Below are positions 1 through 64,000 of a stretch of DNA of 64,000 nucleotides, piece after piece. Numbering within the stretch: the stretch's first letter is position 1; the number at the start of each line of letters is the position of its first letter. This DNA comes from Leucoraja ocellata. Taxonomy: Eukaryota. The notes beneath the pieces are model-generated. The model ran no database searches and had not been told where the DNA came from. It was given only the letters and a program-made list of their open reading frames with translations. A program made the position numbers and the translations under genes. The stretch lies in the NCBI GenBank assembly GCA_036785375.1, contig JAWMAR010000085.1, positions 496,001 through 560,000 on the forward strand, written 5' to 3'.

Positions 1-65
1 GTATTTTGTGTCTATCTTCGGTATAAACCAGCATCTGCTCCGACCTAGCTCTGTCTTACAAAGCA

Positions 66-346
66 GGGCAGCACAGTTGCGCAGTGGTGGAGCTACTGCC
101 TCACAGAGCCAGAGACCCGGGTTCAATCCAGACTACGGGTGCTGTCTGTGCAGAGATTATTCCTGTCTCCGCGTGGGTTTTCCCCGGGTGCTCCGGCTTC
201 CACCCACATCCCAAGGCATGCAGATTTGCAGGTTAAAGGTTTCTGTAAATTACCTCCTGGTGTGTAGGATGCGAAAGTGGGATTACATAAAATTAGTGTA
301 CGGGTGATCGATGTTTGGCCGATGGCTGTATCACTAAACTAAACTG
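66..346 (+). mobile_element. V-SINE (HE1-like) tRNA-derived SINE
   Basis: tRNA-like head (GCGCAGTGG...GGTTCAATCC), central GTGGGTTTTCCCCGGGTGCTCCGGCTTCC core, (CTAAA)n tail; about 20 related copies in the window. Confidence 0.85.
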
Positions 347-349
347 AAA

Positions 350-690
350 GTATGCGGTGGGGGAAGGGTGGAAGCTGGAGGCGAGAAAAGTCCAGGACCA
401 ATCAAGGCCAGCCAGAAATGACCTCAGACTGGGCATTGCCTGGTAAGCCATTTGTTGTCTAGGGAAGGTGCGATTTCAAGAGGGAAACAATATGGCAAAC
501 ATTGGAGCTAGTAAGACTACTGGGGTGGAGGAAGGGGGCAAGGGGGGGGGGGGGGGAGGAAGCGGTGGGGAGTGTAAGTAGAAGTTATATAAGATTAGAG
601 AATTCAATGTTCATACCACTGGGTTGTAAGCTACCCAAGTGAAATCTGAGGTGCTGTTCCTCCAATTTGCATGTGCCCTCACTCTTACCA
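350..690 (-). mobile_element. Penelope-like element 3' fragment
   Basis: Reverse complement of the GGAACAGCACCTCA...GGTAGCTTACAACCCAGTGGTATGAAC block that follows the GIY-YIG coding segments at 21245 and 36400. Confidence 0.65.
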
Positions 691-1258
691 CTGTTCCTCA
701 GTACGCCTGCCAATAACAAACTAAACTATTGGTCATTTTTACTGGAAACATATAAATGGAATTTACAATAGAACAACCTTATTCTAAAATATACGTTAAA
801 TAGATTGTGAAGAAGATCGTTATCATACTCCCTGATTTAGGGTCTTGAATCGAAACATCACCTATTCCTTTTCTCCAGAGATGCTGTCAGGACCCACTGA
901 ATTACTCCAGCACTTTGTGCCTATCTATAGTTATAATAAGATTCTAAATACATCTTAAATAGGCTTTACAACAACACACTGAATGGTTGTTGAGAGATGA
1001 CAAATGTGTGGTTGTTGTAATTGTTATTGGAACCTGATAATTTAAATTGAGTTAAATCCAGCAAGGACGTTTTTTATAAAGGATGAGCATCTCATTTTCT
1101 GTTTGCTTTAAATAATTTGCTAGGCTTCAGTGAGTTAGCCCGGGGCAACATTGTATTAACAATCTGTCCAACTGTGGACATTTAATTATATAAGAAATAG
1201 AAAGAGGACATCCTGCTGAAGCCAGCGCATCCATTTGATATGATTAGGGATGAAACTG

Positions 1259-1552
1259 TAGTTTAGTTTAAAGATACAGTGTGGAAACAGGCTCTTCGGC
1301 CCACCGAGTCTGTGCCGACCAGTGATCCCACACATTAACACTATCCTACACACTAGGCACAATTTACCATTAGACAGAAGCCAATTAACCTACAAACCTG
1401 TACTTCTTTGAAATGTGGAAGGAAACGGGAGATCCCTGAGAAAACCCACGCAGGTCACGGGGAGAACATACAAACTTTGTACAGACATCACCCGTAGTCA
1501 GGATAAAACCTGGGTCTCCGGCGCTGTAATGCAGCAACTCTACCGCTGCCCA
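1259..1552 (-). mobile_element. V-SINE copy
   Basis: Reverse-complement match to the SINE family, including the (TTTAG)n tail and GGAAACAGGC.CTTCGGCCC. Confidence 0.85.
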
Positions 1553-1645
1553 CAGTGATTCCTTATTAAAGTCCAAATATACCACATCTGTTCGTTCCAC
1601 TTTGTTATTTTCCTGAATACGGCCTCCAAACAAAAACACTCTTAA

Positions 1646-2176
1646 GTCCCTGTCCCACTTTCACGACCTAATTGGCAACCTCTGCCGAGTTTGCCCTTGG
1701 CTCATACTCACAGCATGGTCACCATGAGGTCGTAGGAGATCTTCGTAACTCTTCCTCGTGCTCGTGAGTCGTCTCTGCGTACTCGTGGCCTCAAGTGGGT
1801 CGTGGCATTTTTTCCAGCGTGATAAAAAATGTTCACGAGTAAAAAAAAGGTTGGTATGGAAAAAATGGATTATTTTTACTCATCGGTAGGTCGTAGGTAG
1901 GTCATGATGGTGGTCGTAGGTAGTCGTAGGTCAGTAATTGGCTCGAGAAAAAAATGCAGACATGACATCATTTTTATCATGTGATCATTTTCAACTAGTC
2001 GTAGTTGGTCTCAGGTGTGGAAGAGTGAGGTCGAGGGGGGTCGTAGACATAGTTGTAGGAGGTCATAGTCGTAGGAGGTCTTTTACTTTGCCGAGTCAAC
2101 ACGATCTTGACATTTTTTTCAACTCGTCTAGGGTCTTCTAAACTTGTGCCTTAGGTCGTCCAAGTGGGACAGACCT
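1646..2176. mobile_element. Non-autonomous TIR DNA transposon (MITE; PIF/Harbinger- or Kolobok-like)
   Basis: Imperfect TIR of about 25 bp: GTCCCTGTCCCACTTTCACGACCTAA on the left versus the reverse complement of TTAGGTCGTCCAAGTGGGACAGACC on the right; TTAA at 1642-1645 and 2178-2181; CpG-rich interior; no coding capacity. Confidence 0.75.
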
Positions 2177-2528
2177 TTTAAGGTGTTTTTTCCGCGCTAC
2201 ATAATTTTACCTTCACAAAAGCAAATAGTACTGGAGGAAGTCTGCTGTCCTGAGATTGCTGTCCCCATGTCCCTGGGCAATGCTTTTGCCTCCTGTGGTC
2301 TTCCGCTGATGCCAGCAGCTCAGGGGCTCTCTCAGCATGAGTGGCCTTCTGCATCCACACTGTTTTTGACAGTCAGTGAAGCGCTATCCTCCTAGGCTTC
2401 TACAAGCTGTTGAAAGCTGTCACTGTCAATGAATGTCCTTGACATTCACAGTCAAAACCATTTGGGACCCATCGAAAAATCCAGATTTTTTTTCTTGTTG
2501 AAGAAATTGAAGTTACCCGATTAAAAGT

Positions 2529-3392
2529 GTGTGTAGGCACACACACGCATACACGTATCGTTCATCGCTCACTCACTCACTAATCAGTCACTTACCCACC
2601 CACCCATCCACGTGCTCGCTCACTCCCTCGGACACACTCACTAAAGCTCACTCACACATTCATTCACACTCATGCTCAATCTTGTTCATTCTCACACACA
2701 TCCACTTCCACTCATGCTCACTCTGTCACTCACTCAACCACTCACATTGCTCTTACTCATGCTCACTCACCCACTCACACTCATGTTAACTCTCACTCAC
2801 ACCCACACTCATGCACACACACACCACTCGTGCACACTCACACCACTCATGCTCATTCACATTCACTCATCTTCACTCACACACACTCATCAACTCTCAC
2901 ATTCTCACTCTCACTCACCCACACACACCCACTCATGCTCGCACTCACACCCACTCATGCTCACACATGCTCACACTCACTCTCACTCACACCCACTCAT
3001 GCTCACCCTCACTCACACTCACACCGAATCATGCTCGCACTCACTCGCACCCACTCATGCTCACACTCACATGCTCACCCTCACTCACTCTCACTCACAC
3101 CCACTCATGCTCACCCTCACTCATTCTCACTCACACCCACTCATGCTCACCTTCACTCACTCACATTCACTCTTACCAGCTCACACTATTATGCTTACTC
3201 ACACCCACTCAAGCTCATTCTCACTTGCAGTCATGTTTACTCACACCCAGTCACGCTCATCCTCTCTCACACTCACTTTCACTCATACATGCTCACTTAC
3301 TCTCACTCATTCTCCCCTCTCACTCATCCACTCACACACTCACTTGCACTTATACTTGCTCACATGCACAAACACACCCCCCACACACATAC
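2529..3392. repeat. CA/CT-rich, G-poor minisatellite or low-complexity tract
   Basis: Recurrent CACTCACACCCACTCATGCTCAC units; explains the overlapping His/Thr/Ser/Leu ORFs. Confidence 0.9.
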
Positions 3393-4564
3393 AATTATTT
3401 TAACAATGAAATCAGGTTATAACTAAGCTACATTTACCTTTCTGTGATAGCTGAGTTCACCCAATCATTTTAATGAGTGCTTCAAGGCCCTATGGATAAT
3501 ATTCCCAGCCTTAAAGCTGATAACTAGTGCGAGCACTTTATTGAGTGGAAGGCTGCCTTCAACCTTTGTGGAGGAGAAGCCCGGTTAATTTCTTATTTGG
3601 CAATATATCCAGGTATATTTCTGTGGAAATTCTGCCCCATTTAAATTTTCGAAGTATTCCGGTAGATCTTTCTCATTGACGGGTTCCAGCATTTTGTCAT
3701 CAAATGGTAGTCAATAGTTTTTGTCTCTCCTTTCTTTCTTAAGCAGTGAGGTTAAATTTGCTATCTTCCAATTTTCTGTAACCATGGAAATTTGGAAGAT
3801 CAGCATTAATGCATTTGCTCACTACATCTTTTAGAATCCTGGATATAGGGTGGTAGGGACTTAACTGATTTAAGCACTGCTAAATTCTGTGGGGAAAAAA
3901 CCTTTCCACAAAGTACCTGTATTGTGTACAGTATGTTATTAATTGTGACTACTTTTAAATACTGGAATTTTCAGTGGTGAATCCTTTGACCGAACTTGTG
4001 TTTACGCCAAACAGAAAGATTGGAAATAGGATGGGGAAAGATACAAACCTAAAATATTATAATCTCATATTCCAGAATAATGACAAAAAAATGAGAATAT
4101 CGAAGGCAAGGATTTCATGGTTGATGACATTTCCAGTTACAAAACAGGCTCCAGATTTGTCCTCATGATCATTGTAAAATAATGCTCATGTTAATATTGA
4201 CCAAATTGAAGACACTATAAAATGGAGGATCCCTGCATTTGTCAGATTTGCTTAACCTTTGTCCGTGGAAAATTACAGGCTGTGAGCAAGTCTGAGCCCT
4301 AGATTGATATGCAGGATGGTGAAAGATCCAGATGTCCTCCCAATTGATAAAATGTATGAGGACCCTGCAAAGAAACTTCAAGGTGTTATAAATGTATTGC
4401 TTTGATTGGATTGCTGCCAAGGGATGGTAAATAATGTTAATAATGTTGCAGGACAGTTATCCTGCTGTTTGATGATTGGCTGGTGTGAAGCCCTGAATGA
4501 ATTGTTTGTACTGCCAGGGTAAATGTTGCATTATTCAGTTAGCTGACTTAATTCCAGAAGCTGT

Positions 4565-4958
4565 TGTAGAAACATTGTTTGGGACTCTTTGTAATTGGGT
4601 TGGGGGACTGTCAATAATGCCTTAATGTAATGGATATGTGTGATTGGCTGGTAAGGAGCACGCCACCCCTATGTAGTTTGGCCCCTCAGGGTTCATTGAC
4701 CTATAAAAGGTAGCCCCGACTAGGATCGTGGTCGATCTTCTGGAAGGGCGCTTGGGACTGCATGACCTTTTCGTAGTGTCTGCTTGCATGAAGCTGAAAG
4801 GCTTGGCCAGGCAGAGACAAGGATCGAACCCGCGGTGGTTTTGCTATCGTATAGGGGGATTTGTTGTTCATTCAAAAATAAAGTTTAGTTGGTCCAGTGC
4901 GTGACTCAGTGTTTTACTGAACTAGACTAAGGGGGTAAGCATTAGGAGCATATTTACA
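4565..4958 (+). mobile_element. Putative solo LTR (family A)
   Basis: TGTAG...TTTACA ends, TATAAAAGG near 4702, AATAAA near 4877; homologous to 24270-24664; no convincing TSD. Confidence 0.65.
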
Positions 4959-5439
4959 CACAGATACAATGAAAGCAAAGAATGGTAATAAAAGAAAATG
5001 ATCCAGATCAGATTCAGGTTAGTTTCTCATATACACCATGGTGCAATGAAACTCCTTGGTTCGCATGAAGCTCTTAGAGTTATCAGTAGACATGTTCAGA
5101 AGAAAATATTGTTGTACAACCTAACGTGGTGAAAAACAAAATGAGGTGCATAATGGAATGAGGTGGAGTTAAGACCAAGAATATGAGAGACAGCACCTCT
5201 GGCAATGTGGTGGGAAAGAGGTAAGGAGTCTAAAGAGTCCTTGGTTCATGAGTAAAAATAATGGAGAAACTGTTCAAAATCTGGACACCCAGTCTTTCAA
5301 ACTCCTTATCTTCTCCCAGAGGGGAAGGTGAATGGATTAGGTGGAAAGCATCCTTGATAATACTTTCAGCCTTCCTAGTGCAATGCAGTGAAGGTGGACA
5401 GGATAGAATGAATGATGGACCGCGAAAAGGCCAGAACAA

Positions 5440-5765
5440 ATCGGGGCTATCACCCCACCTTAGTCGTCCTACCAGTTCCACTGGTCGCATCCTTTGATCC
5501 CTCTTGTTATCGCATCTTCCCCAGCCAACAATGGGACATTGTGGGCTCCATCCTTCCTGAGGTAATCTGTTGCCAGCTCTGATTTGTTCTGGCCTTTTCC
5601 AACCTCCTGTTTATTTCACCACCCCCTCCCCCCCCCCCCCCCCTCCCCCAACTTCTACTTTTCCACTGTGTTCGCCAGAAATGCTGCCCAACCCACCGAG
5701 GTACTCCAGCATTTTGTGCCTGTCTTCAATATGAACCAACATCTGCAGTTCCTTCCTACACAATA
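5440..5765 (+). mobile_element. Penelope-like 3' fragment
   Basis: CAGCCAACAATG...GTGGGCTC block, poly-C tract and TACTCCAGCATTTTGTG tail shared with other copies. Confidence 0.6.
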
Positions 5766-6207
5766 CTTTTGGAGACATCACTTTCTAAGTGTTGTGAGCA
5801 AAATCATAAACTTACTCCAGCATTTGTATTTATCTTCGGAACAAACTCTGTTTGTTGAGAGTTGCCATTGTTTGTCCTTGTTTCGAATTGTCATCTCAGG
5901 AGTTCCAATCGTTATGGGACAATGCACATTGCCTGATTGCATGTGTAGTCGGGGCGCACGCCTATCATGCACAACAACTTGTAAATCATGTGCATGAAAT
6001 ACACGTCTTCATAGCCCGAGTTGAAAATGGCGCAGACCAACTATATAGCAGCATTAATTTCTGGGCTTTGTACCTGAAAGCTGGAAAAGATTTATATATG
6101 TTCAATGTGGGATGAAAAAAATCTGTTTAAAATGAGGATAAATTCGCTTGCGGGGCATTAAAATTAAGGAAACTGGATAAGTAACAAAGTACTTATACTT
6201 AATATAA

Positions 6208-6520
6208 GGGTGGCACAGTCGTGCAGGTGGTTGAGCTGCTGTCTCACAGCACTAGAGACCTGGGATTGATCCTGACCTTGTGTGGAGTTTGCATTCCCTC
6301 CCTGTGATCGCGTGGGATTTCTTCGGTTGCTCTGGTTTCATCCCATGTCCCACACAGATGGGAGGGTTTATAGGTTATTTGTGCTCTGTAAATTGCCCCT
6401 AACGTGGAGGGAGTGGATGAGAACGTGTTATAACATAGAGCTAGTGTGAATGGGCGATTGATGACAGGCATGAACTCAGTGGGCTGAAGGGGCCAGATTC
6501 GCTGTTCTATCTTTAAACTG
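6208..6520 (+). mobile_element. V-SINE copy
   Basis: Diverged full-length family match. Confidence 0.8.
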
Positions 6521-7245
6521 TATTAAAAATAGCATTATGAAGACTTATATAACAGGGGCATTGTTTGAACCAAGCAAATGTGAACATTTTAAAACCTTTG
6601 TGGTCGGATCCCTTCTCATCTGAAATTACACGGGAAAATACAAGGTATGTAAAGTCCATTAAATTATTCCTTCTAAAACATTGTTAGTGTTACAAAAGCC
6701 AAATCTACAAAAGATAAATCACTTAATTATAGGGTAATTGAATTCTTGTACAATACAAGTAGCAAAGAACAAGCCATAAATTTATTACACTGAAAGGTTG
6801 TGTACATCATTAGAAAAATAGTCAGCTTGGCATCAATAGAAATCTATAATTATATCCATCACAACAGCAGTAAAATTTAGAGATAATCCCCATAAATCTC
6901 AAATCTTGAAGTCAAATCGTATCATGTACATGAGCAATGCTAAAGTAGAGCTATACACACGGACTCGTATAATTAGAACAATTAGGTTTAACTATGAAGA
7001 TCATTAATAAAGATGTGAACACCCTATTTCTTGTGTCTGCATGCTTGCATTTCTTACATTTCTATGTGCTTGTGAAGAAAAATAATCCAAACTTTTAAAG
7101 TGATTTTAAATAGTCCTTTGGGTTACCAGCTCCATTGTTCATCTGCCACCTACAAACGCCCCCACCTCCATATTTCAGCATGAGCAAAAATAGTTTTGGG
7201 GTCAATCATGTTGCTACACCTGATCAAATAATCTAGTTTGACAGA

Positions 7246-7556
7246 GGGTGCAGTGGTGCGGCAGTAGAGTTACTGCCTGACAGCGCCAGAGACCCGGATT
7301 CGATCCTGACTACATGTGCTGACTGCACAGTAATTTTTTGTTCTCCCTGTGTCTGCGTGGGTTTTCTCTGGGTGCTCTGGTTTCCCCTCACACTCCAAAG
7401 ACATACACGTTTGTAGCTTAATTGGTTTTGGTAACATTGTAAATTGTTCCTAGTGTGTAGAATAGTGATGGTGTACGGGATGATCGTGAGTTGGCGTAGA
7501 CTCGGTGGGCCGAAGTGCTTATTTCCACACTGTATCTCTAAACTAAACTGAACTAA
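7246..7556 (+). mobile_element. V-SINE copy
   Basis: A/B-box-like head, conserved core and (CTAAA)n tail. Confidence 0.85.
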
Positions 7557-7925
7557 GATATTGCACAATTTTACTAAAAATCCTCTTTATTTTGCCTTTC
7601 TTTTGGTAAAGCAAATTCATCACATGGCATTTAGAGTCCATTTGGAATCATTCCATCTGTTCTTCTGAGAACTTTCTCCAATATACTATGTATTCCTTAT
7701 TTTTGTGTTTTCCCTATCTCATCAAATTCTCAAGGTACCCCTGGAGCTCAATGCTTTGTTATAACATCTCATTCAGAAGCAGAGCATCCTTTTTTTGTCC
7801 ACCTTTATTTTTGACCTCTACATCCAGTAGGTTTTTTTAACTAGAGCCAAGGTTAAATTTGTTCAAACCTCAACTGTTTTTCAAGTGAAAGATTTACAAC
7901 AGTTGAACAATGATTGGCAACAAAT

Positions 7926-8226
7926 TTAGTTTGGTTTAGTTCAGAGATACAGCGCGGAAACAGGCCCTTCGGCCCACCGTGTCCGTGCCGACCAGCGATC
8001 ACTCCATGCACACCATTATCCTACACACACTAGGGACAATTTACATTTTTTCCTGAAGCTAATCAACCTACAAACCTGCATGTCCTTGGAGTGTGGGAGG
8101 AAACCGGAGAACCCACATTGTCACAGGGAGAACGTACAAACTCTGTAAAGGCAGCACTCTTCATCAGGATTGAACCCGGGTCTCTGGTGCTGTATGGCAG
8201 CAACTCCACTGTTGCACCACTGTGCC
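7926..8226 (-). mobile_element. V-SINE copy
   Basis: Reverse-complement family match. Confidence 0.85.
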
Positions 8227-9097
8227 AGCCCACTGCAATACTGTGCTTCCCCTTATTTAGTGCATGAAACCTTTGAACAACAAGTAGGTGATTACCGCCT
8301 ACCAAAATATTCACCCAGCTGGAGCAGCAACAGTGTGATTCCTTATTCCAATACTTTGAATTACAGCTGGGCAGAATCCAGTACATTTCTTTTGAAATCA
8401 TATATTTTTCTTATGGTCAACAGCCACATTTAAGCTGGAAAAAACCTTGACTACAGCTGTGAGGAATGCAGACAGCGAGTGCTTTTGTGACGCTGGAGAA
8501 CAATCTCCTCCTGTTTCCTTTCTTGTCCTGTTACCAAAGATATATTTTATTCATTCAAGAACTGAACTTGCACCATCTTAGGTTTACTTTCAATAAAATG
8601 CCCTGAATTAGTACGGAAAGTAAAAAATGGTTGGCAAAGAAGAAAATAGCCAAGGCAGCCTTAATTTATAAAATGTCCAAAGGATCATTAAGTTCAGTTC
8701 ATGCCCTGCAGGAAGTGATGTACAGGTGCTCGCATTCTGCAACAGTCTGATAAGCACATTGCCCACATACAATCAGCAGCATTGTTATTGAAAGGAAGCT
8801 TCAAAATTGCATGACTGAAATACTGAACATCAGCATGATTTCTCTACTTTAATCATGTGTAAGCAAGAGACGTGCCTCTCTCAATGCTAAATTAATTTTA
8901 AGTAAGTTGCAGACTTTCACAGAACGTGGTTCAGTTAAGTAAAACCAATTCACATCAATAGCAGATATTTTAAATGCACCATTTTAATATTGTGAACTTT
9001 TTTGGGAATGAAATCTCCAAGGAGGCAATCAGTGGGAGGTTTAATCTGTACCACAATGTGTAAGGTATCAGAGATTTCAACTGTGTTTTGTTTCTTA

Positions 9098-9700
9098 TCA
9101 GATTCAGATTCAGATTCAGTATTTATTGTCATTGTGCAGTGCACAGTGCAGAGACAATGAAATGCAGTTAGCATCTCACCCAGAAGAGCAAACATAGAAT
9201 AATGGAACAGTAAAATATATATATGTACATACAGTAGCAGTAGTGCAATTTTTCTGGGGGAAGGAGAGTCCGGGGGAGGGGGAGGGGGGGGGGGGGTGTT
9301 GGGGTGGAGGGAATGACTGGCAATCACCAAGGTGCAGAGTTAAGTTGTGTAACAGCCACAGGGAAGAAGCTGTTCCTGAACCTGCTGGTCTGGCAACGGA
9401 GAGACCTGTAGCGCCTTCCGGATGGGAGGAGGGTAAACAGTCCATGGTTGGGGTGAGAGCAGTCCTTGACAATGCTGCGTGCCCTTCGCAGACATCGCTT
9501 GCTCTGGACAGACTCAATGGAGGGGAGTGAGGAACCGGTGATGCGTTGGGCAGTTTTCACCACTCTCTGCAAGGCTTTCCGGTCGGAGACAGAGCAGTTA
9601 CCATACCATACTGTGATACAGTTGGTAAGGATGCTTTCGATGGTGCAGCGGTAGGAGTTCACCAGAATCTGAGGAGACAGATGGACCTTCTTTGCTCTCC
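9098..9700 (-). mobile_element. Rex1/Babar-type LINE, 5'-truncated (RT C-terminal region and 3' UTR)
   Basis: ORF 9324-9725 reads YRCTIESILTNCITVWYGNC...LQRVVKTAQRITG...HPNHGLFTLLPSGRRYRS...RFRNSFFP; (CTGAAT)n tail at 9098-9118. Confidence 0.85.
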
Positions 9701-10030
9701 ACTTAATATGTTTCGCACCCATCATAAAGTTTATTTTTTCCCTCTAGGCAGAGAATGCATGACTTACTTTGATCTATGCAATGAGCTTCCTCTTGAGGCA
9801 GTAAGTCTGCAAATCTCTGCAGATGCAATAGTAAATTGTCCACACTGCATCACACTTTTGCCACATATTAGGAGCATAAACAATGTTTTTTTCTCCGTGT
9901 TTACATTTAACACTGCGTTGTATTTTTTATTCTTCTTGCTGATCGCTAAGATGTACATGACTATGAATATTTGAATCGTGATAATAGCAGCACCCGAACT
10001 CGTTGCCACTCACAGTTCCATTGAATAGAA

Positions 10031-10441
10031 GGCGGCACAGTGGCGCTGTGGTAGAGTTCCTGCCTTACAATGCCAGAGACCCAGGTTTGATCTTGATTAC
10101 GGGTGCTGTTTGTACAGGGTTTGTACGTTCTCCCCTTAACTGTGGGTTTTCTCCCAGTGCTCTGGCTTCCTCCTATACTCCAAAGATATACAAGTTTGTA
10201 GGTAGACACAAAATACTGGAGTAACTTAACGGGTCAGACAGCATCTCTGCAGAAAAGAAATAGTTGACGTTTCTGGTCGAGAGCCCTCTTCAGACTCCTA
10301 CAGAGGTTTGTAAAAATCATAAATTGTCCCTCGTTAGTGTGTAGGATAGTGCCAGTGTATGGGGTGAGTGATGGTCGTCACAGATTCAGTGCACCGAAGA
10401 GCCTGTTTACATGGTGTGTCTCTAAACTAAACTAAACTAAA
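10031..10441 (+). mobile_element. V-SINE interrupted by a Penelope-tail fragment (about 10204-10297, minus strand)
   Basis: SINE halves flank GACACAAAATACTGGAGTAACT...CTTCAGAC. Confidence 0.75.
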
Positions 10442-11789
10442 ATATTATTGACCACCAAAAGGGTTCTATAATTTTTTAGGTCACTTAAGAACTTCTGAAT
10501 GTACTAACCACGCAATTTGTCTATTCATTATGGATTTTATGCCGCGCTGAAATAAACTACTTTCAAAAAGCACGTGCATTGTCCCAATCCCTCCCTCTCG
10601 GCTTCCTAAAACCCCAAATTACTCTCCATCCATTTTCTATTGTAATTCACACAATAAAGCAGCTCTGCATTTGTGTGCAGTGAATTAAATCTGTTGGAAG
10701 TCACCCTGGTTACATGAAGTAAAAGCTTTTATTGCTTCTAGTGCAATTGGATTGCCCTTCAAGCGTTTTCACAGCACAGCCTGCTCCTCTCTTAAGTATA
10801 ACTTTCCAATGTGTACTTTTATACATTTCCCTCGATATATATTCTTGAAACAAGACCATTTACAGTAAAATATGTGAAGTGTTATCTAGGAAAATATGAC
10901 TGACTTGCAGCAATCGTTACATTTTCTTTGAGTGGTCATGGATTGTAATAACCCATTCAATGTCAAATTATAATACTCTACCTGAAAAAATCATTACTTT
11001 AATTGAAAAATATTTTTTTCCAATTTTGATTCTGCTATATTGTGAGCAAGTTTATGAATATCTTGTATTCCTCAAGGCCTGAAGCAACAATAACATAGCA
11101 GAATGTGAATTAACTGAGGGATTTTTGAGATATGTAGATATTTAATTGAGTGTTTTTTTTATTTTTTATGGTGATAGCTTGTGTGTTTTTTTACCTCGGG
11201 GATAGTCACTTGCATTAGGTAGCTGGTTGTGGAGTGTAAACTTGAAATTTGAGGTGCATCTGTGTATGATGAGATTTTAATAGGTTGGTTTTATCTGGAT
11301 GGTGTAAATAATCAGATTGTCAGCTTTAGTTAGAGCTAACTACAGTAGGTGACATCCTGACCATGTGGAACATGACTCTTCGATGGTTTGATGTTTAGAT
11401 TAGTTTAGAGATACAGCACGGAAACAGGCCCTTTGGCCCACCGATTCAACACTGACCATTGATGCGTAGGAAGGAACGGCAGTTGCTGGTTTAAACCGAA
11501 GATTGGCCTAAAAAAGCTGGAGTAACTCAATGGGACAGGCAGCATTTCTGGAGAGCATGGATAGGTGACGTTTCAAGTTGGAACCCTTCTTCAGACTAAT
11601 CATGTTCAGCTCATCCATAATCATAAACAGATAATACTTATCTAGTCTGAAGAAGGGTCCCTTCTCAAAACGTCACCGATCCCTGTTCTCCAAAGATGCT
11701 CATTGGTTCGATGGTTCTTTATTGTCAGGTATACACAGCACAATGACATGTTTTTGCACAACACACAAATGCACTGTAAATGATGACCA

Positions 11790-12310
11790 AACATAGACTG
11801 GGCGATCGTTTCACTGAACACCTTTGCTCAGTCCAACTGGATCTTCCTCGTCTCCAATTGCCAATTACTTTATTCCCCTTCCCATTCCCACATTGACCTT
11901 TCTGTCCAAGGCCTCCTCCATTGTCGGAGTGAGGCTAAACGCAAATTGGAGAAACAGCATCTCATATTTCGCTTGGGCAGCTTACAACCTGGTGGAATGA
12001 ATATTGATTTCTCTAACTTCAAGTAACCCCGGCATTCCCACTCTCTCTATCCCTCCCCCACCCAAGTTGCACCAGGGTCTCGTTCTCATCTGGCAAACGG
12101 CTAACAATGGCCTGTTTCCTTTATCATCATTACTTTTTTGAATATATTTAATTCATTTGTGTTGTATATCTCTACACCATCATCTATATCTCCCATTTCT
12201 ATCTCCCCTGACTCTAATCTGAAGAAGGGTCTAGACCCGAAATGTCACCCATTCCTTCTCTCTGGAGATGCTGCCTGTCCTGCTGAGTTACTCCAGCATT
12301 TTGTGTCTCT
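11790..12310 (+). mobile_element. Penelope-like fragment (end of GIY-YIG region plus tail)
   Basis: LGDRFTEHL-like coding remnant (GGCGATCGTTTCACTGAACAC) followed by the shared tail. Confidence 0.75.
12219..12246 (+). ncRNA. Minimal type I hammerhead ribozyme motif (Penelope-associated)
   Basis: CTGAAGA-A-GGGTC-TA-GACCC-GAAA-TGTC gives the CUGANGA box, stem II, GAAA box and a GUC triplet. Confidence 0.6.
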
Positions 12311-12544
12311 CCTCACTTTTCTTTGCTCCATTTATGCCCATCAGCATCATTGATAATGATTGCACCATCTCCCCCGATGAATCAGTGGCAGAGGTTCATC
12401 ACACATTCCAACACTATCATGCAGAGAATGGTGTGATTTCCCCCTCCCTTCACCACCTCCAGTTTAAATTCCATTTGGAATATTTTGGAGGACCAAGAAA
12501 CCAAGAACCAAGAACCAATCCATGTACCTGTTCTTATGACTGAT

Positions 12545-12613
12545 AAATGTTGTGAGAGTACCTGCCTCAACTATCTCCTCTGGCAATTCGCTCCACACAC
12601 CTACCACTTTTGT

Positions 12614-12649
<36 letters not shown>

Positions 12650-12735
12650 GCCCCTCAGGTTCCTGTTAAATCTTTTGCCTCTCACCTTCAACCTGTGCCC
12701 TTTGGTTCTCGATTTTCCCTATTCTGGGTCAAAGT
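12545..12735 (-). mobile_element. CR1-clade LINE 3' fragment with an expanded A/T homopolymer
   Basis: Minus strand reads KVRGKRFNRNLRGNFF...VVGVWSELPEEIVEAGT; long poly-A on the plus strand at about 12618-12646. Confidence 0.75.
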
Positions 12736-13004
12736 AGGGGAAGACCAACCTAATTTTATTTCACCAATTTCTCAATTTTCATGAGTTTGCGTGTGTTGGA
12801 ATATATGTTTCAACAGGAAGTTAGTCCAAAGTGCAGTAGTGTTCAGTAGTGGCACTCTGGAAGATTGATCAATAATACCTATTCCAAGAGATGTTATAAG
12901 TGTCACATATTTACTATCCCAGGTACCTCCGTTGTTCACCCTAAGTGCCAGTTGCCAAGTCTTACTCAATCTACTTATGTGACCCATTAAAAAGTCACCC
13001 ACCT

Positions 13005-13281
13005 TTTAGTTTTAATTTAGAGATACATGATTTGGCTCACCAAGGCCGCACTGTCCATCGATCACCCGTTTACACTAGTTCTATGTAATCCCACTTTCTC
13101 ATCCACTCCCTGTACGTGAGGGATGATTTGCATAGTCCAATTAACCTGCAAATCTTCACGTCCATGGGAAGTGGGATGAAACCGGAACGCCCGAAGGAAA
13201 CCCACACGGTCACAGGGGGAACATGTAACTGGGCCTCTGGAGCTGTGAGGCAGTGGCTCTACAGTTGAGCCACTGTGCTAC
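13005..13281 (-). mobile_element. V-SINE copy
   Basis: Diverged reverse-complement family match. Confidence 0.75.
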
Positions 13282-14445
13282 CTTTTTCTAGTGTATGATC
13301 TGGCTTCCCTGCCCATCTATAGCACTATAATTACTGAACAAAGTGTTAATAGTTTTATTGTTTACTTTACTTTCATCTTCGCGTTAAATACCTCTGGGCC
13401 TTAATCACACCAGGTCTCAATAAATGTTCTGTAGAAGCAAAATTCATCTGACAAAAATGGAACATCTGATGAATTGGAATAGAAGGTTTATTTATTATCA
13501 ATAATGTAATCTTAAACTCTGCAAATCCAAATTGTTGTATTGTATTTATGCTTAGAATTGCTTACTTAACTATTTTTTTAAATTGGCCGGTTAGCAATAA
13601 TAATTGCCTTGCACTTAAATTTCGCTACTCGATTAGAGTTCCATTGACAATTTGACTTGTTGAAAGTGGAATTGAAAGAAGTACTTGACATTCACGAGTA
13701 GCACTCATAGTGCATTGCTAAAAGTTTTAAAGTATGTATGTGGATGACTCTCCCCGTAATGCCTTAGTGCATTATACTTTTTTCCACTTTGTAGGAAAAT
13801 GACTGTGGAGAATCAATTGGAAGCAGCAATTATTAAGCATAAAAGAATACATTTCAACACGATTCATAACTATTTTGACATTACAAATTTTTTGTGCTGT
13901 ACAATAACAATATTTGGTTCTGTTAATATTAAGAAAATAGAATTTAAAAAATGCAGTTTCATTTAGATATTTAAAAGGATTTAATTTAATTAAAAATGTA
14001 TTTATTACCCTAACTTTAACCGTACTAATCCTTTTTTTTAACGCATCCTTTTCAATGATGAAGCATGTACTTTCAGATTTATTTCCCCCATTCTCAAACA
14101 ATAAATGTTTGATCATTTCAGCTCAAATGCTACCTAACCTGCTCTTAATCTTCTGTAGGCTTGCACTCAATGTTTTATACCTTTGGCAAATGCACTGTAA
14201 AACCGTATCAATCATAATGCTGCCTTTGGGAGGTTGATAAATGCATGGCGCAATGATGGAAAAACCAAAATATGACTCATTTTTCTCTTTTGCTCGCAAT
14301 AGAGTTTCTGGCCTGTCTTGATCTCCAGTCTCCAAAAACAGAGACCAGTTGTTCACTTGAGAAAACCAGTTTAATTTTTAATTTTAATTTCTGAGAAGGA
14401 TCTTGACCAGAAATGTCACCCAGAGAAGCTGCCTGTCCTGCTACG

Positions 14446-14740
14446 TTTAGTTTAGTTTGGAGATACAGCACAGAAATAGGCTTTCGGCCCACCGAGTCCA
14501 TGCCGACGAGCAATCCACGTACACCAGCACTATCCTACACACTAGGGACAATTTCCAATTGGTACCAAAGCATTTAACCTGCAAATCTGCATGTCTTTGG
14601 AGTGTGGGAGGAAACCGGAACACCCAAAGAAAACCAATGTGGTCACGAGGTAAATGTACAAACTCCGTATAGACAGCACCCGTAGTCAGGATTGAACCTG
14701 GGTCTCTCTGCAGCAACTCGACCAATGCGTCACCAATGCC
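14446..14740 (-). mobile_element. V-SINE copy
   Basis: Reverse-complement family match; lies inside a Penelope-tail fragment (about 14390-14760). Confidence 0.8.
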
Positions 14741-15346
14741 GATTATTCCAGCACTCTGTGCCCTTCCATGAAGTTTAATACTGTTACTTTATTCAAATAC
14801 ATTTAGTAGTTTTTTTGGAATATACTTTTTAAATGCACATCATTTCTCATGCACCTGGGGGTAGTTTATGTTTAACTTCCAAAAATCTTGCATGTTTAAT
14901 AATTTTTTCAGGAAAGGAAAAGCTTTCCTAGTTAAAACGTTGTACATTCTTTGGCTGCGAGAATGCAACTATGCAGATTTAAGTATGGTTTACTTTATAT
15001 CCCAATGCTTTGCCATCAGGATATATCATGAACAGTTTGTTTATTCCTAACTTCAAGTCATTGGTCATTTAACAGGTGTAATCTTCCTGGAGTACCAGTG
15101 GATTCCAGCTAGTCAGAAATCACTGTTTTCGACAGAAGGTAGCACTTTTGAGATGAGATGGAACTCTTTCCCCAGTTTCCATCGTGAGGAAGTGTGTAAT
15201 TGGTTCATAAATGTCTGTGCTGCAAGACCTAACTACTGGATTTAGGAGCAGTGGGGTGTTAGTTTGAGGTCAAATCACTTGAAAATCCCTCCTCCATGAG
15301 GACATAAATGCAGCAGAATACCAAACGTGTTTTTTCCTGTTTTAAA

Positions 15347-15652
15347 TTTAGATTAGTTTATAGATACAGCGCGGAAACAGGCCCCTTTGGGCCACCGAGT
15401 CCATGCCAACCAGCAATCCCTGTCTATTAGCCCTATCCTACACTCTAGGGACAATTTACAATTTTTACAGAAGCCAATTAACCACCAGGACGTCTTTGGA
15501 GTGTGGGAGGAAACCGGAGCACCCAGGGAAGACCCATGAGGTCACGGAGAGAAAGTGTAAACTCCGTACAAATAGCACCTGTGGTCAGGATCGAACTCGG
15601 GTCCCTGGCGCTGTAAGGCAACAACTCTACAGTAGCGCCACCTTGCTGCCCC
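15347..15652 (-). mobile_element. V-SINE copy
   Basis: Reverse-complement family match. Confidence 0.85.
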
Positions 15653-15714
15653 TTAGGAGGCTAGTTTATTAGAGGTGTATAATATGAAGGTAGATACATT
15701 TTTCAAGAATTAGG

Positions 15715-16140
15715 ATTAACGAACTTATCAGGAATGCTGGCTCCATCCTGGGGGTGGAGTTGGATTCATGGGAGGTGGTTTTGGAGGGGAGGATGCTCCT
15801 CAAATTGTGGAGTATCTTGGACAATACAGCTCATCCCCTCCATAACACACTGGTCAACCTGAGGAGCACCTTCAGCAACAGACTGGTTCCACCATGCAGG
15901 ACAGAATGCCACAGGAGGTCCTTCTTCTCTGTGACTATCAAACTGTACAACTCCCAACTCCTCCCCCTTCTGTCGTGGGGTAGACTGAGACTGACTCCTC
16001 CCTCCCCCCCCAATTTTTGCACATCCCCACTCCTTTCCACTTGTCACTTTAATTTAATGTTTCATGTATTTTGTGTTTTTATGACTGTTGGCAGATCAAT
16101 TTCCCTCCTGGGATAAATAAAGTTCTATCATATCGTATCA
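15715..16140 (+). mobile_element. Rex1/Babar-type LINE 3' fragment (second family)
   Basis: SILDNTAHPLH...STFSNRLVPPCRTECHRRSFFSVTIKLYNS; GGGATAAATAAAG followed by a (TATCG/TATCA)n tail. Confidence 0.75.
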
Positions 16141-18924
16141 GAGATGTCAGCTCGATCTTGACTTCAGGTACTGTCTGTGCAGAGTAGTGCAGAACCTCAT
16201 GGCTCATCTTTGTGCTTCCTTTTGTTTTACTAACGTTGCGAAATTTGGGCTGCTTCTTCCACTTGTGCATAATATTTCAAACATTGTTCATCGGATTACT
16301 GTCCCCTCCAGCCAGATTTGTGTAGGATCAGGAGTTGGTGACATATGCAGTGCAGAAAGATCAATTTTCCTGATTACCACGGGCTTAGATTAGTTGATCA
16401 AAGACCTTTACAAGAAACACACATAATTACTGCCAATGAACCATATTTCTTCTGATAGTGTGCACTCTTGTGTTTTAGCTGGGTTATTATTTTCAGCAAT
16501 TAAATTCCCATTTGGAAACTTTAAATGGAATTATTTGGAAATTTAGCAATAACAAATAATTTGTTTTCCATGAAATTCACCAATGCCAGAAAGGAGCCAC
16601 AATTTTATTCATTATCACAACAATAAATATTCTGCTGGTGATTTCAACTCGTAGTTTTGAATGCATCAAATGGAACAATAATGTTGAAATTACAATACTA
16701 GACCTCTGTAATATTGTGTAAATATCAGCATCTGTAGTTCATTGTTTCACCTTGCATTGTTTCACCAAACAGTCTGGCTAATTGACACCCTATGTTTCCT
16801 GTTGGTCATTCACTCTCTGCTGGTGCATCATGGCTGGAGTGTCTTCTGTATGATGGGCTATAGGAAAACAGCTACGTTTCTTTAGCAGTCAAATACAATG
16901 CCTTTCCCAAGAAGAAACATGTGCTTAGGAATGCCATCATCTGCAGTCTTGGGTCCAAGGAGTATAATCACTATAATGGAGATATATTGAAGATATTTCA
17001 TCCTTGGATCACAAATCCAGCAGCATTATGAGCATTATATAGATTAAAATGGTGGCTTCCATCACCACCGAATCTCTCAAACTCTTGCCTATATCTCCAG
17101 AATGAGTGAAAAAGTGTTGAAGGATGGACAACAAAAGGTGTAACAAGTTAAAAAGATTTGAATGATGTCTTGCAGTATTTGTTTTGGTTATGTTGCCATA
17201 AATTTTTCGATGCTCTCAGTTCAATCCCTTCAGCATATGTGTACTGTGGTTTGCACGATCCTTGACGGTCTTTAAAACGTGGCAGTCTTTATGCTTTTGA
17301 CTTTGAGTCACTTTGGCAGCTCAGAATAAAACAATGGCATTGAATGCATGGAAGTGATTTTCCAGTAGGGAGAAGTCAGATACCCAATATTCCTCAGCTT
17401 TTTAAATCTGCGATCGAGACGCAGAGTACTAAATGCCATCTTCAGCTACCTGGGAATAAGAGCATCTGTCTTGCTTTGATTTAAGATTGTGCTTAAGATC
17501 CCAGCAAGAGGTAAGAAGTATATCAATTTACCTCTGTCAGCGACATGTATGGGGGAGGGAGGCTTCTCACTGTGTTCTTGTTGTTGGCAACTTGAATTTG
17601 TTTGAATTGCAGTAGGCTGCAGATAAGAGTCAGCTCTGTACACCATAGCTGAGTTAAGGACTGCATTTTAAGCTCGGTCTTGTAGATGGCACGCTGCAGA
17701 CATTTTGCAATCGTATGTGGCATTATTAATGGGTAGTACATTTTACTGTTAATTCAGCTGCAACACTGGAGAGAGGTTATTCCTTCAATTATTGGATTGC
17801 CTGGATGCTTAACACCAAAACACAAATCACATTGGCACCAAAATCAAGTGAGGAAGGGCTGTTTGCTGGGAGATACCACTGAGCCTATTGTCATTACAGG
17901 ACAGGCTTGACGTTAGCTGGTATCATGGTATAGTTCAGGAATTGCCCAGTTTAAATTATAGGAAGGAAGGCCAATTTCTTACTGTAATAAAAAGGAACTG
18001 CAGATGCCAGTTTATACCAAAGATAGTCATCAAATGCTGGAATAACAGTGGGGCAGGCGGCATCTCTGGAGAAAACAGATCAGTGACATTTTGCTTTGGG
18101 ACCCTTCAGACAAAACGTCACCTATCCATTTTCTCCAGAGATTCTGCCTGACCCGTTGAGTTACTTCAGCATTTTGTGCCTATCTAACAATGACCTATTG
18201 TTGCCCAGAAATGGATATTGCAAAGAATCCACAAACTGGGGAGGGGCGGGTTCAAATAAAATCTCCATTAAAATGGGGGAAAATTGAAAGGGGAGGGAGA
18301 AGTGTCGATGTAAGCATGCTGCCATTTCTTCTCATTGTTGACTTTAATAAGTAACATAAAAGGATTGATGTTAATAAAAATGAAAGCCCACTCAATAAAA
18401 AAACTGGAATAATGAAATATTTGGAGCAGAGGCTTGCATTAAATATAGATTCTTCGTTCAGGAGTTCATGACTCCAAATTAATTATAACATTAAATATAT
18501 CAGGGTTAGAAATATATTTTCTAGGTTCTTGGATCAGATATCTTAAAAATTTATTATTGCAAGAGAAGAATGGAAATGTAATGAGTCAAACAGGGCTTTG
18601 GCAGATGCTCTGCTCTATTCTGGATCCATCAGAAAGATGTGTTAACAGAGGACTGCATTACGATTTCATTTGGAGCTTACTATTAATCTGTTTTTCTTTT
18701 GTTTGAAATATCAGCTTAATATTACCGTGAAAATGAAAATGAATAGATTTAATAAAGATTTGGCCCGGTAAGCTGAACAAGTGATTATTTCAATCAGTGC
18801 ACTGATTTTAAAAGATGTATGAGGAGGAGTTTTTGTAAGTGAATAGCCTAAAGTTAACATGACTTCTTGCCAAGGAAGGTTTTCTGGTTTTCTGCCTTTT
18901 GAATTGAGCCCTACATTTTTTTCC

Positions 18925-19212
18925 GTTTAGTTTAGAGATACAGTGCAGAAACAGGCCCTTGGGTTCACCGAGTCCGCACCAACCAGCGATCACCTCGTAC
19001 ACTAACAAAATCCTACACACACACACAAGGGACAATTTACAATTGTACCAAGTCAATTAGCCTACAAACCTTTATGTCTGGAGTGTGGGTGGAGACCAGA
19101 GATCCCAGAGAAAACCCACGCAGGTCACAGGGAGAATGTACAAACTCCGTACAGATAAGCACCTGTAGTCAGCATCAAACCCGTGTTTTTGGCATTGGAA
19201 GGCAGCAACTCA
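18925..19212 (-). mobile_element. V-SINE copy
   Basis: Reverse-complement family match. Confidence 0.8.
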
Positions 19213-19327
19213 TAGCCAGTTTAAAGATGTGAGAAGGAGCGGAGTGACAGAGGCTCACAAGTGAGTGGTTGAACGGGATAAAGTAAGGTCAATGGGTAGA
19301 TGGAATCAGGTGATTGATCGATAGGAA

Positions 19328-19620
19328 GATACAGCATAAAAACAAGCCCTTTGGTCCACTGCGTCCACACCAACTTTCCAATCACACTATTCACACAAAT
19401 ACTATGTTATTACACTTTTGCATCTACTCCCTACACACCAGTGGCAATTAACAGCGGCCAATTAACCTGCAAACCTGCACGTCTTTGGGATATAGGAGGA
19501 AGCTGGAGCACCCAGAGGAAACCCACGTGGTCACAGGGAAAAGGAACAAACTCCACACAGACAGCACCCAAGGTCCGAATTGGAACTGGGTCTTTGGCGC
19601 TGTGAGGCAGCGGCTCTACT
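19328..19620 (-). mobile_element. V-SINE copy
   Basis: Reverse-complement family match. Confidence 0.75.
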
Positions 19621-19629
19621 AGCCCTGGG

Positions 19630-20695
19630 GAGGGGTCCTTTTCACAATGGCAGGCAGTGAATAGTGGGGTGCCGCAAAGCTCAGTGCTGGGACCCAAGTT
19701 ATTTAAAATATATATTAACAATTTAGACAAAATAATTAAATGGAATCAATCTCCAAGTTTGTGGATGACACAAAGCTGGGTGGCGGTGTGAGCTGCGAGG
19801 AGGATGCTATGAGGCTGAAGGGTGACTTGGATAGGTTGGGAGAGTGGGCAGATGCATGGCAGATGCAGTATAATGTGGATACATTTGAGGTTATCCACTT
19901 TGGTGGCAAGAACAGGAAGGTGTTTATTATGATCTGAATGGTGTCAGATTAGGAAATGGGGTGGTGCAACGAGACCTGAGTGTGCTTGTACATCAGTCAC
20001 TGAAAGTAAGCATGCATGTACAGCAGGCAGTGATGAAAGCTAATGGTATGTTGGCCTTCATTGCGAGAGGATTTGAGTTTTGGAGCAAGGAGGTCCTACT
20101 GCAGTTGCACAGGGCCCTGATGAAATCGCACTTTGAGTATTGTGTGCCATTTTGGTCTCCCAATTTGAGGAAGGACATTATTGCTATTGAGGGGGTGCAG
20201 CGTAGGTTCACGAGGTTAATTCCCATGATGGCGGGATTAACATATGATGAAAGAATGGGTCGACTGGGCTTGTATTCACTGGAATTTAGAAGGATGAGAG
20301 GGGATCTTATAGAAACATCGAACATTCTTAAAGGAATGGACAGGCTAGATGCAGAAAAAATGTTCCCGATGTTGTGAGGAGTCCTGAACCAGGGATCATA
20401 GTTTAAGAATAAGGGCTAGGCCATTTAGGACTGAGATGAGGAAAAACCTCTTCACCCAGAGAATTGTGAATATGTGTCATTCTCTGCCAGAGTAAGCAGT
20501 GGAGGCCAATTCATTGGATGTTTTCAAGAGAGTGTTAGATTTAACTCTTTTCGGGCTATAGGAATCAATGGCAATGGGGAAAAAGCAGGAACGGGGTACT
20601 GATTTTGGGTGATCAGCCATGATCATATTTAATGGTGGTGCTGGCCCGAAGAGCCAAATGGCCTACTTCTGCACCTATTTTCTATATTTCTATGA
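19630..20695 (+). mobile_element. CR1 LINE, 5'-truncated (RT and C-terminal region, disrupted)
   Basis: SGVPQSSVLGP, ISKFVDDTKLGG, WQMQYNV, EYCVPFWSP...IEGVQRRFTRLIP...LYSLEFRRMRGDLIE; CR1-like 3' UTR and (TTTCTA) tail. Confidence 0.92.
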
Positions 20696-20774
20696 ATTGG
20701 AAGGATGGATAAAGGGAGAACAGATCCAGGTGGATATCCAAGGAGGTGATGGGCAGATGGAGCCTCCAAATAAT

Positions 20775-21050
20775 GTACCTTCAGAAAGGAGATGAGGAGG
20801 AATTTCTTTGAATGTCAGAGGGTGGTGAATCTGTGGAATTCTTTGTCACTGATGGCTGTGGAGGCCAAGTCATTGGGTATTTTTAAGGTGCAGATTAACA
20901 GATTCCTGATTAGTATGGATGTCAGGGGTTATGTGGAGAAGGCAGGAGAATGGGGTTGCGATGGAAAGATAGATCAGCCATGATTGATTGGGAGAGTAGA
21001 CTTGATGGGCCGAATGGCCTAATTCTGCTCCTACAACATATGAATATATG
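20775..21050 (+). mobile_element. CR1 LINE 3' end fragment
   Basis: MRRNFF..QRVVNLWNSL; 3' UTR GGGCCGAATGGCCTAATTCTGCTCC. Confidence 0.8.
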
Positions 21051-21244
21051 AACCAGGTGGGGGAAGGTGACGAGTACTTGTAATGGTAACGGGGTGGGAA
21101 ATGGATGAAAAAAGATGAACAAAGGAAGATACACTGTAGGTGGACAGATGGGAGTGGGAAAGGAATACATTGGGAGTGAGTTACCCGAAATTGGAAATTT
21201 TATTGTCTGTAGTATTCGGTCGTAAGCTATCCAGGCAGAATATT

Positions 21245-21945
21245 CCCATCTCCACCCCTTTCCACCGAAACCATTCCCTCGGCAACTCCCTGGTTCATTC
21301 ATCCCTTCCGACCCAAACCACCCCCTCCCCAGTACCTTCCCCTGCAACGGCAGGAGATGCAACACCTGTCTCTATACCATCTTCCTCGACTCCATCTAGG
21401 GACTCCGACAGTCCTTTTGGGTAAGGCAGAGCTTCACTTGCATCTTCTCCAACCGCATCTATTGTATCCATTGATCCCAGCATGAACCTATATATTGGTG
21501 AGATGAAGTGCAGACGGGGTGATCGTTTCAATAGATACCTACGCTCAGTCCACCTTGACCTATGCCAGTGAGGCCACCATGCAAATTGGAGAAACAGCAC
21601 CTCATATTGGGCTTGGGCAGCATATAACCCAGTGGTATGAATTTTGATTTCTCTAATTTCAAGTAACCCTTCCATCCTCTCTCTGTCCCCAACCCCAGAT
21701 GTCTTGCTATTTTCACCTTTTTATCCCTTTGTAATCAGCTCTTCCACAGCCAACAATGGACCATCGTGGGCTACACCTTTCCAGAATCATTTGTGCCAAC
21801 TCTGATTTTTTTCTGTAACTTTTCATACCTATAGTTTCCCCCTCCCCTGACTCTCAGTCTGAAGAAGGGTCCCGACCCGAAACATCACCTATCCATTTTC
21901 TCCACAGATGCTGCCTAATCCGCTGAATTATTCCAGAATTTTGTG
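21245..21945 (+). mobile_element. Penelope-like element (degenerate GIY-YIG endonuclease plus tail)
   Basis: FPCNGRRCNTC...FTCI.SNRIYCI...YIGE remnants; hammerhead motif at 21859-21886; short inverted fragment at about 21160-21240. Confidence 0.8.
21859..21886 (+). ncRNA. Minimal type I hammerhead ribozyme motif (Penelope-associated)
   Basis: CTGAAGA-A-GGGTC-CC-GACCC-GAAAC-ATC. Confidence 0.6.
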
Positions 21946-22734
21946 ACAGCCTTACTGGTATACCTGTTAGACAAGATCCATAAATCCTGGCTCTGATTAA
22001 GGTTGATATTTGAACAGCATGGCCTGTATTTGAGAACTCTCTGCCCTGTGATTAAAAATAACGTGCTTACAAAGTCAGTCCATTACATCTGAAAGAAATA
22101 GTACATGCTTAATAATCCCCTATCTTCTCAGTTGCATAACCTTAAAAAAAAGACAACAAAGCAATTTTGACAAATGTTATTGCTAACCCAAGGTGACAAG
22201 CATAGAAAAGTGGTGTGGCGAGGCTTCATGGGTACAAAGATTGCTCCATTAGTCTAAGCATGACAGGCTGATTTATTCATATCCATCTTATTATTATTAT
22301 AAATTATGACATAATGGGAATTTAACCATAAATTATGCATGGTAACCATTAAATTTATTTTGTCCTTGGAGAGATGTATTGGACAACTTGTTTATCTCAT
22401 TAGGACCAAGGTTCAAGTACACTGAACAGTAATGATGAATGCATTTGCTATAATGACATAATGTAATGGAACAATGCATAATACAACATTAAATGCATGT
22501 TGGAATAATAGCTCAACCAAAGTCTATAAACTCTGTTAGGCAGGAGTAATTTTGTTTCAAATTGTAGAACATCATTGTCTTTCTTTCAATAGAACTACAA
22601 TTCGGTGCATTTCAAACTGGTTTTCATTATTGACATTCCTTCCAAACAGGACATAGACTTTCAAAACATTAAAATGATAACTGGAATTTAAAACAATGTT
22701 TCAGAATCAGAAAAAAAAGTGAGTGGTCTCACCC

Positions 22735-23130
22735 CGATCACTCCCTCTTCTCCCCTCTCCCATTAGGCAAGAGGTACACAAGTGTGAAAACACACCTCTA
22801 GATTCAGTTTCTCCAGCAGTTTTGTCTACCTCTAGATTAAGGGACAGTTTCTTCCCAGTTGTCATCAGGCAACTGAATCATCCCATCAACAACTAGAACG
22901 TGGTCCTGACCTACCAGCTACCCCATTGGAGACCCTCAGACTATCTGTAATCAGACCTTATTGGACTTTACCTTGCCTTAAACATTATCCCCATTTTCGC
23001 GTGTCTGTACACTGTGGACAGCTTGATTGTAGTCACCTATCGTCTTTTAGCTGACTGGATAGCATGCAACAAAAAAGCTTTTCACTGTACCTTGGTACAT
23101 GTGAAAGTAATAATAATTAACTAAAACAAA
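22735..23130 (+). mobile_element. Rex1/Babar-type LINE 3' end
   Basis: LFSPLPLGKRY...RDSFFPVVIRQLN remnant; 3' UTR AGCTTTTCACTGTACCT.GGTACA shared with 53900-54010 and 38330-38600. Confidence 0.65.
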
Positions 23131-23909
23131 TCTGATTCCATTTCCACAGTTGCTGCCTGACCTGCTTTTTTTCAGTTTTTGAAATAACTGTTTGTTTTTC
23201 TCGATCAGCCTCATTTCCGCCAGATTAATTTTATTGCAACACTTTCCAACATTCAAAATACAGTTTCTGCATATAAATGATGATTCTGTGGATGAAAGAA
23301 TCTTTTTAATTGAAACTGAAATCACTTGAATAATACATTCCTCTTGATATTTCAGCATCAAAAACTGCTTAAATGAAGCTGTTTTTAAAAAAAATAGCCC
23401 ATGACTAATTTAGGCAAGGTTCATTGTTGATTGGATTTACCTAAAAACTGCATGCAGCAGATTTAAATCACAAACAAATCATGTTGTGATTTTATCCCAT
23501 TATCAACTAAAATTGGTTTGGACCAGACATCGTGGTGATATTTTTACAAAACCCCTCAATAATAAAAACCCAGTCCTCCCTCTCAGGAACACTGACTTCA
23601 ACCAATTATAAAGACTGGCTATGGTATGGCTGTCAGAGGTTATGGGGAGAATGTGTTAATATTGCCAAATTAAAGACACCAGAAAATGGTTCCCTGCACT
23701 TGTCAGAATTGCTTAACTCTTGTCAGCTGAAATCTACAGGCTTTGGATGGTGCCAGCCAGTCTAGGCTCAGACTGGTATGCAGGATGGTGAGGGGTCCAG
23801 GTGTTCTCCTTGTTTCTCCTAAATTGATAAAATGTATAGCAGTTTTGCAAATGAACCCTAAATCCATCATTTCGATTGGATGCAAGGGCATTATAAATAG
23901 TATAAATAA

Positions 23910-24171
23910 TGTTGCGAGACGGTCATCCTGTTAATCGATGATTGTTTGGCGGTCAGAAGAACGACAACTTAAGTTTCCAACAGATCTTTATTCAAAAGTT
24001 CGGTTTCCAGGATACAGGTTCTCTAGATACGTCTGGCCACAGCGGTGGTCAGCGCTAAACTAACAGACGAAAGGAAAAACCGAGCTAAACAAGCAACCCC
24101 TCCCGAGTCATGTAACCGCGGCTTCCGAACGCCGGGTTTGATACCTGCGTGCGCCAGCAGGCGCCGCTACA
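23910..24171. mobile_element. Putative solo LTR (family B), CpG-rich
   Basis: TGTTGCG...CGCTACA inverted termini; TTTATT near 23988 (AATAAA on minus); no clear TSD. Confidence 0.5.
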
Positions 24172-24269
24172 ATTGGTCGAACTGTTGAGCCTTGAAGAAA
24201 CTGATTGAATCTCAGGGCACATGTTTCAATGTTTATTCTTGCTTACTTCCTTCAAAAATATTCTTTCAA

Positions 24270-24664
24270 GTACAATGTATTGGTTACTGTATTATTGGGT
24301 TAGGGAAATGTCTATCATGTACTGTGTTAATCGATATCTGTTATTGGGCTGTAAGAGACCACTCCCATGTGGTTCGGCACCTCAAAGTTCGGGGATCTAT
24401 AAAAGGCCACTCCCACGAGGTCCTGTGTCGATCTTCTGGGAGAACGTTTAGGACTGTGTGACCTTCTGGAGTGTCTCCGCGATCGAACGAGGCTAAGAGG
24501 ACTTGGCCAAGCAGATACAAGGATCGAACCCGCGGTGGTTAGGTATGGTAGTGGGGAACTGTTATTGTGTTTTTCCATAATAAAGTTTAGATGCGCAAGT
24601 GCTTGACTCAGTATCTTATTGACTGAAACTAAACTGGGAGGAAGCTTAGAACGAGGTATTTACA
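24270..24664 (+). mobile_element. Putative solo LTR (family A, second copy)
   Basis: TATAAAAGG, GTCGATCTTCTGG, AATAAAGTTTAG, TGACTCAGT and the TATTTACA end are colinear with 4565-4958. Confidence 0.65.
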
Positions 24665-25194
24665 AAGGCAGGACAATCGGGTTAGGAGGGAGAGATAGAT
24701 CAGTCATGATTGAATGGCGGAGTAGACTAGATGGGCTGAATGCTTATGACCATATACCAATTACAGCACGGAAACAGGCCATCTCGACCCTTCTAGTCCG
24801 TGCCGAAATGCACTTGACCTTATGCACTTATGACCCTAAGGTCAGTAGGTTTCTTTCAAGCTCACAAAAAGTGTATCAGGATCAACATCAACAACTAGAA
24901 TCCAAATGCAGCTGACGGTTATATCCGAACTAGTTCACCAAGGGACACAGTTGAATCGATGTATTCCACAGAAAACAGGCAATTGAATGACAGGATAGAG
25001 AAATCATGATTTCCATTTATCAAGGCTGGATGAATCACAACAATGTATTCCTTTAAGCTCAAATGCATAAATCCATTGACCTCATGATCCTGAAATATTA
25101 TCCTTTCATTTATCTTCTTCCAATTTAATGCAGAGTTTACCGTACAGACATTCCTGTAGCTGCAGCAGCCATGTGTTAGAATTACTTTACAGAG

Positions 25195-25492
25195 GGGCGG
25201 CACAGTGGCGCAGCGGTAAATTTGCTGCCGTGCAGTACCAGAGACCTGGGTTCAATCCTGACTGCGGGTGCTGTCCAGATGTAAGGAATTTGCACATTCT
25301 CCCTGTGACAGCATGGGTTTTCTCCAGGTGCTCTGGTTTCCTTCCACATTCCAAAGATGTGCATGTTTGTAGGTTCATTGGATTCTGTAAATTGTCCCTA
25401 GTGTGTAAGATAGAACTAGTGATCGGTGATCATTGGTTGTCACTGACTTGGTGAGCTGAAGGGCCTGTTTCCACACAGTATTGCTAAACCAA
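25195..25492 (+). mobile_element. V-SINE copy
   Basis: Family match. Confidence 0.85.
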
Positions 25493-25778
25493 AACCTGAA
25501 GATAAAATGCAGCAATATAGAGTGCTGTGTTTTGAGCAATAAACAGTACAGCATAGGAACAGACCCTTTAGCCTGCAATGTATGTGTCGAACATGATGCC
25601 AAGGTAAACTAGTTCAAAATGTAGTCTCTTTACATTTAGCAGAAGCTAAGTGCAGTTTGGATGAACCACTTGGTGGAGCACCTGTGTTCAGTCTCCAGGA
25701 GAAAACCTGAGTTTGTTTGCCTGCCACTTTAATGCTCCATTCTACACCCAGTCTGACTTATTTGTCAAGGTACTATAA

Positions 25779-26025
25779 GGGTCCCAACCCAAAATGTATC
25801 TCCTATCCATGTTCTCCAGAGATGCTGCCTGATGCGCTGAGTTACTCTGGCACTTTGTATCTTTTTTTTGTAGACCAGCATCTGCAGTTCTTCATAGAAA
25901 CAAAGAACCGCAGATGCTGGTTTATACCAAAGATAGACACAAAGTGCTGGAGTAACTCAGCAGGTCAGGCAGCATCCCTGGAGAAAAAAGTATGAGTGAC
26001 ATTTCGAGTTGGGACCCTTCTTCAG
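25779..26025. repeat. Tail-to-tail inverted pair of Penelope-tail units
   Basis: Arms of about 110-120 bp, CCAGAGATGCTGCC...CCAGCATCTGCAGTTC / GAACCGCAGATGCTGG...GGCAGCATCCCTGG, with a short spacer. Confidence 0.8.
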
Positions 26026-26149
26026 AGGTCTGTACATTTGAATGACTATATACATCAACTTTGAAACTGGAGAATCAAAGAATCACAGCCATCAAAAGTG
26101 ACAAAATGTTGAGCATGTTGAAACCATGACAAGACTGAGTTGCAGAGCT

Positions 26150-26450
26150 GAGATAACAGGAGCCTGAAGACTGCAACGTCTAGGTTCAGAAATAGCTACT
26201 TCCTCACAACCATCAGGCTATTAAACTCAACTGAAACAAATCACTGAACATTAATAGACCAGTATCTGTTTATTTGCACTTTATCTACTTATTTATTGAT
26301 ATGTGTATATATTTATATAATGGTATATGGACTCACCGATATGTTCTGTATTCATGCCTACTATATTTTGTTGTGCTGAAGCAAAGCAAGAATTTCATTG
26401 TCCTATCTGGGACACCGACAATAAACTCTCTTGATTTGACTTGACTTGAC
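26150..26450 (+). mobile_element. Rex1/Babar-type LINE 3' end
   Basis: RSLKTATSRFRNSYFLTTIRLLN remnant; AATAAA followed by a (CTTGA)n tail. Confidence 0.7.
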
Positions 26451-27156
26451 ACCTACAAAATTGGTTGTGAGTGAAAAGGCAAGCCTTGGAGCTGTCCAGG
26501 ATGATTACCCCAACAAGGTACACTTGAAATATCAAAGCATGAAGCACACAGGAAGCAAGGGGGCCCTTCCATTCCCATAGTGGGTGTCATGGTCTCTATG
26601 TCACATAGTGTGGAAACAGGCCCTTCGGCCAAAAATGCCACGTCGACCAACATCCCCCATCCTCAGTAATCCCACCTAAATGCAATTGGTCCCTATCCTT
26701 CTAAACCTATCCTCTCCATGTGGATGGATTTTTCTTTAACGATGAGTAAGATTAATCAAAGTGGAGAGTGAACATAAAGATGGACACCAAGTGCTGGAGT
26801 AACTCAATGGGTTAGGCAGGCTGATACCCTGTCCGGAGGAAAAGGGTAGGTGATATTTTGGATCAGCCTGAAACGTCACCTATTTCTTTTTCTCCAGAGA
26901 TGCTGCCTGACCCGCTGAATTATTCCAGCACTTTGTGTCTATCTTTGGTACAAACTAGCATCTGCTGTTCATTGTTTCTACATCGAGAGTGAACATTGTG
27001 GAAGATGACCATCTGGGTATACAAAAGGTCATCCAGCCAGATACATGTGTGAGGTTAGACAATTGATGTTGAATGTAACAGAAAAGTGTCAATATTTCCA
27101 GTGCAACTTATTTGCACCTGGGTGGTCAGTTTGGACAGCTCCAAGGCTTGCTTCAT

Positions 27157-27442
27157 TTAGTTTAGTTTAGAGATACAACATGGAAACCGGCCCCTCGCCC
27201 CACCAAGTCTGTGCTGACCGGCGATTACCCCCGTACACTTACCATATCCTACACACCAGGGACAATTTACAATTTTTACCAAAGCAAATTACCCTACAAA
27301 CCTGTACATCTTTGGAGTGGGGGAGGAAATGGCACCCGGAGAAAATCCATTTGGTCACTGCAGACAGCACCCATCATCAGGATTGAACCCAGGTCTTTGG
27401 TGCTGCAAGGCAGCAACTGTACCGCTGCTCCATTGTGCCCAC
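27157..27442 (-). mobile_element. V-SINE copy
   Basis: Reverse-complement family match. Confidence 0.8.
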
Positions 27443-27549
27443 CCCGGATATAAAAACCTCTGTTCACTTTTAAATACATTTGTAAATATGGTTGGTTGGT
27501 TATTTTATAAAGAGAAATATTGTAGAACACGATTGTGAACTACAGTTTT

Positions 27550-28170
27550 GTAGGAAGGAACTGCAGATGCTGGTTTAAACTGAAGATAGACACAAAATGC
27601 TGGAGTAACTCAGCGGGACAGGCAGCATCCCTGGAGAGAAGGAATGGGTGACATTTCAGTTCAAGACCCTTCCTCAGACTAGTTAGGGATAAGGGAAACA
27701 GGAGATGTAGAAAGATAAAGAACAATGAATGAAAGATATGCATCAAAGTAATGATGATAAAGGAAACAGGCCATTGGTAGCTGTTTGTTGGGTGAGAACG
27801 AGAAGCTGATGCAACTTGGCTGGGAGAGGGATAGAGAAAGAGGGAATGCCGGAGTTACTTGGTTAGAGAAATCAATACTCATACCATTGGGCTGTAAGCT
27901 GCCCATGCGAAATATGAGATGCTGTTCCTCCAATTTGCATTTAGCCTTACTGACAATGGAGACCTAGGGCAGAAAGGTCTGTGTGAGAATGGAAAGAAGA
28001 ATTAAAGTGTTTAGCAACTGGGAGATCTGGTTGGTTCAGGCCGACTGAGCAAAGGAGTTCAGTGAAAGATTTACGCTGTCTACGTTTGGTCTCGCCGATG
28101 TATAAGAGTCGACATCTTGAACAACGTATACAGTAGATGAGGTTGGAGTAGGTGCAAGCGAACTGCAGTT
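27550..28170 (-). mobile_element. Penelope-like element (GIY-YIG plus tail)
   Basis: ORF 27947-28315 contains FACTYSNLIYCIRCSRCRLLYIGETKRR...PVAKHFNS; continues LEEQHLIFRMGSLQPNGM. Confidence 0.88.
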
Positions 28171-28809
28171 GGTGCTTCAAGTTGTCATCCCCATAAGTGT
28201 TACAGGACTGACTGCTTTCTGAACTGCAGCAGTCTGTGTAGGATGTTCCAAAGGCATTCTGTGACCAACCTTTAACTAAACTATCACGTATTGTTTGAGT
28301 TCTTAATCTGCACACTCTTCAGTGGACCTGTCAAAGGTTAATAAGTCATTGATCACAAATACTTTACAGAACAATTTCAGAAGCAGTCTTGATTATGGTA
28401 CAGATGAAAAGCATGCAGCTTCATTTAATTCATCACTTAGAACTTGCTGAGAAGTCATGTTACCTCTGAATCCTTAATCCAAGTGTTCAGCAGGACTTTC
28501 ATCAAATGCCCAAATTATTGGTCCTTACAAAGTGCTGTATAGTTTGGCTACTGAGACACTGCAGTGGATATAGATTCTCCCAGTGGGCAAGTGATTCCTT
28601 CAGCCCTTCTCCCTCTACTTGTTCCTATATATTTGAAACCTTGGCTTCATCTGCTAACTCTAGTTTATGCTGTTGACCCGAATTTGCCACATTTACCGAA
28701 TTTGACTATAATACTTATCACAGACAGCGCCTGCCTTTGCAGAAGAAAATCTAGCCTATAGTTACTCGAAATGTAGCTGGAGCTGGTGACCTGACCTTAC
28801 TGAGGTTTA

Positions 28810-29430
28810 TGATCAAGTGTGTTTTATTGCCATATGTTCTGAAAAGGAACAATGAAATTCTTACTTGCAACAGCACAACAGATATGTAAATATAGTACTC
28901 TGTAAACACCCAAATAAACAGGAACAAAAGTTATCTGTATGTTTGTAGGCGGATAGATATGCTGTATATTCATTTGGGGGTTGTAGCGTTTAATAGCCTG
29001 ATGGCTATTGGGAAGAAGCTGCTCCTGAACATTACAGCTTTCAGGCTCCCATACGTTTTTCCCAGTGACAAGAAGGAAATGAAAGCGTGGCCATGCTAGT
29101 GTGGGTCTCTGATGATGCTGGCTGCCTTTTTGAGACAGTGACTCCTGTAGATCCCTTCGACGATGGGGAGGTCAATACCTGTGATGGACTGGGCAGCTTT
29201 CGTCATTTATTGCAATTTTCTTTGTTCCTGGGCTTTTCAGTTGCTGAACCAGGCCCTGATGCAACCAGTCAATGTTCTCTCTATTGTACACCTGCAGAAA
29301 TTCAAGGGACATATTCTTTGACATATCGAATATCCTCAATCTTCTAAGGAAGTAGTCATTGATGGGCTTTCTTTATAATTGCGTCAATGTGCTGGGTCCA
29401 GGACAGATCGTTAGAGATAAGAACGCCCAA
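28810..29430 (-). mobile_element. Old Rex1/Babar-like LINE fragment
   Basis: TTTAATAGCCTGATGGCT..GGGAAGAAGCTG block is the reverse complement of an SFFP.AIRLLN-type end. Confidence 0.55.
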
Positions 29431-30099
29431 GAACATTAGCTGGGAGCAACTGAGACCATCTCTCCTGTAGGATCAAAGCAACTACACTTTCATACTGAAC
29501 AGGCTGAAATGGCAAGAATGGCATAAACATACATCACATTTAACCGTAATTCAATGAGAACCTAACATACTGTAATCTACAAGGCGCTGCAGTTAAAAGA
29601 TAAGGCAGGGCTAAGATTAGTTTTTCAACTGCCAGGGACACCATCGGCTGAATGCTCACTCACTCTGCCACATTGATCATATCATTCTACATTTTGATGG
29701 CTGAGAACCACAGGATTGAAACAGGTAAAATTAGAAAAGGCTGAAAGTACCACACACTCGATTGGCTGAAAATTTCCTAACCATTTCTTGTGTATCCCAG
29801 AATTTTGAGACTCAAGCATATTTCATAAGTTATCAAGTCATAGGAGCAGAAATTTGCCATTCAGCCCATCAGGCTTACTCCACTATTCAATCATGGCTGA
29901 TCTATCTTTCCATCTCAAACCCCATTCTCTTGCTTTCTCCCCATAACCCTTAACACCGTTACTGATCAAGTATCTGTAAATCTCAACCATAAAATGTTGA
30001 ATATAGAACATAGGAAAATACAGCACAGAAACAGACTCTTTGGCTCACAAAGTTCATTCCGAATATGATGCTAAGTTAAAGTAATCTCATCTGCCTGCA

Positions 30100-30862
30100 C
30101 ATAGAAACATAGAAAATAGGTGCAGGAGTAGGCCATTCGGCCCTTTGTGCCTGCACTGCCATTCAATATGATCATGGCTGATCATCCAACTCAGTATCCT
30201 GTACCTGCTTTCTCTCCATACCCCCTGATCCCTTTAGCCATAAGGGCCACATCTAACTCCCTCTTAAATATAGCCAATGAACTGGCCTCAACTACATTCT
30301 GTGGCAGAGAATTCCAGAGATTCACCACTCTCCGTGTAAAAAATATTTTTCTCATCTCAGTCCTAAAAGATTTTCCCTTTATCCTTAAACTGTGACCCCT
30401 TGTTCTGGACTTCCCCAACATCGGGAACAATCTTCCTGCATCTAGCCTGTCTAACCCCTTAAGAATTTTGTACGTTTCTATAAGATCGCTCCTCAATTTT
30501 CTAAATTCTAGCGTGTACAAGCCGAGACTATCCAGTCTTTCTTCATATGAAAGTCCTGACATCCCAGGAATCAGTCTGGTGAACCTTCTCTGTACTCCCT
30601 CTATGGCAAGAATGTCTTTCCACAGATTTGGAGACCAAAACTGCAGGCAATACTCCAGGTGTGGTCGCACCAAAGCCCTGTACAACTGCAGTAGAATCTC
30701 CCTGCCCCTTTACTCAAATCCTTTTGCTATGAATACTAACATACCATTCGCTTTCTTCACTGCCTGCTGCACCTGCATGCCTACTTTCAATGACTGGTGT
30801 ACCATGACACCCAGGTCTCATTGCATCTCCCCTTTTCCTAATCGGCCACCATTCAGATAATA
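30100..30862 (-). mobile_element. CR1 LINE, 5'-truncated, relatively young
   Basis: ORF 30191-30685 reads YRALVRPHLEYCLQFWSP...RGHSLRIKG...RVVNLWNSLP; (TTTCTATG)n tail. Confidence 0.92.
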
Positions 30863-31799
30863 TGCCTTCATTCTCTGCATGCCCATGTGCGTGTCCAAAA
30901 GCTTCCTAAATGTCACTATTATATCTGCCTCCAGTGTATTCTAGGCACCCACCGCTCTTTGTACAAAATAAACTTGCCTCATCGTTCTTCTTTAAACTTT
31001 ACCCTTCTCACCTTCAAGTATTGCTCTTTTACCTGTGATATTTCCACCCTGGGTAAAAGATTCTGACTGTCTACAATATCTATGCCTCTCAAAATTGTAT
31101 ATACTTCTAACAGGTCCTCCCCTCAACTTTCTGCATTCCTGTTGAGTATTTACAGCACATTTTCATTTTATTTCAAATTTGCAGCTTTGCTTTTTTTTGC
31201 TTAGCCTCAACACTTTAGCTTTACTGATCTATACTGATCCAGAGATAACAACCCCTGTTACAATTCCAACTGTCTGGTGTTTAAATAGGAGACCAGGATA
31301 TACGGTGCCACAATGGTTCAACTGGCAGTGATGCTGCCTCATGGTGTCAGAGGCCCCAGTTTAATCCTGACCTTGGAAAGTCATGCTTAACAAATGTATT
31401 GCAAATCACTTTGGTTATAACTCGGTACATGAGAGTGCAGATTTGAATGTTATGTTCCTTGAGTTTTATTAAACATTTGACAAGGTCATTCTTGGGAGAC
31501 AAATGGCTGAAATAAAACCTTATGGGATCCAGGTTTAAATGTAAATAGAATTATTAATTGGCTAGCTCTACTGGAGCCCTGGATAGTTGTCAATTATAAG
31601 AATATTAATTGGGTAACTTTGCTCAATGATGTTTGAAAGGAAACTGTTCTTGGATATTGACTTCCATAGGATTTACTAATTACCTCAAGAAGTCTATGAA
31701 GAACAGAATGATTATATCTATGCCACCATTGTGTGCAGGATGTGCCAAGCAGGTCACAGTCATTTAAAGAAGAAATGGCAATTAGATTAGTTTCGTTTT

Positions 31800-32082
31800 T
31801 TAGTTTAGAGATACAGTGCGGAAACTGGCCCTTCAGCCCACCAATCCACGCCGACTGGCAATCCCTGCACACTAACACTATCCTTCACACACTAGGGACA
31901 ATTTACAATTTTCCAAGCCAATTTGCCTCCAAACCTGTACCTCTTTAGAATGTGGGAGTAAACCCATGTAGGTCACAGGGACAATGTACAAATTCCAGTC
32001 AGATGTCTCCCATAGTCAGCATTAAACGCGGGTCCCTGGCATTGTAAGGCAGAAACTCCACTGCAGCGCAACCGTGCCACCC
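31800..32082 (-). mobile_element. V-SINE copy
   Basis: Reverse-complement family match. Confidence 0.8.
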
Positions 32083-33299
32083 ATTTTAAGAGATTAGTTT
32101 TAAGAGATAAAAATAATGCCTTAAAATGATGAAAATAATAAGCGTGAATGCCTTGGAAGGCTATTTAATCAACCTAAATTTCAAAAAGAGATTCAGGAGT
32201 TTAGTATAATCAAATATTGCAAGTGTTGGCATGGAGCTCAATAGTCTGCAGACTTGCTGAAATTATACACTAAACTCAACGGTCAAAACAGTACGGGTTC
32301 AAGTTTGAAGAAAGGTCCCAATCCGAAACGACACCTGTCCACGTTCTTCAGGGGTGCTGCCTGACCTGCTGAGTTACTCCAGCACTAGGCGTTTTTTAAT
32401 TTGGGTTCAAGTTGAACCCATGTCACTGTTGAGCTAAAGATAGACACAAAAGTGTTGGAGTAACTCAACGGGTCAGGCAACATCTCTGGAGAAAATGGAT
32501 GAGTGACGTTTTGGGTCGGGACCCTTCTTCAAACTGATTGTGGTGGGGATGGGAGGGACTGGAAACAAAAGAAGACCAGGACAAAAAAAAACCCCAGCAT
32601 TTGCTGTTCCTTTTTATCACTGTAGAGCTAGCCAGTTGTCTATGCACAGCACAGCCTGTTTGACTTAAACATTCAGATGTGACAGAAGGGAAAAACAGAC
32701 ATGGCAGCTGATCTCTGATTGTTTACCAACATCCCCTTTTGGCATATATAAGCTATGGTTGAGGAAATTGTTGAATTTAGTTCTAACAGCTCTGTAATAA
32801 ACATCTGCTTATACTGGTATCCAAAGCTTGCATGTGATTAGAATGTTATACGGATGTTTAACATAAAAATGGGTGTCAGGGCCTATGGGGAGAAGGCAGG
32901 AGAATGGGGTTGAGAGGGAAAGATAGATCAACCATGATTGAATGGTGGAGTAGACTTGATTGGCCAAATGGCCCAATTCTACTTCTACAATATGAACTAT
33001 ACATCTGAAATATGGGGTAAGATTCCATGTCTAATATGGAAATTCAGAAAATGGAGTTGTAGAATATGATCTAGCTGATAAAAATGGCAGTCAATAACAT
33101 TAGTTAGGGTATGCTTGATACTGGGTATTCAGTCATGAGCCATTAAAGTAAAAAGCAGAATAGCTAAAATCAGTGGCTAACATTAATTATCAATTATTGC
33201 AACGTAGCCCTGTGGAAAGGGCGTCTAAAAAATTGAATATTTTATTCAATCATTTCTCAATGAGCTTGGAATTTTGGAATATACCAATAACCTACTCCA

Positions 33300-34480
33300 A
33301 AGTGCTCTATTTGTTTCATGTTCTCATCATGGCTAAAATTGCCAATTTTCTTTTGATGTTTTATTTTATAAAAATATATTGGGGGAATGAAAATATGTTA
33401 ATGGTGCTTTTCGTAGTCTAAAATGAAGTCTGATGTGATTTGTTCCAAATTCGTAAACACGTGTCTTGAGAGAGATGAATGCGTAAATTGCAGGTTTCTT
33501 GATAATTAATTGTCTTCGACTGGCAAGCTGGCAAGATTTGGAAATGAATTAAATATGGTTTTTGTCTTACATCTTGTTTTAAATTTGGAGTTCTGAGGAA
33601 AATCTAGTGTAAAATAATCGATTTGCTCTCTTTAAAATTAAAAGATTCAACCTGAGAGAGTCCACGACCAGAGGGCACATCTCAGAATAAAAGGACGTAC
33701 CTTTGCAATGGAGATGATGAAGAATTACTTTAGCCAGAGGGTGGTGAATCTGTGGGATTTATTGCCACAGATGACTGTGGAGGTCAGGTCATTGGGTCTT
33801 TTTAAAGCAGAGATTGATCAGTTGTTGGTTAGTGAGGGTGTCAAAGATTACGGGGAGAAGGTGGGAAAATGTGATTGCGAGGGAAAAATAGATCAGCTAT
33901 GATCGAGTAGCTTGGCAGATATGAAGGGCCGAATGGCCTAGTTCTGTTCCTATTTCCTATGAGTTTATGAGCATAATGACCACCATCACAATGCAATAAA
34001 ATGTTAATCTCTGATTAAAGATGAATTAAAGATGTTACTTTTAATTGTGACTTGACTTTTGCTAACTGAGATGCAATGGTAAATGTTTTTATCCAAAACT
34101 GGCGAAATTAGCACGATATCCTGTTCAATCAAAAATTGAATCATTTTTGTTGATGGCAATTTATTTGTTTATTTTTGCAACTATGTCACAGAACATTTGA
34201 ACCGTGTAGCACCAGCTCTTATTATTGAGCGAAATTCATATTTCACCATGTCTAAATTTGCCTTTTTTTCCTTTTGTGGTTGTTACTTTACCTTTGTAGA
34301 AATATATTGAGGAAATGAAAATATGTTAACAGTACTTTTCATAGCACAAAACAAACAAATTCCTGATGTGATTTGTTAGTTATTCTTAAGCATGTGGCTT
34401 GAGAGAGCTGAATGCAAGAAATGCAGGTTTTCTTGACCTGAGGAATTGTGCTTGAAATACATCAATGAGTGGCAAGAGTT
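33300..34480 (+). repeat. Diverged local duplication of about 230 bp (33300-33540 versus 34215-34480)
   Basis: Colinear blocks AAATATATTG...AATGAAAATATGTTAA, CTGATGTGATTTGTT, CTTGAGAGAG.TGAATGC, TGCAGGTTT, TGGCAAGA. Confidence 0.75.
33655..33970 (+). mobile_element. CR1 LINE 3' end fragment
   Basis: EMMKNYFSQRVVNLWDLLPQ; CR1 3' UTR. Confidence 0.8.
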
Positions 34481-35089
34481 TTCAATCCCTTAGATGCAAT
34501 ATTCATGGATATCTACCAAGATCAATCTCCTAATGATTGAAGAGGAGAAAAGTTAATTGCTAATGGAATTTCATTTCATGCCATTTTATTGATAATGAAA
34601 ACGATAAAAGTAATTGGTCACGGACTTGGAAGTCATTGCCAAAAGCTTTATGCTTTATAAAACTTAATGGTCGAAATTTTCCTCCATAATGAACATGCAG
34701 ATGATTTCACACAAATCTTCAGCTGTTAATCATTAGCTTTCATTAATATTTTGATTATTGGCGTGTTTTATGATGGCAACAGATCATCATTATTTCTGCA
34801 ATTGAGGGAAATTGAAAAGAGTCCATTGTCAAAGCGACCAAATAATCACATTGGGTATTGGTTTCTCTGGAATCAAGTGTAATTTAGAATTTTTTAAATT
34901 AAAATATATATATATATTTTTAAATTCTTTGAAATTACACTCTGACCAAAATAAATAAATATTTTTATCCATTGCTTATGACAGTAATGTCTCTGTTGTC
35001 CTTTTGTGTCATTGGCGATTCTAATATTTAAACATTCACCGGGAAAACAAATAAGTCTTTTAGAGTAGGAACAAATAACTGCTTGTAAG

Positions 35090-35552
35090 CAGTGAGGCCA
35101 CACACAAATTGGAGGAACATCACCTCATATTTTGCCTGGGCAGTTTACAACCCAGCGGTATGAATATTGATTTATCTAATTTCAAGTAACCCTTGCATTC
35201 CCTGTCTCTCTGTTCCTCCACCACCCTAGTCGTCTTGCTAGTTTCACTCTTCGTATCCCTTCGTTATCACCTCTTCCCAAGCCAACAATAGACACTTGTG
35301 GTTGAAATTTGTTCAGCACCTTTTCATACCTCTAGTTTTCCTCGCTCTGGCTCTCAGGCTAAAGAAAGGTCTCAACCCAAAACACCACCTATTCCTTTTC
35401 TCCAGAGATACTGCCTGACCTGCTGAGTTACTCCTGCATTTTGTATCTATCTTCCAAGATAGACACAAAGTGCAAGAGTAACTCAGTGGGTCAAGCAACA
35501 TCTCTGGAGAATAATGATGGGTGACGTTTCCATTCGGGACCCTTCTTCAGAC
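35090..35552 (+). mobile_element. Penelope-like 3' fragment ending in an inverted tail
   Basis: KLEEHHLIFCLGSLQPSGMNI remnant; tail at 35359-35452 followed immediately by its inverted copy at 35456-35552. Confidence 0.75.
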
Positions 35553-36399
35553 TGTTAGAGGTTTAATACAACATTATATTCAATAATGACTTGCAGATTA
35601 ATAACCTCTGGTCTGAATATTTCAGATATTTCAACTTAGATTTAAAGACATGACGTGGTTTATGCCTCCTCCATTTCGGCACAGAAAATAATGGGAATAG
35701 TAAACAGAGACTGAAAAATGGACAAAGAGGGCCTGGAAGGTTCTATTATTGATGAGCCCTCATATCTGTCTGATCTTCATTGCTTTTATCCTCTGGCCAA
35801 TTGATACTGTTGTTTAACCACACGGTTAAATTGGAGAATCCGTGTTTGTTCTTTCTGGATCAAAAAAGGTTGAAAGGAGATTTGGTGAAGGTGTACAGAA
35901 TAATGATTGCTTTGGACAGGATGCATATAGATTTTATTTTTAAGTCATTTTATTAGCAGTGAGTTCAAGAACTTTGGGGCACAGATGTGAAGTTTGGAGC
36001 AGCGTTTTCGGTCGGGGTGCAAGGAAAAGCTTTTCTTTATATCGCATCATTATGATCTGGATGTCAGTGCCTCTAATGAGTTCAGTCATAGGAGCAGAAC
36101 AATGCCATTCACCCCATTGAGTCTATTCCGCCATTCAATAATGACTGATCAATAAAGAGCTCCTGCAACTTCAGAAATGGAGATTTGTTTTCTCTGCTTT
36201 GGAATATTTATAGTGTAATAACAGGTTAATATTGCAAATAAATGTTTTCCCAAGCTTATTAATTTTTGATCAATTGTTCTTGTTTTTCTGGTATTAGAAG
36301 ATTATTAATATAAGGCTGCTTTCATTTTCCAAAGTATGTCAGAAATTGTGATGAGGAGGTTTTCCAAGGAAATCCGAGATGTCCTCATTCTTCAGTGAA

Positions 36400-37385
36400 T
36401 TTGTTTTCCCCACATCTGTCATACATGGGTCCCTCATGCATGTCTCATCTGTGTCCCATAGTTCTGCTCTCCCCCCCCCCCCCCACCCCTAGACACAATA
36501 CGGATAGATTGCCCCTGGTCCTCACCTTTTACCCCACCGGTCTCCGCACCAACACATCACCCTCCGACATTTCCATCGCCTCCAATATGATACCATCTTC
36601 CCATCTCCACCCTTTTCCGCCTTCTGCAGAGACCTCTCACTCTGTGAATCCTTGGTTCACTCGTCCCTTCCCACCAAAACCACCCTCTCCCCAGTTATAT
36701 TCCCATACAACCGCAGGAGATGCAACACCTGCCCTTACACCTCCTGTCTCGACTCTGTCCAGGGTCCCCAACAGTCATTCCAGGTTAGACAGAGATTCAC
36801 ATGCACCTCATCTATTGCATTCGATGATCCCAATGTGGGCTCCTGTATATCGGCGAGGGCAAACATAGACTCGGCGACCGTTTCATTGAACACTTATGTT
36901 CAGTCCACCAAGGCCTACTGAATCTTCTGGTTGCTAACCATTTTAACTCGCCTTCCCATTCCCATACTGACCTTTCTGTCTTGTGCCTCCTCCATTGTCA
37001 GAGCAAGGTCACACGGAAATTGGATGAACAGCACCTCATATTTTATTTTGGGTAGCTTACAGCCCAATGGTATGAACGTTGAATTCTCTAGTTTTAGGTA
37101 ACTTATTCAAACACTCATCTCTCTTCCCCCCCCCCCCCCCCCCCTCCCCCCACCTAGCCAACAATTGGCCCATCAGAACATCCATGGCTGATGTCATGTT
37201 GCAGGCCCAGATTTGTCCTTGTCTTTTCTTGCTTACAGTTCATTTCCCCATACAAACAGTCTGAAGAAGGATCCTGACCTGAAATGTCATCTATCAATTT
37301 TCTCCAGAAATGCTGTGTGAGCTGTTGAGTTAATCCAACATTTTGTGTCTATCTTTGTTATAAACCAGCATCTACAGTTCCTTTT
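36400..37385 (+). mobile_element. Penelope-like element (longest GIY-YIG fragment plus tail)
   Basis: DRLPLVLTFYPT; FPYNRRRCNTCPYT...VQGPQQSFQVRQRFTCTS; YIGE remnant; hammerhead-like CTGAAGA...GAAATGTC at 37261. Confidence 0.85.
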
Positions 37386-39764
37386 TATTACATTAGGCCT
37401 TACCTGCTGAGTTACTCCAGCACTTTATGCTGTCAGATGTGAACCAACATCTGCAGTTCCTTGTTTCTATAGTTCTATATGGTTTTGCCTGTGGTTTATC
37501 CTGAACTACTACTCTAGATAGCATTGAACCCTTCTGGAGCGTTCCTGTTTCCGTGCTGTGTGACTTTGGCAATTCGAGCCTTCTCCAGCAGAACCCAAGC
37601 ATATCAAGCTATTTACTAACTAACTTTACTTAAAAACTGAAGATTTGACACTTGAAGTCTCAGTGAATGTTAGCCATAGACAAGTCTGGAAATGTCTCCA
37701 GTTCTAAAAGATGTAATGGGTGATAACATAAAATGTGTTTGGAATATTCATGGTATTTTAGCATGTTATAATCATATGCAGGTGGTCCAGTTGTTAAATG
37801 AGAAGTGTTCATAAACAGTAATCTAAAGTTGTGACTTAGTCTCTCCCTGTTTGCAAATGCGACAATTCCATATTTTCGCATGAAGTGAAAGGCAACTTTT
37901 TTGCCCCATTGAGTCTAAACAAACTCATTTCCATCTAGAATTCCTGTTATCTATTCTGTCCACATTCCCATTGATTCCCACTAGATTCTATCAGTCACAT
38001 AAACTCAATTTATAGTATACACCCAATTAAACTACAACCTACCCATGTTGGCAGCATTTAACAGTTGCCAATAAACCTACAATCCACCCATCTTTGGGAT
38101 GTATAAAATCATGAGGGAATTGATGGGATAAAATTATGGGTGAATTTAACATCCCGGGCTAGGGGAATCAAGAACTAGAGGGCACAGGCTTAAGATGACT
38201 GAGAAAAGATTTAATGGGAACCAATTAATCTCAAAACTTGGGATGTGGGAGGAAACCGCAGAAAACACACAGGATCTTTCACTTTTTTGTTGTTGACCCA
38301 ACCGCTTTCAGCTGATGTGATTTAGTAAGTTTCGTTTATTGTCACGTGTACCGAAGTGCAGGGAAAAATGCTTTGTTACATGCTATCTGCAGTCAGAGGA
38401 AAGAGTATACACGATTACAATCGAGCTGTCCATTGTCTACAGGTACAAGATAAAGGGAATAACATTTAGTACAAGATAGCGCCAGGTAAGGTCTGATTAA
38501 AGATATTCTGAGGGCTCCAATGAGGTAGATGATAGCTCAGGGCTGCTCTCTAGTTGGTGATAGGATGGTTCAGTTGCCTGTTGACAGCTGGAAACATTAT
38601 TTCACCAACTAGTGAGGGGTTTGAACCCTTGACACTGTTCAAAATATTGGAAGAGGGGATGTTCTTGGATTATTTGATCCTCTTGGGGAGGTCAACTGTG
38701 AAAGCCCCATTGCTTCACCAAATCATGTTTTTTTTTAAATCTTAATTCAGATGGACCGTTTGTTGTAATATTTAAACTGAAACAACTGAGGCTTTTTAAC
38801 CTGTAGAATTGTTCAGCATTATATTAATGTCATTGACACAATATTGTGTTTTACGCAAAAATTAGTGTGAATGATTTATTAGTTTGGAACGATAGCATGA
38901 TGGATTGTGAACTGAAGTATTGATATTAAATGGGTTTTGTTGCATCATTCCTCCATCTATTTTTGCGTAGACTGCTGACTAAAAGTACCACACTGGACGT
39001 TTCAGTGAGGTGGGACATTATAATGCACAGTGTACCTTCTATAGCATGGAGTGGGATAGAAATAATCTTTGAACCTGACGAGAAAAATCATCTCTGATCT
39101 TTAACTTATCAGGAAGAAAATAGAGCTGACGTACCAAACAAAAAGACTATTTCAGAAAACATCTTGCTGATCAAGAACTCCAACCACCTTTTCCATTACT
39201 CCTGTGCAAAAAATGAATGGGACCCAAGTGCTTGGACATTGGGCACCACTAGACTTTTGAAAACACCCATTAGTCTGCCACGGTACAATCTATCAAATGT
39301 CCCTCTGCAAATGCCAAATGATTTTCTTGGCTATTAACGGATATAATAACTGACACCCTGTAATTCTAAGCACTTGCAGCAGATGGTGCTACTCAAGAGT
39401 CAAGAGTGTTTATGATGCACTGGATGTGAATCGGAAAAAATGATTTTTTAACTTGCTGCATCTTTACAGGCACATTAGTTGCAGCAGCTAGTTTATTTTA
39501 GTTTACTTTAATTTATTGTCCAGTATATCGAGGTACAGTGAAGTACAGAGGCCACCTCCTTCAGAACCCTGGTGTGCAGCCCATCCAGTCCAGGTTACTT
39601 ATTCACCTTTCAGTTTTCCCAGCACCTTCTCCTTAGTAATCGCCACTCCACTAACTTCCATCCTTGACTCTCTAGGATTGCCGGTACACTGCTGGTGTCT
39701 TCCACTGTGAGGACCAACGCAAAAAAGCTATTCATTTCTTCTGCCATTTCTTGATTTTCCATTA

Positions 39765-39864
39765 TTTTATAATTAATAGTTTTTTATTGGAGTGAAAAAA
39801 AACCCAAAAAATCACAGTACATCTGATGTATGGCATTACATTTTCCTCCATTTTGTTTTTTATA

Positions 39865-39904
<40 letters not shown>

Positions 39905-42555
39905 TAAACAAAATAACCCTAACCCACCCTCCCTAAACACCCCTTGGCAGCTTATTTTTTCACAATCCAAATATATCACAAAATGAAATGCACTTTTTAA
40001 CAATAATCAAGTAACAAAACAGAATAAAGGCGGATCCCCACTTACTGTCGTGCCCTCAGTCAATAGGTAGTTCCTTTAGACCCTCAAAGTATGATAAAAA
40101 ACGGTTCCCATTTCAAATAAAACTTTTTCACAGACCCCCTCAATGTGAATTTAATCTTTTCTAACCTTAAAAAAAACATGACGTCTTCCAGCCAAGCAGC
40201 AGCAGATGGAGGAGTGGTAGATTTCCAGACCAGCAAGATTCTCCTACGGGCCAAAAGTGATGTAAATGTAATGATATCAGACTGGGTTGTATTTAAACCC
40301 AAGGTTTTATCTGTTACACCAAATACAGCTACAAGCGGGCAAGGTCTCACTGTCATCCCAAGGACTTCACTGATGGTTTTAAAAACCACTGCCCAGTAGT
40401 TAACAAGTTTAGGGCAAGACCAGAATGCATGAGCTAGATTGGCTGGAGAGAACGAGCACCTGTCACAGCCAGCGTCCGTCCCTGGATATATGTTAGCAAG
40501 CCTGGCTTTGCTTAAATGAACCCTGTGTAAAACTTTAAATTGTATGAGCCCCAATCTAGCACATGATGACGAGGAGTGGACTTATTTCAGCGCTTCTGTC
40601 CAGCATTCCTCAGACAGATCCATCCCAAGGTCATCCTCCCACCTAGCTTTAACTTTGTTCAGGTTTTGATCTCCTAAATACATCAATTGAGAATATACTG
40701 CAGAGATCAGTCCTTTATTTGCAAAGGTAAGAGTGAGTTTATCCAACACTGTGACAGGAGGGAGATCAGGAAAAAAGGAAATTATTTCATGACAAAGTGG
40801 CGAACCTGAAGATATTTAAAGAAATTATTATGTGGGAGGCCATGTTTTTTGTGTAGGTTGTCGAAACTATCAAATTAGTGTATAAATCCTTAATGCACAT
40901 AAGACCATTCATACCCCACTGTCGAAAGGTTGAGTCAAGTGTAGAGGGGGGGAATAAATGGTTACTATGAATGGGACCCAGAACTGAAGCTGATGTAAGC
41001 TTATAATGGCAACGAAATTGGTTAAAAATTTTGATGGTGGATAGTACGACAGGGTTGGATGTAAATCTAGAAGGTTTCAATGGCAGGGAGGAATATACTA
41101 AAGCTGGGAGAGACGAGGAGTAACAGGATTGTGATTCAAGCAGACACTGGTCGGTGGAGCCAGAATAATATCTTTTGGATATTGGATGCCCAGTAATAAT
41201 TAATAAAGCTAGGAAGGCCCAGTCCACCTACTTCACGACCTCTTTGGAGAATGCACTTATTGACCCTTGGAACCTTGTTACCCCATATAAAGGAGGTTAT
41301 AGATTGGTTAACTGAGTTAAAAAATGACTTGGGTAGGAAAACCGGCAAACATTGGAACAAGTAAAGAAATCTGGGAAGTACAGTCATCTTCACTGACTGC
41401 ACTCTCCCAGCTATAGTGAGTGGCAGACTATGCCATCTCTCAAAGTCAGCCTTCATTTGGCTAACTTGAGGCATGTAGTTAGCTGCAAACAGGGATGTGA
41501 AAAAGCGGGTGATGTGTATTCCTAAATATACAAAACCTTCTTGAGATATGGGAAAGGGCAGAGTTTCCTGTCGGATCTGTAGGGCTAGGTTGATAGGAAA
41601 GCATTTGCTTTTTTGGAGGTTTAGTTTATAGCTGGAAAAAGTCCCAAACTGATCCAACAAGGACACAATTGCAGGGCCACTGGCTGTAGGGTCACTCACA
41701 TAAAGAAGAAGGTCGTCGGCATATAGAGACGCACGATGTTCCCTGTTTCCTCTCCTAATGCCCTGGAATAATATAGTTGACCGAAGTGTAATAGAGAGGG
41801 GCTCAATTGCAATCGCATCAAGAAGCGGAGACAATGGGCAGCCTTGACGAGTGCCACGTGTTAATTGAAAATAATCAGATCGCAAATAATTTGTTGTACA
41901 CATGCTAAGGTTGAATGATATAATAGCTTAACCCAGGCTACAAATATTTTGCCAAATCCAAATCTCTCCAAGACTCTGAACAAATATGGCCACTCCACTC
42001 GATCGAGTGCCTTCTCCGCGTCCAAAGAGATAACAGCCTCTGGGCGCGGAGAAGCACTGGGCGAATAGACCACACTGGCCAATCGGCGGATATTAGAAAA
42101 GGAATGACGATTTTTAATGAAACCTGTATAAACATCTGAGATTATTTTGTGAAGTTGGCATTCTAAACGGCAAGCCAGTGCCTTTGCCAGAATTTTTACA
42201 TCTGCATTCAAAAGTGAGATGGGGCGGTATGATCCACATTGAGTCGGATCCTTGTCTTTTTTAAGAAGAAGTGAAATAGAAGCCTGTGAAAGAGTGGGGG
42301 GAATGAACCTTTTTCCAAAGATTCTTGAAACATTTCTAAAAGAACAGGTGTGAGCTTATCCTTAAATTTCTTATAAAATTCTAATGGGTAGCCATCAGGG
42401 CCCGGGGTTTTACCACTCTGCATCGCCATAATGGCAGTATTAATCTCTTCCTGCCCAAGGGGTTGGTCTAGATTTTTTGCGTCTTCTAATTCCAGAGTGG
42501 GTATTTCCAAATCGTCTAAGAAAGTTTCCATATTCATAGAATCCAAGGGGAATTC
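39765..42555 (-). mobile_element. Fish-type L1 LINE, 5'-truncated, ORF2 frameshifted
   Basis: GKTPGPDGYP, NADVKILAKALA, SLDAEKALDRVEW, RGTRQGCPLSPLL, YADDLLL, GGLGLP and C-terminal CDRC...HAFWSC across ORFs at 40084-42546; 3' UTR contains (ATT)n and AATAAA near 39785. Confidence 0.93.
39865..39903. repeat. (AAT)n microsatellite in the L1 3' UTR
   Basis: Direct read. Confidence 0.95.
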
Positions 42556-42594
42556 TTACAAAAATGCAACTTTCTTGTCTGTGGAGCTCAACTA

Positions 42595-43012
42595 TCTCCC
42601 ATCACAGTCAGAGGCCCAGCGCAAATTGGAGGAACCACACCTCATATTTTGCATGAGCAACTTACACCCCAGCGGTATGAATATTGACCTCTAACTTCAA
42701 GTAACCTTTGCCTTCCCGCTCTCTCCATCGATTCCCCCTTCCCAGTTCGCCGACTAGTCTGACTGTCCTCGTTTACATTTTATCTCTGTTTGCTTTGTTA
42801 TTACCTTCTCGTAGCTAACAATGATCTATTCTACATGTCCCTTGATCTCTATCCCACATTTCTCTCGTTTTCACACCTTACACTTCCTTATCTCTGTGTC
42901 TCCCTCTCCCCTGATTCAGTCTGAAGTAGGGTCACAACCCAAAATGTCACCCATTCCTTCTCTCCAGATATGCTGCCTGTCCCGCTGAGTTACTCCAGCA
43001 TTTTGTGTCTAT
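42595..43012 (+). mobile_element. Penelope-like 3' fragment plus tail
   Basis: QSEAQRKLEEPHLIFCMSNLHPSGMNI followed by the shared tail. Confidence 0.75.
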
Positions 43013-43266
43013 CTCCTATTTGGCTCAGCTAACATTGTCGTATTGATTCTACTGGTAAAGTTTGGCATTTCAAAAGTGGGCTGTGTTGTGTAAGAACCAC
43101 AATGTACTGTCAAAACGTGCTGTGAGACAAGCTTCAGGATCACCGTGCCAGGAAGATACCATGTGGGATTCGGTAGAAACTGGATTGCAATGATCATATT
43201 ACTTTGCCTGAACTGCAGTAATAGTATTTTCTTTTTCTGAATCACGTTGCAACACTGTAAATAAAA

Positions 43267-45645
43267 TCTATATTACTAAAAGTCTGATCTTGATAACTTC
43301 CTTTTGTTCTGTATATTTATTTTAGAAATAACGCTGCCACTTATGGCTGTGATTTTTGGCCATCTTACTCAGAGTCCCCCTCCGCTGCGCAGGATAAGAG
43401 GATTTTTCCCTTCGATGAAAAATGAGAGTTATAAGTGTTTTAAAAATGTTGAGATTCTCTCTCCTGAAGGCCACGCCCCTTCCGGAGGGACTATAAAACC
43501 TCAGTCAGTCTCTGCAAGATGGGGGAGCGAGAGGGTCACGTCTCTCAGTCTGAGCTGTGAATAACACTGAACACATGTCTACTAAACTGTGAGTGTGATT
43601 TTACTGACCTTGAGTGCCCTTAATGTGGTTTGAAAATGAAAATGCGGTTGGTTTGAAATAAAGCACAGTAAATGGTTGTTGGTGGTGGTGGTTGGTTTGA
43701 AATAAAGCACAGCAAATGGTTGTTGATGGTGATGGTTGGTTTGAAATGCAAAAGAAAATTAAAAGTCTAAACTTGACAACTTCCTGTTTGCACTGTATAT
43801 TGATTTTAGATAAAACGCTACCACTTACGGCTGTGATTTGGGCCATCTTACTCAATCTACCTCCGCTCATCAGGTGCAGAGGATTCTTCCCATCAATGAA
43901 AAATAAAAGTGTTATTAGTGTTTTAAAAATGTTGAGAATCTCTCCCCTGGCCACGCCCCTTCCAGTGAGAGGGGGAGAGATTATAAAACCAAGAAGTGTG
44001 GGTGTGGGTCATTCTCAGCAAGATGGGGGAGGGAGAGGTCAAGACTGTCTGAGCCGTGAATCAACTGAACACACTGAATGTCTACTGAACTGTGAGTGTG
44101 GTGTTTATGTGCTGTTTTGTGGTGTTTTGTGTGGTTTTATGGTGGTTTCACACTGCTTGAAATGGTTTGAAACTGCATTTGAATGTGTGGCCTTGCACCC
44201 AGCATGAAATGGTATGAAACTGCATTTGAATTTGGTGGCCTTGCACCCTGCATGAATTGATATGAAACTGTATTTGAATTGGTGGCCTTGCACCCTGCTT
44301 GACGTGGCATGAAGCTGCACTTGGATTTGGTGGCCTTGCACCCTGCTTGAAGTGGTATGAAACTGCACTTGAATTTGGTGGCCTTGCACCCTGCTTGAGT
44401 GGTGTGAAACTGCACTTGAATTTGGTGGCCTTGCATCCTGCTTGATTGGTATGAAACTGCATATGAAATTGGTGGCCTTGCACCCTGCTTGAAATGTAAT
44501 TTCAAAGAATAGCTGTGAGTCAATTGCCAGCCCACCAGCTGTGAGTGAGCGGCCAGCACATCAGGCTTGAGCGACTGAGCTGCCACCCCAAGAAACTATT
44601 CGGCCCACAAGGTCAATACTAGCCCTCTGGAAACCAGTCCCTTCAGCACATAACACCCATACTCGCGCAAGTAAATGGTTGTTGGTGGTGGTGGTTGGTT
44701 TGAAATAAAGCGCAGCAAATGGTTGTTGATGGTGATGGTTGGTTTGAAATGCAAAAGAAAATTAAAAGTCTAAACTTGACAACTTCCTGTTTGCACTGTA
44801 TATTGATTTTAGATAAAACGCTACCACTTATGGCTGTGATTTTGGCTATCTTACTTAATCTACATCTGCTCATCAGGTGCAGAGGATTCTTCCCATCAAT
44901 GAAAATTAAAAGTGTTGTTAGTGTTTAAAAAAATGTTGAGAATCTCTCCCCTGGCCACGCCCCTTCCAGTGGGAGGGGGAGGGATTATAAAACCCAGAAG
45001 TATGGGTGTGGCTCAGTCCCAGCAAGATGGGGGAGGGAGAGGTCACGACTGTCTGAGCCGTGAATCAACTGAACACACTGAATGTCTACTGAACTGTGAG
45101 TGTGGTGTTTATGTGCTGTTTTGTGGTGGTTTCACCCTGCTTGAAATGGTTTGAAACTGCATTTGAATGTGTGACCTTGCACCCAGCATGAAATGGTATG
45201 AAACTGCATTTGAATTTGGTGGCCTTGCACCCGGCATGAATTGGTATGAAACTGTATTTGAATTGGTGGCCTTGCACCCTGCTTGAAGTGGCATGAAACC
45301 ACTTGAAATTGGTGGCCTTGCACTCTGCTTGAAATTTAATTTCAAAGAATAGCTGTGAGTCAATTGCCAGCCCACCAGCCGTGAGTGAGCTGCCAGCACA
45401 TCAGGCTTGAGCGACTGAGCTGCCACCCCAAGAATCCATTCGGCCCACAATGTCCATACTAGCCCTCTGGAAACCAGTCCCTTCAGCACATAACACCCAT
45501 ACTTGTGCGCCAGAAAGCCCCCCCCCCCCCCCCCCCCCACCCCCATTGGCCACCAATATTGGAATTGGTGGAGAGGTGGAATATTGCATTGGGGGACCAG
45601 TCCTCCTGTGTGAACATGGGACCCAATGGGTCCCACTGAGTCTAG
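43267..45645 (+). mobile_element. Non-autonomous Helitron with internal duplications
   Basis: 5' end A|TCTATATTACTAAAAG; 3' hairpin TGGGACCCA-A-TGGGTCCCA (45617-45635) followed by CTAG|T (45642-45646); inserted between A and T with no TSD. Confidence 0.88.
44150..44500 (+). repeat. Minisatellite of about 42 bp inside the Helitron (about 8 units; about 5 more at 45135-45340)
   Basis: Unit GAAACTGCATTTGAATTTGGTGGCCTTGCACCCTGCTTGAAATGGTAT; explains the repetitive minus-strand ORFs. Confidence 0.9.
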
Positions 45646-45766
45646 TTACATTCTATGGATAAATAAAGTTATTTATGTAGAACATAAAGAGCTGTTTCTT
45701 TTAAATTATTTACTCATTCCTTTTGTTTATGCACATCATAGGGGGAATAAAAAACACATTATAGAG

Positions 45767-46040
45767 TGCAGCACAGTGGCACAGTGGTAGAGGTGATACC
45801 GGGGCCAGAGACCCGGGTACGAACCTGACTATGGGTGCTGATTGCACAGAGTTTGTACGTTCTCACTGTGAATGCATGGGTTTTCTCGGTGTGCTCCAGT
45901 TTTATCCCACATTCCAAAGATGTGCAGGTTTGTAGGTAAATTGGCTTCTGTGAATTATTAATTGTCCCTAGTGTGTGGGAAAATGTTAGTGTATGGGGTG
46001 ATCGCTGGTCGGCATGAAGTCGGTGGGCCAATGAGCTTAT
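45767..46040 (+). mobile_element. V-SINE copy
   Basis: Family match. Confidence 0.8.
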
Positions 46041-47278
46041 TTCCATGCTGTATCTCTAGTCTAAAAGCCATAGCCTAGTATACTAATGTAAACAAAAAGC
46101 AAGATGAAAACATTAATATTAAAGTTAATATAATCTTAGATTGACAAGTGATGAATATTTTTTAAATTGTTAAATTATCTTTGTAGTCACATTCATAAAC
46201 TAACATAAAAATTGCAAAGGCTCATCGAATGATAATTAAAGCATTGAAACATAAAATAAAATCCATTATTATAGGTGATTAATTGGACTCAGCATGAGTG
46301 CAGGGACCAGTATGGAGTCTTATTGGAAGGTTGCTTGGATATAAATTAGACTATCCACATGGTAAATCATCTCAGTTGGAGATAACAATGGTGCTGCATG
46401 GATCATTTTCATTAAAGAATGAAAATTCAGATCAGCATGATTCAATATCTGTAAACTGGAAATGGAACAGACAAAGTAGAACAGTGAATAGCATTTTCAA
46501 ACTAATTTAGAACGATAGAAGGATCTAGAGCCAAAATTGCCGATGCCACTTTCTGTAAACAATATTGAAATCACTTCTTACAGAAAATATTGGTGTCATT
46601 TTCCACTGGGCCCAGTAAGATCCATTATTGCATGAAGCTCTTATATGTCTTGAAGTAAGCTATAGTATATCATTACAAGGGTATTCATGTGACTTCTCAT
46701 AAGCAATAGTGAGGGCCTTGCTTGCAGCAGCACAACAGATATGTAAACAGTATCTGGAAAAACACCACAATAAGCATCAAAAAAATTAATTTACAGATAT
46801 AGGAGGGAGTTGTAGTGTTTAATAGCCAGAAGTTTTCTACAAGGATCTTATGTTCTTACAATACCTCTTGTTCTGTATCATCAGCCAACAATATTATCAT
46901 TTACAGTCTGTTTGGAAAATATATTGTGTTGCTCATTTCAGTAGTCAATGTCCTTTTACAATATAAGGTTGTTAAACCACAATGTGCCAGCTGAACATGC
47001 TGTAAATCCCATTACAAGAAATGTTCTAAGAGTCCATAGCATCAAATATAAATTTGATCTTAATGTGCATAATAGTTGTTTTTAGAAAATCATTATGGGG
47101 CTGAGTGAGGCTGAACAAATGGATACTTTTTAATTAAAAAAACTCTGCTTGAAAAATGTCTGAGCATATATTTAATAATTGACCCCTCAATAATTAGACT
47201 AAGTTCTTGTCTTCAAAGCCCTCATCTCAGCTTGGTATGGCAACAGCTCTGCCCAAGACTGCATGAAATTCCAGATAT

Positions 47279-48188
47279 GGGCAGCACAGTGGCACAGCTG
47301 GTAGAGTAATCACCTCACTGGTAGAGTAAGTTTGATCCGGACCACGGGTGCTGTCTGTGCAGAGTTTGCATGTTCTTCTTGCAGTTGTACAGGGTCTTGG
47401 TGAGATCACACCTGGAGTATTGCATACAGTTTTGGTCTCCTAATCTGAGGAAAGACATTCTTGTCATAGAGGGAGTACAGAGAAGGTTCACTAGACTGAT
47501 TCCTGGGATGTCAGGACTTTCATATGAAGAAAGACTGGAAAGACTCGGTTTGTACTCGCTAGAATTTAGAAGATTGAGGGGGGCTCTTGTAGAAACTTAC
47601 AAAATTCTTAAGGGGTTGGACAGGCTAGATGCAGGAAGATTGTTCCCGATGTTGGGGAAGCCCAGAACAAGGGGTCACAGTTTAAGGATAAGGGGGGAAT
47701 CTTTTAGGACCGAGATGAGGAAAAAAAGTTCCCACAGAGAGTGGTGAATCTCTGGAATTCTCTGCCACAGAAGGTAGTTGAGGCCAGTTCATTGGCTATA
47801 TTTAAGAGGGAGTTAGATGTGGCCCTTGTGGCTAAAGGGATCAGGGGGGTATGGAGAGAAGGCAGGTACAGGATACAGAGTTGGATGATCAGCCATGATC
47901 ATATTGAATGGCGGTGCAGGCTCGAAGGGCCGAATGGCCTACTCCTGCACCTATTTTCTATGTTTCTTGTGAATGCATGGGTTTCCTACAGGTGCTCCGG
48001 GTTCCCCCCACATCCCAAAGACCTGCGGATTTGTAGATTAATTGGCCTCTATAAATTAGTCCTAGTGAGGAGGAGGGGGATGCGGAAGTGGGACAACGTA
48101 GAACTAGTGTGAACGTATGATCGACAGTCGGCATGAAGTCGGTGGGGCGAAGGGTCTGTTTCCACACTGTATCTCTAAACTAAACTAA
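47279..48188 (+). mobile_element. V-SINE split by a CR1 insertion
   Basis: SINE head at 47279-47381 and remainder at 47964-48188. Confidence 0.8.
47382..47966 (+). mobile_element. CR1 LINE 3' fragment
   Basis: LYRVLVRSHLEYCIQFWSP...RGHSLRIRG; very similar to 30100-30700 (opposite strand). Confidence 0.92.
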
Positions 48189-48414
48189 AGTATAATGAAA
48201 GCAGACAAGCCATTTTCATAAATGAATCATTCATGTCCACCTTATCCAAGAGGTGGGAGTCCAGTCCATCACCTAAGCCAACGTCACCCTCTCTCCCCCC
48301 AACCTCCTATCGACTCCAGAAAAAATCTGGGAAGCAAATAACATAATTGAGGAATTCAATGTTCATACCATTAGGTTGTAAGGTACAGACAGCAAGAGGA
48401 ATATGAGGCTCAAA

Positions 48415-48890
48415 GCCTGCTGGACCTCCCAGTAGCTAATCATTTTAACCCATCCCCATTCCTATACTGACATTTCTGTCCTGTACCTCCACCATTGTCA
48501 GAATGAAGCCACATGCAGACTGGAGGAACAGCACCTCGTATTCTGCTTGGGAAGCTTACATACCAAATGGTATGACCATTGAATCCTCCAATTTTAGGAA
48601 ACTAATCTACAAACACTCCTCCCCTCTCCTCAGTCCTTTTTCACCCCCCCCCCCCCCCCCCCATCCCACTCTTTCTGTGCCTCACCTAGATTTGCACCCA
48701 TTTCTTCCCTTCCATCTATATTTATTCCTCTGGCTTCACAATTTTCACCTCTTCTATCCTTACCTTGTAACTTTTGTCTTTTAATCTTTGGCCTCTGTAA
48801 CCATCTGCCTATAAAACCCTCTCCCCATCCGTATCCATCTATCACTCATCAGGGTTTGTTGTGCCGTTCCGCTTTCAAGCTTTCTCCCCC
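48415..48890 (+). mobile_element. Penelope-like 3' fragment
   Basis: GACCTCCCAGTAGCTAATCATTTTAA...GGAGGAACAGCACCTC; preceded by a short inverted piece at about 48340-48410. Confidence 0.65.
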
Positions 48891-48909
48891 CCCTTTGATT
48901 CATTCGATT

Positions 48910-49195
48910 TTAGAGATACAGTGCAGGTGCAGGCCCTTTGCCCACCGAGTCCACATCGACCAGCGATCACCCCATTCACTAACAATATCCTACACGCTGG
49001 GGACAATTTACAGGAGCCAATTAAACTACAAACCTGTATGTCTCGAGCATGGGAGGGAATCAGAGCACCAGGAGAAAACCCACGGCGTCACAGAGAGAAC
49101 ATACAAACCTGTACAGACAGCACCCGTAGATACGATCAAACCCAGGTCTTTGGAGCTGTAAGGCAGCTACTCTACTGCTGCGTTGCTGTGCATCC
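48910..49195 (-). mobile_element. V-SINE copy
   Basis: Reverse-complement family match. Confidence 0.8.
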
Positions 49196-49864
49196 CTCTG
49201 TTATTTCATTTTATTCTGTTAACAGCTGATCCTTATGATGTGCATAAACAAAAGAATCAAGAATCACTTTTTTTTAAAACTGGTCACGACATAAATAACT
49301 TTGTTCATCCACAGAATGGAATTCTAGTTACAGCAATGCAACAAGAAATTACAATTACTTTCTTCCCAACTCCACATCTCTTCAGTTAATGATTGAGTAC
49401 ACAAATAAAGATTAGCAAGTGGAACTTTGAGATTCCCATATATGTTCTACCATTTTATTAACAGTGAAACGATCCATGCATGTAAAGGGCCTCAAGAATG
49501 TCAGCTAAATACTTCATTTCCTAAACCCTTCCTGAAGAAGGGTTTCTCTCCAGAGATGCTGCCTGTCCCGCTGAGTTACTCCATCTTTTTGTGCCTATCT
49601 TCGGTTTAAACCAGCATCTGCAGTTCCTTCCTGCACACTTCCTTTTAGATACTGTGTTACATATTTAACAATGTTCAGTCATAGGCATAAACATAAGATG
49701 ACCATGGGATAACATCAGATACAGCATAATTCCCTCTGATATCAGATTTCTGAACTGTTCTTGCATCAGCTAAGGTACAGAATGATTCTCTACCTTGTTG
49801 CAGACTTTGGACTTTGGCTCTTGGGCTGTTTCACACCAATGTTCAGAATGATATTCTATAAAGG

Positions 49865-50450
49865 CAGGACAACTTCCAGAGAATCCATTTGCAAGAAAGG
49901 AACGACCCTCCTGGACACTGCCCAGGACTGGAAAATGCAGGCTGATCGAGACCAGAAGCTCATCTTTCCACCAGAGATCGTCACAACTAATCTCAGGCCG
50001 GACCTAATCTTCTGGTCATCCTCACATCATGTACATCATGGAGTTAACTGTGCCTTGGGAGGCTGCAGTTGGTGAAGCGCATGAACGCAAATGTCTGAAG
50101 TATTCAGACTTAGCAGCCGAGGCAGAACAACGCGGCTGGCGAACCCAGGTGCTCCCTGTAGAGGCTGGTTATAGAGGGTTTGTTGCCATGTCAACAACCA
50201 GACTCCTAAAGGGAATGGGAGTTCGAGGACAGGCAAGCTGTCAGGTCGCTGTCAGAGGCTGCCGAGTGAAGCAGCAACTAGCTGTGGCTGAAGAGGAAGG
50301 ACTGCAAACTGACCAGCAAGAGGGATAAAACGGAGCGAGGCCAGGCCAGATGTTGCTGTTGAGCCATCTGGAGGTGTTGTGGGCTATCAACGAAACAACA
50401 AGGAAGGAGGGTGCCCAGCTGATGACCCCAATGAAGTCTTTACCCCTACT
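49865..50450 (+). mobile_element. RLE-type non-LTR retrotransposon 3' fragment (HERO/R2-group)
   Basis: FPPEIVTTNLRPDLIFWS / ELTVPWE...EAHERKCLKY..L...GWRTQVLPVEAGYRGFV is a PD-(D/E)xK restriction-like endonuclease, frameshifted. Confidence 0.85.
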
Positions 50451-52217
50451 CAATATATTAAGAAGGTGCCAATTATAGTAGGGATTGTAATATCAAGTCC
50501 TATAAGCTTAACTATATCCTGTATCTTTCCCTTCACTCTCCCTCTTGTACTTGAGCTTGGCTTGATTGCATTTATGGAAAGTATTATCTGATTTGATTTA
50601 CCGGCATGCAAAATGGTACCTCGGTACACATGGCAATAATAAACCTAAATCTAAACCTCATACCATTAGTGTTCTGGAAATTTAGACGCATGTCACCATT
50701 GATTCCTGGTGAAAAAGATGTTGGTTGAATACTTAGTCCAGTGAAAGTAACCAAGATCTGAATAATCCAAAAGTGGAAATGTATGCAATTTATATATTTT
50801 AGACTATGTTATGTACTGATTAAATTTAGTACAGCAGCACAGAAATAGCACCATTGGAGCATGAAACAATCAGCAAAAAAAATAATTATGATATTTTTTG
50901 TTATATCTCTGTCACATTTCATGAAGGCATTGGTGTGTTATGTGCAGCAAAGTATCCATTGACAGATAAATCAATTTTAGATGGTTCTTGCAGATGTAAT
51001 CAGAATATTGTTAAGGTACAGCTGCAGATAGACACATGTAATTCCTTGCGTGGAAGCTTGTTCTGTTTATCCAAATGTATTTTCTTCTGCATTTTTGTTC
51101 ATGAGTTATGGATATTTGCCAACTAATGAGCTATTCAGTGAAGTATAAAAACGTACAGTAGTAGAAATGTGTTGAACAGCGACACCGTAATAATTACACA
51201 TCACTGTTTAACTATGTCTAATTACATTTTTGTGCAAATTATTATATACCTTTATAAGTTGCTCATTAATTTGATTTTGTATTCTCTCCAAGTGCTTTAT
51301 GTGCGGAAAAAGTTATATGCTATGGTTTTCTTTGTGCGTAATGGTTCAGCAACTGAGCTACAGGCATGAGTTCCTAATAACTAAAATAACAATATGGGGC
51401 GTTAGAGATGAACTAACTTTTCACTTCATGGTAACATTCCACTTGCAAGAAAAAGTACACAGCCCAAATTCTATTCCAAATAGTAGAAACAAGGAACTGC
51501 AGGTGCTGGTATACACAAAAGAATACAAAGTGCTGGAGTAACTTGGTGGGTGAGCAGCATCTCTTGAGAACACGGATAGGTGATGTGAAGCTTTCCCTCT
51601 TGGGATATAGTGGCAGAAACTTTGCCAAAATGAATCCCAATGTCACCTCAGAAGGACACAATGCTGGAGCATCTCTGGAGAACATGGATAGGTCATGTTC
51701 CTGAAGAAGGGTCTCGACCTGAAGAATGGTCCTGACCTGAAATGTCACCTACCCATGTTCTTCAGAGCTGCTGCTTGACCTGCTGAGTTACTCCAGCACT
51801 TTGTGCCCTGTGCTCTAACTAGTCCTGGAGTATAGAGAATGTGCTCTAAAGTTTGGGTTGACATTTGCAGAGTTGTGGCATGTGTGTGGTGGTTGGGCTG
51901 GGGAAGGGTAAATTAAGGAACTAGAGAGGAAAGCCTTATATAAGGCGACATCTACATTGCATTATATAGTTTTTCTGGGTATTTATTGACACCACCAATG
52001 TTACAACTGCTACAATGATATCACAGAGGTACTGCCTGCAAATTTGGATTTCAGGTTAGTTTTGTTTACCAGTATAGAAAATCATGTTTGCTCTTTGTTT
52101 CTTATTGGTGGATAGGGTAGTGTTTGTTTCATTTCAGGTTCATAATAGTAGTCGAACAGTTTTCCAGCGATCTTTGTGTTTGAACTGAACATAGATTTCT
52201 GGAGCATTGCTACATTG

Positions 52218-52530
52218 ACTTTAGACTTTACTTTAGACCTTAGAGATACAGCGTGGAAACAGGCCCTTCGGCCTACCGAGGCCACGCTGACCAGCGATCA
52301 CCACACATGATCAATATCCTACACACTGGAGACAATTTGCAACTTTTAGCGAAGCCAATTAATCTACAAACCTGTACGTTTTTGGAGTGTGGGAGGAAAC
52401 CGGAGCACCCAGAGAAAACGCACGTCGTCTCAGGAAGAACGTACATACTCCATACAGACAGCACCCATAGCCAGGATCAAATCCAGATCTCTATCGCTGT
52501 AAGGGAGTAACTCTACCACTGTGCTGCCCT
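52218..52530 (-). mobile_element. V-SINE copy
   Basis: Reverse-complement family match. Confidence 0.8.
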
Positions 52531-52999
52531 TTACTCGCAGGAAACCAGAATATTGTAAAATAACATTACTGAATTCTATTTTAAACATGAGAAAAGTTGA
52601 TTAGTAGTGATCCACATACCACATTATTCAAAGTATGTAGATTGAAGTAAACAAGGCATAACTTTGTGCAGCGAGTGTAATTAATATCTATTGTACAAAT
52701 CGAGCTAAATCTTCCAATTCAATTTATTTTAATCATGAGGCAGGCACAAAAAGTTGTTTTCATGTAGCATCTCTATGATTACTCCACAGATATTTGACCT
52801 GTCTATCTCTCACCTGAAATCTCTGCCTTGTGCTTACTTAGACAACAAATTCTAGGTCAAATTTCAAATTTGTTTACGTGCCATTGTTCATTATCTGCTT
52901 TATTTCACTTTCCCTCAGTGATTACTATTTGTGAATATGATTTTAATAATTAAGGGGAAAAGATAGCTTTTATCAAAGCATGCTGATTTTTTAGTAGTT

Positions 53000-53365
53000 A
53001 CATAAGATCATAAGACCCAGGGGAAGAATTAGCCCATTCGGCCCATCAAGTCTACTCCACCATTCATTCATGGCTGATCAATGTTTCCCTCTCAACCCTA
53101 CTCTCCTGCCTTCTCTCCATAACCCCTGACACCCTTACTAATCAAGAATCTGTCAATTTGCATCTTAAAAATACCCAATAACTTGACCTCCATAGCCGTC
53201 TGTGGCAAAGAATTCCATAGATTAACTACCTTCTGACTAAAGAAATTTCTCCTCATCTCCTTTCTAAAGTCGGTTTCCTCCCACACTCCAAAGCCGTACA
53301 AGTTTGTAGGTTTGTAGACATACAGGTTTGTAGAACTCATCTCCTTTCTAAGGTCCTTTTACTCG
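53000..53365 (-). mobile_element. CR1 LINE 3' fragment with a small SINE-derived insertion
   Basis: FRKEMRRNFFSQKVVNLWNSLPQ; insertion at 53268-53335. Confidence 0.75.
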
Positions 53366-54939
53366 GAGGCCCCATCTGCCATGGCTATCTACCCAGCTCT
53401 GTTCTCCCTATTTTGTAACTTTCTTAGTGCCTTGTCACATGTCAATTTTCCATTCCATTCATATCCGACATTCCCAGCAGCTCCCTCCCAGTACAGCGGT
53501 CTGCCAAGCCTTCAGGTCCTCGAGCGTGTTCCTGGTTCCGGATTGCCTGCACTTTTAGCATTTCATCACTCCCCACGAGAAGTTGTTCCTCGGCTCCTTA
53601 GTTTTCAATGACCGACCGCTAATCTTGAAATTATATCCACTCGTTTGAGATTCTCCCACCAGTGGAAATATCTCCATGCTTAATCTGTCCTGCCTTGTAC
53701 TTGTTACAAACAACATTTTAGTCACAGGTATTCTGAAATACGGTTGCCAATACAAATTGTGGCCACCATAATTCACTGCCAGTGATTTGTACAAAGCCTT
53801 CGACCTATTCTGCATTTCACCTTGTTTAGAATGACATTTCATAAAGAACTGTCATTCTCTGAAAGCTGTCTCTGTTTTGGGGCACATATAATCTCTACAC
53901 TGCGCACGGCTTGATTGTAATCATGTATTGTCTTTTCGCTGACTGGATAGCACGCAACAAATAGCTTTTCACTGTACCTCGGTACATGCGACAATAATAA
54001 ACTAAACTAAACCAGTGCATGCAATGAAACCAGCTGGAAAGACCTGAATGCCTGTCTCTTGATTGTAATTAATTGAGTGAGTCATGTTACTCATGTAAAA
54101 CTGTGCAATTCATTCAATAGTTTTGTAATTGCCTGTTAGCCCCTGGCTATAGCTATTTTATGTTTGTTTGAAAGGTATTCATGTCACAAGGACATGCTGC
54201 ACCACAATCACTCTCCTCAAGCTGTAATGCCCTTGCTTCACTTCTGCAATATTCTCTTAGCAGCCCTGCTAATGCCACTCCATGAATATCTAGGAAGGGA
54301 CCCAGGCACATGAGAATGTCAATTAATACTTCTAATTTTCACTTTCTTCAACCAAGTCCAACCAAGTACTGGAATCTATTATTAAGGAATTGGTAACAGG
54401 CTACTTATTTTTTTTTTTAATTTAGAGATACAGCATGGAAACAAGCCCTTCAGCCCACGCCAACCAACCATCCCCGTTACACTAGCACACACTACAATCT
54501 AAGGACAATTTACCATTTTTACCAAAGCCAATTAACTGACAAACCTGTACATCTTTGGAGTGCGGGAGTAAACTTAGTTAAGATTCGATGCAAGAGGTTT
54601 ATGGACAAAATTGGAGCAAGGAGTTGGGAGTAATGTACAACATAAAATTCAATTGGGTAACAGGCAGAAAACAGACAATAGAAGTAAACTGGTCTAGTTT
54701 GGCTTAGTTTAACTTAGCTTAGTTTATTGTCGCATGGACCGAGGTACAGTGAAGAACTTCTGTTACATGCTAACCAGTCAGCAGGAAGACAATACATGAT
54801 TACAATCAAGCCATTCACAGTGCACAGATACTTGATAAAGGTAAAACCGTGATTTTTGGGTTGGAAGGCTGTGGCTCCTGGAACTTTGCAGTGATCTGCG
54901 TTATTGATGGTTGATGTTGGTGGAGTTTAATATAGAGAA

Positions 54940-55600
54940 GTGCGAGGTGATACATTTTGGGAAGCCTAATCGGGGCTAGACACATACAGACAACAGCAGA
55001 GCTTTGGGGAGTGTTGTAGAGCAGAGGGATCTAGGAGTTACTTAAAAGTGGCATCACAGGTAGATAGGTTGGTCAAGAAGGCTTTTGGCACATTGGCGTT
55101 CATCAGTCAGAGAGTATGGAGGTTGGGAGGCCATGTTACAGTTGTACAGGGCATTAGCGAGGCCACATTTAGACTATTGTGTTCAATTATGGTTACCCTA
55201 TTTTCAGAAAGGTGTTATTAAGCTGGAAATGGTGCAGAGAAGATTAATGAGTGTTTTGGCAGGACTCAAGGGCCTGAACTATAGGGAGAGTATCAGCAGG
55301 CTAGGGCTATTCCTTGGAGCACAGGAGGATGAGTGGTGATCTTATCGAGGTTTAAAAGATCAAAAACCAGAGCATATAGGTTTAAGGTGAGGGGGAAAAG
55401 ATTTAATAGGCACCTGAGGGGCAACTCTATTTCAAAAGTGTGGTGGGTATGTGGAAGGAGCTGCCAGAGGAGAAACCTGTGGCAGGTACTATTGCAACAT
55501 TAAAAACAATTTTTACAGGTACATGGATTGAATAGAATGTGGAGTTAGTGCTGGAAAATGATGTTTCAGGAAAAAATGAGCCATGATCATATAGAATAGA
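54940..55600 (+). mobile_element. Old CR1-clade LINE fragment
   Basis: MLQLYRALARPHLDYCVQLWLPY...KLEMVQRR. Confidence 0.8.
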
Positions 55601-55616
55601 GGAGCTGAAACATTGT

Positions 55617-56197
55617 GCCAGCTGTCTATGTGGAGTTTGTACATTCTCCCTGTGATTGCATGTTTTTTTTTGGGGTGCTCCGGTTTCCTCCCACATTCCA
55701 AAGACGTGCAGGTTTGTAGGTTAATTGCTCTCTGCAAATTGCCTCTTGTGTGTTGGATAGTGCTATTGTGCTGGGTGATTGATGGTCAGCATGGATTTGA
55801 TGGGCCGAAGGACCTGTTTTCATGCTGTGTCTCTAAAGTCTCAAGTCTAAAGATGAAAAAGTGTGAATCCTATTTCATTTAGCATGCTTCAAAACTTTAA
55901 GTGTGTCTCATTAGCGCATCGGTAGAGTTGCTGCCTTACAACGTCAGAAGCCCGGGTTCAATCCTGACTGCAGTTCGGAGTTTGCATGTTCTCCCTGTGA
56001 CCGCGTGGGTTTTCTCCGGGTGCTCCAGTTTCCTCCCACATTTCAAAGACGGGCTGAACTGTAGGTTAATTGTCTTCTGTAAATTGCCCCTACTACGTAC
56101 GATGTGAAAGTGGGATAACAAATAACAAGTGTGCGTTAATCAGTGGTCGGCGTGCACTCTGTGGGCGGAAGGGCCTGTTTCCATGCTGTATGTCTAA
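55617..56197 (+). mobile_element. Two adjacent V-SINE copies (55617-55850 and 55914-56197)
   Basis: Family match. Confidence 0.8.
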
Positions 56198-56208
56198 GAA
56201 AAAGCAAA

Positions 56209-57105
56209 GGGGGAGAATTTGTGGGGGCGCTGCAATGGCGGCAGCCCTGTCAGCAGCGCGTTAGTTTTTTCAACAGTTTTTTTTGTTTGGTTTAAAGTAT
56301 GTTTTTAATGTGTCTTTGTGTGTGGGGGGGGTGGTGTGGTGGGGTGAGGGGGAAACTGTTTTGGCCACCTCCTCCATGGAGAGGCGACTTTTTCCAGGTC
56401 GCCTCCCCCCGTGGCCTAACGGCAAGGATCGGCGCGGCCTTTCCCAGAGACGCACCCGGGGCTTCAGCGGCGGGCGCAGCGTGGACTCTCGGCGTGGAGC
56501 GCTTCGTTTCGCTGGCCCGGGCAGCCAGCAGCCTGAAGCCGTGCACGGTCTGCACAGCTCCAGCTGGCGCGGCATCTACAGCCCGGGATCCCTCATGGGG
56601 GACCCGGGGGAAGAAGAAGCCATCACTGCCGGTCGCGGCCAACTTCTACCGCGGGTGCGGTGGCGACTTACCATCACCTGTGATGGGGAGCTTCGACCGC
56701 CGGCCCTGCGGTCTGCGGTGCTTCTGGCTGTGTCGCGGCAGGAACTTTAAACTTTAAATCTCGACCGCAGGCCTGCGGCCTACACCAACTTAAAGCCGCG
56801 GTCTCCGGTGGGGAAGAGCCGATCCTGGACTTACCTGGATTTGTACCTTGTCCTTTTACCATCTGGACGCCCGCAGCAACGGCTGCGGAGGGTTGAGGTC
56901 CCGACCACGGGGGGAAAATGGAGGAGGACTGGCCAAATTGTGTGCCTTCCACCACAGTGATGAATGCTGTAGTGGATGTTTATGTTAAATTTTTATTGTG
57001 TTTTTGTGTGTGTTCTTTATTATTGTACCGCTGCTGACATATTCATTTCACTTGCACTTTATGTGCAATGTGACAAATAAACCGTATTGTTGTATTGTAT
57101 TGTAA
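56209..57105 (+). mobile_element. CpG-rich, non-coding, retroelement-like insertion
   Basis: Sharp GC/CpG-rich block; ends in GTGACAAATAAA plus a (TATTG)n tail, as LINE 3' ends do; no recognisable protein motif. Confidence 0.55.
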
Positions 57106-57874
57106 TGTACTCCTACTTCTATTTCTTAGATTATTAAATATCCCAACAATCCCCAAGAACTTTTGTCTTTTTAACCTGAGTCCTACTTTTCTACAGAGGC
57201 TATTAGTGGAGATTTCCTATTTTCATTTCCACTGCAATCTCAGTGGGAGCGGCCTTGCTTTGAAATCCACTTGAAAGTACACACGTTCTGGCACTATCAT
57301 CTACAAATAAAAGAGACTTTGGGCTTCATTGATTATTTAAAGATCTCATCCAAGATTCTTAAGAATCATTATTTAAGCTATCTTGAGAATAAGAGTGCGG
57401 AAGGCCTCATGGTCAGAAATATGTTAGCCTTGTAGAGGTGCTCATTTCTCTAATATTGTTACACAAAAGAATTATGCAAACTTGTTTACCAACTTACCAA
57501 CAAATTGATAATACTGCCATTGATAGAAAAATAATTATGTTAAAGCCTTTAACAGACTAACTGACAACAAGACAATGTCAAAAAAGATGAAATTCAGCTA
57601 TCACCCACTGACATTCAATTGTGTTATTGTAAATCATGTATATTATTATATGAATTATGATATTAATTGATATACAAATTATATATATTAAAAGCTTCCC
57701 ATCAATTGCTCATGAAATATACTCCGCTGTATCTTACATTTATTGCATTATGGTTTACCCTTTATTAACCTGAGTGTGAATAATTATCTTAACAAAATGA
57801 ATCTGTATTTGAGGAAGTAGCAGCATCTTTATCCCACTTGGGCAGGTGGGTAATTTATGTTCCAGTAAGTAACA

Positions 57875-58172
57875 GGGCGGCACAGTGGCGCAACGGTAGA
57901 GTTGCTGCCTTGCAGCACCAGAGACCTGGGTTCAATCTTAACTATGGGTGCTGTCTGTATGGAGGTTGTAGGTTGGCCCTGTGACTGTGTGGGTTTCCTC
58001 CGAGTTCTCCGGTTTCCTCCCACATTCCAAAGATTTACCGGTTTGTAGGTTAATTGGCTTCTGTAAATTGTTCTTAGTGTGTAGGATAGAACAAGTGTTT
58101 GGGTTGATCGCTGGTCAGCTTGTACTCAGTAGGCCAAAGGGCCTGTTTCCATGCTGTATTTCTAAAACAGTC
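57875..58172 (+). mobile_element. V-SINE copy
   Basis: Family match. Confidence 0.85.
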
Positions 58173-58464
58173 TAAGGTCTAAAGCCAATGTGAGTTGAAA
58201 ATATTTATCAAGGAAGTGAATCTGTGCTTACTTGGCCTAACCTAAATATGGGTCCAGAACTGTCAATGTAGTTGATGCCTAATTCAGGGTGTACGTGGAT
58301 GAACATTACCAGTGATAGTTTACCAGTGGTATGGTCCCAGCTGCCTGAGGACCACATACACATCTCAAGCAGTGCGTAAATTTTACTTTAACCTGGTGTC
58401 CTGTTCAGCATGAACACTGTGGGCCGAAGGGCCTGTATTGTGCTACACTGTTCAATGTTCTATC

Positions 58465-58682
58465 TATACACTCAAATTGTGGTGGATGTATGGAACAAGC
58501 TGCCAGAGGAGGTAGTTGAGGCAGGGACTATTGCAACATTTAAGAAACAATTAGATAGGTACATGGATAGGACAGTTTTAGAGGGATATGGGCCAGATAC
58601 AGGCAGGTGACACTAGTGTAGATGGGACATGTTGGTCGGTGTGGGCAAGTTGAGCCAAAGGGCCTGTTTCCATGCTGACTCT
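58465..58682 (+). mobile_element. CR1-clade LINE 3' end (shares GGGCC.AAGGGCCTGTTTCC with the V-SINE tail)
   Basis: VVDVWNKLPEEVVEAGTIATFKKQLDRYMD; its 3' UTR end matches the SINE 3' end, making it the likely partner LINE. Confidence 0.75.
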
Positions 58683-59517
58683 AAATCACCCTAAGGAATA
58701 AATGGGTAAAAAGCAATCTACCTCATAAACCTTAATTGGGAACAATTGGTTTTTTTTTAATTTACAATCAATAGTAAATTTCAGATCAATTGTTCCACAA
58801 AATTCAAATATGAAATTTAAAGTTAAATAAATAATGGCAAAAGTAAATGATAGAGTTTATTGCTGTTTGTTTGCTCATGTTGTTTCACATATTGCTCTAC
58901 ACTTCAGTAAATGATGTGTTCCATGTGTTCCATTTCAAATATTGAACAGATTTGAGACACGCCGTTATATTAAATTACCTGAGATATAACCGCTGTTCAA
59001 ATGTTTTCAGTTCCATCCTGCAATTAAAATAAAACACTAGTACAGGAGCGAGCTCATCTCCTTTCTAAAGGTATGTCCTTTTATTCTGATGTCTGGATTC
59101 TGTCACTGGTAGAAACAACAGTAATGACAGCACTATGAGCAGCACAAATTATTAGCTTTGCCAATTAGAACCCAATTGTTGAGTAATTTAATGATTACAG
59201 TAAGCAGTCGGAAGTATTTTTAAAGATTAACTACATGGGGAGCTAGAAAATCTAGGATCATTGATAAATGTACCATGTATTAATTCAGCCCTGCTATCAT
59301 TCTGGAACCTCCATCTCAACAATTAGTTGTGGTTCTTTACTAGAGTTCAGATTGACTTTCATTCATGAGGACAGAGAGCAATTAGCTGAACTGAGATGTG
59401 ATACCTCACTAACCCCCAACTAATTTAAGGCAGTGAACTAAAAAAATCAGCAGATAGACACAAAATGCTGGAGTAACTCAGCAGGTCAGCAGGCATCTCT
59501 GGATGAAAAGAATATTG

Positions 59518-59822
59518 TGTAGCGGCAGATTTTCATATCTTTCGGGAAATTAGCATCCTAGCCACTAAATGGATGAGAATGGTTGAAGGGGGTGTCTTCG
59601 AAACGCATGCGAGCTCACTCACAGAGACCTTCAGAGCTTCTTCACAGATATGGCTTAAAAACACAGTCTTTTGATGAATAAATGCTTTATTGTTGATAGC
59701 AAACAGTAAGATACATCCAAATTTCTCTAACACACCCAAAACCATGTCATAAATCCCACCCACATTATATCGGGCAGTCTAAAATTTAAAGGCACGTGCC
59801 ATCATCAATGACATGCACTACA
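59518..59822 (-). repeat. 3' LTR of the BEL/Pao element
   Basis: TGTAG...CTACA perfect 5-bp inverted termini; preceded on the minus strand by PPT-like AGGGGCTGGTA (59823-59833); AATAAA on minus near 59687. Confidence 0.85.
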
Positions 59823-59937
59823 TACCAGCCCCTAATTGTTCCGAGTATATAACAAGGCAATTAGTAATAAACATCAAAAAAGTGGCCATAAAGGCTTAAC
59901 ATATATCAAAAGCAAAAGGTCACGGAATAAAACCCTG

Positions 59938-60012
59938 TGGCTCCTCGTCGGGAAATTGAACCCTGGTCTACTGCGTGACAGGCGGGGATACTAAATACTC
60001 TACTAACGAGGA
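59938..60012 (-). tRNA. tRNA-Asp(GTC) copy with encoded 3' CCA, probably a pseudogene
   Basis: Minus strand TCCTCGTTAGTAGAGTATTTAGTATCCCCGCCTGTCACGCAGTAGACCAGGGTTCAATTTCCCGACGAGGAG+CCA; 7-bp acceptor stem TCCTCGT/ACGAGGA, anticodon loop CTGTCAC; about 10 differences from the vertebrate tRNA-Asp sequence as I recall it, including loss of the D-loop GG. Confidence 0.88.
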
Positions 60013-62661
60013 AAAAATATATCTGCAATCAGAATTTTTCATCGATTCTTCCATCTTCACTTCCACCTTCTAGAAACAAGCACAACTAGGTTATTAATCT
60101 TATCAAAACACAGGTTTTAGTTCAAAGTCGTACCGTGCATACCAAACCCTTAAAATCAGGCATGATACCCAGTATATAGTCCAAAACATAACAGTCCAAA
60201 GCTTTGATAGCATGAAACGTCTTCGTCCATATCCGATCAACTCATGAATGTGTCTTAACAGCAATGTTGAAGTATGAAAATCCTTCAAAAGAATAACAGG
60301 ATCTTTAGTTATAAAGTTCACCGTTAGTTTTGATTTAATGTCCGGATCATTAGCAGGGAATTCAAATCCCAGTTCAAGCTTTGGCAATTCTCTGTCTGGC
60401 TTGCAGAGAGATTTTAGTTCATTGATCCATTTCTTATCGCTTAAGAAACGGTTCACTGTCAGTTCACTGGAAACTTCATTTACAGAATTTTCTTCTGTGT
60501 TAACATATTTCAGTAGTGGTACAATGCTCTTTCCATTGGCAGATCGTCTCTGTCCAAATCCAACACTCTGATTTCTTTGGCTCTATCATCTAGTGGAATG
60601 CTTTCACAATTGTCCCGGTTCCACTTAGAAAGTGTGAATCCTCCCTTATTGCAAAGCGGTCAGATGTTCTACTGGTAGAATTGCTTTCTGCTCAGTAGAC
60701 CTGGATTTTAAGTAATCATCCTTGTAGAAATTATTCTTCAAAGAGATTCTTCTTTCATGAAACTTAGTATTCTCGCCACACTTGCGATTCAAAGTCTGGG
60801 TACGTTGCTCTGCCATACGACAATTATTCGGCAGACTAACACTTTCTTGGTTGAAAAGTAAGACCCCACAATAGCGTCCGTCAGTTTTCACTGAATAGTT
60901 CATAATATCCATGAACTTCAACTCTTCATTCGACATCTCTTCAGATTTCTTGCTGGTATTTCCAATGAAGTCATGATAGTATGGCTCCATCATCGGCTTT
61001 TCTAATTCATCAATAGACATTTGATTAACAGCAATGGCAGGCTGGTGCTTCTGATTTACGATTTCGTGGTTCCTTTTCAAGGAGCCATAGATAACCCATC
61101 CAAGTTGGGTTTTCGTAGCATACGGTCCATCGCCTTGGCTCCTAACTATCTGTGTGGGTTCCAACACCTTCAAAACATTCATTCCAATAAGTAGATCAAC
61201 ACTAGAATTTATTTCAGATATCTTGACATCCTTCAGGTAAGGCCATTGCTTCAAATCTTCATGTCTTGGTTTATTTTGACGGCCAACAGGCATAGTTCCA
61301 TGCGTATACACTTCAGATATTGGTATAAAATTATCTTCATCCAAACTGGATATCTACATAGTCGTAATGTAATGACTCGTGCTCTCTTTATCTTTAATCA
61401 TGTAATCGAACCTTAGTCTCTTCTGTGATATTCAATCTTCTCGTCAGGTTTTCTGTGCAAAAGGTAGTCGAACTTCCGTGATCCAGAAAAGCATATGTTT
61501 TCAACACTGTATTCGTCTTGCTGTTCCTTACTTGCACTGGTAAGATAGAAAAATTACGCTTCAACCCCGACCCCAATATGAGCAGTTACTTGAGGCGAGG
61601 TGATAGCATTTCCATTAGTTGGCTTCTCGCCCTGTTCTGTTTGCTCCGGTTCTTCTTTTATTTGCTCTGGTAACTCATCATCCGTTTGTTCCAGTTCTTC
61701 TTCTTCTTCCCAATGCTCTGGTTGCTCTTCTTCAGTATGCAGTGCTTCAGGATGATATTGCTTGCACATAACAAATTATAGGACTCTTGCAGTCTCTGGC
61801 TATAGGTCCCCTTTTCAAACATCCATAACAGATTCCCTTCTCTTTCAAGAAATCCATCTTGTCTTCATATTCTTACATCTTGAATCTTCGACAACATCTT
61901 ATGGTGTGACCAACTTCATCACATAACAAACAAAATACTATTTGCTTGCTAGTAGACACATTCCCTTTTATTCCATCTGTCTGTTCCACAGGTATGGTCG
62001 TGATAGCAAAACTATTTATTTTAGGTTCAGATCTTTCTTTAGTTTTGGTAAAGGTAGAACCTTTGTTAGTTGAAATCAGTTTGTAATCTTCAATATTCCT
62101 GGAGTGTGGCTCTAACATATTCCGTATTTCCCTTTCTAAAAATTCCATCAGTTCTTGTAGCCTGGCTACTTGTCTCTTTTCATCTCATATTTTACCTGCT
62201 TTGTATCTCCACCTTTCTCTCAGTCTTCTGGGCAACTTGCTCAAGATGATTCTAGTATTACTCACAAGATTCATTTCTTCCATGTGACTGAGATTTCTCA
62301 TCGAGCTGCATCAATCTCTCAGTAATATTGCATAATTACTCAATGCCTCCCCATCTTCGGGCTTGATTTGTTTCCAAGCATGGGACTTCTCAATGCATGT
62401 GTTAGCAATCCTCTGTTCATCACCAAAACATTCTTCAAGTAATCTTCTCGCCTTTTAGTAAAGGTACAATGAGCCAAGGGTAGAGTGGGCTAAAGGTACA
62501 GTGCTTTAGTAAAGGTACAGTGAGCTAAGGGTACAGTGCTTTAATAAAGGTACAGTGCTTTTGGTTTATATAATAAAGGTGCTGTTTAAAGGTCAAGAGG
62601 GAGCAGCTGTTGTGAGTCAGATACCTGCTGATTTCTCCCAGCAGTTTCTATTGTATTATAC

Positions 62662-63615
62662 TTGTATCGGATCCAGGGTAAGGCGGGAGAGATAGTGTAC
62701 TGTTCTGGATGTCAGATGTGGGAGGTCATGGTGTCGGATGGCCCTCCAGACATCCACATCTGCACCAGGTGCAGCAAGATGGGGCTCCTAAGGGACCGTA
62801 TTAGGATCCTGGAGCAGCAACTCGATGACCTCTATCTGGTCAGGGAGAGTGAGGAGGTCATAGAGTGGAGTTATAGGGAGGTGGTCATTCCAAAACCACG
62901 GGGGAGAGACATGTGGGTCACGCTAAGGAAGGGCAAGGGGCAGAGGCAGGGATGAGTGAGTACTCCAATGTCGGTACACCTTGCAAATAAGTGCTCCTGT
63001 TTGAGTACGGATGGGGGTGACAGCCTACCCGGGGGTAGCGACTGCGGACGGGCCTCCAGCACAGAGATCGGCCCTGTTGCTCCGCAAGGTAGGGACAAAA
63101 AGAAGAGGGCAACAGTAATTGGGGACTCTATTGTTAGGGGGTTGGATAGGTGATTCTGTGGACACAGTCGGGAGACCAGGATGGTGGTCTGCCTCCCTGG
63201 TGCCAAGGTCTCGGACGTGTCTCAACGCGTCCAAGATATCCTGAAATCAGAGGGAGAGGAGCCTGAGGTCGTGGTACATATAGGTACCAATGACATAGGT
63301 AAAAAAAGGGAAGAGGTCCTGAAGGGAGGATTTAGGGAGTTGGGAAGAGAGTTAAGGAAAAGGACCAAAGAGTTAACAATCTCAGGATTACTGCATGTGC
63401 CACGCGACAGTGAGAGTAGGAATGGAGCGAGGTGGAGGATAAATGCGTGGCTGAAAGACTGGTGCAGAGGGCAGGGATTCAAGTTTCTGGATCATTGGGA
63501 CTTCTTTTGGGGAAGGTGGGACCTGTACAGAAAGGATGGGTTGTACTTGAACCCGAGGAGGACCAATATCCTGGCGGGGAAATTTGCAAAGGCTACTGGG
63601 GAGACTTTAAACTAG
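62662..63615 (+). pseudogene. CR1 ORF1p (CxxC..HxCxxC zinc finger, leucine zipper, SGNH esterase) with two in-frame stops
   Basis: CSGCQMWE...HICTRC; VIGDSIVRG; CLPGAKV; HIGTND; DGLYLN; the three track ORFs are in one frame, broken by TGA at 62953 and 63151. Confidence 0.9.
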
Positions 63616-63657
63616 AATGGTTGGGTGAGGGACAAATAGAGAAAGCTAGTAGACAGA

Positions 63658-64000
63658 ATGGGAGGCAGGAAGCAGAAAATGGAAGCACTCGGACACGAGG
63701 AGAAAGAAAAAAAAGGAAATAAACAGAGAATAAGAGGCGGGGGGTTTCTTAAATGTGCATATTTTAATGCTAGGAGCATTGTAAGAAAGGTGGATGAGCT
63801 TAGAGTCTGGATAGACACCTGGAAGTATGATCTTGAGGCGATCAGTGAAACATGGTTGCAGGAGGGCTGTGATTGGAAACTAAATATTCCAGGATTTCGT
63901 TGCTTCAGGTGTGATAGAATTGTAGGGGCAAGAGGTGGAGGTGTTGCATTGCTAGTCAGGGAAGATATTACAGCAGTGATTTGGCAGGATAGATTGGAGG
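63658..64000 (+). CDS. CR1 ORF2p N-terminal APE-type endonuclease (runs off the window)
   Basis: Open frame from ATG 63658: LKCAYFNARSIVRKVDEL...YDLEAISETWL...IPGFRCFRCDR...RGGGVALLVRE. Confidence 0.88.
   Translation, partial: MGGRKQKMEALGHEEKEKKGNKQRIRGGGFLKCAYFNARSIVRKVDELRVWIDTWKYDLEAISETWLQEGCDWKLNIPGFRCFRCDRIVGARGGGVALLVREDITAVIWQDRLE

Follow-up and report, generated by a model that had tools for sequence, protein, structure and literature searches.

A 3'-UTR tRNA-Asp insert in a BEL/Pao family of Leucoraja ocellata and likely priming with the element's own LTR RNA

A BEL/Pao retrotransposon family of Leucoraja ocellata carries a tRNA-Asp sequence ending in CCA in its 3' UTR. The insert occurs in an old and a young subfamily at one site, is absent from the relatives of the family and is decaying. 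The primer-binding site (PBS) of the family is not a tRNA site. It shows complementarity to a word of the LTR of the same element, located upstream of where poly(A) is added. With considerable confidence, we read the family-wide insert as the likely outcome of one old capture of a mature tRNA, likely without any job, in an element that likely primes with its own LTR RNA.

The tRNA-Asp unit in the window copy

The window, that is, the whole stretch of 64,000 nucleotides analysed (contig JAWMAR010000085.1, positions 496,001 to 560,000, forward strand), contains the following features:

59518..59822, minus strand: 3' LTR, TG...CA, with a deletion of about 190 bp at 59727/59726
59823..59840, minus strand: polypurine-tract (PPT) region, same motif in tRNA-less relatives
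59908..59917, minus strand: T runs at the end of the insert
59919..59937, minus strand: decayed 19-nt second copy of the T arm plus the first acceptor bases of the tRNA, containing TTTT
59938..59940, minus strand: encoded CCA, seen in 0/22 host-type matches
59941..60012, minus strand: tRNA-Asp(GTC)-derived unit, 72 nt, 8 mismatches to the host gene
60013..60017, minus strand: T run before the insert
60032..60190, minus strand: pol C-terminal remnant (end of the DUF5641 region), broken by stops
60163..62460, minus strand: gag with DUF1759 and zinc knuckle, protease, and pol fragments lacking the cores of RT, RNase H and integrase
62632..64000, plus strand: LINE in the BEL/Pao copy, with GDSL-esterase ORF1 and the start of the endonuclease

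ARAGORN called only one tRNA in the window, a tRNA-Asp(gtc) at 59938-60012 on the minus strand with the CCA included, and the Rfam tRNA model matched 59941-60012 over model positions 1-71 of 71 (32.9 bits, E 2.9e-05). Both results back the preliminary description of this DNA, in which a whole tRNA-Asp(GTC) followed by CCA was reported at 59941-60012. The unit lies in the sense orientation between the integrase C-terminus and the PPT and 3' LTR, as had been described (pol remnant 60190-60032, LTR TGT at 59822), and is 115 bp upstream of the 3' LTR of a coding element. The integrase C-terminus is indeed found in the region near 60060, but only the last ~53 integrase codons are left. Likewise, the 3' LTR given as 59518-59822 has its ends at 59822 (TGT) and 59518, but about 190 bp were lost at 59727/59726, and this deletion takes out the PBS-pairing word present in other copies. 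The 5' LTR and PBS, said to lie beyond the window, were located about 4 kb past its end (L061 4939-5385, minus strand).

There is no poly-A around the tRNA unit, in agreement with the earlier reading; T runs flank it instead on either side of the sense strand, and no target duplication was visible around the insert. A T run was also present at the matching place of the tRNA-less family L249, which could be aligned on both sides of the site. The TTTT reported 5 nt past the CCA is there, but it sits in the decayed T loop of the second T-arm copy (59937-59919), and T runs follow at 59917-59908. This second T-arm copy was found in 14/21 old and 14/18 young distinct copies and was nearly host-like in, for example, L017, L025 and L101. 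Compared with the host gene L161, the window tRNA has 8 mismatches in 72 nt, two of which are of the CG>CA type; the count of three given earlier has to be corrected, as the T-loop A is the letter of the host tRNA too.

The window copy is a relic, non-autonomous and split by a LINE. This LINE (GDSL-esterase ORF1, endonuclease-RT) continues in L061 at 1-3221. The same core parts of RT, RNase H and integrase were absent from the window copy and from L063, L076, L080 and L126, and these shared multi-site pol deletions (60163-62460 in the window) mark an abundant non-autonomous subfamily that keeps gag and protease. The young subfamily was found by a DUF5641 search, in which 150 of 838 candidates were scored. 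It has LTR pairs that are 98-100% identical, 5-bp target duplications in several copies, ORFs of up to 2059 aa and BEL/Pao domains. The young copy L219 encodes DUF1759, RVT_1, Peptidase_A17 (E 4e-49), integrase and DUF5641, and the window copy matches it in pieces with 41-67% amino-acid identity. Two other young copies, L222 and L227, sit in tandem-repeat arrays. The BEL/Pao traits that were present are the Pao-type gag/pol domain order PR-RT-RH-IN, the TG...CA LTRs, the PPT and the target-site duplication, while an 18-nt PBS with complementarity to the 3' end of a host tRNA was not found, 25/25 unbiased junctions being non-TGG. BEL/Pao membership, as judged from sequence, rests on the proteins.

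The insert as a family-wide cargo

The family was searched with a 411-bp flank that did not include the tRNA. This search gave 40 scored matches of 1043 candidates, and 30 loci were examined, including the window and some likely assembly duplicates. The tRNA was found in 30/30 flank-picked loci, with at least 61 of 75 bases and at the same offset, and it is therefore an inherited cargo and not a one-off insertion. In a search with the tRNA only, the 30 best loci all fell inside the element. The first result answers positively the question raised before of whether the tRNA is at the same position in other copies and fits the proposal that a mature, CCA-ended tRNA was captured and became a stable family cargo; the second bears out the expectation that the element scatters tRNA-Asp-like copies.

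An exact 37-nt pattern taken from one copy matched 27 places, 22 of which lie outside the element and were used as the host-type set. The discriminator base was followed by CCA in none of these 22 matches. CCA was kept in 18/21 old and 15/18 young copies. Because CCA is encoded in the element but in 0/22 host-type matches, the unit was likely copied from a mature tRNA. Four tRNA-Asp matches (L169-L172) share a short upstream and downstream flank and differ beyond it, and they are possibly retrocopies or part of another repeat. Host tRNA-Asp genes were also seen in repeated units tens of kb apart (L180-L186 on one contig, L165-L166 and L176-L177).

The insert occupies one identical site in the old and young subfamilies. 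No tRNA was found in the 3' UTRs of sister families in the same genome or of 68 metagenome relatives. These 68 are the loci, out of 80, whose pol end could be read, and 59 of them extend to the PPT. A search of viral contigs found no relative. In a tree made without named BEL/Pao reference elements, the cargo lineage was nested among tRNA-less relatives; the nearest sister, L252, carries an interruption shortly before the insert site.

A single old capture of a mature tRNA is likely the best fit to these sequences. The RT of the element would have switched template to a packaged tRNA at a U run during minus-strand synthesis, and two such switches could have copied the whole tRNA from its CCA end plus the T-arm piece. 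The insert could also be a passenger of another origin, if a tRNA retrocopy made by a LINE hit one ancestral element and was then amplified with it. CCA-ended tRNA retrocopies are a known LINE product, and copies of the element are often interrupted by LINEs. However, the insert has no poly-A tail and no visible target duplication, its T runs are on the sense strand, and the extra T-arm piece is better explained by repeated template switching, so that we consider the LINE origin unlikely.

Decay of the carried tRNA

The Rfam tRNA scores were 59.5, 42.7 and 32.9 bits for the host gene, L101 and the window copy, respectively, and no match was obtained at E 0.01 for the young copies L196 and L202. 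The GTC anticodon was retained in 20/23 old versus 0/22 young distinct copies. The anticodon stem pairs in 5/21 old and 0/18 young copies and the T stem in 0/18 young copies; the acceptor stem is able to pair in 15/21 old copies. The insert does not show the intact cloverleaf, anticodon and A and B boxes that together define a functional tRNA gene. ARAGORN nevertheless called a tRNA in 17/30 old loci and in 17/30 DUF5641-picked loci, and the insert gives rise to spurious tRNA-Asp and tRNA-Ala predictions.

Between old and young copies, the identity of the tRNA was 0.78, versus 0.83-0.86 in three flanks, and among young copies it was 0.94 versus 0.97-0.99 in the flanks. The faster divergence of the tRNA may partly be due to its CpG content. 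Among old copies, the tRNA (0.876) was no better conserved than the flanks (0.880-0.889).

These values bear on whether a role as Pol III promoter, TFIIIC barrier or RNA structure preserved the insert, at any rate in the older subfamily. The insert survived many rounds of copying, its D-arm/A-box region, compared position by position, still closely resembled the host sequence in the old and the young subfamily, and a spare B-box-like copy follows the CCA. On the other hand, a canonical B box was found in only 1/21 old and 0/18 young tRNA bodies and in 2/21 old and 0/18 young spare T-arm copies, the old copies show no excess of identity over the flanks, and the CCA-containing half that separates the two T-arm repeats was deleted in L103, L163, L188, L193 and L225. 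The possible Pol III or TFIIIC barrier role put forward in the preliminary description is not favored by these B-box counts. A Pol III or TFIIIC role seems unlikely, and retention of the insert for any of these three functions is, in our estimate, quite improbable.

The PBS and the carried tRNA

Twenty-five 5'-LTR junctions were located without a PBS query. All 25 begin with TT(A/T)(A/T)G and none with TGG. No Asp-type site was found within 200 nt of any of 42 junctions filtered on a TT(A/T)(A/T)G-type start. The PBS after the 5' LTR is thus not complementary to the 3' end of the carried tRNA, as an element-encoded tRNA primer would require, and the earlier suggestion to look for such a site is answered in the negative at 0/42 junctions. 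The duplex of host tRNA-Asp with the PBS was at the level of shuffled sequences (129/500 shuffles as good). In the young subfamily, the cargo plus trailer pairs with the PBS at -11.4 versus -18.7 for the LTR word.

Priming by the element's own tRNA-Asp or its 3' trailer, transcribed by Pol III, would agree with the presence of a whole tRNA plus CCA at one site in all copies, with the acceptor stems that can still pair in old copies and with a short, broken match of the PBS start to the T-arm copy and T run. It is opposed by the junctions without a TGG-type PBS, by the host tRNA/PBS duplex that is no better than shuffles and by the weak pairing of cargo and trailer. In addition, the young subfamily lost the anticodon and B box of the tRNA and altered the trailer, while the PBS start did not change. 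We regard such priming as extremely improbable. The idea of a self-supplied tRNA primer fails on the non-TGG PBS and the missing Asp-type site, and the most recently mobile subfamily has the most degraded tRNA. By these sequence comparisons, the carried tRNA is not the primer. Pairing of the PBS with a Pol III trailer of the element or with an internal part of host tRNA-Asp had been tried as a candidate and was rejected, the duplexes being weak compared with the LTR word or at shuffle level.

Pairing of the PBS with the LTR in the tRNA-carrying family

In L219, the PBS reads TTAA GTCGAAGGATA and the LTR word reads TATCCTTCGAC, and PBS bases 5-15 are its exact complement. The match was 11 bp in 9/12 and 10 bp in 3/12 young junctions, and the young PBS-LTR match extends to 14 bp when a 2-nt bulge is allowed. 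The best PBS-LTR duplex reached -21.5 kcal/mol versus -14.7 +/- 2.0 kcal/mol for shuffled LTRs, and 0/100 LTR shuffles were as good. PBS position 7 and its partner read C-G in 22, A-T in 3 and A-G in 1, one old subgroup having changed both partners, while position 13 covaries poorly (A-T 12, G-C 4, A-C 7, T-C 2, G-T 1). The spacer between the LTR and the paired PBS is 0-4 nt. The word was found in 27/44 5' LTRs, and 13 were unreadable. The four readable 5' LTRs that have the 5' part and do not have the word, the window's own included, could reflect loss after insertion or priming in trans.

The word is located at LTR positions 181-191 of 512, and the poly(A) site is at ~363, about 170 nt downstream of it. 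RNA data came from four oligo-dT or single-cell runs of the same-label species, whose reads were mostly 90-95% alike, partial and from mixed copies. These runs gave the poly(A) site and no 5' pile-up at the LTR word. No LTR intron was found in the tRNA family, and the reads of the four runs contained no splice joints. By analogy with Tf1, the LTR word would fold onto the PBS, and an RNase H cut behind the word would free a 3' end.

Two further observations were made on this region. In old as well as young copies (L219, L131-L160), the ~63-nt block that begins at the PBS occurs as a tandem duplication, of which some copies keep the second block only. The PBS-pairing word doubles as the 3' arm of a local LTR hairpin with a PBS-like 5' arm (L219 LTR 170-195; L249 4462-4484), possibly a switch between alternative folds.

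Pairing in relatives and LTR introns

In the tRNA-less family L249, other letters pair in the same register over 9 bp. In another tRNA-less family, the third examined, four (L259, L270, L271 and L280) of 26 LTR ends leading into internal sequence again pair other letters in the same register over 9-11 bp, and the other 22 have 5-8 bp at scattered offsets. A letter-level prediction written for this third family was wrong; the general pairing rule held.

In the metagenome set of 80 loci, 11 have an LTR end defined by both LTRs; L303 and L358 are related, and L306 and L317 have the same PBS start. At least 6 anchored bp were found in 10/11 of these LTRs versus 36/368 control sites. Removal of a predicted GT-AG intron within the LTR gave a match of 11-15 bp in 8/10 metagenome LTRs and in L245 and L248, while 1/380 controls reached 11; this test left out L291, which has no anchor. 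The donors read GTAAG, GTACG or GTGAG, though only GT was required. The remaining LTRs are L339, with 11 bp unspliced, and L347, with only 7 bp and reading TTGG. L245 (221-747) and L248 (1191-1715; minus strand, oriented coordinates) belong to a distant BEL family of this genome, in which removal of a 204-nt GT-AG LTR intron gives an 11-bp PBS match, and they differ from each other by a compensatory pair. In six loci where only one LTR was readable, searching for the PBS de novo yielded matches of 4-7 bp or none. An initiator role was also considered for the AG that precedes the LTR word; this was rejected for the relatives, where the AG is the predicted splice acceptor.

The pairing might be structural or regulatory only, with some other host RNA or tRNA fragment as primer. 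Half-tRNA priming exists in Copia elements, according to the portions consulted of PMC10886601 and PMC6317226. The spacer between the LTR and the paired PBS and the copies without an LTR word also fit a host primer, and among host tRNAs the comparison with the PBS covered tRNA-Asp. A host primer would, however, keep the PBS constant, whereas the PBS varies among families and tracks its own LTR, across predicted splice junctions in 10 LTRs. We give this explanation little weight and return to priming with LTR RNA, in which the word would be contiguous in the tRNA family and would be built by splicing of the LTR intron in most relatives. Taken more broadly, and with somewhat less confidence than for the tRNA family, we think it probable that a broad, tRNA-free part of BEL/Pao, on both sides of the deepest split of the tree, primes on its own LTR RNA, mostly built by splicing, and that the tRNA family has no intron and carries a whole tRNA that it never needed.

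Discussion

The tRNA insert alone is of modest interest, as an uncommon relic of a complete mature tRNA within an LTR element, and the test of whether it acts as primer carries more weight. Self-priming would extend to a third LTR superfamily, with a precise, testable primer for each family, and a primer built by splicing would, if true, tie retrotransposition to a splicing decision of the host. In the open-access literature searched, no report of the tRNA insert or of BEL/Pao self-priming was found. A term search in the available text of PMC554778, PMC3118150, PMC6238403, PMC2774666 and PMC8220671 returned nothing on BEL primers.

The ICTV profile of the Belpaoviridae describes an 18-nt PBS for host tRNA-Arg or tRNA-Gly and terms replication poorly understood (PMC8742986). 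The element resembles the family in its gag-pol with DUF1759, RT, Peptidase_A17, integrase and DUF5641, in its TG...CA LTRs, in its PPT and in its size. Its PBS, by contrast, pairs with its own LTR and is not of the tRNA 3'-end type, and the profile mentions no tRNA insert in the 3' UTR (PMC8742986).

Helenus TRIMs have a tRNA-like sequence in their LTRs that is not the primer, as given in the part consulted of PMC10886601. Like Helenus, Ajax and Cassandra in that account, the present LTR element carries sequence of a small-RNA gene, inflates tRNA gene counts and has a tRNA-like part that does not prime. In those short, non-coding elements, the tRNA-like part is in both LTRs and has conserved A and B boxes (PMC10886601, same part). 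Here, the element is coding and has the tRNA in a single place, its 3' UTR, and not in both LTRs, with CCA present and the B box lost.

Two other elements reportedly have tRNA sequence at the same place of an LTR element. Cer7 of C. elegans (BEL/Pao) is said to encode its own tRNA primer, and the salmon swim bladder sarcoma virus is said to have a piece of tRNA-Leu before its 3' LTR. The tRNA of Cer7 reportedly matches its PBS, while the carried tRNA-Asp described here does not match the PBS of its element.

The closest likeness in priming is to Tf1, which primes itself, according to the part consulted of PMC7175516, with an 11-nt primer that RNase H releases by cleavage. The self-priming lineages listed in the available part of PMC6317226, Tf1/sushi and Tcn1 (Ty3/gypsy) and TAR (Ty1/copia), are gypsy and copia elements. 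As in Tf1/Tf2, Tf1/sushi, Tcn1 and TAR, in the accounts of these same parts, the PBS of the tRNA-carrying family is complementary to a word of its own LTR, with about 11 bp exact and upstream of the poly(A) site, and there is no tRNA PBS. Unlike those groups, as far as they are covered there, the present elements belong to BEL/Pao, have a spacer of 0-4 nt after the LTR and, in most relatives, have the word split by a GT-AG intron. The word of Tf1 is, in that description, the first 11 nt of its RNA, while the word described here is known from the LTR sequence.
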